From contig NC_091990.1 in the NCBI RefSeq assembly GCF_044704955.1, positions 9,052,001 to 9,116,000 on the forward strand: DNA of 64,000 bases, given 5' to 3'. Made by a program: the position numbers and the translations under genes. Under the pieces are notes generated by a model that saw only the letters and a program-made list of their open reading frames with translations, did not search any database and was not told the origin of the DNA. Positions 1 through 64,000 of this stretch are shown one piece after another. The first letter of the stretch is position 1, and each line of letters opens with the position of its first letter. This DNA is from Pristiophorus japonicus (Eukaryota).

Positions 1-370
1 AGGGGTCGGGGTTGAAGGGTGAGGGGTCGGGGTAAGGGTTGAAAGGTCCGTGGTGAGGGTCCAGGGTTGAAGGGTGAGGGGTTGAAGGGTGAGGGGTCGG
101 GGTAAGGGTTGAAAGGTCCGTGGTGAGGGTCCAGGGTTGAAGGGTGAGGGGTTGAAGGGTGAGGGGTCGGGGTAAGGGTTGAAAGGTCCGTGGTGAGGGT
201 CCAGGGTTGAAGGGTGAGGGGTCGGGGGTGAAGGGTGAGGGGTCGGGGTTGAAGGGTGAGGGGTCGGGGTAAGGGTTGAAAGGTCCGTGGTGAGGGTCCA
301 GGGTTGAAGGGTGAGGGGTTGAAGGGTGAGGGGTCGAAGGGTGAGGGGTCGGGGTTGAAGGGTGAGGGGG
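1..370. repeat. G-rich compound minisatellite (GGGGTTGAAGGGTGAGGGGTC-type units) at the start of ZMPSTE24 intron 1
   Basis: Tandem units visible directly, interspersed with GGTAAGGGTTGAAAGGTCCGTGGTGAGGGTCCA blocks; ends about 15 bp from the exon 1 donor. Confidence 0.95.
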
Positions 371-385
371 CGGCTGAGCACTGAC

Positions 386-493
386 CTGCCGCCGGCCCAG
401 GTGGGCCTCCCACAGATACACGGCCCAGGAGAAGAGCAGCACCGAGTGGAAGATGCGGCTCTCGAGCCCGAGCTCGGTCAGGCCGCCAAACAT
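386..493 (-). CDS. ZMPSTE24: ZMPSTE24 (CAAX prenyl protease 1 / FACE-1) coding exon 1; gene continues off the left edge
   Basis: ATG at 493-491 gives MFGGLTELGLESRIFHSVLLFSWAVYLWEAHLGRRQ, then a phase-0 donor CAG|GTCAGT. Matches the human N-terminus (..[26 protein letters not shown]), which also ends exon 1 at this Q. Too short for the ORF track. Confidence 0.93.
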
Positions 494-680
494 CGCGCTC
501 CGGGGGCGGGGGGTGCGGGTTATCGCGGGTTTATTTCTGGCCTCAGTCTCTGCTCCCGCCCGTGCTGCCGGCGGAGTTACACTGAAAGAGTTCCGGGCGG
601 ACAGGAAGTCGGTGCGCTGCAAAGCGGGTCCGGGCGAACAGGAAGTTGCTGCGCTGCGATGGTTGTTCCGGGCGGGGCCC
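494..680 (-). promoter_or_regulatory. CpG-island promoter / 5'UTR of ZMPSTE24
   Basis: CpG-dense, with GC boxes (GGGGCGGGG near 503-511 and near 670) and two ETS-type CAGGAAGT motifs (602-609, 639-646). Confidence 0.7.
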
Positions 681-779
681 CACTGTCACAGACCCAACAC
701 AGGTGGCACAACTTACAGAAACACAAAATCATAAAAACACAAAAGGAAACTTATCAAATGAAATAAGGAATGAAGGAAT

Positions 780-2060
780 GACTTGCATTTATATATCACC
801 TTTCGCAACCTCAGGATTTCCCAAAGCGCTTTACAGGCAGTGAAGTATAGTCACTGTTGTAATGGGCAGCCAATGCGCACAGCAAGCTCCCACAAACAGC
901 AATGTGATAATGACCAGATCATCTGTTGTAGTGATGGTGAGCAAGGGATAAATATTGGCCAGAACACTGGGGAGAACTCCTCTGCTCTTCTTCGAAATAG
1001 TGCTCTGTCAGAAGATTGTAGGTTCAAGTCCCACTCCAAGGACTTGAACACAAAAATCTAGGCTGACTCTCCAGTGCAGTGCTAAGGGAGTGCTGAACTG
1101 TCGGAGGGGCAGTACTGAGGGAGCGCTGCACTGTCGGAGGGTCAGTACTGAGGGAGTGCTGAACTGTCGGAGGGGCAGTACTGAGGGAGTGCTGAACTGT
1201 CGGAGGGGCAGTACTGAGGGAGTGCTGAACTGTCGGAGGGGCAGTACTGAGGGAGTGCTGAATTGTCGGAGGGGCAGTACTGAGGGAGCGCTGCACTGTC
1301 GGAGGGTCAGTACTGAGGGAGTGCTGCACTGTCGGAGGGGCAGTACTGAGGGAGTGCTGCACTGTCAGAGGGGCAGTACTGAGGGAGCGCTGCACTGTCG
1401 GAGGGGCAGTACTGAGGGAGTGCTGCACTGTCGGAGGGGCAGTACTGAGGGAGCGCTGCACTGTCGGAGGGGCAGTACTGAGGGAGTGCTGCACTGTCGG
1501 AGGGGCAGTACTGAGGGAGCGCTGCACTGTCAGAGGTGCCGTCTTTTGGATGATACATTAAACCGAGGTCCCGTCTGCTCTCTCAGGTGGATGTAAAAGA
1601 ACCCACGGCACTATTTCAAAGAAGAGCAGGGGAGTTATCCCCGGTGTCTTGGGGCCAATATTTATCCTCAATCAACAAAACAAAAACAGATTATCTGGTT
1701 ATTATCACATTGTTTGTGGGAACTTGCTGTGCGCAAGTTGGCTGCCGCATTTCCCACATTACAACAGTGACTACACTCCAAAAGGTACTTCATTGGCTGT
1801 AAAGTGCTTTGAGACGTTTGGTGGTCGTGAAAGGTGTTATAGAAATGCAAGTCTTTTTGTTTTTTAGTGCCGTGGGATGTTTTACATCTACCTGATAGAG
1901 TAGATGGGGCCTCGGTTTAACATCTCCTCCAAAAGACTGCACCTCCGACATTGCAGCACTCCTTCAGTATTGCCAGCCTGGATTTTTGTGCTCAAGTGTC
2001 TAGCGTGGGACTTGAACCTTCTGGCTCAGAGGTGAGAGTGCTGCCCACTGAGCCACGGTT
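780..2060. mobile_element. Cluster of Deu-domain tRNA-derived SINEs (SacSINE1-like): minus fragment 780-1000, plus copy 1010-1860, minus fragment 1866-2060
   Basis: B-box GGTTCAAGTCC; Deu-like core TTAAACCGAGGTCCCGTCTGCTCTCTCAGGTGGATGTAAAAGA; L2-like tail ..AAATGCAAGTC. Many similar copies occur in the window. Confidence 0.75.
1081..1535 (+). repeat. 33-bp minisatellite (GTACTGAGGGAGTGCTGCACTGTCGGAGGGGCA), about 13-14 units, inside a SINE
   Basis: Direct tandem units; source of the spurious STAPPTVQHSL-type ORFs. Confidence 0.95.
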
Positions 2061-2383
2061 AACACTTTTACCATTGCCACCTATGTCCAACATGCCCTCC
2101 AGTCCCTGTGGTGCCCACCAGCAGTGTGCCGACAGACGCAACATGCTCCTTCCCCAGGCCAGCTGGGCGCGGCACACACAGGGAGAAGGGAGGGTGGGGA
2201 ATGCAGTGACGGGCAGCGATGAGCAGCACAAAGCTCTACAAGTGCTTGACCTTGTTCATGGCGTTCGAGATGGAATGTGTCATTTGCAGGCTCACCGCTC
2301 CTGCTCACATTGCTCATTCTATTTTGTAAATATATGGGTTGCGAGCAGATCTGCTGCGAAGATGCTCATTAAGAAAAAATAAA

Positions 2384-3990
2384 GACTTGCATTTAAAGAG
2401 CCACTTTCACGACCACCGGACATCTCAAACCGCTTTACAGCCAATGATGTACTTTTGGAGTGTCTTCATCATAGGCAGTCCCTCGGAATCGAGGAAGACT
2501 TGCTTCCACTCCTGAAGTGAGTTCTTTGGTGGCTGAACAGCCCAATACGAGAGCCACACTCCCTGTCACAGGTGGGACAGATAGTCGTTGAGAGAAGGGG
2601 TGGGTGGGACTGGTTTGCCACACGCTCCTTCCGTTGCCTGCACTTGATTTCTGCATGTTCTCGGCGATGAGACTCGAGGTGCTCAGCGCCCTCCCGGATG
2701 CAATTCCTCCACTGAGGGCGGTCTTTGGCCAGGGACTCCCAGGTGTCAGTGGGGATGTTGCACTTTATCAGGGAGGCTTTGAGGGTGTCCTTGTAACGTT
2801 TCCTCTGCCCCACCTTTGGCTCATTTGCCGTGAAGGAGCTCCGAGTAGAGCACTTGCTTTGGGAGTCTCGTGTCTGGCATGCGAACGATGTGGCCTGCCC
2901 AGCGGAGCTGATCGAGTGTGGTCAGTGCTTCAATGCTGGGGATGTTAGCCTGAATGAGGACGCTGATGTTGGTGCATCTGTCCTCCCAGGGGATTTGTAG
3001 GATCTTGCAGAGACATCGTTGGTGATATTTCTCCAGCAACTTGAGGTGTCTCTGAGCCATACAGGAGGGCAGGTATTACTGCAGTTCTGTAGATCATGAG
3101 CTTAGTGGCAGTTTTGAGGGATTGATCTTCAAACACTCTTTTCCTCTGGCGGCCAAAGACTGCACTGGCGCACTGGAGGCGGTGTTGGATCTCGTCGTCG
3201 ATGCCTGCTCTTGTTGATAGGAGGCTCCCAAGATGTGGGAAGTGATCCACGGTGTCCAGGGCTGTGTCGTGGATCTTGATGACTGGAGGGCAGTGCTGTG
3301 CAGTGAGGACAGGCTGGTGGAGGACCTTTGTCTTACGGATGTTTAGTGTAAGGCCCATGCTTTCGTACGCCTCAGTAAATACGTCGACTGTGTCCTAGAG
3401 TTCAACCTCTGTATGTGCGTAGACGCAGGCGTCATCCGTGTACTGTAGCTCGACGGCAGAGGTTGGGGTGGTCTTGGACCCGGCCTGGAGTGTAGTCACT
3501 GTTGCAATGTTGGGAATGCGGCAGCCAACTTGTGCACAGCAAGCTCCCACAAACAACATCTATGTTTCTGTTACTAGGGGGATCAAGGGGTATGGCGAGA
3601 AAGTAGGAATGGGGTACTGAAGTTGCATGTTCAGCCATGAACGCATTGAATGGTGGTGCAGGCTCAAAGGGCCGAATGGCCTACTCCTGCACCTATTTTC
3701 TATGTTGCTATGTTTCTATGATAATGCCAGATAATCTGTTTATTGTTATGTTGATTGAAGTATAAATATTGGACAGGACACCGGGGATAACTCCCCTGCT
3801 CGTCTTCAAAATAGTGCCACGGGATCTTTTACGTCCACCTGAGAGAGCAGACGGGGCCTCGGTTTAACGTCTCACCTGGAAGACGGCACCTCCGACAGTG
3901 CAGCACTCCCTCAGCACTGCACTGGGAGTGTCAGCCTAGATTGTTGTGCTCAACTCCCTGGAGTGGGACTTGAGCCCATGGTGAGTCCGA
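2384..3990 (-). mobile_element. Deu-SINE split by an RTE insertion (about 2465-3485) and a short CR1 3' end (about 3565-3720)
   Basis: SINE sequence resumes at 3486 after the RTE, with TGGAGTGT on both sides; the CR1 piece ends in TTTCTATG-type repeats. Confidence 0.7.
2465..3485 (-). mobile_element. RTE-clade LINE 3' fragment (degraded RT C-terminus)
   Basis: Frameshifted ORFs ..YADD..GLTLNIRKTKV..RWAGHIVRMPDTRLPKQ..CPTCDRECGSRIGLFSH; (ATG)n tail. Confidence 0.9.
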
Positions 3991-4959
3991 GGATACTGTT
4001 TATAACAGTAGGGCTGTGATGGGCAAAGCGTGATGGGACAATGTTGCAGGAAGTAAGTGTGACAAGGGAATTGCCGCCATGTGCAAGACTGATACATGTG
4101 ACCAGGTGATCCCACGCGGCAATACACACTGGGAGTGAAGATGCGTGTTCAGGTGAAAGGTCAGAGGGCAGAGGATAATTAGAGCAGGGCACACAGATGT
4201 AATTCAGCCCCTATTTGAAAGCCATACAGTCTGTCATTATATAACACTTTGGGAAGCAGAGTAGAGTTAGTTGGAGGATTGGTTGAGGATCGAGGGGATG
4301 TTAAACTGAAGTGCTGTAGCACCATGACTGGTGGGAGGGTGTAATCACAGTGGGACACGTTTCCGGAGGCAGGTTCTTTTATAAATATAGACACAGGAAT
4401 TTATAATGGCAAGGTTGACACAGGAAGTGAGCATAGATGTACAATTCTTAATGCATCATAGATAGACAAATATTGCAGGTATGCCATTTATCATTGATTT
4501 TACGCTGGTTATATTGTTTGAGACAATCTTATTAAAATATCTAAAATCGTGCTGATATTTTGTTATAACTTTGCATTTACTATTTATTCTATCCTTTGCT
4601 AAAGGTGGTGACTGAAATAGCACATCAAGGGCACGAGCTGGTGTCTCCCAGTGTGTTGACGAAGCGGCTGTCCTGCACATGTGAATAGAATTGGTGGGGG
4701 GATGGGGAATATCACAGCCTCTCCTCTCCTCTCCTCTCCCCTCCCCACACCTGCACAATTCTCTGCAGGGTCACTGGATAAATCAATAGCAGGAGGACCG
4801 ACTGATTCTCCAGCCTCTGAACATCAAAGTCAATTGTCGCAGCACTTCACGTCCCCGATTGATTAACTCGGCACCGTCCAGGGATTGAATCAGGATCTTT
4901 CTGAGCTGTTCAATGCTGCAGCAAATCGGGGAAGACAATTTTTATTTAAGAATTTCATG

Positions 4960-5380
4960 GCCTCTGGTCATCCACATACACTTTACAGCCAATGAAGTAC
5001 TTTTAAAGTGTAGTCACTGTTGCAATGTAGGAAACGTAACAGCCAATTTACACTCAACAAGGTCCCACAAACAGCAATGTGATAATGATCAGATAATTTG
5101 CTTTTTGGTGCTGTTGATTGAGGGATAAATATTGCCCAGGACACCGGGGATAACTCCCCTGCTCTTCTTCAAATAGTGCCATGGGATCTTTTATGTTCAC
5201 CTGAGCGGACAGATGCAACCTCGGTTTAACGTCTCCTCCGAAGGACGGCACCTCCGACGATGTAGTGCCCCTCAGTATTGCACTGAAGCGTCAGTTTAGA
5301 TTATGTGCTCAAGTTCCTGGAGCGAGGCTTGACCTATGACCTTCTGATTCGGAGGCGAGAGATGCAAGCCACAGTTGATT
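4960..5380 (-). mobile_element. Deu-domain SINE copy
   Basis: Similar to the other SINE copies from tRNA-like head to tail. Confidence 0.75.
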
Positions 5381-5937
5381 CAATAATGTTGCTGCACAAT
5401 TCACCCCCCTTGAACCATGTACTCAGTAATGCTAGAACCGAAACAGCTTAAATATTTAACCTTTAAATAAATGTGTAGATGAAAATGTTCACAAGGTGTA
5501 ACTTTTCATTAATTACATTAAGCAGCACCGTGGCTGGTTCCAGAACTGTCACAGAAGGAAAGTAAGGAGGGAAAAGCTCTGCTGTGGGAGAACATTGTGT
5601 GTCCAGTTAAGGAGAGCACTAAGCACCATAAGGAAATGCTAGACAGCGGTTCCAGGATCTAACTGCTGGATAAATGAAGTTAAATTTGTGAGGGAGGGGT
5701 TGTAGTATGTCCCCCATTCCCAGAGATACCATCTGGGCAGTTTTCTCACTCCATGTCCATTGGGAAATCATTATTGGGATGAAGGATTAAGGCACTGGAA
5801 GAACCTTAGTGAAACAACCTAATTGGCAGGAGGGATTGGGTAACTCAGAGGAACATCCCCAACGTCAGGGTTCTGTATCACAGCAACCCCATCAGAGAGC
5901 ATCAGACATTTTGCACACGAGCCTTGATGGTTCCCGA

Positions 5938-6277
5938 CATCATCATCATAGGCAGTCCCTCGGAATCGAGGAAGACTTGCTTCCACTCTTAAAATGAGTC
6001 CTTAGGTGGCTGAACAGTCCAATACGAGAACCACAGTCCCTGTCACAGGTGGGACAGATAATCATTGAAGGAAAGGGTGGGTGGGGAGTCTGGTTTGTCG
6101 CACGCTCCTTCCGCTGCCTGCGCTTGATTTCTGCATGCTCTCGGTGATGAGACTCGAGGTGCTCAGCGCCCTCCCAGATGCACTTCCTCCAGTTAGGGCG
6201 GTCTTTGGCCAGGAACTCTCAGGTGTCAGTGGAGATGTTGCACTTTTTCTAAGAGGCTTTCAGGGTGTCCCTGTAAC
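5938..6277 (-). mobile_element. RTE LINE 3' fragment
   Basis: CATCATCATAGGCAGTCCCTCGGAATCGAGGAAGACTTGCTTCCAC terminus shared with the other RTE copies. Confidence 0.9.
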
Positions 6278-6761
6278 ATAGTAAGTCCTTGATGTCACAA
6301 ATAAATTAGACATGAATTACATCCAAAGTGATAAGTCCTGGCAAATGTGTATTGTTAAGGTATTTATGTAAAATCCTTCTCCTCTTATATTATCTGATGG
6401 ATGACATGTGCCTGCGTGAGATAGAGAAGGTGGGAAGCGAATGGAGGAAGTTACCCTCGGGGTCACCCAGAAATACCAAATTCCCCTCAAACAAAGTCTG
6501 AATGGAATCAAGGTGCTCATCTGTGCATTCCGTTGCGACAAGTCTTCATGGGGAGGCAATGGAACAAGTGAGACGCTGACAATCTCTGTCAGTGCAGGTT
6601 TGCAACACGCCAGGCACAACTCCCAGGAAGTTATCCTTTTTCTCAGTGTTCAACCTATGCAGGAAAAACAAATAGGAGAATATTCACCTTTGGCTTTCCA
6701 GAAGCCAACTGTCTAATCCGACCCTCCTCATGGTCAGGAGCCAGATGTTGCAAAGACCACC

Positions 6762-7572
6762 TGTAATGTATGCACCTGTGAGCATGCTCATAGGTTTGTT
6801 GAGCTGTTGAGACTTGGCCTGGAGGGTGTCGCACGGAGCAGTCTAGAGGAGTCCGTGTTCCATGTGTGTGTCAAATGTGTGGGGTTGCAGCCCGTCTTTC
6901 AATATTTGAAGGGGCTGCTCCTCAAATTCTGGTTGCACTTCAGTCCCACGCACCTGATCTTTGGGCACCCTGTGCGGAGGGGAGCGGGCAGGTCGGAAGG
7001 CCTCCTCGTAGGACTGCTCCTGGGCATGGCCAAGGTGGCCATTAACCGGTCCAGGTAGTGGGCGGTCGAGGGGGTCGTTCAGCCCGACTGCCTACCTCTC
7101 TTCCGCGGTAACATCCGAGCCAGGGTGTCCCTGGAGATGGAGCACGCAGTATCCACCGGTACGCTCGTGGCCTTCAGCGAGAGGTGGGCACCGGAGGGAC
7201 TGGAGTGCATCATCACGCCCGGTAACCAAATTTTAATTTGTAGCATTATTGTTAAAAGTATATTTGTTTCATTTGTCGGTTTTAGTGCCCCTTTAATAAG
7301 GGGCACTTGAACTTTTGTTTTACAAAAATAGTTGTCGAGCTGTTGAGTTGTGAGTGGCTTAGCCAGTCACGTGATGTTCATGTGATTCAATAAAACCCCA
7401 GCCAGTTGGGTTCGGGGGATCCACGATGAGGCAGGTGGTTGTAAGCCTGGTAGATGAACCGGTAATGTGTAGTGTGATTGTTAAAGCTTTTTCTAATAAA
7501 TCAACTAGTTCTTAATAGCAATGTGTTGCTATGGATTATTGAGCAAAGGACCTATGAAGCAGATACATTACA
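6762..7572 (+). mobile_element. Solo LTR interrupted by a Tx1-like fragment
   Basis: Ends TGTAATGTAT...ATACATTACA (TG..CA, 10-bp inverted repeat); flanks CCACC/CCAGC (5-bp TSD, 1 mismatch); internal AATAAA. Confidence 0.7.
6812..7333 (+). mobile_element. Tx1-like LINE 3' fragment
   Basis: Encodes degraded LEESVFHV..KGLLLKFWLHFSPT..ERWAPEGLECIITPGNQILI, nearly identical to the C-terminus of the 55968 ORF. TSD GT(T/C)GAGCTGTTGAG. Confidence 0.9.
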
Positions 7573-7719
7573 CCAGCCATCACAAACAAAGAGATCTGAG
7601 TAGTTTCAGATTCACTCTCAGAACTTGCTCTGGAATCCAGTGAGGAGTTAGTTGTTTTTAGTCCTGTTTGGCTATCCATGTTGTGTTTAATGTTGTTTTC
7701 TTCGAGTTTCCTTCAGGAG

Positions 7720-7905
7720 GAGAGTAAGACAACCATTATACGATGCTCTTTAAAACCTACCTCTTTAATCAAGCTTCTGGTCACCTGCCCTCATTTCTTC
7801 TTATGGGGCTGGCTGTCAACTTTTGTTTCCTGACACTCCTGTGAAGCACCGTGGGAAGTTTTACGACGTTAAAGGCACTATATAAATACAAGTTGTTGTT
7901 GTTAT
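7720..7905 (+). mobile_element. L2-like LINE 3' end
   Basis: ..CCTGTGAAGCACCGTGGGAAGTTTTACGACGTTAAAGGCACTATATAAATACAAGTTGTTGTTG tail. Confidence 0.55.
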
Positions 7906-10339
7906 TCTATGACTTTCAGCGAAGATTTCACTGTGCTCATTTTGATGTTGTGTGGGGTGAGATTAGCATGACACTGAGCTGACACACAGAGGCCCATGTG
8001 CTAATATCTCAGCTAGCAGCCCTTTGTCAGTTCATTCTTTCCTAAACCTCTTGCCAAGTCCAGAGTTTGGCATGGATGAATAAATTGAGTCTGCTCCAAG
8101 GGTACCTGGCACAGTCAGCCATCATTTTATACTTGGCATCACACACTGTTTACATATTAACAGAAGTAAGCCACTCCCATAAGCTGCGTATCTTCTTCAG
8201 AAATGTATAGATGGTGTTTGGGTCCAACCAACGGAGCCTGAGATACAGGTAGAATCAGCACTGGCTGATTACATTGTCTTTTACACTTTCTGTGCCTGCT
8301 ACAAGGGTGTTGGAAAGCAATCCAGCAATTCAACCGAGACTAGAGAAATGACTGGATATTGCTGACTAATTAGTCTCCAAGGTCCTACAGTTGGTGGAAA
8401 GGTGCCAACATCATAGATAATGAGTTCAGCAGTCACCTTCGCTGGCACTGACAGACGTGATCAGTGTCAGGCCTGATACTCTAGTGTCACCTTCACTGAG
8501 TTAGTGGCACTTTCACCTCTGAATTAGAAGGTTATGGATTCAAGTTCCACATAATCCAGGCAGATATTTGCGTGTAATACTGGCTCCACCGTTGGAGATG
8601 CCATCTTTTGGATGTGATGTTTACTGCAGCCTCACCTACCCATTCAGGTGGATATAAACCATCCCATACTGCTAATCATTATTTCCCCATGGCCATCCCT
8701 CCCAAAAACAGAGACATCTCCTGTGTTGTTTGTGGGGCTTTGCATGATGCGAAGATAATTCATTGGCCCTGAATTCATTCTTCCTCTGGTCGTACATTAT
8801 TCACTTATTAACCGTAACTACATCATGGACAAGGTTTGGATAGGTTATTTAAATTGGATAATGATGGGAGAACTAGGAAGCATGCGTATAAAATGCGAAG
8901 GCAAGCAGATAGTTCAGATGTTAAAACGTAATTCTTCTTACAGTGACCCATCGGCCTCTGGGATAGATTGCTGAGACTTGCAGTGAGTGCAGAGTCACTA
9001 CAGTCCTTCAATGGGAACAACACAAGTTGCTGAGCAAGGAGGTCATCTTTTGCCTCTCCCTGGGGATTGTGAGATGAGGGACTGAGAGGCAGTAAATGGG
9101 GTGCGTGGCTGCACCGTGTGAAGGAGGTGGGTGTGATGGACTGGTTGGTTTGTTCTTTCTTCTTTTCACATCCATCGGGCTCTGAGCACCCCTGCTGACT
9201 GTGTTTGATGGGTGACAGGCCTCACTGGTTCGATGTGTCACAGATTGACCTGGGCCACGTCTGTGCTAATTCTTTGTTGTTTAGCCAACGTGCTTGAGTT
9301 GGACAATCCTAGTTTACTGTATATAGTCTTCGGATCACACGGACCAGACAACTGAGACAAGAGTTCGGACATCCCTATGATTCTATTATTATCATTACAG
9401 TAAGAAAACACATTTTAAACACACTAATTGGGCATACATAGGTGAAAGAATCAGTTGTCAGGGATGATGGATACCAAGCTAACTGCTCAAAATGATATTT
9501 AAATGTCACATTGACACCAGCACTCAATCAGTTTGAACATGTTCCACAATAAAGGGGAATGGCAGGATCAGAGGGCTGCTTGCTGTATAATGGAGGCCTT
9601 CCCATTGAGAGGTTTTTGTCTGAAGCCATCTCTACAATTCGCTGTGCTAGTTTTAGGTGACTGTCCTTCACAGTTTACAGAGTAGCCATGCTTGACTTGA
9701 GTAACTTTTGGATTGAAAATATTAAACTTTCCCAGTACAGACTATAGTTTGGATTGTAATCCTGTCTGACACTTGTCTCGATCATCTATCTTGGGGCAGG
9801 TTTCCCGATTTAGACAGATTTTCCGGGGAAAGGAAAAGTAACTAAAGAGATTCATTAGTTCAAAAATTAAATAGTGTTGAGAGTTCATTCTCAGCACATT
9901 CTCCCCCACATATTTGTTGTTCAAAATTCCCCCTTCTGCCCCTCTCCTGAAGGTATTGACTCTTTCCGTGGGTGCAGGAAGCCATGCAGTTCCTTGCAGT
10001 CACGTGTATAACCTTCACAGCTGAGTATGATCATTCCCTAGCCACACATTTCCAGGAGGTGTTGCTGAATAGCAGCGAGGAGCAGAAATCCCTGCTCATT
10101 TCCTTTCTTGATCTCAGGAATGACAAGACCATTTGCAGCATCCCTGCCACCATCCCAGGTAAATCCAGCTAACTCAGATCGGGTACTGCAGACCGGGTGC
10201 TGAAGATGGAACCTTCCTGCATACAGGTGTGCGCTTCCTGTCTGCAAAGCATCACTTCCTTTTGTCGTGCTTTTGTGTCAACTGTTCCCATTATAAATTC
10301 TTATCTCCAAATTAATCATGGAACCTGTCTATGTAAACA

Positions 10340-10553
10340 GAGGGTTGTAAATCTGTGGAAGCTGGGTCATTGAATAAATTTAAGACAGAAATAGACAGTT
10401 TCCTAACCGATAAGGGAATAAAGAGTTATGGGGAACGAGCAGGGAAGGGGACCCGAGTCCATGATCGGATCAGCCATGACCTTATTAAATGGCGGAGCAG
10501 GCTCGAGGGGCCGTATGGCCGACTCCTGCTCCTATTTCTTATGTTCTTATGTT
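10340..10553 (+). mobile_element. CR1 LINE 3' end
   Basis: GGAGCAGGCTCGAGGGGCCG..CTCCTGCTCC stem-loop followed by a (TTCTTATG)n tail. Confidence 0.85.
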
Positions 10554-10739
10554 CTAAACTGGTCATGCTGTAATTGCACCCTCCTGTCACTGATGGCGCT
10601 AGCTCCTCCGCCTGCACTGTCGAAAATCGTTGTGCTTCAAGCAACTCAATTTCTCGGCTGTAAGTTTTGCGAGTTAACTATAAATAATATAAAATCATAA
10701 TATCATATACAAATATGGACAGAATGTATGACTTTAAGA

Positions 10740-11995
10740 AAGACTTGCATTTATATAGCACCTTTCACTACCTCAGGACATCCCAAAGCACTTTATAGTT
10801 TTCTTGGAGTGTAGTCACTGTTGTAATGTGGGAAACGCAGCAGCCAATTTGCGCACAGCAAGCTCCCACAAACAACAATGTGATAATTATCTATTTTAGT
10901 GATGTTGATTGAGGGATAAAAATATTCAGACAGGGCCTCGATTTAATGTCGCATCTGAAAAACAGCACCTCTGACAGTGCAGGCTCCCTCAGTACTGCCC
11001 CTCAGACAGTGAAGCACTCCCTCAGTACTGCCCCTCAGACAATGCAGCACTCCCTCAGTACTGCCCCTCAGACAGTGAAGCACTCCCTCAGTACTGCCCT
11101 CAGACAGTGCAGCACTCCCTCAGTACTGCCCCTCCGACAGTGCAGCACTCCCTCAGTACTGCCCCTCAGACAGTGAAGCACTCCCTCAGTACTGCCCCTC
11201 AGACAATGCAGCACTCCCTCAGTACTGCCCTCCGACAGTGTAGCATGTCCTCAGTATTGCCCCTCAGACAATGCAGCACTCCCTCAGTACTGCCCCTCTG
11301 ACAGTGCAGCACTCCCTCAGTACTGCCCCTCAGACAGTGAAGCACTCCCTCAGTACTGCCCCTCAGACAATGCAGCACTCCCTCAGTACTGCCCTCCGAG
11401 AGTGCAGCATTTCCTCAGTATTGCCCCTCAGACAGTGCAGCACTCCCTCAGTACTGCCCCTCTGACAGTGCAGCACTCCCTCAGTACTGCCCCTCAGACA
11501 GTGCAGCGTTTCCTCAGTACTGCCCCTCCGACAGTGCAGCACTCCCTCAGTACTGCCCCTCTGACAGTGCAGGCTCCCTCAGTACTGCCCCTCAGACAGT
11601 GAAGCACTCCCTCAGTACTGCCCTCCGACAGTGCAGCGTTTCCTCAGTACTGCCCTCCAACAGTGTAGCATGTCCTCAGTATTGCCCCTCAGACAATGCA
11701 GCGTTTCCTCAGTATTGCCCCTCAGACAATGCAGCACTCCCTCAGTACTGCCCCTCAGACAGTGCAGCGTTTCCTCAGTATTGCCCCTCAGACAATGCAG
11801 CACTCCCTCAGTACTGCCCCTCCGACAGTGCAGCGTTTCCTCAGTACTGCCCCTCTTCCTCACTATTTCCCCTCCAATAGTGCAGCACTACACCAGAGTG
11901 TCAGCCTGGATTTTTGTGCTCAAGTCTCTGGAGTGGGACTTGAACCCACAACCTTCTGACCCAGAGGTGATGTACAACCCACTGAGCCACAGCTG
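10740..11995 (-). mobile_element. Deu-SINE carrying an expanded internal minisatellite
   Basis: tRNA-like head at about 11900-11995, tail at 10740, array between them. Confidence 0.8.
10972..11855 (-). repeat. 32-33-bp minisatellite, about 27 units, same unit as 1081-1535
   Basis: CAGTACTGCCCCTCAGACAGTGCAGCACTCCCT tandem units with variant higher-order blocks. Confidence 0.95.
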
Positions 11996-11999
11996 ATGT

Positions 12000-12425
12000 T
12001 ATGGCTTATCAGACTAATACCAGGGAGGAGGGACTTTAGTTATTTGGAGAGGCTAAAGAAGCTGGGATTGTTCTCCTTAGAGCAAAGAAGGTTATGGAGA
12101 GAGGTAATGGAGGTGTTGAAAATGATGAGGGCTTTTGATAGAGTAAGTAGGGACAAACGGTTTCACCAGAGGACACAGATTTAAAGGAATTGGCAATCAA
12201 GAGGGGAGATGAAGAGATTTCTTTTTCTTACCTAGCGAGTTGTGATCTGGAACCCGCTGCCTGAAGGAGCGATTGAAGCAGATTCAACAGTAAGTTTCAA
12301 AAGAAAATTGGATAACTGTATGAAGGGGAAAGATTGCAGGGCTATGGGGGAAGAGAAGGGGAGGGGGACTAATCGGATCGCCAACACAGTCACAATGGGC
12401 CGAATGGTTTTTTTGTGCCGTTTGA
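12000..12425 (+). mobile_element. Older CR1-type LINE 3' fragment
   Basis: RLIPG..FSYLERLKKLGLFSLEQRRL..IWNPLPE motif. Confidence 0.75.
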
Positions 12426-12665
12426 TTCGAGCAATGTGTGTGCGCCAGTCAGAGCCCGGCACTTTCAAGACAGAATGGGAGAACACGCTTGAAAAACGTA
12501 AAAGGGGGTTTGGGGAACTGAGTGGTCAGAGAACCAAAGTCAATGGACAAACAAGAGAGGACATTTTGCAAACATGAATCTCTTTACTGTGACAGTACAA
12601 CACATTGTCGGGTATGTAGACGGTGAGGTTTAGTCTGGGGAGTGAGTTGTGAGTGAGGGGTGTAG

Positions 12666-12983
12666 TCACACTGTGCGGTGAGAGTCCAGCTCGGTGCTAA
12701 AGGCACTGGGAGTTTGACATTGTGAACAAACACAGCTGGAGGAACGGCTGGTGCACTCCGAGCCTGTTACTCGGCGAGTCATCTTCTTCGCAAATTTCAT
12801 AATCATATCTTCCATGTCTCGGATTTTAATCTCCATCTGCTGAAGTTTCTTCATGATCTTCTCCTGGATGGCCAACCCTCGGCGGAAGCGCTTGATTTCT
12901 TTCCTTTTCTTCTCATTTCTCAAAGATTTTTTGTCGGGCACGGATTCTATTTTCAGAATGCACGCATATTTCTCCCACATTTT
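12666..12983 (-). CDS. TMCO2: TMCO2 orthologue, coding exon 2 (coiled coil plus CxCxxC tail)
   Basis: Acceptor TGTGTCTGTTGCAG|AAA ATG TGG, phase 0. Translation ..RRGLAIQEKIMKKLQQMEIKIRDMEDMI..SSSCVCSQCQTP..stop resembles human TMCO2 [34 protein letters not shown]. Same strand and upstream of ZMPSTE24, as in human. Variant polyA signal AGTAAA at 12588-12583. Confidence 0.8.
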   Translation of the reverse strand, partial: KMWEKYACILKIESVPDKKSLRNEKKRKEIKRFRRGLAIQEKIMKKLQQMEIKIRDMEDMIMKFAKKMTRRVTGSECTSRSSSCVCSQCQTPSAFSTELDSHRTV

Positions 12984-13224
12984 CTGCAACAGACACAGCG
13001 ATTGTTAACAGAGAGCCTGCCCGTGGAGCACAATCAGGAATCTGTCTGACAGACGACAGAGGAATCCGCCCAAAGCCAACTGACCTCTCCTGACTGAAGG
13101 ACACGCTGTGTCAGTAGCAAAAAAACCTGTAGTGCAATTCAAGCTGATGATATACACAACCCGTGTAAGGGGCTCCCCCACAGTGAGTCTAAAAACCAGA
13201 GTTCACCATCGTGTCTCGGCTCAT

Positions 13225-13585
13225 CATAGAAACATAGAAAATAGGTGCAGGAGTCGGCCATTCGGCCCTTCGAGCCTGCACCGCCATTCAATGAGTTCAT
13301 GGCTGAACATGCAACTTCAGTACCCCATTCCTGCTTTCTCTCCAGACCCCTTGATCCCTTTAGCCGTATCTAGCCACATCTAACTCCCTTTTGAATATAT
13401 CTAACGAACTGGCCTCAACAACTTTCTGTGGTAGAGAATTCCACAGGTTCACAATTCACTGAGTGAAGAAGTTTCTCCCCATCTCGGTCCTAAATGGCTT
13501 ACCCCTTATCCTTAGACTGTGACCCCTGGTTCTGGACTTCGCCAACATTGGGAACATTCTTCCTGCATCTAACCTGTCCAATCCC
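13225..13585 (-). mobile_element. CR1 LINE 3' fragment
   Basis: LDRLDAGRMFPM..SRTRGHSLRIRG; tail reads CATAGAAACATAGAAA on the plus strand. Confidence 0.85.
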
Positions 13586-13664
13586 GCCTGCAGGCCACCA
13601 GTTGTGGCACCACCGCTGGTCTCGGTGACCCTTGGGGGAGACCCAGCCAGGGTTAAGATCATAA

Positions 13665-16170
13665 CAACATAAGAAATAGGAGCAGGAGTAGGCTATTTGG
13701 CCCCTCGAGCCTGCTCCACCATTTGGCCCCTCGAGCCTGCTCCGCCATTCAATGAGATTATGGCTGATCTGATCTTAGGCTCAGCTCCCCATAACCCTTT
13801 ATTCCCTTATCACTCAAAAATCTGTCTATCTCCATCTTAAATATATTTAATGAACCAGCCTCCACGGCTCTCTGGGGCAGAGAATTCCTCAGATTTATGA
13901 CACTCAGAGAAGAAATTTTTACTCATCTCAGTTCTAAATGGACGATCCCTTATTCTTAAACTATGCCTCCTCGTTCTAGATTCCCTCACAAGGGGAAACA
14001 TCCTCTCTGCATCTACCTTGTCAAGCTCCCTCAGTATCTTATATGTTTCAATAAGATCATCTCTCATTCTTCTAAACTCCAATGAGTATCGGCCCAACCT
14101 GCTCAACCTTTCTTCATAAGTCAACCCCTTCATCTCAGAAATCAACCTAATGAACCTTCTCTGAACTGCCTCCAATGCAAGTATACCCTTCCTTAAATAA
14201 GGAGACCAAAACTGTCCACAGTACTCTAGGTGTGGCCTCACCACTACCCTGTACAGTTGTAGCAGGACTTCCCTGCTTTTATACTCTATCCCCCTTGCAA
14301 TAAAGGCCAACATTCCATTTGCCTTCCTGATTACTTGTTGTTGCAAACTAACTTTGTGTTTTATGCTCAAGGACCCCCGGTCTCTCTGTACTGTAGCATT
14401 TTGTAATCTCTCTCCATTAAAATAAAAGTTTTCTTTTTTCTTTTTCCTGCCAAAGTGGATAACCTCACATTTTTCCACATTATACTCCATCTGCCAAATG
14501 TTTGCCCAATCACTTAGCCTGTCTATATCCCTTTGCAGATTTTTTTATGTTCTCCTCACAACACGCTTTCCCACCCATCTTTGTATCATCAGCAAACTTG
14601 GCTACATTACACTATGTCCCTTCATCCAAGTCATTAATATAGATTGTAAATAGTTGAGGCCCCAGCACCGATCCCTGCGGCATCCCATTAGTTACCGTTT
14701 GCCAACCGGAAAATGACCCATTTATCCTGATTCTCTGTTTTCTGTTAGTTAGCCAATCCTCTATCCATGCTAATATATTACCCCCAACCCCGTGAGCTCT
14801 TATCTTGTGTAGTAACCTTTTATGTGGCACCTTATCGAATACCTTCTGGAAATCCAAATACACCACATCCACATGTTCTCCTCAATCCACCCTGCTTGTT
14901 ACAACTATTTTAGTTGTAAACATTAATCAAATGCCCCCTGATTAAAGGGGGGAGGGTTCACATTCCAAAAACTTTTCAAGTGCCCCCTTGTTTTTTTTGA
15001 GGGCACTAAAAACACAAATTATACAAGTGCCCCACTCCCTGCTTGTTACATCCTCAAAGAACTCCATCAAATTTGTCAAACATGATTTTCCTTTCATAAA
15101 ACCATGTTGACTCTGCTTGACTGTATTATGCTTTTCCAAATGTCCTGCTACTGCTTCCTTAATAATGGACTCCAGCATTTTCCCAATGACAGATGTTAGG
15201 CTAACTGATCTATAGTTTCCTGCTTTCTGTCTATCCTTTCTTAAATAGGGGCATTACATTTGCAGTTTTCCAATCTACTGGGACCGCTCCAGAATCCAGG
15301 GAATTTTGGTAGATTGCAACCAATGCATCCACTATCTCTGTAGCCACTTCTTTTAAGACCCTGGGATGCAGGCCATCAGGTCCAGGGGACTTGTCCACCT
15401 TTAGTCCCATTATTTTATCGAGTATTTTTTCTTTAGTGATAGTGATTGTTTTAAGCTCCCCCCTCCCTATATAGCCCCTTGATAATCTATTATTGGGATG
15501 TTTTTAGTGTCTTCTACCTTGAAAACCGATACAAAATATTTGTTCAAAGTCTCTGCCATTTCCCTGTTCCCCATTATTAATTCTCCAGTCTCATCCTCAA
15601 AGGGACCAACGTTTACTTTAGTTACTCTCTTCCCTTTTTATATACCTGTAGAAGCTCTTACTATCTGTTTTTATATTTCTTGCTCTTTATTTTTTTTTAG
15701 TCGTCCTTTGCTGGTTTAAAAAAATTTCCCAATCCTCTGGTCTCCCACTAATCTTGGCAACATTGAATGCCCTTGTTTTTAATTTGATACCATTCTTTAC
15801 TTCCTTAGTTAGCCATGGATGGTTCTCCCTTCTCTTAAAGTCTTACCTTCTCACTGGAATATATTTTTGTTGAGAGTTATGAAATATCTCCTTAAATGTC
15901 TGCCACTGCTCATCAACTATCTTACACTATAATCTATTTTTCCAGTCCACTTTAGCCAACTCTGCCCGCCTAGCTTTGTAATCGCCTTTATTTAAGCTTA
16001 GGACACTGGTTTGAGGCCCAACTTTCTCACCCTCCAACTGAATTTGAAATTCAACCATGCAATGATCTCTCTTTCCTAGAAGATCCTTTACCATGAGATC
16101 ATTTATTAACCATGTCTCATTACACAGTACCAGATCTAAGATAGCCTTCTCCCTTGTTGATTTCACATTG
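13665..16170 (-). mobile_element. CR1 LINE, about 2.5 kb of degraded ORF2, in the TMCO2 intron
   Basis: ORF pieces [53 protein letters not shown]; CR1 tail. Confidence 0.92.
14904..15037 (-). mobile_element. Short Tx1-family 3'-UTR insertion inside the CR1
   Basis: Flanked by the 14-bp duplication CCCTGCTTGTTACA; has GTGCCCC/GGGCAC hairpin motifs and an AAAATAGT end like the copy ending near 7333. Confidence 0.65.
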
Positions 16171-17807
16171 GTCTTGACTGTCATTCAGCGATCCCCTGCT
16201 GAAAGGGGGTGCATGGACATCAGGGGACAATTGGATCAACTAAGATGCCCTCCAGGATTGAATAAGCCTGTAGATCATCTTTAGGCTCACAGATGAAGGA
16301 TGACCATTTGGGTGAAGAGCTGGTTCATGTGCAACCTTCCCCCAACAATGGCCGACGCCTTCAGAAGGAGAGGGGAGAAAACGGGCAAACAAATAAATAG
16401 AAGTGAGGAATTTATGCAGTCTGTCACTATCACACTTTCCTCTGTATTATCAGCCGGGCTATGTTACTAAATTACACAGAATTACGTAGAATGTACAGCA
16501 CAGAAACAGGCCATTTGGCCCACCTGGTCTGTGCCAGTGTTTATGCTCCACACCAGCCTCCTCCCACCTCTCTTCATCTCACCCCATCAACATATCCCTC
16601 TATTCCTTTCTCCTGCATGTGTTTATCCAGCTTCCCCTTAAATGCATCTCTGCTAATTGCACAGGACCATTTCTGTGAAACTAAATAAAATGAACCCTGT
16701 TTTAAGCACCACACAAAGTCAGAACATATCACAATAATAGTTTTGTACTCTATGTGCTTTCACACACAAACTAAAATTTAAATTGTAATTGTGGCTGCGA
16801 TGTTGAGAGATCGCACGCATTCCCGGGAGAAGGGTCTTCGCGGGTGGAGATATGGGCTATTTTCCCAACTCTTGCCCAGCAAATGTCCTTAAAACTCTTA
16901 CGCCTGGTAAAAGCAGGCCTAAGTGTAAGAGTTTTAAAAGATAGAAAATTTTAATTTTATCACTAATTTTTATATTTAAAAAATCCTGTCCATTAAGGTA
17001 AATTTATTTTTAACCCAATTAAAACATATTTTTTAAAAATTCAAAAAATATATTTTTTTCTAAAGCATTTAATTTAATTCAATTTCAATTAATTTTACAT
17101 ATGTGAGATGTTTTTCAAATTTATGTCTTGTGTTTCTGTGTTTTGGGGGGCGGGGGGCGTATTCTCATTGATAGTAATGGGAGCTCCGTACAAACGGAAC
17201 TCACCATGTTCATTGGTGGTCCGGGCCCATGTGATTCCAGGATGCCCGTACGCTCCTGGGATAAGTGGGCCTCTGTGCTGGCTGTGCATCTAGGCCTTGG
17301 AGCCGAAGTGTTCGTTCCTCCAGGACCACCAGGTACTTTCATTAAAAAAAAAATTTGATCGGAGGCATCTGCCTGCAGAAAGTCTCCGACTGCAATTTCT
17401 GGCCCAGTAAAAATCGATGTAAACTTGTCACAATCTAATTACAGCCTCCCACCAGCACCACTACTGGCAGAAAGGGGTAATTACAGCACAACAGGTTCCC
17501 TTGGGCAGCATCCATTATATATCTGGACATAGGAACTTCTAACATTGCAACAATAAAGACATTGTATGGCTTTAAGATAGGGCCAAATAATGTTTGTGCA
17601 TTCTCCAGCCTCACTCCAGCTGAAGACTATATCTGACTGTGACCCTCTGAATGCAACAACATGGCAGTAATCTATATAAATAATCTATATAAAGGAATGC
17701 TAAATATATAAACTCTTACCTGAAATACCATTACCCAATATTTTACTGTCTACATAACATAGCTATTTGTTAAATATATTGCATGCTTCTTTAACACTAT
17801 AACTAAC

Positions 17808-18098
17808 CATTAACATGGTCTGCACCCTACGTTTCTTTATAAAGTTAATGAAGAAACATATCAAGACGATTATGCAGGCGACCAGAAAGGCTCTGGCGAG
17901 GAAATGATCAAGGATAAAGCTCAAATCGGTTTCCTGTGATGAGTGGGATGTACACCAGGATTTGGAGGATGTGCTGGTGAAATCATTCGGGATGGTTTCC
18001 GTCCGAACCCGTTGCCAGGCTCGGCATCCAGTATTTTCACACTGGTCAGGATGAGTGCCCCGTCTGGAAGAAAAGAACTCGGAAAGCAATGCGGCCAT
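17808..18098 (-). CDS. TMCO2: TMCO2 orthologue, coding exon 1 (single transmembrane segment)
   Basis: ATG at 18098; ..SQETDLSFILDHFLARAFLVACIIVLICFFINFIKKRRVQTMLM|GTTAGT donor, phase 0, joining exon 2 in frame for a protein of about 202 aa. A hydrophobic helix followed by a basic KKRR stretch parallels human ..QQTSLGLLDNL..LLGIGIYALWKRSIQSIQ. Confidence 0.7.
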
Positions 18099-18499
18099 TG
18101 AAATCTAGAGGAACAGCAAGCAGCAAATGAGTGTGCTGCATGAGTATGATCACACAAAGTGACTGAAAAAGCTCTGGTGATCGCAGTACAAGCAGTGGTG
18201 AATTATGAGGTAACAAGTGCTATTTGTGATGCTCCATCATTATATTGTGTTCCCTGTCCCTCATCAATACCAAAATCTGATTGGGTCCCTTGCATCCCAC
18301 CCCCATTTTCAATGGTCCTTTGTGACATAAGAGTCATGTAATTGGGGTTATGTCAAGGCTCTAATAAAGCCTTGGACTAAGCCACCCATCCCCTTTGCCT
18401 CAGACAGTAAAAGCAATACCTGGTATCAAACTGATCCACCCAAAGCAGGAGGATCCCAGGCTGGCTCTGAGTTAGCTGACCTGCAGTATGTGCTTAGGT

Positions 18500-20475
18500 T
18501 AAGGATGTCTCCTCAGTACTGGGTCCCTTGCTTTTTGTGTTACAAATCACTGATTTAGGCTCCAATGTTGGGGATGTGATTAAGAAGTCTGCAGATGATA
18601 CAACAATTGGCCAGTTGGTTGATAGTGAGGAAGAAAGCTATAGACTACAGGAAGATATCAATGGACTGGTCAGGTGGGCAGAAAAATGGCAAATGGAATT
18701 CAATCTGGAGAAGAGCGAGGTAATACATTTGGGGAGAGTTAACAAGGTGAGGGAATGCACAATAAATAGTAGGATCCTGAGAAGTGTGGAGGAATAAAAG
18801 GACATTAAAGTGTGTGTCCACAGATCCCTGAAGGTAAGCAGGACAGGTAGATAATGTGGTTAAGAAGGGATACTTGCCTTTATTAGCTGAGGCATAGAAT
18901 ATAAGAGCAGGGAGGTTATGCTTGAACTGTATAAAACACTAGTTAGGCCACAGCTAGAGTACTGCGTACAGTTCAAGTCACCACATTACAGGAAAGATGT
19001 GATTGCATTCGAGAGGATACAGAGGATATTTACGAGGCTGTTGATGATGGTGTGATGGTAGACAAGCAATGGCTAGCATTTAAAGAATTAATACATAATT
19101 TACAACAAATATACATTCCTTTAAGGCACAAAAACACCACAGGAAAAGTCGTCCAACCGTGGCTAACAAGAGAAGTTAAAGATAGTATTGGATCAAAGGA
19201 AGAGGCTTATAATGTTGCCAAAAAGAGCAGTAAGCCTGAGGATTGGGAGAATTTTAGAATTCAGCAAAGGAGGACCAAGAAATTGAGAAAGAAAGGGAAA
19301 ATAGTATATGAGAGTAAACTCGCGAGAGACATAAAAATAGACTGCAAAAGCTTCTATAAGTATGTAAAAAGGAAAATATTAGAATGTAAATGTGGGTCCC
19401 TAACAGGCTGAGACAGGAGAAATTATAACGGGGAATAAGGAATGGCAGAGAAATTAAACAAATACTTTGTGTCTGTTTTCACAGAAGAAAATGCAAAAAA
19501 AACTCACAGAAATAATAGAGAACCAAGGGTCTAACGAGAATGAGGAACTGAAATAAATTAGTATTCGTAAAAAAATAGTACTGCAGAAATTAATGGGACT
19601 GAAAGCTGATAAATCCCCAGGACCTGATGGCCTACATCCTAGGGTTTTAAAAGAGCTGGCTACAGAGATAGTGGATGCATTGGTTGTCATCTTCCAAAAT
19701 TCCATAGATTCTAGAACGGTTCCCGCAGATTGGAAGGTAGTTAATGTAACCCCTATTTAAGAAAGGAGAGAGAGAGAAAACGGGGAACTACAGACCGGTT
19801 AGCCTGCCATCAGTAGTAGAGAAAATTCTAGAATCTATTATTAAGGACATGGTAACAGGGCACTTCGAAAATAATAATAGGATCGGGCAGAGTCAACACG
19901 GATTTATGAAAGGGTAATCATGTTTGACAAATCTGTTAGAGTTTTTTGAGGTTGTAACGAGCTGAACAGATAAGAGGGAACCAGTGGATGTGGTGTATTT
20001 AGATTTTCAGAAAGCTTTTGATAAGGTGCCACACAGGAGGTTATTAAATAAAATTAGGGCTCATGGGATTGGGGGTAATATTCTAGCATGGATTGAGGGT
20101 TGGTTAACGGACAGGAAACAGAGTAGGAATTTATCGGGTCATTTTCAGGTTGGCAGGCTGTAACTAGTGGGGTGCCGCAAGGATCAGTGATTGAGCCCCA
20201 GCTATTCACAATCTATATCAATGATTTGGATGAGGAGACCAAACGTAATATATCCAAGTTTAGACAGGCTAAGTGAGAGGGCAAGAACATGGCAAATGGA
20301 ATATAATGTGAGAGATGTGAAGTTATCCGCTTTGGTAGGAAAAGTAGAAAAGCAGAGTATTTTTTCAATAGTGAAAGATTGGGAAGTGTTTTGTTCAGAG
20401 GGACCTGAGTGGCCTTGTACACGAATCACTGAAAGTTAACATGCAGGTACAGCTAGCAATTAAAGCAAATGGTAG
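18500..20475 (+). mobile_element. Two abutting CR1 LINE fragments (18500-19045 and 19050-20475)
   Basis: ADDT, WQMEFN, KSPGPDG, QHGFMKG and GVPQGS motifs with stops and frameshifts. Confidence 0.88.
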
Positions 20476-20864
20476 TGTCACATTTACAAGTTCAAATTCT
20501 GCCAACCCACTTCAGTTTGCTGTCCCCATTTAATGCCGGGTGTTGAACTGTCATTGTTACAAGCCCTTCCAATTCTGTCCTACAGGATGCTTCCTTTACC
20601 TGGCCAGCAGGGAGGGAGGACTGATTATTAATCCTGTGCTCCGCTCTCACTTTAGCTTTGCCCCTCTGTTTCATTTCTTTTCCTTTCTCCTGAGGTGTTG
20701 GGTTGTTGGTTCGAGGCTCCACTCTCAGTGCAGGGTCTCACTGTATGAAAGCATGGATTGGAGGTCAGTGCACTCACTGTGCAGGGCTGGAGCTCGGGAA
20801 CATTGACGCCTCCGAGTCAAACCCCACTGCAGACAACGAGCAGAGACGGGGGCACCAGCTCTTA

Positions 20865-21322
20865 ACTCTGACCACACTTCAACAGCTCCGCTGGGCAGGC
20901 CACATTGGCCGCATGCCAGACACGAGACTCCCAAGGCAAGCGCTCCACTCAGAACTCCTTCGCGGCAAACAAGCCAAAGGTGGGCAGAGGAAACGTTACA
21001 AGGACACCCTCAAAACCTCCCTGATAAAGTACAACATCCCCACCGACACCTGGGAGTCCCTGGCCAAAGACCGCCCTAAGTGGAGGAAATGCATCCGTGA
21101 AGGCGCTGAGTAACTTGAGTCTCATTACCGAGAGCATGCAGAAAACAGGCACAGGCAGCGGAAGGAGCATGCGGCAAATCTGTCCCACCCTCCCCTTCCC
21201 TCAACGACTATCGGTCCCACCTGTGACAGGACCTGTGGCTCTCGTATTGGACTCTTCAGCCACCTAAGGACTCAAGTCAAGTGGAAGCAAATCTTCCTCG
21301 ATTCCGAGGGACTGCCTATGAT
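20865..21322 (+). mobile_element. RTE LINE 3' fragment
   Basis: RWAGHIGRMPDTRLPRQ.. and a GAGGGACTGCCTATGATG end. Confidence 0.9.
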
Positions 21323-22199
21323 GGGCTGTGGGAGCCCAGATCATCCTCCCGCTGAACAGGAGTAACCTTCGCCCCACCCACCCCCCAAAATCAGCTGGTA
21401 TAGGGAAGGTTAGGGTCAGACTGTTCATCAGCCCGCGAACCCTTCCACTGCTTCACACTGTCCTACCAGGGAAGATATGAGAAGAACTCCTCAGGGCTGG
21501 TGGTGAAAGAATCTGTTCCCCTTTTGCCATTCTGGCTGAGGATGAATGACGTGTTCAGTCACTGAGATAGCAACATTCCAGCCGCAGGCTTTCAACTAGC
21601 TGTGCATCTTTGTTACGCAGCAGTAATTATGTGCATTGCATTATCTTGTAAAACATCAATATTTTGTACCTGCAAATCTAATTTAAAATGAAAATGTGCA
21701 ACCAAACTACAGATGGCTACAGTGAAGTTCTTATTTGCATTTTCAACTTGGTGTGTGAGATAATCTATAGAACGAGGGAGCGGGAACGGTTACAGCCACA
21801 GCCCAGGGCTGACCTGTGACATTAGGAGAGGGTTGTGACAGCTGGGAAGAAGGCACCTTATCCCTCAAGCTGACAGGTTTGGATAGAGTCCATGCCCCCT
21901 CTGTGTAATGTTGAAGAAAGGGCTCTCGCATAATGGATGCACTGTCTATGCTCAGAACACTGATCGCCCAGCTTGTAACATGAACAGAGACAGAATGGAG
22001 AGAATCACTCGACTGTGACATAGGCCTGGCTTGTATAATTCACGAGTAAAAGAGTCTATTATTCTGTAGCCACAGACTTCTATACCTTTATGCAAAATTC
22101 CTTCAGAAAGCAGCAATGAATACATTTTAAATATATTTCATTCCACAGTCTGCCGGTGCAGCTGAAGGGTTACTGCAATAGGCATCATTTGTGAGTTAG

Positions 22200-22650
22200 G
22201 TAGTGGGGGTGGGAGTACACACCAGGGCTCCCACTTCTGTTTGCCTGCTGGCAGAAAGTGTGTGTGTGGGTGGTTGTGTGGGTGTGTGCGTGGTTGTGGG
22301 TGAGGGTGTGTGTGTGGGTGAGTGTGTGTGTGGGTGAGGGTGTGTGTGTGTGAGAGTGTGTGTGTGTGAGGGGGAGTGGGGGTGAGTGTGTGGGTGTGTG
22401 TGTGTGGGTGAGGATGAGTGAGGATGAGCGAGGGTGAGTATGTGTGAGTGAGGGTGAGTACATGTGAGTGTGTGAGTGAGTGCGAGTATGAGTGACTGAG
22501 TGTGAGTGAGTGAACGAGTGTGAGTGAGTGCGAGTGAATGACAGTGTGTGAATGTGAGCATGCGTGAGTGTGTGTGAGCGTGAGTGTGAGTGTGTGAGCA
22601 TGAGTGCAAACGTGAGTTTGTGAGTGTGAGTGTGACCGTGAGTGTGACGA
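22200..22650. repeat. Imperfect (TG)n/(TGAG)n microsatellite
   Basis: Direct inspection. Confidence 0.9.
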
Positions 22651-22980
22651 TCAAGTGTTCATTTCTCCTAAGGTATTGGGTTAATTTTTTCACAGAGTCA
22701 ACAACAACAACCTGTATTTATATAGCACCTTTAACGTAGTGAAACGTCCCAAGGTGCTTCATAGGAGTAAGTATCAAACCAAAATTGACACCGAGCCAAA
22801 TAAGGAGATATTAGGCCAGCTGACCAGAAGCTTGGTCAAAGAGGTCGGTTTTAAGTCTCACTCAATGAAAACACAGATCGGAGAATCAGGTTAGCGGCTC
22901 CCGTTTGACACTCTGCAGGACTGGATTTGGATTCGTGGTTACATTCCCGCCCCCGAATCAGAAGGTGCGTGTGTTCATTA

Positions 22981-24448
22981 TCATCATCATAGGCAGTCCC
23001 TCAAGGAAGACTTGCTTCCACTCCAAAAGTGAGTTCTCAGGTGGCTGCACAGTCCAATACAGGAATTACAGTCTCTGTCACAGCTGGGACAGTCATTCGT
23101 TGAAGGAAAGGGTGGGTAGGGAGTCTGGTTTGCCGCACGCTCCTTCCGCTGTCTGCGCTTGGTTTCTGCATGCTCTCGGCGATGAGACTCGAGGTGTTCA
23201 GCGCCCTCCCGGATGCTCTTCCTCCATTTAGGGCGGTCTTTGGCCAGGGACTCCCAGGTGTTGGTATGAATGTTGCACTTTATCAGGGAGGCTTTGAGGG
23301 TGTCTTTGAAACGTTTCCTCTACCCACCTGGGGGTCGCTTGCCGTGTAGGAGTTCCAAATAGAGCGATTGTTTTGGGAGTCTTGTGTCGGGCATGCGAAC
23401 AATGTGGCCTGCCAGCGGAGCTGGTCGAGTGTGGTCAGTGTTTCGATGCTGGGGATGTTGGCCTGATCAGGAACACTAATGTTGGTGCATCTGTCCTCCC
23501 GGGGGATTTGCAGGATCTTGCGGAGACATTATTGGTGGTATTTCTCCAGTGATTTGAGGTGTCTACTGTATATGGTCTACATCAATGGACGTATATGGTC
23601 TATGTCTCCACAAAATCCTGCAAATCCCCTGGGAGGACAGACGCACAAACATTAGCGTCCTCATCCAGACCAACATCCCCAGCATTGAAGCACTGACCAC
23701 ACTTGATCAGCTCTGCTGGGCAGACCACATAGTTCGCATGCCAGACACGAGACTCCCAAAGCAAGCGCTCTACTCAGAATTCGTCCATGGCAAACGAGCC
23801 AAAGGCGGGCAGAGAAAACGTTACAAGGACACCCTCAAAGCCTCCCTGATAAAGTGCACCATCCCCACTGACACCTGGGAGTCCCTGGCCAAAGACCGTC
23901 CTAAGTGGAGGAAGTGCATCCGGGAGGGTGCTGAGCTCCTAGAGTATCGTTGCCGAGAGCATGCAGAAACCAAGCGCAGGCAGCAGAAGGAGCGTGCGGC
24001 AAACCAGACTCCCCACCCACCCTTTCCCTCAACGACTATCTGTCCCACCTGTGACAGGGACTGTGGTTCTCGTAATGGACTGTTCTGCCACCTAAGACCT
24101 CATGTTAAGAGTGGAAGCAAGTCTTCCTCGATTCCGAGGGACTGCTTATGATGATGACATCAACGGACATGATCTTTATGGCGCGACAACTGCAAGAGAA
24201 ATGCAGGGAACAGCACCAACCCTTGTACATGGCCTTCTTTGACCTTATAAAGGCATTTGACACTGTTAACCGCGAGGGACTATGAGGCGTTCTCCTCCGT
24301 TTCGGCTTCCCCCAAAAGTTTGTCGCCATCCTCCGCCTGCTCCACAACGACATGCAGGCCATGATCCTGACCAATGGATCCATCACAGACCCAATCCACG
24401 TCCAGACCGGGGTCAAACAGGGCTGCGTCATCGCGCCAACCCTCTTCT
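22981..24448. mobile_element. Compound RTE locus: a 5'-inverted RTE (22981-23578 minus plus about 24157-24448 plus) with a second RTE (23591-24156 plus) inserted at the inversion junction
   Basis: Inner TSD ACATCAA(T/C)GGAC at 23579-23590 and 24157-24168; outer TSD-like CG(TG/CA)TGTTCATTA at 22968-22980 and 24449-24461; RTE ORF2 motifs in all three pieces. Confidence 0.8.
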
Positions 24449-24824
24449 CGCATGTTCATTAACAGCTCTGATGTCCCTCAAGGTTGCCTGGCCTGCTGAC
24501 CCTGTGCTGACTCATACAGGGGGAGGTGGTAAGGGTGTGCAGGACAGGTACATCCTCCTGGCTCGGCAGCCTCAATAAAGCGGGGAAGGAGAGAGAGTTT
24601 TGAAAATTGCTGTCATATGAATCACCCTCAGGAAGCTGGTCAGGGAAACAATCCCGCTGGTTACACAGCAGTTGACATTCGGCTGATTTTAAATCCTTCG
24701 TATGATGAAGAAAATTTACATGCATGGTTGCAAAAGCTAAACAAACGGTAAAAGCAGAGCCTGGTGTGGATCTGAGCAATGCAGACCGTAAAGGCCCAAC
24801 CTAGATCTCAGGTCAGAGCTGTAA

Positions 24825-25360
24825 TAGCTGCGGCTCAGCGGGTGGCACCCTCGCCTCTGAGTCAGAAGGTTGTGGGTTCAAGTCCCACTCCAGGGAATTG
24901 AGCACAAAAATCTAGACTGACACTCCCAGTGCAGTGCTGAGGGAGCGCCGCACTGTCGGAGGAGCAGTACTGAGGGAGCGCCGCACTGTTGGAGGGGCAG
25001 TACTGAGGGAGCGCCGCACTGTAAGAGGGACAGTACTGAGGGAGTGCTGCACTGTCTGAGGGGCAGTACTGAGGGAGCGCCGCACTGTCGGAGGAGCAGT
25101 ACTGAGGGAGCGCCGCACTGTCAGAGGGGCAGTACTGAGGGAGTTCTGCACTGTTGGAGAGGCAGTACTGAGGGAGCGCCGCACTGTTGGAGGGGCAGTA
25201 CTGAGGGAGTGCCGCACTGTCGGAGGGGCAGTACTGAGGGAGCGCCGCACTGTCGGAGGGGCAGTACTGAGGGAGCGCCGCACTGTTGAAGGGGCAGTAC
25301 TGAGGGAGCGCTGCACTGTCAGAGGGGCAGTTTCTCAAATGAGACATGAAACGGAGGTTG
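24825..25360 (+). mobile_element. Deu-SINE 5' part with a 33-bp minisatellite (about 12 units, 24930-25330)
   Basis: A-box-like CGGCTCAGCGG and B-box GGTTCAAGTCC, followed by the array. Confidence 0.85.
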
Positions 25361-25963
25361 TGGACAGGCCGGTCAATCCTCTGTCATTCTCTCTTTAATA
25401 AAACAAAACAAACTCGGGGCACGTGGGCCGGGCTGGGAATTCGGGGCCAGGTGGGGAATGTTCAGTAGCGATGGGCTGCAAAGACCATTGTTTCTCAAAG
25501 GATTCCGATCTCTGCGGCTCAGAGAGCCCAGATCCTCATCAGCCCCTCCCCCCAGATCCTCAACCCCAACCCTCTCCCCCAGGCCCAGATCCTCAACACT
25601 GGCCTCACGGCTCTACAATTCCCCTCCCCCGGCCCCAGGACCCCCTCCCCCCAAATCCTCAACACCCCAACCCTTTCCCCCTGCCCAGATCCTCAACAAC
25701 CCTCCCCCAAAACATCCCCCGGACCCCCACCCCCGCAAATCCCCGTCCTGCTCCCACTCTCTCCCCCCCCCCCGACTCCCCGGGACACCACCCTCCCATC
25801 AGCCTGCAACCCCCTCCCCCCAGATCCTCAACATCCCTCGCCCCTGGACCTCCTCACCTCCCCCCTCCCCTCCCCCCCCGTTCAGATCCTCAAACTCGCC
25901 CCCTCCCCCGCTCCGGGCTGCAGATTTGATGGTCTCAATGTCACCGCCGCTGAAGCTGCAGCC

Positions 25964-25977
25964 GTTACCAAGGCAAC
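25964..25977. promoter_or_regulatory. RFX X-box-like palindrome GTTACCAAGGCAAC in a GC-rich island (about 25400-26130)
   Basis: Fits the GTTNCC-N(0-3)-RGYAAC consensus; lies in non-repeat CpG-containing sequence beside a C-rich low-complexity tract. Confidence 0.45.
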
Positions 25978-26439
25978 TGCAGGAGTGAAGTCCCAAAGGT
26001 GGCCCCGGGCTGGAGGGACACCGCATTCCATGGCCACCATCCCGCCTGCCTCACCTCACAAACCTCACCGAGATCTCACGGTGCCGCTGGTCACTTCCCT
26101 CGGTCTTGCTTTAAAAAGTGACCGATACAAACCTTCCCTCCAGCTCGGTGCCTGTGGGACACAGCATTACTGCTCGGAGTGGGTCTTGGGCTGTCACACT
26201 CCAACCCTGTATAGTGACACATGTAATGTAACTTGTTGAATGTGCTACAATGTATCCCGTATTGTATCGAATTGTACTTGAACCGAAAAGCAAGGAAATG
26301 TATCGAACAGAACTGCCGTCAGCACCCAAATGTAGTGTATGGGATTGCTGACCGCAGCTAAATGTACTGAACTGCTTCTGAATGTACTGTACAAATTTTT
26401 ATATGAATAAAGTACATTTTGAAAAAAAAACTCCAACCC

Positions 26440-26785
26440 TCTGGGTGAAAACATTTCCCCTCAACCCCTCCAATCCTCCCCACAATTACTTTAAATCTCT
26501 GACCCCTGGTTGTTGACCCCTCTGTTAAGCGAGATTGGTCCTTCCTATCCACTCTATCCAGGCCCCTCATGATTTTATACACCTCAAATCAGGTCTCCCC
26601 CTCAGCCTCCTCTGTTCTAAAGAAAACAACACCGGCCTATCCAATCTTTCGTCATAGCTAAAATTCTCCAGTCCTGGCAACATCCTCGTAAATTTCCTCT
26701 GCACCTTTTCTACTGCAACCACATCTTTCTTGTAATGTGCTGACCAGAACTGCACGCAGTACTCTAGCTGTGGCCTAAGCCAGTG
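26440..26785 (-). mobile_element. CR1 LINE fragment
   Basis: RPQLEYCVQFWS..VQRKFTRMLPGL. Confidence 0.85.
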
Positions 26786-26789
26786 AGGG

Positions 26790-27327
26790 AACATTTGCGG
26801 CAGGTCGGGGCCTTAAAAGGAGTGACGGCTGGAAGCAGCATGACGGCACACGAGCTGGTGCAGGAGGACAGTGAAGAGAGCGACTGGATTGGACATCACC
26901 ATAATCCAGGTCGGTGATTGGAGCGTGGGCAGCTACAGCAGGAGCGGTGAGGTCAGGCCGAAGGAGCGGCGAGAGTTTGCAGAGCGACATGATCGGGGCC
27001 CAGAAGAGCCGAGGGCCCAGGGGCAACACGGGCCCAGCCCACACTGCGATATGTGCGCGCACTGGGTCCGTGCAGCAGAGCAGGTCTCCAGTCGTCTTGG
27101 TTAATCCTTGCCACTGGACCCAGACCTAGCTCTGTCAAGCCCGTGTGGTGGCTGGTGTGCAACAGCCACCACACTTTAAAAAAAAAATCCACACACAGGC
27201 ATCTTCCACCCTTCAGGATGTAGTTCGGGATCCGGAATATTAGGTCCTTTATTGAAACACCTGTGAACTCATCCCTTTTTGGCGTGGAAGCAAGTCATCC
27301 TCGATACGAGGGACCACCTAAGAAGAA
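26790..27327 (+). mobile_element. Non-autonomous element with an RTE-type 3' tail (copy 1)
   Basis: About 500 bp similar to 39556-40125 in inverted orientation; ends GTGGAAGCAAGTCATCCTCG..GAGGGACC..AAGAAGAAG. Confidence 0.7.
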
Positions 27328-27477
27328 GGTGGTTAGTGTGGGTGCACTGTGTGTTTTAATGCACGAGACGTTCCTTGATAATCCCTGTTCAGCAGGAAAA
27401 AATCCGATTTTAAGGAGGAATTCATTTGGTGGTTGCGTTAAAAATAAGACTACAATGCTGGGAATTTCAAAGGAACG

Positions 27478-27850
27478 TGAGCGTTGCTGGCAAGGCCGGC
27501 ATTTATTGCCCATCACTAATTGCCCCTCGAGAAGGTGGTGGTGAGCCGCCTTCTTGAACCGTTGCAGTCCGTGTGATGAAGGTGCTCCCACAGTGCTGTT
27601 AGGGAGTTCCAGGATTTTGACCCAGCGACGATGAAGGAACGGCCGATATATTTCCAAGTCGGGATGGTGTGTGACCCGGAGGGGAACGTGGAGGTGGTGG
27701 TGTTCCCATGCACCTGCTGCCCTTGTCCTTCTAGGTGGTAGAGGTCACGGGTTTGGGAAATAGATAGATAGACATCCTGCAGATAGTAAACAGTGCAGCC
27801 ATGATGTGCTGGAGTAGGGGGCAGGAATGAATGCTGGAAATGCAAAGCCA
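27478..27850 (-). mobile_element. CR1-group (L2/Crack-like) LINE 3' fragment
   Basis: SFIVAGSKSWNSL..LQRFKKAAHHHLL; homologous to 37230-37557 and 30260-30960. Confidence 0.7.
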
Positions 27851-28249
27851 TGGTGTCACATCTGTAAGTGAAGCTGGTGGTTCAGGCAGGGGCGACTGTT
27901 GGGTGATGCAACTGTGCAATTGTCCGGGTTCTCTGGCCACCACTGGCAGGATTTAGCAGTCCGGGCCGGCCGAGCTCTCAGCCCCACCGACTCCACTTAT
28001 CCATGGGGATCTTTCCCTTCCTTGACTAAACTATCGCACAGTCAGGGGCCCTGGGCAGATCCAGTCCCCAAGCCAAAGCTTTGCACAGGGCGCCCATGTG
28101 GCAAACTCTGCCCCTGGGTTTACCCGAGACCATTCATTACAGCCTCACCCTCCCCACCACCTTTATTTCAGAATTGATCTCGAGGGGCCTTGTTGTGTCG
28201 ACAAATTATGTACACCATTTTAAAAATTACAGAATCCCTTTTGAGCAAT

Positions 28250-28555
28250 CTCATTGGCCAATAACAATCACTTGCCCATTCCAAGTGGATTCTAGTAATC
28301 TTATTGGCTAGTAACAATCACGTGACATTTCCAAATCTTGGTTCAACTTTCTGGACATCCCATTGGTCAGCAGTAATCGACTAACTATCAGCGAGTGTTA
28401 CTTTGCAACATGACCATTTCCTGGTTTTCTCCGTGGTAACCAGGTGCAGGATTGTTGTTGTTCTCTGCAGACGTGACAATGACCAGTGACATCACGCAGC
28501 AGAACTCCCACCCCTCCGCCCCGCCCAAGTGCTGCACTGCCAGGGTCATAAATCC
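28250..28555. promoter_or_regulatory. Orphan promoter-like motif cluster
   Basis: CCAAT/ATTGG at 28253, 28258, 28303 and 28362; TCACGTGA 28318-28325; TGACATCA 28487-28494; GC box 28519-28526. Confidence 0.4.
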
Positions 28556-28964
28556 AGGTCTGGAGACTCCAACTGATCTTTCTTTCATCAGCACCAGATG
28601 TGCTGGTTCATTTTCTCAATGAAGCTCCAAGTTGACTCTTACAGAAAGCCTGGGTTTTTTTCTATCTCAGCAAAGGGTCACCAGGAGTGCCTGCATTTTG
28701 AATATCTGACCATTCAAATTTAAAAAGGAATTTGTCGGTAATGTACACACACGACATGGTTTTACGTCAGGCTAATTCTACTCCCAGCCTGACACTGAAG
28801 AAACTTGCAACGTTGTATTGAAATAAATATTGTGCCGAGACCAGAACTGCAATCGGCTTTGAACCCGCGACTGGGTTTAACGCGCGACTGGGTTTAACGC
28901 GAATCCAGGCAAAAAGTACCTATTTTGGCACAATCTCAAATATCATTTTTTATTATATGTACTC

Positions 28965-30215
28965 AGGATTTGTAAAAGGCAAATCATGTTTAACTAACTT
29001 GATGCAGTTTTTTCATGAGGTAACAGGGAGGGTTGTTGAGGATAATGTGGTTGACGTGGTGTACATGAATTTCCAAAAGGCGTTCGACAAAGTGCCACAT
29101 AACAGGCTTGCCAGCAAAGCTGAAGCCCATGGAATGTAAGGGACAGTGGCAGCATGGATACGGGATTGGCTGAGTGGCAGGAAACAGAGAGTGGTGGTGA
29201 ACGGTTGTTTTTCGGACTGGAGGAAGGGATACAGTGGTGTTCCCCAGGGGTCGATACTGGGACCACTGCTTTTCTTGATATATATTAATGACTTACATGT
29301 GGGTGTACAGGGCACAATTTCAACATTTGCAGATGACACAAAACTTGGAAGTAGAGTGAACAGTGAGGAGGAGAGTGATAGACTTCAGGAAAACATAAAC
29401 AGGCTGGTGGAATGGACGGGCACGTGGCAGATGAAATTTAACAGAAAAATGTGAGGTGATACATTTTGGTAGAAAGAATGAGGAGAGGCAATATAAACTA
29501 AAGGGTACAACTCTAAAGGGGTTGCATGAACAGAGAGACCTAGGGGTATGTGTGCACAAATAATTGAAAGTGGCAGGGCAGGTTGAGAAAACAGTTAAAT
29601 AGGCTTACGGGATCCTGGGCTTCATGAATAAAGAATAGAGTACAAAAGTGTGGAAATGATGGTGACCCCCTGTATAAAACACTGGTTTGGCCCCAACTGG
29701 AGTATTGTGTCCAATCTAGCACACCACTACTTTAGGGAGGATGTGAAGGTCTTAGCCAAGATTTAAGAGAATGATTCCAGGGATGAGGGACTTCAGTTAC
29801 GTGGATAGACTGGAGAAGCTGGGGTTGTTCTCCTTGGAGCGGAGAAGGTTGAGAGGAGATTTGATCGAGGTGTTCAAAATCATGAGGGGTCTGGACAGGG
29901 TAGATTGAGAGAAACTGTTCCCATTGATGGAAGGGTCGAGAGCCAGGGGTCACAGATTTAAGGTGATTGGCAAAAGAACCAAAGACGATGTAAGAAAAAA
30001 CGTTTTTATGCAGCGAGTGGTTAGGATCTGGAATGCACTGCCTGAGAGGGTGGTGGAGGCAGACTCAAGCTTATTTTTCAAAAGGGAGTTGGATAAGTAT
30101 CTGAAGGAAAAAAAATTGCAGGGCTACGGGGAAAGGGCGGGGGAGTGGAACTAGCTGAGAGTCGGCACGGGCTCGACGGGCCGAATGGCCGCTTTCCTTG
30201 CTGTAATCAATGATT
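28965..30215 (+). mobile_element. CR1 LINE RT and 3' region
   Basis: GFVKGKSCLTNL, FQKAFDKVPH, GVPQGSILGP, FADDTK, IWNALPE. Confidence 0.9.
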
Positions 30216-30259
30216 CTAAGATTCATTTCATGAATACTGGCAAAACCACATGTGGTACC

Positions 30260-30960
30260 TGTCCTGAGGTGATGGCAAGCTAACTTCTTGAACCATTGCA
30301 GTCCATGTGTTTTTTAGTCTTCCTCGATTTCGAGGGACTGCCTATGATGATGGTTGTTAGGTACAGAGTTCCAGGATTCTGATCTAGCTACGATGAAGAA
30401 ATTGTGATTTGTGTCTAAATCAGGATAATGCGTGACTTGAAGGGAAACTTGGAGGTGATGGTGTTCCCGTGACATTGATGCTATTGGCCTTTGCAATAAT
30501 AAATAGAACTGGGAAGTGTTACATAGTATTTACAACACAGAAATAGGCCATTCTGCCCAACAGGTCTATACTGGCGTTTATGCTCCACACGAGCCTCCTC
30601 CCACCCTACCTGTTGAAGTAAGCAGGGTGAGTTGCTGCAGTGCATGCTGCGGACTGTACATACTGCACCGATAGTGGACAGCGGGAACGTTGCATCCAGA
30701 GGTGGGGCAGCAATCAAGCTTTGTCCCAGATGGTGTCACCCTTGCAGGTGAGTGGTGACTTTTCCGTCACACTCCTGACTTGAGCTTCATTGATGGTGGG
30801 TAGGCTTTGAGGGGTCAGGTAATAATCTAAAGGTTGTACAATGCCGAGCCTCTGAATTACTCTTGTAGCCATGGTGTAGATGTGGCTACCCCAGTTAAAC
30901 TTCTCGTCAATGAGAACCTCCAAGATCTGGATGTTGGGGTCTCGGCAATGGTGTTGCATT
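30260..30960 (-). mobile_element. Old CR1-group LINE fragment with short RTE and CR1 tails inserted
   Basis: ILEVLIDEKFNWGSHI..QRLGI..LTPQSLPTI.EAQVRSV degenerate RT thumb region. Confidence 0.65.
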
Positions 30961-31648
30961 AACTAAATAATATTTTTGACAAAATTAAGAGAAAGCCTGT
31001 CATCTCCTGATGGTTTCTGCTGGGCCTCTCCCCAATAATAAACCAGAATATCCACCATCTAACTGTGAGCAACGCTATGGGAGAATAGCAATTGAGAGGG
31101 ATCAACAATTTCTCATTTATTATAAAATTAACAGTGATACGCAGCTGAGCTATAAATTAGTGAGATAAATATGAATATATTCAAATAGTATAGTAATTCA
31201 TTTTTCTAAATGCTGTTTCTGAGGTACACACATACTCACATTCACACAATCGCATTCACACACTCACTAACATTCTCACATTCTCACACACACTTTCTCA
31301 CTCACATTCACACATTCTCACAGACACTCTCTCTCACACACATGTATGTAAACACGTTCTTTCTAGGCATTGCTGAATAGCAATAAGGAGTAGGAACACG
31401 ACCCGATTTCTGTCCTTCCCTCAAATCAATGTTTCGCGTCCTCAATGCTCACTCCTGCTGAGACCGCCTCACTAAGCACGTTCTTGGAGCCTCCTGGTTA
31501 CTGTTCGGGTAAAACAAACAATGAAAGGCCTTTCGGGCTTATCACCAAACTGGACCTTTCAAATCTACAGTGACCTTTACTGGGAATAAAGCGAGAAAAT
31601 TCAGGGAATCTTTGTTTACATTTTATTCTGTCCAAGCAGTGTGGAGAT

Positions 31649-31987
31649 TTAAGTCGAACACTGTGCTGGGTGTTTCCTGGTGTGAGGGGATTCAGTGATC
31701 ATTGAGCCGTCTCCGCTCGGGAACAGAGCCGAGTTCTGGCACCAATAGCAGTCGCAGCTCTGAGGAGAAGACCGGGGCCTCCTTTGCCGCCTCACCTGAT
31801 CGGCCACATAAACAACCAAATGTTCCACCGAGGCGAGGTTACTCTCCAGCTGATAGAGTCTCCGGGCCAGCCGCTCTTGGACAAATATCCCTCTGCGCAA
31901 ACACTGGATCTCTTGCACAGATAAAACTTCAGCAGCCTTGCTGGGAGCAAATGTTCGCTTACAGTAATCTGTCATCTTATATAATAT
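31649..31987 (-). CDS. TMCO2-like paralogue, terminal coding exon (coiled coil plus CxCxxC); first in-frame ATG at 31975 gives 108 aa
   Basis: Acceptor TTTTATTCCCACAG|ATA, phase 0. (ILYK)MTDY..QEIQCLRRGIFVQERLARRLYQLESNLASVEHLV..PQSCDCYWCQ aligns by eye to exon 12666-12983 (KEIKRFRRGLAIQEKIMKKLQQMEIKIRDMEDMI..SSSCVCSQCQ). AATAAA at 31627-31622, about 22 nt after the stop. Confidence 0.68.
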   Translation of the reverse strand: MLYKMTDYCKRTFAPSKAAEVLSVQEIQCLRRGIFVQERLARRLYQLESNLASVEHLVVYVADQVRRQRRPRSSPQSCDCYWCQNSALFPSGDGSMITESPHTRKHPAQCST

Positions 31988-32176
31988 CTGTGGGAATAAA
32001 AATCATTGAATCATTTATATCTGTCGGTAATAAGAGATCATGACATCGTCTCTTTAGAATTGATGTGGAGGAACCTTTACCTAGTTATATATCTTTCTCC
32101 TCCTCCCACCATCCCAGCTGTACCGGTCACTCCAGCACTAAATGTTACTGGGTGTTCTCCCCGGAATTTTCCAGAT

Positions 32177-34669
32177 CCCCCCCCCCCCCGAAACAACCGC
32201 CGCCCCCCACTCAAACCCCCCCACCTCCAAACAACCCCCCCAAACAAAACCCCCCCACTCAAACCCCCCCACCTCCAAACAACCCCCCCAAACAAACCCC
32301 ATCACTCAACCCCCCCAAACTAAACCCCCCAACTCAAACCGCCACCCCCCACTTCCAAACAACCCACCCCCCTAAACAAACCCCCCCCACTCAAACACCC
32401 CCACCTCCAAACAACCCCCCCCCACTCAAACACCCCCACCTCCAAACAACCCCCCCCCACTCAAACCCCCCCACCTCCAAACAACCCCCCCAAACAAAAC
32501 CCCCCCACTCAAACCCCCCCACCTCCAAACAACCCCCCCAAACAAACCCCATCACTCAACCCCCCCAAACTAAACCCCCCAACTCAAACCGCCACCCCCC
32601 ACTTCCAAACAACCCACCCCCCTAAACAAACCCCCCCCACTCAAACACCCCCACCTCCAAACAACCCCCCCCCACTCAAACACCCCCATCTCCAAACAAC
32701 CCCCCCAAACAAACCCCATCACTCAACCCCCCCAAACTAAACCCCCCAACTCAAACCGCCACCCCCCACCTCCAAACAACCCACCCCCCTAAACAAACCC
32801 CCCCACCTCCAAACAACCCCCCCCCACTCAAACACCCCCACCTCCAAACAACCCCCCCCCACTCAAACACCCCCACCTCCAAACAACCCCCCCACTCAAA
32901 CACCCCCACCTCCAAACAACCCCCCCCACTCAAACACCCCCACCTCCAAACAACCCTCCCCCACTCAAACACCCCCATCTCCAAACAACACCCCCCCAAA
33001 CAAAACCCCCCCACTCAAACCGCCACCCCCCACCTCCAAACAACCCCTCCAAACAACCCCCCCCCAAACAAAACCCCCCCACTCAAACCGCCACCCCCAC
33101 CTCCAAACAACCCCTCCAAACAAACCCCCCCCAAACAAAACCCCCCCACCTCCAAACAACCCCCCCAAACAAACCCCCCTCACTCAACCCCCCCCAAACA
33201 AAACCCCCCAACTCAAACCGCCGCCCCCCACTCAAACACCCCCACCTCCAAACAACCCCCCCCCCACTCAAACACCCCCACCTCCAAACAACCCCCCCCA
33301 CTCAAACACCCCCATCTCCAAACAACACCCCCCCAAACAAAACCCCCCACTCAAACCACCACCCCCACCTCCAAACAACCCCTCCAAACAACCCCCCCCC
33401 AAACAAAACCCCCCACTCAAACCGCCACCCCCCACCTCCAAACAACCCCTCCAAACAAACCCCCCCCAAACAAAACCCCCCAACCTCCAAACAACCCCCC
33501 CAAACAAACCCCCCTCACTCAACCCCCCCAAACAAAACCCCCCAACTCAAACCGCCACCCCCCACCTCCAAACAACCTCCCCTCAAACAAAACCCCCCAC
33601 CTCCAAACAACCTCCCCAAACAAAACCCCCCCACTCAAACACCCCCACCACCAAACAACCCCCCCTCAAACAAAACCCCCCACCTCCAAACAACCCCCCC
33701 AAACAAACCCCCCTCACTCAACCCCCCCCAAACAAAACCCCCCAACTCAAACCGCCACCCCCCACCTCAAAACAACCCACCCCCCCAAACACCCCACCTC
33801 CAACAACCCCCCAACAAACCCCCCCCAAACAAAACCCCCAACTCAAACCCCCGCCCCCCACTCAAACACACCCACCTCCAAACAACCCCCCCTAAACAAA
33901 CCCCCCTCACTCAAACACCCCCCCCAAACAAAACCCCCCAACTCAAACCCCCGCCCCCCACTCAAACACCCCCACCTCCAAACAACCCCCCCCCAAACAA
34001 AACCCCCCCACCTCCAAACAACCCCCCCAAACAAACCCCCCTCACTCAACCCCCCCCAAACAAAACCCCCCAACTCAAACCGCCACCCCCCACCTCCAAA
34101 CAACCCACCCCCCCAAACACCCCACCTCCAAACAACCCCCCCAAACAAACCCCCCCCAAACAAAACCCCCCAACTCAAACCCCCGCCCCCCACTCAAACA
34201 CACCCACCTCCAAACAACCCCCCCCTAAACAAACCCCCTCACTCAAACACCCCCCCCAAACAAAACCCCCCAACTCAAACCCCCGCCCCCCACTCAAACA
34301 CACCCACCTCCAAACAACCCCCCCCCAAACAAAATCCCCCACCTCCAAACAACCCCCCCAAACAAACCCCCCTCACTCAACCCCCCCCAAACAAAACCCC
34401 CCAACTCAAACCGCCACCCCCCACCTCCAAACAACCTCCCCTCAAACAAAACCCCCCCACCTCCAAACAACCTCTCCAAACAAAACCCCCCCACTCAAAC
34501 ACCCCCACCACCAAACAACCCCCCCTCAAACAAACCCCCCCCACCTCCAAACAACCCCCCCAAACAAACCCCCCTCACTCAACCCCCCCCAAACAAAACC
34601 CCCCAACTCAAACCGCCACCCCCCACCTCAAAACAACCCACCCCCCCAAACACCCCACCTCCAAACAAC
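32177..34669. repeat. 2.5-kb C/A-rich satellite-like tract (CACCTCCAAACAACCCCCCC / CACTCAAACCCCCC units), G/T-rich on the minus strand
   Basis: Direct inspection; runs into a 200-N assembly gap at 34670-34869. Confidence 0.95.
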
Positions 34670-34869
34670 NNNNNNNNNNNNNNNNNNNNNNNNNNNNNNN
34701 NNNNNNNNNNNNNNNNNNNNNNNNNNNNNNNNNNNNNNNNNNNNNNNNNNNNNNNNNNNNNNNNNNNNNNNNNNNNNNNNNNNNNNNNNNNNNNNNNNNN
34801 NNNNNNNNNNNNNNNNNNNNNNNNNNNNNNNNNNNNNNNNNNNNNNNNNNNNNNNNNNNNNNNNNNNNN

Positions 34870-35940
34870 GGAGGAGGGAGAGGAGGGAGGAGAGAGTGGG
34901 GGGGAGAGAGGGGGAGGAGGGAGGAGAGAGTGGGGGGGAGAGAGGGGGAGGAGGGAGGAGAGAGTGGGGGGGAGGAGGGAGGNNNNNNNNNNNNNNNNNN
35001 NNNNNNNNNNNNNNNNNNNNNNNNNNNNNNNNNNNNNNNNNNNNNNNNNNNNNNNNNNNNNNNNNNNNNNNNNNNNNNNNNNNNNNNNNNNNNNNNNNNN
35101 NNNNNNNNNNNTGGGAGAGAGAGGGGAGGAGGGGGTGGGAGAGGGGAGGAGGGGGTGGGAGAGAGGAGGAGGGGGTGGGAGAGAGAGGAGGGAGGGGGGG
35201 AGAGAGAGAGAGAGAGGGGGGGGAGAGAGAGAGGGGGGGAGAGAGAGAGGGGAGGAGGGGGTGGGAGAGAGGAGGAGGGGGTGGGAGAGAGAGGAGGGGA
35301 GGGGGTGGNNNNNNNNNNNNNNNNNNNNNNNNNNNNNNNNNNNNNNNNNNNNNNNNNNNNNNNNNNNNNNNNNNNNNNNNNNNNNNNNNNNNNNNNNNNN
35401 NNNNNNNNNNNNNNNNNNNNNNNNNNNNNNNNNNNNNNNNNNNNNNNNNNGGGAGAGAGACTGGGGAGGGGGGGGGGGAGAGAGAGAGACGAGGGGGGAG
35501 AGAGAGAGAGAGAGTGACTGGGGAGGTGGGGAGAGAGACTGGGGAGGGGGGGGGGGAGAGTGACGGGTGAGGGGGGGAGAGTGACGTGGGAGGGGGGGAG
35601 AGAGACGGGGGAGGGGGGGAGAGAGACGGGGGAGAGAGGGGGGGGAGAGGGGGGGGAGAGGGAGGGGGGGGAGGGGGAGAGAGACGGGGGAGGGGAGGGA
35701 GAGAGACGGGGGAGAGGACGGGGGGGGAGACGGAGAAGAGGACGGGGCGGGAGAGAGGGAGAGACGTAGGGAGAGAGAGAAGGAGGGGGAGAGTGAGAGA
35801 CGGGGCGGCGGAGTGGGAGAGAGACGGTGGGGAGGGGGGGGAAGAGAGAGAGTCTGGGGTGGGGGCTGAGGGGGGGAGAGATAGCGGGAGCGGGGAGCGG
35901 GGAATAGAGAGCGAGACGGGGGTGGGGTGGCGGGGAGAGA
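34870..35940. repeat. G/A-rich polypurine low-complexity tract containing two assembly gaps
   Basis: GGAGAG/GGGGGA repeats; N runs at 34983-35111 and 35309-35450. Confidence 0.9.
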
Positions 35941-35989
35941 GAGGTTATTTATATTATCTTGGTTTTTTGTTTCAGGATCATTGGCAGAA

Positions 35990-36189
35990 ATGACTCGGTC
36001 GAAGAGGATAGGTAATCACAACAGTGACAAAAAGAAAAGTGTATCCAAACTGTGGAAAACAAAAAGGCGAACTAAAGATTTAGACCAGATTCATGAAGAT
36101 ATGAAACCTGAAAATGCAGACAGATTACTGCACCAGGAAATAGATAGCGACGCCACTGGAAGTGCCCAATTCTATTGCTTACACTGCGC
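35990..36189 (+). CDS. ZNF593: ZNF593 (Bud20 homologue) first coding exon
   Basis: [38 protein letters not shown]; upstream acceptor TTTCAG|G at 35975/35976; donor GC|GTAAGT, phase 2. Confidence 0.95.
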
Positions 36190-36990
36190 GTAAGTAGCTG
36201 CCTTTGGTGAACAATGTGTTTTCCACATTTTAGATGAATTAATATTTCTGGGAAGGAGCGTAGAATTTCTTTCCTGCTGGTATGTTAGAAGATTTGATTG
36301 AATGTTGCACTCATCTGCCACCATAGATGCGTTGTGCTCACGAGCTTAGCCAGCCCATTCTGCCCAGGGCTTGGCTTGGAATTTCTGTCAAAATAACAGG
36401 GCTGAGTTTACCAAAGGGAGGAGTGGTGTGGGGGGCGAGGTGCCTCACCCACTGAGGTACATATTGGCAAACCAAGGGCTTGCTAACCACAATTTCCCAT
36501 CGGTTAGAGACCAAATATGGTTACACAGTCATCTACAAAGATTTCCAGAATTCAACTATCGTTTTTACAACTCGAATTGTGAGCAGCATTAAAAAGAATC
36601 CTCCCTCCCCTGTGACATGTGTCCACGGTGTCTCAGAAATGTAGAATTGCACTTAGAAAAGTTAAAAGGAGAAATCTAGAAAATCGGTAACATCAAATAC
36701 AGTTTTTATATTGGGCACAGTTGCAAATCACTGCGATTGTACACCCCAGTTTTTGAACCACAGCCGCTGCTTTACCTTTATGTTGGGCATTTCCTGGGGA
36801 GCGGTTTGAGCCACCAAACGGTGAGATAGTGGCTCGAGAGGCAGTGTGGCATCGACAGAAGTGGGAGGGGACAATTAGCAAGAAGTTTGAATGGGGAAGG
36901 GGAGAAAGATGAAAATGGTTTGATGAACAGTCACACGAGGTTTAAAGTCCTTTCCTTTTTTCAGTCACCTTTCCTTTGCTTTGTTTTCAG

Positions 36991-37053
36991 GCGATACTTC
37001 ATGGATCAGCGAAGTCTCAAAGAGCATTTTAAAACCAAAGTTCACAAACGCAG
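36991..37053 (+). CDS. ZNF593: ZNF593 second coding exon
   Basis: TTTTCAG|G CGA TAC gives RYFMDQRSLKEHFKTKVHKRR, completing the C2H2 finger; donor AG|GTAATG, phase 2. Confidence 0.95.
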
Positions 37054-37229
37054 GTAATGTCAATTGTTTAAAAACTCAATCCAGGACTAATTAGTGCTGC
37101 GTAATTATAAAAATCAACATTGTGAATGGTAGACTTCGTCTTGTGTCTTTGGGAACCTTACACTGCATTAGTTAGGGTATGCCAAAGAGAAGTCCGTTAG
37201 TGAGATGGTCCATAAACTGTTAAATCATC

Positions 37230-37557
37230 AACTACAAGATGTGCTGCAGCACCTCCCAAACCCGCAACCTCTACCCCCTAGAAGGACAAGGACAGCAGGC
37301 GCATGGGAACACCACCACCTCCACGTTCCCTCCAAGTCACACACCATCCTGACTTGGAAATATATCGGCCGTTCCTTCATCGTCGCTGGGTCACAATCCT
37401 GGAACTCCCCCTCCCTAACAGTACTGTGGGAGCACCTTCACCACACGGACTGCAGCGGTTCAAGAAGGCGGCTCACCACCACCTTCTCGAGGGCAATTAG
37501 GGATGGGCAATAAATGCCGGCCTTGCCAGCGACGCCCACATCCCATGAACGAATTTT
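37230..37557 (+). mobile_element. CR1-group LINE 3' fragment in the ZNF593 intron
   Basis: Homologous to 27478-27850. Confidence 0.7.
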
Positions 37558-38279
37558 TAAAAAGGCATGACAGAAGGAGATACGATACTTGATTTACTTT
37601 CGATTACAGTCAGTGACTAATACTGATTGGGTGCTAGCAACCATCTGGTACTTTGCCCAAGTGGCCATTGTTGATGCACAAACCTAGACTGTAAGCAGCG
37701 GCAGGTTATGCCTACAAAGGCACCACAGTGTGCCAGAATCTTTCCGTACCCATTGACTATATAAGTGCACCTTTAGCCGGGGTTACAGAAAGCAATTAGG
37801 AGTAGGAATCCTGGTTCACTTACTGAACCCTCTTTGCCCTCACCTCCCACTTCAGTTGAGGAAGACGAAGGCCAATTATAAAACCCCCTCTAATGCTGAT
37901 TCACGTGCACTTTAACCATTGAACGTAGGGGCTTCAAATCCCAGTCGGAGTTCATCCTTTTCTGATATGCATTTCTAACCGAGGTCGCGAGTTAGCGATC
38001 AGTCACGAGAACCTGGACCAGATTTCCTTTCCCAGAGCTAGGTTCTGCTGTGACCAGAGACTGGTGATGTTGCCTGGTCTGTATCAGCTGCTCACGGGAT
38101 AAGCTTGGTGAGCTGTTGGGGGAGCCTGCATCTGTTTAAGGCGTTTAACATAATACTGGAACAATTTGAGTCCGCTGGTCGAACAGGACCATGAAAGAGA
38201 TCTGCAATCCAGTCATCTTTGCTCATTTATAAAACCAATGTTGAATGTTTATCCTGGTTCTTGTGGGTGTTTTCTCCAG

Positions 38280-38412
38280 GCTGAAGCAGCTGAGCGAGGC
38301 GCCGTACACGCAGGAAGAAGCCGACCGAGCAGCAGGAATGGGATCCTATTTACCGGCAAAGAAATTCAAAGTCGAGACTCAGACAATGGAGGAAGAAATG
38401 AAAATATCGTAA
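38280..38412 (+). CDS. ZNF593: ZNF593 last coding exon (protein totals 131 aa)
   Basis: TTTCTCCAG|G CTG AAG gives [43 protein letters not shown]; AATAAA at 38463-38468. Confidence 0.95.
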
Positions 38413-38850
38413 TTACTGCATTCGATGTTATAGAAAATGAGACTTGTCTCTTTAAAAAAAATAATAAAAGCAGCTCTTCTAATATTGATCAGAGTCTGTT
38501 ATACATTTTCACAATCTCAAAGACTTGCTGGTTTTGATCTTGTTCATTCAGCTGACCATCCTAAATACCAGCATCGCATTCTTAAAACATACACCTAAAA
38601 CGGGCAATTTCGAGTCGACTTGTGCTGCTTTATCTATGGGCGGACTTGGATTGTAATCTTTGCGCCTGTTGTGTAAACTGGCTACAGATAAACAAATCCC
38701 ACTGAGGCTGAGTGCATTATGTTGGTTCTTTACAGTGGTGCAAGAATAGCTAGATTCACTGATTAGAATTTGCGATGGATGGATGTCGAATAGCAACAGA
38801 AGGTGAGCAGTTCCGCTGCTGAGTCTAACCAGTGTTCCCCTGAAGGTGTG

Positions 38851-38922
38851 CGGCCAATCGGGAGGTCCGGTGCCCAGCCAATCGGGAGGTCCCGTGCCCG
38901 GCCAATTGGGAAGTCCGGTGCA
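38851..38922 (+). repeat. 3 x 24-bp tandem repeat, each unit carrying CCAAT
   Basis: CGGCCAATCGGGAGGTCCGGTGCC / CAGCCAATCGGGAGGTCCCGTGCC / CGGCCAATTGGGAAGTCCGGTGCA. Confidence 0.85.
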
Positions 38923-38944
38923 GGACGCTCACCAGGTGCTGCCG

Positions 38945-39285
38945 CTGGATGCGGGGAGGATGTTTCCCCCGGGGCTGGGAAGTCTAGAACAAGGGGTCAC
39001 AGTTTCAGGATACGGGGTAGGAAATTTAGGACCGAGATGAGGAGAAATGTTTTCACTCAGGGTGATGAACCTGTGGAATTCTCTACCACAGAAAGCTGTG
39101 GAGGCCAAGTCACTGAATATATTTAAGAGGGAGATTGATAGATTTCTCGAAACAAAAGGCATCAAGGGGTATGGGGAGAAAGCGGGAATATAATGTTGAG
39201 CTAGAGGATCAGCCATGATCATATTGAATGGCGGTGCAGGCTCGAAGGGCCGAATGGCCTGCTACTGCTCCTATTTTCTATATTT
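38945..39285 (+). mobile_element. CR1 LINE 3' end
   Basis: LDAGRMFP..SRTRGHSFRIRG and the CR1 terminal stem-loop. Confidence 0.85.
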
Positions 39286-39555
39286 CACCCCTCTGAATGT
39301 CCTGTCGGTTGTTCAGCCAATTAACTGGAAATTCAAATTCATTAAAACATCATAAAAATTGCACAATTTCTTCTAAACATGTGTTGCCTTGCAGAAACCT
39401 CAATTGATACATTTTTCAAAACATATTTGCCAGTTGCCTAGCTAATAAACTAAAAGCCCAAAACATATATTTTATCATGATAATGACATCTGCTTAATCT
39501 GGACTAGCATTTGAACAATGGATTGAAATAGAGGAACAGTACTTTGCCACAACTC

Positions 39556-40125
39556 ATCATCATAGGCCGTACCTCGAAGCGAGGATGACTTGCTTCCACG
39601 TCAAAAAGGGATGAGTTCACAGTGTTTCAATGAAGGACCTAATATTCCGGATCCCGAACTGCATCCTGAAGGGTGGAAGATGCCTGTGCGTGGATTTTTT
39701 AACGTGGGGTGGCCGTTGCACACCAGCCACCACACGGGCTTGACAGAGCGAGGTCTTGGTCCAGCGGCAAGGATTAACCAGGACGACTGGAGACCTGCTC
39801 TGCTGCACGGACCCAGTGCGCGCACACATCGCAGTGTGGGCTGGGCCCATGCTGCCCCTGGGCCCTCGGCTCTTCTGGCCCTGAACTCGTGCCTCTCCTG
39901 GGCCCCGATCATGTCGCTCCACGATCTCTCGCCACTCCTGCTGTACCTGCCCACACTCCAATCAGCGACCGGGAACTTGATGACGTCCAATCCAGTTGCC
40001 GTTCGCGCTGCTCCCTGGAGGGGTGTGCCGCCACGCGCCGCTCCTTTTATGGCCTCGTCCTGCCGCTGATGGTCTCTCGCAGGCCGGGGCCGCCGCGCTG
40101 TTCTAGGTCGCCACAACAACTGCTC
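39556..40125 (-). mobile_element. Non-autonomous element with an RTE-type 3' tail (copy 2)
   Basis: Inverted homologue of 26790-27327; (ATG)n tail at 39556. Confidence 0.7.
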
Positions 40126-40373
40126 ACCGATAACCTGCTACATTGATATATGAAATTGCAGTATTAATAAGTAAAATTTGTAAATGATCCATTATAACCA
40201 ATCAATCAGCCCAACCTTTACCCCAAATTTTTTCTACTCCTTTCCCGACACAGCTGTTTTACAGCATCAGTCGCTCACCCAGCTGGGCATGCTTCATCTG
40301 TGAGCCCAGAAAGTGACTATTAGCATTTTATTCAAATGCTGAGGCCATTGCAAACAGTCTAATTGGTAATTTA

Positions 40374-40576
40374 ACTCTTTTGAGTTTACCTGCGAAAACA
40401 TAAAACATTAAACGGTGCCACCCGACCTGGGTGACACTCCAGACATTTACAAGGCCCTTTTTTTTTTTTTTCCCCCCCCTTTTTTTGTTTTTTTTGTGTT
40501 TTTCTTTTTTTGGTTTTTTTTTTTGGGCACTAAAATCACAATTTTCCCCAGTGCCCCCTATAAAAGGGAAGGGGGA
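40374..40576 (-). mobile_element. Tx1-family 3'-UTR-only insertion
   Basis: Close match to 55728-55920; perfect 15-bp TSD CTAATTGGTAATTTA at 40359-40373 and 40577-40591. Confidence 0.88.
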
Positions 40577-40699
40577 CTAATTGGTAATTTATCTCTTTAT
40601 TCTTTGTGGTACCTTGCTGTGTGCTGATTGACTGCTGTGATATTCTTTCCTTTTTCTCTCTTTCACTCTCTTTCTCGCTCTCTAAACCTTTCTCCCTCT

Positions 40700-42448
40700 A
40701 AACCCATGGAGATGGCAGAAACTCTGAACAAATATTTTGTATCAGTCTTTACAGTAGAGGACACTAACAATATTCCAACAGTGGATAGTCAAGGGGCGAT
40801 AGCGGGGGAGGAACTTAACACAATCACAATCACTAAGAAGGTGGTACTCAGTAAGATAATGGGACTAAAGGCAGATAAATCCCCTGGACCTGATGGCTTG
40901 CATCCTTGGGTCTTAAGAGAAGTAGCAGCAGGGATTGTGGATGCATTGGTTGTAATTTACCAAAATTCCCTGGATTCTGGGGAGGACCCAGCAGATTGGA
41001 AAACTGCAAATGTAACGCCCCTATTTAAAAAAAAAAAGAAGGCAAACAAAAAACAGGAAACTATAGACCAGTTAGCCTAACATCTGTTGGGAAAATGTTG
41101 GAGTCCATTATTAAAGAAGCAGTAGCAGGACATTTGGAAAAGCAAAATTCGGTCAGGCAGAGTCAGCATGGATTTATGAAGGAGAAGTCATGTTTGACAA
41201 ATTTGCTGGAGTTCTTTGAGGATGTAACGAACAGAGTGGATAAAGAGGAACCAGTGGATGTGGTGTATTTGGACATCCAGAAGGCATTTGACAAGGTGCC
41301 ACATAAAAGGTTACTGCACAAGATAAAAGTTCACGGGGTTGGGGGTAATATATTAGCATGGATAGAGGATTGGCTAACTAACAGAAAACAGAGAGTCGGG
41401 ATAAATGGTTCATTCTCTGGTTGGCAACCAGTAACTAGTGGGGTGCCGCAGGGATCAGTGCTGGGACCCCAACTATTTATAATTATATTAACGACTTGGA
41501 AGAAGGGACTGAGTGTAACGTAGCCAAGTTTGCTGACAATACAAAGATGGGAGGAAATGCAATGTGTGAGGACACAAAAAATCTGCAAAAGGACTTAGAA
41601 AGGCTAAGTGAGTGGGCAAAAAAATTGGCAGATGGAGTATAATGTTGGAAAGTATGAGGTCATGCACTTTGGCAGAAAAAAATCAAAGAGCAAGTTATTA
41701 TTTAAATGGAGAAAGATTGCAAAGTGCCGCAGTACAGCAGGACCTGGGTGTACTTGTGCATGAAACACAAAAGGATAGTATGCAGGTAGAGAAAGTGATC
41801 AGGAAGGCCAATGGAATTTTGGCCTTTATTGCAAAGGGGATGGAGTATAAAAGCAGGGAAGTCTTGCTACAGCTATACAAGGTATTGGTGAGGTCACACC
41901 TGGAATACTGTGTGCAGTTTTGGTTTCCATATTTACGAGAGGATATACTTGTTTTGGAGGCTGTTTAAAGAAGGTTCACTAGGTTGATTCCAGGGATGAG
42001 TGGTTTGACTTATGAGGAAAGGTTGAGTAGATTGGGCCTCTACTTATTGGAGTTCAGAAGAATGAATGGTGATCTTATCAAAACGTATAAGATTATGAGG
42101 GGGCTTGACAAGGTGGATGCAGAGAGGATGTTTCCACTGATGGGGGAGACTAGAACTAGAGGGCATGATCTTAGAATAAGGGGCCGCCCATTTAAAACAG
42201 ATGAGAAGGAATTTCTTCTCTCAGAAGGTTGTAAATCTGTGGAATTTGCTTCCTCGGCGAGCTGTGGAAGCTGGGACATTGAATAAATTTAAGACAGAAA
42301 TAGACAGTTCCTTGAGCGATAAGGGGTTATGGGGAATGGGCGGGAAATGGAGCTGAGTCCATGATCAGATCAGCCATGATCTTATTGAATGGCGGAGCAG
42401 GCTCGAGGGGCTATATGGTCGACTCCTGCTCCTATTTCTTATGTTCTA
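40700..42448 (+). mobile_element. CR1 LINE, 5'-truncated, with degraded RT
   Basis: [45 protein letters not shown]; CR1 tail. Confidence 0.93.
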
Positions 42449-43671
42449 ATAGATAGAGGTTCTGCTCCATTGCCCCCAGTTATAACCCCCTTGGGTTGCA
42501 TACATTCCTGTTTCTTTTTGCAACGTAACAGGAACACACGTTCATTCTCTTGCATTGAGGTCTATTATAGCATTCTTACTGCTCAGAATATCTAATACCT
42601 GAGAGTGAGTTACTGCCCTCATTGGCAGTTTCCACAATATTGTAAATTACATGCATGAAGACCAAATGATTTACAATGTTTTGCAGCCCTTCAGTTGCAT
42701 TACAGTGATTGACTCAATAATCTGTCATATCTATCACTTGTATTGCATGTGTCAGGTATTAAATTAAAATTAATTATTTGTTAAGTTCTCGGATTTCCTG
42801 GAAGTTATCAGCGCCTCGGGCAGTGGTGCTGTGATTATCAGCATTGCGTGTTTATCAGAAAATAGTTGGCAAATTACAGGAAATTCCAGCCAATGGCTAA
42901 ATTTAGGACATCTGTTGGGTAGAATTTTGGGATGCAACATTTTGATTTAAACCTTTTTGTCATAAATGAACAGTAAAAAATTATCTTTTTTTTATACTTA
43001 AAAATGTTAGCCCACCTCCCTAACTCTCCTCTTAACTTCTGCTTAATATCTGAAACTCCCACCTTCAGTGAGCATGGACATCTAACTGCGTTAGAAATGC
43101 TTTAAGTATATTTAATTTTTTTTTACATTAATAAAATTATTTTCACACTCAAAGAAACTATTTCACTCAGCAATTTTCTATTTTTTAAATACATATGCAT
43201 TCTCATTCGATGACCTTGCTTCAGTTTCAATAATAGCTTTGGCCATTTTCCATTTACACCATTTTTTAAAAAAAGCATTTTCAGTTCAAGGTGAAGATGT
43301 AAAGCAATGTATTCCAATAATGATCCGAATTCTGAGCTATCTTTTCTGTAAGTGAACTTAAATCAGTGAGCCTTGGTTTTTCTTTACAATGTTGCTTTCC
43401 AAACAAGCAATATAACTTTCAGAGTAATGTCATTACCGGAAAGTATGTGGGACCTGCATCCTGCGGGAACACTGTTTTACACTGATTAATAGAAAATGAC
43501 CTTTATCAGAAAATTCAAATCATTAGTAAAAATAGCAGCTCCATGTATATTGTGTGAATAAAAGGGACAGACTAAGGTAGTCTGGCTCAAACGAAATTGG
43601 TCGAACAGATTTTGAGCCTTTGAATGTTTGTTGCTGACATGGAGAAAAACTTGCGTCTACAGCATAAGGGG

Positions 43672-44250
43672 TCATCATCATCATAGAAGTCCCTCGGAAT
43701 CGAGGAAGACTTGCTTCCACTCTAAAAATTAGTCCTTAGGTGGCTGAACAGTCCAATACGAGAACCACAGTCCCTGTCACAGGTGGGACAGATAGTCGTT
43801 GAGGGAAGGGGTGGGTGGGACTGGTTTGCCGCACGCTCTTTCCGCTGCCTGCGCTTGGTTTCTGCATGCTCTCGGCGACGAGACTCGAGGTGCTCAGCGT
43901 CCTCCCGGATGCACTTCCTCCACTTAGGGCGGTCTTTGGCCAGGGACTCCCAGGTGTCGGTGGGGATGTTGCACTTTATCAGGGAGGCTTTGAGGGCGTT
44001 CTTGTAACGTTTCCTCTGCCCACCTTTGGCTCGCTTGCCGTGAAGGAGTTCCGAGTAGAGCGCTTGCTTTGGGAGCCTCGTGTCTGGCATGCGAATTATG
44101 TGGCCTGCCCAGCGGAGCTGATCAAGTGTGGTCAGTGCTTCAATGCTGGGGATGTTGGCTTGGTTGAGGACGCTAACGTTGGTGCGTCTGTCCTCCCAGG
44201 GGATTTGTAGGATCTTGGGAGAAATCGTTGGTGATATTTCTCCAATGACT
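43672..44250 (-). mobile_element. RTE LINE 3' fragment
   Basis: ILQIPWEDRRTN..RWAGHIIRMPDTRLPKQ..CPTCDRDCGSRIGLFSH; (ATG)n tail. Confidence 0.92.
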
Positions 44251-44669
44251 TGGGGTAGAGCAATCACAACAACATCTTGCATTTATATAGCACCTAATGG
44301 TTTTATGTGCTAACACAAGTGATAGTTTCAACATTTGTTTTCTGAGATTCTGTGCTGATTTAAAATGAGTGAACCAGCTCACTCAATGCAGCAAGAGAAT
44401 TTCCCTTCCTTACTCAAAGGCTGCAAGCCCCTGGTACCTCACCCAAATTGATTCTCAACTGAGTGATGTGCGATAATTGGCCTCAGAAGTTCCTGGAGCC
44501 ACATTGCAAAGTGAGAAAGGCCTTAATAGCCAGCCGTCCAGATTACGCAGTTTCATGTATTTTTTCAATCTTCCTATTTTGCTAAATGTACTGATCAGGG
44601 AGACTGGAGAAATCAATGGAAAAGAGGCACAATTGGGAAAGATTACTGCAGTAAAATACCAAGAGCAAG

Positions 44670-45025
44670 TAATCTAGGCTGACACTCCAGTGCAGTGCTG
44701 AGGGAGTGCTGCACTATTGGAGGTGCCATTGTTAAACCGAGGCTCCGTCTGCTCTCTCAGGTGGAGATAAAAGATCCCATGGCACTATTTTGAAGAAGAG
44801 CAGGGGAGTTCTGGCCAATATTTATCCCTCAACCAACATCACTAAAACAACTTAGCTGGTCATTATCGCATTGCTGTTTGTGGGAGCCTGCTGTGCGCAA
44901 ATTGGCTGCCACAATTCTAACATTACAACAGTGACCGCACTTCAAAAGTACTTCATTGGTTGTAAAGCACTTTGGGATGTCCTAGGTCATGGAAAGGGCT
45001 ATATAAATGCATGTCTTTCTTTCTT
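44670..45025 (+). mobile_element. Deu-SINE copy with a single, unexpanded minisatellite seed
   Basis: TCTAGGCTGACACTCCAGTGCAGTGCTGAGGGAGTGCTGCACTATTGGAGGTGCC, then the Deu core and tail. Confidence 0.8.
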
Positions 45026-45949
45026 TATCTTTATTTCTAAAACAGGCATTGTTTACTGTCAATAATTAACATTTCTTTTAAAAATAAATCAGATTAGAAT
45101 GAGGTAAAAATTGCCTGCTTGGTTTTCTCTCTAGTGTCGCTATCTATCTTTGTCTCATATGTCTCAACAAAATAGCGAAATAATTAGCTGACTTCAAAGT
45201 TCCGTTGGTGATTTTTAATGAAAATTAAAGTAATATCACATAGAGAAAGACACACTCTTTCTCCTCTTCAATCCCTTGCTCTCTTTTTTTCTCTCTCTCT
45301 CTCTCTGACCCCCGTCTCAGCCATCAACCTCTCTCTCTTTCATTTTCTAAAATTTATAGAACACAAAACAAAGGCTACAACGCATGTGGAGCTAGTGTTG
45401 ATCATTTCAGCCTCTCTTTAGAAAAGACACTCTATGAATTATATCCCAATAAAGCTTTTCCAATTTGTTATCTAACTTTTCTTCAAATAATTTTGAAACC
45501 GGAACTGTTGGGAGCTAAAGAAAAACATACTTCAGAATGGCACAGAGGTACACGGCACGATCCAAATTAATCTCTCAGCATCACATACTCTGGATAAAAT
45601 ATCAAATCCAAGCCCAGGCTTTAGGAACTGGCTGAGGCCTTCAAGTGAAAACTGTAACGAAGGCATTAAAAGATAACCCAATTGTAAAACTTTGTCATGT
45701 TGTTAAATATGTATTTTTTAATTTAATTTAATTTTTGGTTATACCCTTACTTGGTCATGGAATTTCAAATGACAGTGATAAAAACATTTCAAACTGGGAG
45801 AATTGTGGAAAGCAGTGGTCGGACTGTGAGGATTCTATTCAAGTGTTTCCATTATAAATGTGGATATAGGAACGCATAACAAAAAAATTACCACAAGTGT
45901 GGTAAAAATGTGACAACATGAATTCAAATGGCAGACAATAAGTGTGTAC

Positions 45950-47660
45950 ATAGAAACATAGAAAATAGGTGCAGGTGTAGGCCATTTGGCCCTTCGAGCC
46001 TGCGCCACCATTCAATAAGATCATGGCTGATCACTCCCTCAGTACCCCTTTCCTGCTTTCTCTCCATACCCCTTGATCCCTTTAGCCATAAGGGCAATAT
46101 TGAACTCCCTCTTGAATATATCCAATGAACTGGTATCAACAACTCTCTGAGGTAGGGCATTCCACAGGTTCATAACTCTCTGAGTGAAGAAGTTTCTCCT
46201 CATCTCGGTCCTAAATGGTTTACCTCTTATCCTTAGACTATGTCCCCTTGTTCTGGACTTCCCAACATCGGGAACATTCTTCCTGCATCTAACTTGTCCA
46301 GTCCCGTCATAATTTTATATGTTTCTATGAGATCCCCTCTCATTCTTCTAAACTCCAGTGAATAGAGGCCCAATCGATCCAGTCTCTCCTCATATGTCAG
46401 TCCTGCCATCCCGGAAATCGGTCTGGTGAACCTTTGCTGCACTCCCTCAATAGCAAGAACGTCCTTCCTCAGATTTGTGACCAAAACTGGACACAATATT
46501 CCAGGTGAGGCCTCACTAAGGCCCTGTACACCTCCCTGCTCCTATACTCAAATCCCCTAGCTATGAAGGCCAGCATACCATTTGCCTTCTTCACCGCCTG
46601 CTGTACCTGCATGTCAACTTTCAATGACTGATGTACCATGACACCCAGGTCTCGTTGCACCTCCCCTTTTCTGATAATATTCTGCCTTCGTGTTTTTGCC
46701 ACCAAAGTGGATAACCTCACATTTATCCACATTATACTGCATTTGCCACGCGTTTGCCCTCTCACCTAACCTGTCCAAGTCACCCTGCAGCCTTTTAGCG
46801 TCCTCCTCACAGCTCACACCGGCACCCAGCTTAGTGTCATCTACAAACTTGGAGATATTACACTCATCCAAATCATTAATGTATATTGTAAATAGCTGGG
46901 GTCCCAGCACTGAGCCCTGCGGCACCCCACTAGTCACTGCCTGCCATTCTGAAAAGTACCCGTTTATCCCGGCTCTCTGCTTCCTGTCTACCAACCAATT
47001 CTCTATCCACGTCAATACATTACCCCCAATACCATGTGCTTTAATATTGCACATCAATCTCTTGTGTGGGACCTTTTCAAAAAATTCCAGCAGATTTGTC
47101 AAGCAGGATTTCCCTTTCATAAATCCATGCTGACTTGGACCGATTCCATCACTGCTTTCCAAATGTGCTGCTATTTCATCTTTAATAATTGATTCCAACA
47201 TTTTCCCCACTACTGATGTCAGGCTAACTGGCCTATAATTCCCTGTTTTCTCTCTTCCTCCTTTTTTAAAAAGTGGGGTTACATTAGCTACCCTCCAGTC
47301 CATAGGAACCGACGCAGAGTCGATAGACTGTTGGAAAATGATCACTAATGCATCCACTATTTCTAGGGCTACTTCCTTAAGTACTCTGGGATGTAGACTA
47401 TCAGACCCCGGGGATTTATCGGCCTTCAATCCCATCAATTTCCTCAACACAATTTCCCGCCTAATAAGAATTTCCTTCAGTTCCTCCTTCTCACTAGACC
47501 CTCGGTCCCCTAGTATTTCCGGAAGATTATTTGTGGCTTCCTTTGTGAAGACAGAACCAAAGTATTTGTTTAACTGGTCCACCATTTCTTTGTGACTGCA
47601 AGGGACCTACGTTTGTTTTCACTAATCTTTTTCTCTTCACATATCTATAGAAGCTTTTTC
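45950..47660 (-). mobile_element. CR1 LINE, 5'-truncated
   Basis: 323-aa ORF with RT motifs [39 protein letters not shown]; (TTTCTATG)n tail. Confidence 0.93.
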
Positions 47661-47684
47661 AGATATGAAATGTTTAATATATTA

Positions 47685-48830
47685 TAGGCTTTCTCCTCCG
47701 AGTCGAGGATGACTTGCTTCCACATTAAAAGTGAATTCTCAGGTGACTGAAGAGTCTAATGCGGGATCTACAGACTCTATCACAGGTGGGGCAGACGATG
47801 GTTGGAGGGACGGGTGGGTGGGTGGGGGGCCTGGGTTGCCGTGTGCTCCTTCCGCTGTCGACGCTTGGCTTCAGCTTACTCTTGGTGAAGAGGCTCGAGG
47901 TGTTCAGCGCCTTCCCGGATGCTTTTCCTCCAGTTTGGGCGGTCATTGGGTCAGGGATTCCCAGGTGTCGATGGGGATGTTGCACTTTTTCAACGAGGCT
48001 TTGAGGGTGTCCTTGAAGTGTTTTCTCTGTCCACCTGGGGCTCGCTTGCCATGTCAGAGCTCTGAGTAGAGCGCTTGCTTTGGGAGTCTCGTGTCAGGCA
48101 TGCGGACGATGTGGCCCGTCCAACGGAGCTGATCGAGTGTGGTCAGTGCTTCGATGCTGATGTTGGTGCATCTATCCTGCCAATGGAGGAGTTTGGTGCC
48201 GGGTTTGAGGTCCGAGTCTTCAAACATTCTCTTCCTCAGGCGATCAAAGGCTGCACTGGCACACTGAAGGTGGTGTTGGACCTCGTCGTCGATGCCTGCC
48301 CTTGTTGACAGTAGGCTCCTGAGGTCCAAGGCCTCATCGTGGATCTTGATAATCGGGGGGCAGTGCTGTGTGGCGGGGGCAGGTTGGTAGAGGAACTTTG
48401 TATTACGGATGTTTAGTGTAAGACCTATGCTCTCGTACGCCTCGGTGAAGATGTTGACGACGGCTTGGAGTTCGGCCTCCAAGTGTACGCAGACGCAAGC
48501 GTCATCTGTGCATTGTATTTCGATGATGGAGGATGGGACGACCTTGAATCTGGCCGAGAGGTGGCAGAGATTGAACAGATTCCCGTTTGTCCCGTAATTT
48601 AGCTCCACTCCAGCGGGGGGGCTTGCTGATGTGGTGAAGCATTGCAGCAAGGAAGATCGAGAAGAGCGTTGGTGCGATGACACAGCCTTGCTTGACCCCG
48701 GTCCATTCATGGATTGGATCCGTAGTGGATCCGCTGGTCAGGATCACGGCTTGCCTGTCATCGTGGAGCAGGCGGAGAATGGTGACAAACTTTTGAGGGC
48801 AGCCGAATCTGAAGAGGACGCTCCATAATC
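47685..48830 (-). mobile_element. RTE LINE fragment
   Basis: RFGCPQKFV..GVKQGCVIAPTLF..GLTLNI..RWTGHIVRMPDTRLPKQ. Confidence 0.9.
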
Positions 48831-49947
48831 CCTCACATAACCATCTCCCTGCCTGACAACGGAGGCAGCGTGAGTCTGGAGCAGCTGGAGGGAGTTTTAA
48901 ACATAAGCTGCTCCCTGACAATGGAGGCAGCTCAAGCCTGGCGCAGCGGGGCGGTGGGGGTGCGGGGGGGGGATTTTCAACCTGAAGCAGCTGGAGGCAG
49001 CTCGAGCCTGGAGCTATTACAGGCCCTGTCAAGGGGACAAAACGAGAAATAAAAAGTAATAAAATTATGACATCACAAGGATGGAGGACAGTGATTGGTT
49101 CTCCCATATTAATTGAATCACTGGACAGGGAATTAATTTTAAAGAAAGTTAATAACTGATTTAATTTGATTCAATTGCTGATTTTCTCATTTTAACTTAA
49201 TTTATGATTATGGTATATATTATTTAATTTTGTTTAATTATAATTGATCTTTATTATATTGATTTTACTATTGTATGAGCCCAACAGGTCCGTGCCGGTG
49301 TTTATGCTCCACACCAGCCCCCTCCCATCCCTATTCGTCTCACCCCATCAGCATATCCTTCTATTCCTTTCTCCCTCATGTAAACGTTTAACCAGTTTCC
49401 CGTTAAATGCGTCGATACTATTCGCCTCATTGTATTATTTACAATGTAATTTGAATTGCTTTTTTAAGTTTTTTCACCTGTCTCTATCTGCGAGCGCATT
49501 TTGGCTGCTGCTTCGGACCCGAGCCTTTAACCTCTCTTTACAATTCCTTCTCATGTTTTTTCTCTCTTTCCCTCCCTGGTCAATAGCTAACGTGTTATAA
49601 AATTGTTGTGAAGCGCCTTGAGTCGTTTTACTACGTTAAAGGCGCTATATAAATAAAAGTTATTATTAAATTATTATCTGCCACACAGTGAAGATCATGT
49701 CCATTGGGCCCCCTAGTGGGCGGAATCCACATTGAGACTCTGGGAGGAGCTCTTCAGCCACAGGGAGAAGGCGATTGAGGAGGATTCTTGCGATCATTCT
49801 TGATATTATAGGTAGCTATGGGTAATCAGTGAGGCAATGGAGAATTACACAATGTGCAGCCCAGAAACAGGCCAATCGGCCCACCTGCTCCGTGCCGGTG
49901 TTTATGTTCCACACGAGCCTCCTCCCACCCCTCTCCATCTCCCCTCC

Positions 49948-52900
49948 TATTGTGTTCCTAACACAGATGAGGCTGCACACAGAAAGGTTAAAGTAACAGT
50001 GACCTCAGTCTTTAATAAGACACTCCAGAGTAAGGAACAGACCTTAGGGGCTAGCTTATATACAGTGCTCCCAAGGGATGCTGGGATCCCTTGGGACTTC
50101 AGGGGATGCACTCCCTGGTGGCGGAACATGGGAGTGCATGCTTTACAGATAGACAACATCACTCCCCCCCCCCCCCAAAGTCAAAATGAAAACTATTTAC
50201 AAGGTGAGGCGGTCGGGAGCCTTTCTTTCCCTGGTGGACTGCCTTGGTACAAATGTCTGTTCTGGTGTGTTGGCTGTGCCCTCGCTGGGCTGGCGTGTTG
50301 TTGGCCCTGAGAAACGGGGCCGCATAGTCGACATGGATCCTCGCCCATGGTCTGGAGGGCCAGGACCACAAACTGAGTGGTGCCTCTCTGGGCGCGTTGC
50401 TCAACTGAGCACATACGCTGCATTGCCGTACACAGGACTCTAAGTCAGAGTCGATAGCGGGCCACCACACATGGGATCTGGCTATCGCTTTCATCATTAC
50501 TATACCCGGGTGTGCTGTGGAGATCCGAGATGAACGTCTCCCTGCCCTTTTTTGGTAACACTACATGGTTACCCCACAACAGGCAGTCTGCCTGAATGGA
50601 TAGCTCATCCTTTCGCTGCTGGAACGGCTTGATTTGCTCTTGCATTTCAACAGGAATGCTGGCCCAGCTCCCATGCAGTACACAGTTTTTTACTAGGGAC
50701 AGCAGAGGATCTTGGCTGGTCCAAGTCCTAATCTGGCGGGCTGTGACAGGTGATTTATGATTTTCAAATGCTTCCATGACCATCAACAAGTCTGCGGGCT
50801 GCGCCACCATCAACAAGTTTGCAGGCTGCGCCATTTCCACCCCCGTGGGGGCAATGGTAGCCGACTGAGTGCATCCGCACAGTTCTCAGTGCCTGGCCTG
50901 TGGCGGATGGTATATATACGCTGATAGCACGAGTGCCCACTTTGTATGCGGGCTGAGGCATTAGTATTTATCCCCTTGTTTTCAGTGAACAGGGATGTGA
51001 GGGGCTTGTGATCGGTTTCCAGCTCAAATTTGAGGCCAAACAGGTACTGATGCATTTTCTTTCTCAATCATGCTGTAGGCCCTCTCGGCCTTAGACAAGC
51101 TCCTGGAAGCATAGGCGACAGGTTGCAACTTCCCCGCAACGTTAGCTTGTTGTAATACACACCCGACTCTGTACGGCGACACATCCCCTGCTAGCACAAG
51201 TCTTTTACAAGGGTTATACAATACAAGCAGCTTTTTGGAGCATAAAATGTTTCTGGCTTTCTCAAAAGCAATTACTTGTTTTTTTCCCCATACCCAGTTC
51301 TCACCTTTGCGCAATAACACATGTAGGGGCTCTAAGAGGGTGCTTAACCCCGGTAGGAAGTTACCAAAATAGTTGAGGAGTCCCAGGAACAACCGCAGCT
51401 CCGTGACGTTTTGTGGCCTGGGCGCGTTCCTGATAGCCTCTGTCTTGGCGTCTATGGGCCGAATGCCGTCCGCCGCGATCTTTCTCCCCAAAAACTCCAC
51501 TTCTGTTGCCATGAAGACGCATTTCGACCTCTTCAGTCGCAGCCCTAAGCGATCCAGTCGCTGGAGGACCTCCTCCAGGTTTTGTAGGTGCTCGGCGGTG
51601 TCCCGACCTGTGACCAATATGTCGTCCTGAAAGACCACCATGTGTGGTACTGACTTGAGTAGGCTTTCCATGTTTCTCTAGAAGATCGCTGCAGCCGACT
51701 GAATTCCAAATGGGCATCTGTTGTAGATGAACAGTCCCTTGTGCGTGTTGATGCAGGTGAGGCCCTTTGAAGACTCCTCCAGCTCCTACGTCATGTAGGC
51801 CGAAGTCAGGTCGAGCTTGGTGAATGTCTTGCCTCCTGCCAGCGTCGCAAATAGGTCGTCTGCCTTAGGTAATGGGTATTGGTCCTGTAGCGAGAAACGA
51901 TTAATAGTTACTTTATAATCGCCACAAATCCTGACCGTGCCATCACTTTTCAGTACTGAAATGATCGGGCTGGCCCACTCGCTGAATTCCACTGGGGAGA
52001 TGATGCCCTCATGTTGCAGCATGTCCAGCTCGATTTCCACTCTCTCCCTCATCATGTGAGGTACCGCTCGCGCCTTGTAGTGAATGAGTCGTGCCTCTGG
52101 GACCAAGTGGATCCACACCTTCACCCCGGAAAAGTTTCCAATGCCTGGCTTAAAAAGGGAAGGAAATTTGTTCAGAACCTGGGTACATAAGGCCTCATCG
52201 ACATGTGATAGCGCTCGGATGTCATGCCAGTTCCAGCGGATTTTGCCCATCCCAGGTTCCGCCACCAGGGAGCTCATCCCCTGAAGTCCCAAGGGATCCC
52301 AGCCAGCTCCTTCCAAGCAGTGTGGGACCATCGCCCGGGACAATCCAGAGTGGCAGTTCGTGCACTGTGCCCTCATAGGTGACCTTGACCATGGCTCTGT
52401 GATAAGCTCAGGACAGTGATGAGCTCTTTGGTGTACGTTCTCAGTTTCGTGTGGATGGAGCTCAGGGCTGGTTTGAATGCCTTGTTGCACCACAGTCTCT
52501 CAAACATCTTTTTACTCATGATGGATTGGCTAGCGCCAGTGCCCAGTTCCATGGCTACGGGTAAGCCATTCAGTTTTACATTTAGCATTATAGGTGGGCA
52601 TTTCGTCGAAAATGTGTGCACCCCGTGTACTTCAGCATCTGCCTCCTCTCTCTGAGGCTCGAAATTGCTTTGATCCACCATGGACCGATCTTCCTCTGCC
52701 ACGTGGTGGTTAGCAGGTTTTGCAGAGCTTGCAGCTCATTGGAGGTGCCCCATTGTTCCACAGCTCTTGCAAATATACCCTTTGAAGCGGCATGAATAGG
52801 CTGAATGGAAGCCTCCACAACACCAACAAGGTGTGAATTGCCTTGCATTCATCCTTTGTTGGGGACTCTGAGTCATCTCGGTCACCTGTTGGCAGTTGCA

Positions 52901-53757
52901 GACTCGTGGTTTCTGCCCTGTACATTTCAGCTTGCAAACACAGTTCCAGTTCATTTATGAACATTGCTAGCACTTGTGTGCTGAGAGATTTGTTTGGTGT
53001 TATCACTGGTGGACATAAACGCCTGTGCTATCGCAATGGCCTTACTGAGGGTCGGTGTCTCTACAGTCAAAAGTTTTCGTAGGATAGTCTCGTGGCCAAT
53101 GCCCAGTACAAAAAAGTCTCTGAGCATTTGCTCCAGGTAACCATCAAACTCACATTGTCCTGCAAGTCGCCTTAGCTCGGCGATGTAACTCACCACTTCC
53201 TGACCTTCAGATCGCTGGCACGTGTAGAACCGATACCTCACCATCAGCACGCTCTCACTCGGATTAAGATGCTCCCGAACCAGTGTACACAGCTCCTCAT
53301 ATGACTTATCTGTGGGTTTCACCGGAGCCAGAAGATTCTTCATGAGGCTGTATGTCGGTGCCCCGCAGACTGTGAGGAGGACCGCTCTCCTTTTTGCAGC
53401 GCTTCCTTCTCCGTCCAGCTCGTTGGCTACAAAGTACTGGTCTAGCCGTTTGACATAGGCTTCCCAGTCCTCACCCTCCGAGAACTTCTCCAGGATGCCC
53501 ACATTTTGCTGCTTCTTTGCGTTGGATTCGTATTCTCGTCGCCAGTTATTGTGTTCCTAACACAGATGAGGCTGTACACAGGGAGGTTAAAGTAACAGTG
53601 ACCTCAGTCTTTAATAAGACACTCTAGAGTGAGGAACAGGCCTTAGGGGCCAGCTTGTATACAGTGCTCCCAAGGGATGCTAGGATCCCTTGGGACTTCA
53701 GGGGATGCGCTCCCTGGTGGTGGAACATGGGAGTGCATGCTTTACAGATACACAACA
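49948..53757 (-). mobile_element. Ty3/Gypsy (Mag-like) LTR retrotransposon, decayed, integrase core deleted
   Basis: Two 211-bp LTRs (53547-53757 and 49948-50158; about 12 mismatches by hand count); 4-bp TSD CTCC; PBS TGGCGACGAG; G-rich PPT; gag (EDWEAYVKRLDQYFVAN), protease (ELGTGAS), RT (VRICGDYK, FQDDILV), RNase H (ETDHKPL) and integrase N-terminal remnant, with frameshifts. Confidence 0.93.
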
Positions 53758-53761
53758 CTCC

Positions 53762-54240
53762 CATCACCCTATCCCTCTATTCCTTTCTCCCCCATGTGTT
53801 TATCCAGCTTCCCCTTAAATGCATCGATACTATTCACCTCAACCACTCCCTGTGGGAGCGAGTTCCACATTCTCACCACTCTCTGGGTGAAGACGTTTCT
53901 CCTGAATTCCCCATTGGGTTTATTAGTGACTGTCTTATATTGATGGACCCTAGTTCTGGACTCCCCCACTAGTGGAAACATCTCCTCTACATCTACCCTA
54001 TCCGAACCCCTTCATAATTTCAATGACCTCGAGCGGGTCACCCCTCAACCTTCACTTTTCTAGAGAGAAGATCCCCAGCCTGCTCAGCCTTTGTTGATCG
54101 TTATAACCTCTCTTTCTGGGAGCACCTTTGTAAACCTTTGATTTGCACCTTCTGCAGTGCCCCTCTCTCCTTGTGTGCAACATAGAGACCAGAAGTGTTC
54201 ACAGTATTGAAGGTAAAGAGCTGTGTTCTTTCTTACATAG
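53762..54240 (-). mobile_element. CR1 LINE 3' fragment; its tail continues left of the Gypsy at about 49850-49947
   Basis: MFPLVGESRTR..RVVRMWNSLPQ. Confidence 0.8.
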
Positions 54241-54301
54241 TGACATATATCATCATTGGTCGCATTCTCAACCGTCGGGAAGAATTTTTGGGGCCACGAG
54301 A

Positions 54302-54720
54302 GCATCATCATCATCATCATCATAGGCAGTCCCTCGGAATCGAGGAAGACTTGCTTCCACTCCTAGAATGATTCCTTAGGTGGCTGAACAGTCCAATCCG
54401 AGAGCCACAGCCCCTGTCACAGGTGGGACAGACAGTGGTTGAGGGAAGGTGAGGGGGGGACTGGTTTGCCGCACGCTCTTTCCGCTGCCTGCGCTTGATT
54501 TCTGCATGCTCTCGGCGACGAGACGCGAGGAGCTCAGCGCCCTCCCGGATGCACTTCCACCACTTAGGGCGGTCTTGGGCCAGGGACGCCCAGGTGCCGG
54601 TGGGGATGTTGCACTTTTATCAGGGAGGCTTTGAGGGTGGTCCCTTGTAACGTTTCCGCTGCCCACCTGGGGCTGGTTTGCCGTGTCGGAGCTCCGATTA
54701 GAGCGCTTGCTTTGGGAGTT
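54302..54720 (-). mobile_element. RTE LINE 3' fragment abutting the SELENON CpG island
   Basis: (CAT)n tail at about 54303-54323 and the same RTE 3' sequence as the other copies. Confidence 0.9.
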
Positions 54721-54724
54721 TGCT

Positions 54725-54881
54725 GATTGACATCCGCCAGGTCCCAGTCCCGATCCACTGCGGACAGACTCCAGACTTTCCTCATTCCCGGAGCCGCACG
54801 TAGCGGCCGGAGAGCGAGCGTCCGCCGGACAGAGCGGCGCTGGGCTTGGGAGCGGAGCGGGGCTGTGGCGGCTGCCGGGCC
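54725..54881 (+). promoter_or_regulatory. SELENON CpG island / 5'UTR
   Basis: CpG-dense sequence directly upstream of a strong Kozak context GGCCATGG. Confidence 0.6.
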
Positions 54882-55076
54882 ATGGCTCCCGATGTGCGGC
54901 AGCGCCGGATGCGGAGCGGGGCAGAGCCGGAGTCTGCGGCCGGGGAGGGCACGGCGCAACCCGGCCCCAGGATCGGCCTCCCGGCGCTGCTGGCGGTCGG
55001 GGCGGTGCTGGCGGCGGCGGCGGCGGCGGGGGCGGGCTGGAAATGTTACCGGGACTGCGGGAGAGCGAAGCGGCAG
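54882..55076 (+). CDS. SELENON: Selenoprotein N coding exon 1 (N-terminal TM anchor)
   Basis: MAPDVRQRR..GLPALLAVGAVLAAAAAAGAGWKCYRDCGRAKRQ|GTGAGA, phase 0; joins exon 2 (EDALRSLG) at the same RQ|E position as in human. Confidence 0.85.
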
Positions 55077-55727
55077 GTGAGAGAGGGGAGGGAAGGGGGA
55101 CTTCTCCATCGGGGGAGGCAGTGATGGAGCAAAACCTTCCATTAATACCTTTAATCAATAACCAAAGCGGCCAGATCGGGTCAGGGAGAGGGGGGTGAGT
55201 TGGGGGAGAGGGGGGTGAGTTGCGGGGGAGGGGGAAGACCAGGAACTCTGTGCCTGGGCTCAGAGTTGTGCAGATTGCTGAGCCGGGGATGGAGGGACTG
55301 ACCGAGCATTGCATGTCTACCTCCCCCATCGCCAGCCTGGAATGACCGCTTCCCCTGAAACCTCTAGGAATCTCCAGCCCCCCAAAAATGTTCTTTTTCA
55401 TTCGATCACATGGTGCCTTTTCTGTTGTGTCATCAACTTAGAACCTTCTTAAAATCTGGGCCATGTATTTAGTCCCGATATAACTATTTGGGAGTAAGAT
55501 TTGAGAGCCATTGTCTTCAGTGTAAGCACTCCTTCGTCCCCTGCTCCATCTGCAAAAGCACATAGACAGGCTAAGTGAGTGGGGAAAAAATTTGGCAGAT
55601 GGAGTATAATGTTGGAAAGTGTGAGGTCATGCACTTTGGCAGAAAAAAAATCTAATTATTACTTAAATGGAGAAAGATTGCAAAGTGCTGCAGTACAGCG
55701 GGACCTGGGGGTACTTGTGCATGAAAC

Positions 55728-58449
55728 TCTTTTAGAGTCTACCTGCAAAACATAAACATTAAACTGTGCCACCCGACCTGGGTGACACACCAGACATTTA
55801 CAAGGCCCTTTTTTCCTTTTTTTGGTTTTTTTTGGTGTTTTTTTGGTTTTTTTTTTGGTTTTTTTTTTTGGGCACTAAAATCACAATTTCTCCGGTGCCC
55901 CCTATAAAAGGGAAGGGGACACTAAAAGCACCGGCAATTAAAACAAATTAAACTTTAAAACGTAAAATCAAATTAAAATTTGGTTGCCGGGCGTGATGAT
56001 GCACTCCAGTCCCTCCGGTGCCCACCTCTCGCGGAAGGCCGCGAGCGTACCGGTGGACACCGCGTGCTCCATCTCCAAGGACACCCTGGACCGGATGTAA
56101 GAGCGGAAGAGAGGCAGGCAGTCAGGTTGAACGACCCCCTCGACCGCCCGCTGCCTGGACCGGCTGATGGCACCCTTGGCCGTGCCCAGGAGCAGTCCTA
56201 CGAGGAGGCCTTCGGACCTACCCGCTCCCCTCCGCACAGGGTGCCCAAAGATCAGGAGAGTGGGACTGAAGTGCAGCCAGAATTTCAGGAGCAGCCCCTT
56301 CAAATAGTGGAACAGGGGCTGCAACCTTGTGCACTCCATAAAAACATGGAACACGGACTCCTCCAGACCGCAGAAATTGCAGGCGGCCTGGGAGTCCGTG
56401 AACCGGCTTAAAAATTTGTTGCACGGCACTGCTCCGTGCACCACCCTCCAGGCCAAGTCCCCGATGAATAGTGGGAGGACCCCTGCGTAGAGTGCCCTCC
56501 ATCGGGGACCCCCGCCTCCTCCGGACGGCAAGATGGTACGCCATGGCGTGTCCGGACGGCCGGCGAGGATGGCAAAGTTGAGGGTGTGCAGGAGCAGCCC
56601 GTACAGGAAACCCCTCCGCGCGGAACTGAAAGGCACGGAGGGGATTTCCCCGAGGCGGCTCAAGTTGTGAGGCGCCGGCCCCCGAGGGAGGTTCCGGGGT
56701 TTGGCGCCGATGAGGAATTCCGTCCGGACGGGGGTCAGTTCGGACGGGATCTCCCCACGTGCTTGAGCCTCCTCGATGCACCTAACGGAGTCAGGGCCCA
56801 GAGCTGTTTTTAGCGACTCGATGGCATCGGCCGCGTGGCGGACGTTGGCAGAATTTAGGCGCCGCGCCAGCGTGTCTGGTGCCATCCAGCCCGCTCCTCC
56901 GCCATCGAGCAGGTCCCTGACCCTGGTCACCTCACCAGCCACAGCCCTCTCTTCCGACCGCCACATAAAGCCTCGGCCGTGGAGGTACGGATTCCCGAGC
57001 AGCGGCTCCTGCAGGACGGCCGCCACTCCAGCCGGCGGAGAGCTGCGCTTGGTGGAGACTTTGTTCCAGACCCTGATGAGTTCCCTGTAAAAGACAGGCA
57101 GCTCCCGGAGGGCGGTCCTGGCACCCCCCAAGTTCACAAACAGGAGCTGCGTGTCATAATTGAGGTCGAGCTGCTGGCGGAAGAAATACCTCGCCAGAGC
57201 GCACCACCTAGGAGGGGGCTCGACGTAAAGGTATCTCTGCAGGGTCTGAAGACGGAAAGTCGCGAGCTGGGCGCTGACGCACACCAACGACTGACCGCCC
57301 TCCTCAAGCGGGAGACTCAAGACCGCGGCAGAGACCCAGTGCTTCCTGTTGTTCCAGAAGAAGTCCACCAGCTTCTTCTGTATCTTGGCGACAAACGCAG
57401 GGGGAGGGGTCAAAGTGACCAGCCGGTACCACAGCATTGCGGCCACCAGCTGGTTTATGACTAGCGCTCGACCCCTGTAGGACAGCACTCGGAGCAGTCC
57501 TGTCCAGCGCCCTAGGCGAGCGGCGACCTTGGCCTCCAGCTCCTGCCAGTTCGCCGGCCAGGCTCCCTCGTCGGGGCTAAGGTAGACTCCCAGATAGAGG
57601 AGATGGGTCGTGCTCCAGGCAAAAGGCCTGAGCTCCTCCGGCAGGGAGTCCACCCGCCACTGACCCACCAGGAGTCCGGAACATTTCTCCCAGTTGATCC
57701 TGGCGGAGGACGCGGCCGAGTAAATCTCCTGGCACTCACGCATCCTCCGCAGGTCAGCGGGATCCTCTACCGCGAGGAGCACGTCATCGGCGTAAGCCGA
57801 GAGGACGACCTCCACGCCCGGCCCTTGCAGAGCCAGTCCCGTCAACCTCGTCCGCAAGAGGCGCAGGAAAGGCTCCACGCAAACAGCATATAACTGGCCG
57901 GACATGGGGCATCCCTGGCGCACCCCTCTCCTAAAGCGAAGGGGCGCCGTCAAGGACCCGTTAACCTTAATCAGACACTCCGCGGCGGCGTACAAAAGTC
58001 GGATCCGGGCGACGAAATGCGTCCCGAACCCGAAAGCGCGCAGAGTTCCGAGCAGATAGTCGTGATCCACCCTGTCGAACGCCTTCTCTTGGTCGAGGGA
58101 TAGGAAGGCGACCGACAGACCAGCCTCCTGGGAACAATGGATGAGGTCCCGGACCAGATGGATGTTATCGTGGATTGTCCGGCCCGGGACCGTGTATGAC
58201 TGGTCGGGGTGGATCATGTGGTCCAGCACGGCACCAAGGCGAGCAGACATCGCCCTGGCGAAGATTTTGTAGTCCGTGCTGAGGAGGGAGACCGGGCGCC
58301 AGTTCTTAAGGAGGCGGAGATCGCCCTTCTTAGGCAGCAGGACGATGACTGCCCTGCGCCAAGAGAGGGGCATCTCCCCGGTCGCCAGACTTTCCCCCAG
58401 GACCCGCGCGTAGTCGCTCCCCAGGACGTCCCAGAACGCCCTGTGGAAC
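55728..58449 (-). mobile_element. Tx1-like (L1 group) non-LTR retrotransposon, 5'-truncated and apparently young
   Basis: TGAAAC duplicated at 55722-55727 and 58450-58455; GC-rich; uninterrupted ORF2 portion plus 3'UTR. Confidence 0.92.
55968..58449 (-). CDS. Tx1-like ORF2 fragment: reverse transcriptase plus C-terminal Cys/His zinc motif (endonuclease missing)
   Basis: KNWRPVSLLSTDYKI, SLDQEKAFDRV, GVRQGCPMS, AYADDV, CNFCGLEESVFHVFMEC; about 826 codons without a stop. The ORF-track start (MFQ) comes from the CR1 flank. Confidence 0.88.
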
Positions 58450-59279
58450 TGAAACACAAAAGGTTAGTATGCAGGTGCAGCAAGTGATCAAGAAGGCCAA
58501 TGGAATCTTGGCTTTTATTGCAAAGGGGAGGGAGTATAAAAGCAGGGACGTCTTGCTACAGCTGTACAGGGCATTGGTGAGGCCACACCTGGGATACTGT
58601 GTGCAGTTTTGGTTTCCATATTTACGAAAGAATATACTTGCTTTGAAGGCAGTTCAGAGAAGGTTCACTAGGTTGATCCCGGGGATGAGGGGGTTGACTT
58701 ATGAGGAAAGGTTGAGTAGGTTGGGCCTCTACTCATTGGAATTCAGAAGAATGAGAGGTGATCTTATCGAAACGTATAAGATTATGAGGAGGCTTGACAA
58801 GGTGGATGCAGACAGGATGTTTCCACTGATAGGGGAGACTAGAACTAGAGGGCATGATCTTAGAATAAGGGGCCGCCCTTTAAAGCAGAAATGAGGAGAA
58901 ATTTCTGCTCTCAGAGGGTTGTAAATCTGTGGAATTTGCTGCTTCGGAGAGCTGTGCAAGCTGGGACATTGAATAAATTTAAGACAGAAATAGACAGTTT
59001 CTTAAACGATAAGGGAATAAGGGGTTATGGGGAGTGGGCAGGGAAGTGGAGCTAAGTCCATGATCAGATCAGCCATGATCTTATTGAATGGCGGAGCAGG
59101 CTCGAGGGGCCTTATGGCCTACTCCTGCTCCTATTTCTTATGTTCTTATGTTCTTATCCTCATTTACCACATTACCGCAGTGACCACTTCAAAAAGTACC
59201 TCATTGGCTGTAAAGTGCTTTGGGACGTCTGATGGTCATGAAAGGCGCTATATAAATGCAAGTCTTTCTTACTCTGTCT

Positions 59280-60560
59280 GAAGCTGAACCAGACCGTTGG
59301 CAAACTTGCCGTCCTATTTGACCCTGAGGTGGAGCTTCTGACCCCATCTCCTCTCCATCACCAAGCCCACCTATTTCCACCTCCCTAACATCGCCCGTCT
59401 CCGCCCCTGCCTCAGCTCACCTACTTTTGTTACCTCTAGACTTGACTATTCCAATGCACTCCTGGCCGGCCTCCCACCTTGAACTCTCTAAATGTGAGCT
59501 CATCCAAAACTCTGCTGCCCGTGTTCTAACTCACATCAAGTCCCGCTCACCCATCATCATCATAGGCAGTCCCTCGAGATCGAGGAAGACTTGCTTTCAT
59601 GCAAAATGAGTTCTCAGGTGACTGTACAGTCCAATACGGGAATTACAGTCTCTGTCACAGGTGGGACAGACAGTGGTTGAAGGAAAGGGTGGGTGGGGAG
59701 TCTGGTTTGCCGCACGCTCCTTCCGCTGCCCGCGCTTGGTTTCTGCATGCTCTCGGCGACGAGACTCGAGGTGCTCAGCGCCCTCCCAGATGCTCTTCGT
59801 CCACTTAGGGTGGTCTTTGGCCAGGGACTCTCAGGTGTCGGTGGGGATGTTGCACTTTATCAAGGAGGCTTTGAGGGCGTCCTTGAAATGTTTCCTCTGC
59901 CCACCTGGGGCTCGCTTGCCGTGTAGGAGTTCCGAGTAGAGCGCTTGCTTTGGGAGTCTCCTGTCGGGCATGCGGACGATGTGGCCCGCCCAACGGAGCT
60001 GGTCGAGTGTGGCCAGTGCTTCGATGCTGGGGATGTTGGCCTGGTTGAGAACACTGGCGTTGGTGTGTCTGTCCTCCCAGTGGATTTTCAGGATCTTGCG
60101 GAGACAGCGCTGGTGGTATTTCTCCAGTGCTTTGAGGTGTCTGCTGTATATGGTGCACGTCTCTCAGCCATACAGGAGGGTGGACTATCACTACAGCCCT
60201 GTAGACCATAAGTTTGGTGCCAGATTTGCGGTCCTGGTCTTCAAATACTCTCTTCCTCAGGCGACCGAAGGCTGTGCTGGCGCATTGGAGGCGGTGTTGG
60301 ACCTCGTCGTCGATGTCTGCCCTTGTGATAATAGGCTGCCGAGGTATGGAAAATGGTCCACGTTGTCCAAGGCCGCGCCGTGGATTTTGATGACCGGGGG
60401 GCAGTGCTGTGTGGCGGGGCCAGGTTGGTGGTGGACCTTTGTCTCGCCCATCACTCCTGTGCTCGCTGACCTACATTGCCCTAATGTATTCGCACATTGT
60501 TTGGTGCCAATTTGTTTCAGACCCTGTGGGATGTTTCAGTACATTAAAGGTGCTGTATAA
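59280..60560. mobile_element. L2 LINE fragment (plus) interrupted by an RTE fragment (59553-60440, minus)
   Basis: [31 protein letters not shown] resumes as PITPVLADLH after the RTE; CCCATCA on both sides. Confidence 0.8.
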
Positions 60561-61546
60561 ACGCACGCTTCTGTTAAACAAAAACATCACGGGATGTTTC
60601 TAAAAGTAACCGTGTGTGTGTGAGACTAATGAAGAAACGTCTTTCCCACTGATCAACACCAAGTCTTTTAAAATCTTTGAAAAAATTGGATTTTATCTCC
60701 TCTGCCGAAGAGGAGGCATGAATCCATTTGAGGTGCAGAACTAAAGGCAGCAAAACCGCCCAGGGCTCATCGGTCGCCATGTGTGAGCCCGACCCCAGGC
60801 GGGCATTGGTTGATGGGGTTGTTAGGCATTTTGATTGTGGGGAGGGAGAGGACAGAGAAGGCAATTTGACATCCTCTTCATTCAACAGCCACAAGTACAA
60901 TTACAGTCGGGAATTCTGGATCACGATTGGAAGCAGGAATATGAACAATTTGCCCCCCCCGCCCCCTCCAGAGCACAAACACCTACTGCTGAGCACAGCA
61001 TGTGCCGAGAATTGAACCTGACACCTTCTTGGTCTGTCTGGGTTAGCGACTCGCTGGATAAACACTCTGCTGTGGGGAGGAGCAGACATTGCCACGCCTG
61101 GGGTACCTTTCTGATTGTGGATTGGTTTAACAGCCTATATCTTTGCTTCCCTTGTTCTGTGCTGTTGGATGGTCTCGGGTGAGGAAAACAGTGAGGATAC
61201 CACACACGACCCCCCCCCCACCCCCCCCCCGACTCGGAGAGTGGGGGGGAAATACAGAAACACTTGTTGAAGGTCGTTCGTCACTGGCCAATGTTGGTAA
61301 GTCTGTTTGTTGGACATGAGCTGTGGCTGGACCGGGCTGGGTATGGCTGCAAACTCTGTGTTGGGAGGATCGTGCGTAAAGAATCACAAAGTGGCCAAAG
61401 TGCAGGAGAAGAGATATGGAGGAAATGGCATCTCACTTTTGTATGGAATTTTGTTGCAAAAGAATCCAAACTGTTTATTATGTTGTGGTTTTAACCAGTG
61501 ATTCAATATTGTTTACATTTAAAATCTAATATTTATCTTGTCACAG

Positions 61547-61664
61547 GAAGATGCTCTCAGATCCCTTGGCAGCGAAGGATTCTTCCTGTTTTCCTCATTT
61601 GATGCCAATAATGACATGTACCTCAGTCCAGAGGAGTTCAAGCCTCTAGCTGAAAAACTAACAG
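61547..61664 (+). CDS. SELENON: Selenoprotein N coding exon 2 (EF-hand)
   Basis: CACAG|GAA gives [39 protein letters not shown]; donor G|GTGCAG; 118 nt. Confidence 0.95.
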
Positions 61665-61887
61665 GTGCAGTACAGTCAAACTATAGCTGGCAATTGCCTA
61701 TACAGGGTCTGCTGTCTACTCTATTGATGTGGGTTATTCAACAGTTTATACATGTGGCGTTTAATGGCACATGGTAAAAACCCAGGTGAATGCAACTTCT
61801 TTTATTTACGTACAGTCTGATGTAAAGAAACTGTTGTCAATCCACCTGAAATTAGTGGCTGAGTGAGTTTGCTGTGTTTTTGTGCAG

Positions 61888-62018
61888 GGATTGCCCCAGC
61901 CCCGGACTTTGAGAGCGGTGAGGAGCTGGATCCGAATGCTGAGATACTGACGATTGAAGCCAAATTCCAGCCTCTGCTCCTGGAAACTATGACGAAGAGC
62001 AAAGACGGGTTTCTTGGC
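61888..62018 (+). CDS. SELENON: Selenoprotein N coding exon 3 (equivalent to human exon 4)
   Basis: TGTGCAG|GG ATT gives IAPAPDFESGEELDPNAEILTIEAKFQPLLLETMTKSKDGFLG|GTGAGT. Confidence 0.95.
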
Positions 62019-62594
62019 GTGAGTGAATTATTCCTCCCGTATACTACTGATTGGATCGTGACTGTTGCACTTTGCACCTTTGCACAAACTGTTCCTATTG
62101 GGGATCTGAGCACGCAGGAGTATTTTAAAAATATTTTGTAGGTGAATTGTGATCAGCTTGTGCTCTCTGCAGCTCAAAGTTGTTTTCAGACTTGTGTCTG
62201 CAGCTACAGGAGATTGATCTGAACATCATGTAGCTATTTTCATAAATGCCCAGCCATTATTAACACCAAAAAACAGACACATTTAACCATTTAAACAGAA
62301 CTTCAGACAACGCAATAGTTTCGCTAAGACAGGAAAAAACTTCACATTGTTGCAGTTGAAGAGAGTATAATTATATTAATTTAAGATGTGATAGATGAGC
62401 CTTTTTGAAGTAGAGGCCATATACTAAAAATGCCAGAACAACTGAACTGATCCTTGACTGGCCATTGCTTTTTCATTATAGATTGTGACGGTAAACAAGA
62501 ATTTTAAATGAATAAAAATTTAAGAAGGATGAAATTAAATGACACCTGTCATTCCTTTTACAGTTTTTATACAATATGTTTGTTAAATAAAGAA

Positions 62595-62815
62595 AGACTT
62601 GCATTTATATAGCACCTTTCATGACCACTAGGCATCCCAAAGTGCTTTACAGCCAATGAAGTACATTTTCTTGAAGTGTAGTCACTGTTGTATTGTGGGA
62701 AACGGCAATTTGCGCACAGCAAGCTCCCGCAAACAGCAATGTGATAAAGTCCAGATCGATAAAGTCCAGATCATCTGTTTTAGTTAGGGATAAATATTGG
62801 CCAGGATTGTTAGTG
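62595..62815 (-). mobile_element. Deu-SINE 3' fragment
   Basis: Same tail and body as the other copies. Confidence 0.75.
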
Positions 62816-62862
62816 GAATATTGTGCTTTTAAGAGAATCCCATGTGTTCCTTTGTACTTCAG

Positions 62863-63075
62863 GTCTCCCATGGCTCTCTGTCAGGACTGAGAAACTGGAA
62901 GTCTGCAGAAACACCTTCCAGTGTGTTTAGTACCAGCTTGTTTAAAGCCTTCCTTCCTCTTAAGGATAAGCTAGAGCTGGGCGATGCATGGTGGATGATC
63001 CCCAGTGAGCTGACCATCTTCACAGGGTATCTCTCCAACAATAGATTTTACCCTCCAACACCACAAGGACGAGAG
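62863..63075 (+). CDS. SELENON: Selenoprotein N coding exon 4 (equivalent to human exon 5); gene continues beyond the window
   Basis: CTTCAG|GTC gives [45 protein letters not shown]|GTAATG, phase 0. Confidence 0.95.
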
Positions 63076-63559
63076 GTAATGTAACTCCCCCACCCTGTGC
63101 ACAGTAATGTGGCTCAGCTTCTGAAGTCACGCGAGCTGATGGGGTTATTGAAGCCCATCGAGTTATTGGATGTTTAGTACAAAATCCAGAATCGAGCCAC
63201 CTCACAGTTACAGACACTATGATGCGTTATGAAGACCGTGGTTTTGCAAAAATAGGTAGCTCTTGGTACATTCATATTTCCTGTGCAAAACCTGTTTCAC
63301 GACAGAATGTTTTCAATTATTTTTCATCAGAATTCCAGCCATTTCCTGGTTATGATCATCCTTCAGTCCCAAAATGTTTCTAACTTTTATTGTGTAACGA
63401 TCTCCGTGCACTATCCTTCTGGTGGGAGCATGGGTTGTGAAACTGCATTTTACTGGAACTTCTCTTGTATTTGTGAGCAGCAGTCCAGTGGCATCACCAG
63501 CGCCCTGGGGAGTTTTGGCAGCTTATGGCCTGGTGGCTGGAGGGAGCTCTTTGCTCTTC

Positions 63560-64000
63560 TCCATCCACTGTATTGGGGCAATGGGCAAGGAACTCCATCC
63601 AGTGTATGAGGCAGTGGGCAGGGAGCTCCATCCAGTGTATGGGACAGTGGACAGTGGGCAGGGAACTCCATCCAGTGTATGAGGCAGTGGGCAGGGAACT
63701 CCATCCAGTGTATGGGGCAGTGGGCAGGGAACTCCATCCAGTGTATGGGACAGTGGGCAGGGAGCTCCATCCAGTGTATGGGACAGTGGACAGTGGGCAG
63801 GGAACTCCATCCAGTGTATGAGGCAGTGGGCAGGGAACTCCATCCAGTGTATGGGGCAGTGGGCAGGGAACTCCATCCAGTGTATGGGACAGTGGGCAGT
63901 GGGCAGGGAACTCCATCCATTGTATGGGACAGTGGGCAGGGAACTCCATCCATTGTATTGGGGCAATGGGCAAGGAACACCATTCACTGTGTGGGATAGT
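63560..64000 (+). repeat. 33-bp (with 40-bp variant) minisatellite CAGTGGGCAGGGAACTCCATCCAGTGTATGGGG in a SELENON intron
   Basis: About 12 tandem units; source of the HCPIHWMEF-type ORFs. Confidence 0.93.

Follow-up and report, generated by a model that had tools for sequence, protein, structure and literature searches.

TMCO2 is a single-copy, testis-expressed gene at the RLF-ZMPSTE24 locus of mammals, and the human gene has two coding exons divided by a phase-0 intron just after the transmembrane (TM) segment. In a rat study, the protein is reportedly found at the acrosome. Mouse Tmco2 knockouts are fertile according to PMC12917576, which calls the gene limited to mammals. Mouse TEX46 is described in PMC10957234 as testis-specific, with one TM at residues 34-51 of 165 and the stop codon in exon 2; unlike those of Tmco2, Tex46 knockouts are sterile. 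In the goat, TEX46 (chr2:6,109,430-6,116,042) abuts KDM1A, which begins at 6,116,805 (PMC12538952, Table S13). TMCO5 is a further likeness: PMC6687282 describes it as a testis-specific coiled-coil protein that spans the membrane once and is located on the manchette. It differs in that its coil comes first and its TM is C-terminal, whereas the TMCO2 copies described below carry the TM before the coil. Kinship with TMCO5 or with a tail-anchored SNARE-like spermatid protein found no Pfam or fold match.

The window analyzed here is a 64,000-nucleotide stretch (positions 9,052,001 to 9,116,000) of the chromosome-scale contig NC_091990.1, hereafter C14, of the shark Pristiophorus japonicus. In place of the single mammalian copy, the genome of this cartilaginous fish has a predicted three-gene TMCO2 cluster: copy a, which is TMCO2 proper, copy b and copy c (Table 1). 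Copies b and c are new, unannotated and fast-evolving TMCO2 paralogues. The exon at the center of this analysis is probably the second exon of an old TMCO2 duplicate that keeps its TM, with a 209-aa product acting as a sperm-head membrane tether like TMCO2 and TEX46.

Table 1. Positions of the features of the TMCO2 cluster and its neighbors, in window coordinates unless a contig (C14 or the unplaced contig C4227) is named.
Feature	Position	Strand	Details
ZMPSTE24 (presumed), likely first coding exon	386..493	-	Synteny marker; later exons left of window
Copy a, coding exon 2	12666..12983	-	105 aa + stop; PF15844 45.8 bits
Copy a, coding exon 1	17808..18098	-	97 aa, TM helix, phase-0 donor
AATAAA, putative poly(A) signal	31622..31627	-	21 nt past copy b stop
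Copy b, coding exon 2	31649..31987	-	112 codons + stop; long helix (coiled-coil-like), SCxCxxC motif, phase-0 acceptor
Copy b intron, non-array 3' part	31988..32176	-	GTAAAG donor-like site near 32076
C/A-rich tandem array, locus-specific	32177..34669	.	Inside copy b intron; also opens C4227 (1-794), same orientation
200 N	34670..34869	.	Array end; inferred position of C4227; the N itself is no evidence (may be a mask)
ZNF593-like (presumed), first coding exon	35976..36189	+	Begins at splice acceptor; without Pfam name
Copy b, coding exon 1	C4227:4294-4584	-	97 codons, TM helix, ATG, phase-0 donor AAG/GTAAGT
RLF last exon	C4227:29156-34906	-	1916-aa frame; PF25580 TPR_Rlf 186.5 bits (first 1635 residues scanned)
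KDM1A	start near C14:8950350	-	PDB E=1.9e-25; 61 kb from copy c start
Copy c, exon 1	C14:9011834-9012007	+	58-codon TM exon, ATG, phase-0 GTTAGT donor, 1.8 kb upstream of exon 2
Copy c, exon 2	C14:9013814-9014086	+	Phase-0 acceptor, coil pattern, SCACLYC

Copy a provides the reference for the family in this genome. Its exon 2 is 77-86% identical to proteins of skate, catshark, electric ray and chimaera (4 among 39 candidates). Three of these four orthologues are 202 aa long, matching the 97+105 residues of the copy a exons; two further orthologues came from their clusters, and all six pass the PF15844 cut-off. The closest is the catshark protein, with 140/162 sites in common. The chondrichthyan orthologues are all entered as 'uncharacterized' (XP_032900806.1, XP_055512565.1, XP_038674434.1, XP_069751312.1 and XP_042194527.1), so the TMCO2 family in sharks is already on record though unnamed: databases tag the copy-a orthologues PF15844. 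Downstream of copy a, the exon at 386..493 was named ZMPSTE24 from its translation, and we take it to be the first coding exon of that gene; exons with PF16491 lie 5-17 kb beyond it, and a later exon has a PDB match at E=6.9e-16. As a separate observation, the first 215 nt after the copy a stop (12450-12665, minus strand) hold no AATAAA, and the only candidate there is an AGTAAA about 80 nt on; copy b, unlike copy a, has a canonical poly(A) signal.

Judged from its sequence, the window exon of copy b is real and is part of an old second TMCO2-family gene, tandem with the first and with its predicted frame kept. The first-pass annotation had described an open minus-strand exon with an acceptor, a stop and an AATAAA about 22 nt on, and all of these are present; the acceptor, ttttattcccacag, is pyrimidine-rich and in phase 0. 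Its claims of a likeness to TMCO2 exon 2, and of an old duplication with little shared DNA identity and a preserved frame, hold as well: no DNA-level match was found between the coding exons of loci a and b, and the protein likeness is clear and above chance. BLASTP aligned the two second exons at 20/70 identical residues, and their Smith-Waterman score was 94 vs 27.2+/-4.8 for shuffled sequences, none of the 2000 shuffles scoring as high. In a six-frame search of the 5.9-Gb genome with copy b exon 2, which gave 4 matches among 24 candidates, the best non-self match was copy a exon 2 (E=0.0046).

Profile searches against the TMCO2 family, a check that the first-pass annotation had proposed, point the same way. 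For copy b exon 2 scanned alone, the top Pfam family was PF15844 TMCCDC2 (E=0.0035; 17.9 bits, below the cut-off of 27). A profile built from the TMCO2 proteins of five other species was applied first to 8147 and later to 12,727 ORFs, drawn from 344 kb of C14 and the whole of C4227; it found copy b exon 2 at E=8.7e-6, against 0.7 for the best unrelated ORF among the 12,727, and recovered both exons of copy a, both of copy b and exon 2 of copy c. AlphaFold modeled a helix over residues 24-69 of copy b exon 2 (pLDDT 83-97). Hydrophobic residues occupy 7/8 of the a/d heptad positions in copies a and b alike, and S77, C78, C80 and C83 are invariant across 6 aligned rows. A fold search with the exon 2 model gave no match at E<=0.001 among the 68 listed. 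Public contigs from three runs showed 0 differences over parts of 31658-32095, and these may be the assembly's own source and not independent of it.

Upstream of this exon, the earlier statement that no TM exon is visible holds within the window: minus-strand positions 31988-35975 contain no TM-like open stretch, the best KD19 being 1.72, from the G-rich array. As a candidate for coding exon 1, the segment 32077-32176 fails: it has neither a TM nor a Pfam match, and its open frame is out of phase with exon 2. A frame ending at the donor-like site near 32076 would run into a stop five codons inside copy b exon 2, which rules it out for that role.

A TM-coding exon 1 was found on an unplaced contig of 160,333 bp, C4227. 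Searching the genome with copy a exon 1 returned C4227:4297-4584 on the minus strand at E=1.6e-11, the next of 11 matches being at 0.16; the reverse search with copy b exon 1 returned copy a at E=2.7e-11, followed by 1.8 (19 matches). The two first exons are of equal length and align without gaps, with 33/97 codons encoding identical residues, and the copy b ATG sits directly after an in-frame stop. The TM of copy b occupies residues 69-87 (KD19 3.1), is followed by KRS and aligns ungapped onto the copy a TM; AlphaFold modeled a helix over residues 59-96, with pLDDT 89-94 over residues 71-90 and disorder before it. Scanned alone, copy b exon 1 matched no Pfam family. Splicing the C4227 exon to the window exon gives a predicted protein of 209 aa, which scored 85.5 bits against a profile made from 5 orthologues of other species that pass the cut-off. 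Each exon of copy b is the reciprocal best match of its copy a counterpart, with matching phase-0 splice sites, and copies a, b and c have the same phase-0 junction just after the TM. Since the contig with the matching TM exon has its likely place in the copy b intron, this gene has likely kept its membrane helix, and the two exons would be spliced across an intron of at least ~6 kb to yield a 209-aa single-pass protein.

The predicted protein resembles TMCO2 in having a single TM followed by basic residues, a long C-terminal helix with the pattern G..QE..L..L.Q.E and the SCxCxxC motif. The gene resembles it in having two coding exons with a phase-0 split just after the TM and a locus between RLF and ZMPSTE24, the RLF side of which rests on the inferred placement of C4227. 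Copy b differs from the TMCO2 orthologues in being ~30-37% identical to them, where copy a is 55-86% identical, and in its shorter TM-to-coil linker and longer tail.

The proposed placement of C4227 draws on array sequence, strand, synteny and the way in which the exons complement each other. The first bases of the contig (C4227:1-241) match window 34422-34669, the last 248 bases of the array, at 97%. The window array shares 361 of the 604 distinct 21-mers of C4227:1-800 in the same orientation and 0 in the opposite one; elsewhere in the window, in the further contig DNA examined and in 100 kb of left flank, 0 of them are present. Of the 7 occurrences of an array 29-mer in 5.9 Gb, the window array accounts for 6 and C4227 for the remaining 1. 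The strand and side of copy b exon 1 on C4227 fit a position upstream of the window exon. RLF, whose first exon we take to lie near C4227:130,300, has its full-identity match in the assembly only on C4227, the other two matches, located on different contigs, being paralogues at 70% and 46%, and it was not found on C14; because of this single full-identity match, C4227 is unlikely to be a haplotig.

Together, these data argue strongly that C4227 lies between position 34669 of the window and the ZNF593-like exon, which would give a 160-kb orphan contig, and RLF with it, a chromosomal position. On this placement the genes probably run RLF, copy b, copy a, ZMPSTE24, each on the minus strand, in agreement with the human order RLF, TMCO2, ZMPSTE24 on one strand. 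The three human genes lie within one 435-kb block (PMC2921284). No read or long contig was seen joining C4227 to the window, and the array copies of the two match at 92-97%, which is not a clean overlap. The right-hand join is weaker and likewise without an exact overlap: all 3 occurrences of a window-side 30-mer are on C14. C4227 closes with a CpG-rich stretch and then a GA tract; GA tracts also begin the window sequence past the N, and the tracts of the two sides align at only 69-82%. For the gene beyond, which we name ZNF593-like as an assumption, no CpG-island promoter was seen in the window left of its exon. As an observation on that gene, the CpG-rich segment C4227:159750-160333 is a likely promoter with a non-coding first exon.

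To describe the fate of copy b, substitutions between copies a and b were counted over 162 codons, giving dN 0.60, dS 1.51 and dN/dS ~0.4; exon 1 alone, taken whole and ungapped, gave dN 0.56 and dS 1.43. A simple counting method was used and dS is near saturation, so these values are rough. The bootstrap range of pS-pN was 0.12-0.36. In neutral simulations, 4/5000 frames remained stop-free after half of the divergence and 1858/5000 after 5% of it, which excludes a long decay of copy b and does not exclude a recent one. Sites that are invariant in four other species are conserved in copy b at 32/85, vs 19/77, a borderline enrichment (P=0.054; exon 1 alone, P=0.018) that gives little backing to a living gene. 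From two intact frames at dS ~1.5 and dN/dS ~0.4, we infer with moderate confidence that copy b is still a functional gene.

Either copy b is very ancient or it has been evolving at a much higher rate than copy a; fast evolution is common in duplicates of reproductive genes. A word-based search with exon 2, in a collection with few chondrichthyan proteins, found copy b orthologues among 0/5 and 0/147 candidates. The ESM Atlas gave no usable match for copy b, and none of 5 exon products had an exact match on look-up; orthologue searches of this kind are weak for split or fast-evolving genes. With the catshark protein as query, ESM Atlas leads stayed below 0.9 (0.80 for an unnamed 160-aa cluster and 0.79 for TMCO2). 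The 5 inner branches of an 8-protein tree all stayed open, with copies b and c on long branches. Site patterns joined copy b with copy a in 13 cases vs with the chimaera protein in 7, a slight lean that, without an outgroup, gives no date.

Other readings of these data differ on where exon 1 belongs, whether it is used and whether the gene is alive. C4227 might belong elsewhere, with its exon 1 derived from a rearranged haplotype or from a fourth copy, which would leave the window exon 2 an orphan; the contig is indeed unplaced, its array overlap is imperfect and its right-hand join is compositional only. Yet C4227 itself is without an exon 2, no spare exon 1 was found in 344 kb of C14, strand and side fit, the array 29-mer occurs nowhere else and RLF was not otherwise found on C14, which makes this reading extremely unlikely. 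We consider it very unlikely that copy b is a TM-less gene encoding a soluble 108-aa coiled-coil partner of TMCO2, as the first-pass annotation had proposed, or, in a weaker form, that a minor transcript from an intron promoter skips exon 1. The window itself is without a TM exon, the donor-like site near 32076 is present, and an in-frame ATG at 31975, four codons into exon 2, has A at -3. Copy a exon 2, however, also has Met at its second codon, which makes an early ATG a trait of the family; a complete, phase-matched TM exon 1, of the kind that the proposal had itself named as counting against its TM-less part, exists on C4227 and is bound to the intron by the locus-specific array; and the intactness of this exon at dS 1.4 and dN 0.56 implies use. 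A complex prediction for the coiled coils of copies a and b scored 0.03 vs a mark of 0.34, and speaks neither for nor against their pairing. The soluble-partner reading arose because of the assembly break.

It is also possible, if unlikely, that copy b died recently or is barely expressed, its open frames then reflecting a decay that began not long ago and proceeds slowly in this lineage. Such a history would suit a copy that is far more diverged than copy a (47 vs 110 matches to the chimaera protein over 162 sites), that has no orthologue in the protein collection, that has lost the first stretch of copy a's exon 2 and that differs in its tail. Against this, the exons, start codon, splice sites, TM helix, Cys motif and AATAAA are all intact, and pS exceeded pN in 2000/2000 bootstraps; the collection holds few chondrichthyan proteins, and even copy a gave only 4 clusters.

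For copy b as a functional, TM-bearing gene, a role can be proposed by analogy. Because basic residues follow the TM, the positive-inside rule would put the short N-terminus in the lumen and the coil with the Cys motif in the cytosol. Expression in spermatids would be expected from the family (PMC12917576 and PMC6687282). The protein might then tie membranes of the acrosome, or those associated with the manchette, to the cytoskeleton of the sperm head, as has been suggested for TEX46. As a guess, the three cysteines could bind metal across a dimer or be acylated.

The first-pass annotation had spoken of a tandem pair, which is outnumbered by a third copy ~38 kb left of the window. Copy c has two exons and a predicted product of 148 aa. 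The five-species profile found its exon 2 at E=1.4e-7 (best unrelated ORF 0.7), Pfam scored that exon at 21.6 bits for PF15844, and its best genome-wide non-self match was copy a (E=2e-4). Exon 1 of copy c scored E=0.82 against the profile when taken alone, and it is assigned on its position, its phase and the common 'E.IP.DF' stretch. The genome-wide searches missed copy c, so further copies elsewhere are possible. Copy c stands tail-to-tail with ZMPSTE24 and head-to-head with KDM1A, and is the nearest recognized gene to the KDM1A 5' end among the ORFs listed. In this it resembles goat TEX46, also a neighbor of KDM1A (PMC12538952).

TEX46 and the TMCO2-family copies are alike in having one TM near the N-terminus and the stop codon in exon 2 (PMC10957234 for TEX46). 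Scores for the published TEX46 TM motif were 12 for copy c, 10 for copy a and 13 for copy b, and do not favor copy c. A further comparison used PF17671 DUF5531, which we take to be the TEX46 family. At its cut-off of 25 bits, 4/6 copy-a orthologues pass (28.5-34.6), the other two scoring 22.9 and 23.2; copy a exon 2 scored 22.6 bits, and neither exon of copy b or c, each scanned alone, matched. A genome-wide DUF5531 search returned 16 weak matches, 15 of them with internal stops and the other being copy a. A separate TEX46 gene was not found genome-wide by searches that also missed copy c. We found no paper naming DUF5531 or PF17671. As an observation in its own right, chondrichthyan TMCO2 proteins pass the PF15844 and PF17671 cut-offs both, which suggests that the two families are one.

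On balance we lean slightly toward TMCO2 and TEX46 being paralogues from one cluster that predates the jawed-vertebrate split, of which the shark keeps KDM1A, c, ZMPSTE24, a, b and RLF and which mammals broke. Such a break would leave TEX46 beside KDM1A, and TMCO2 between RLF and ZMPSTE24. If this is true, the sperm-head role is at least as old as the cartilaginous fishes, and the fertility of the Tmco2 knockout could reflect cover by TEX46; with TMCO2 (dispensable) and TEX46 (essential for mouse male fertility) as one family, redundancy becomes directly testable. Tandem duplicates of testis genes are commonplace, and it is the cluster linking the TMCO2 and TEX46 positions that deserves further attention. 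The lineage extends beyond the published ranges, which are 'limited to mammals' for Tmco2 (PMC12917576) and 'amphibians to mammals' for Tex46. A search by title and abstract start, with most subscription papers outside its reach, found no TMCO2 paper on fishes; TMCO2 with 'shark' gave one match, by its title and abstract start an unrelated review. No paper naming both TMCO2 and TEX46 was found, again with most subscription papers outside the search.

Several features of the surrounding DNA were also recorded. Inside RLF introns, C4227 carries two insertions, at ~79,200-83,500 (plus strand) and 98,800-101,200 (minus strand), with frames of 381 and 346 aa; we take them to be retrovirus-like, with pol-like pieces and, by their motifs, env-like 381- and 346-aa frames. 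The window has an 831-aa open frame in a CpG-rich stretch at 55968-58463 on the minus strand, presumably a LINE-like reverse transcriptase element. In the right flank, an exon at C14:9142652-9143008 on the minus strand presumably belongs, by its motif, to a TLDc-domain gene.
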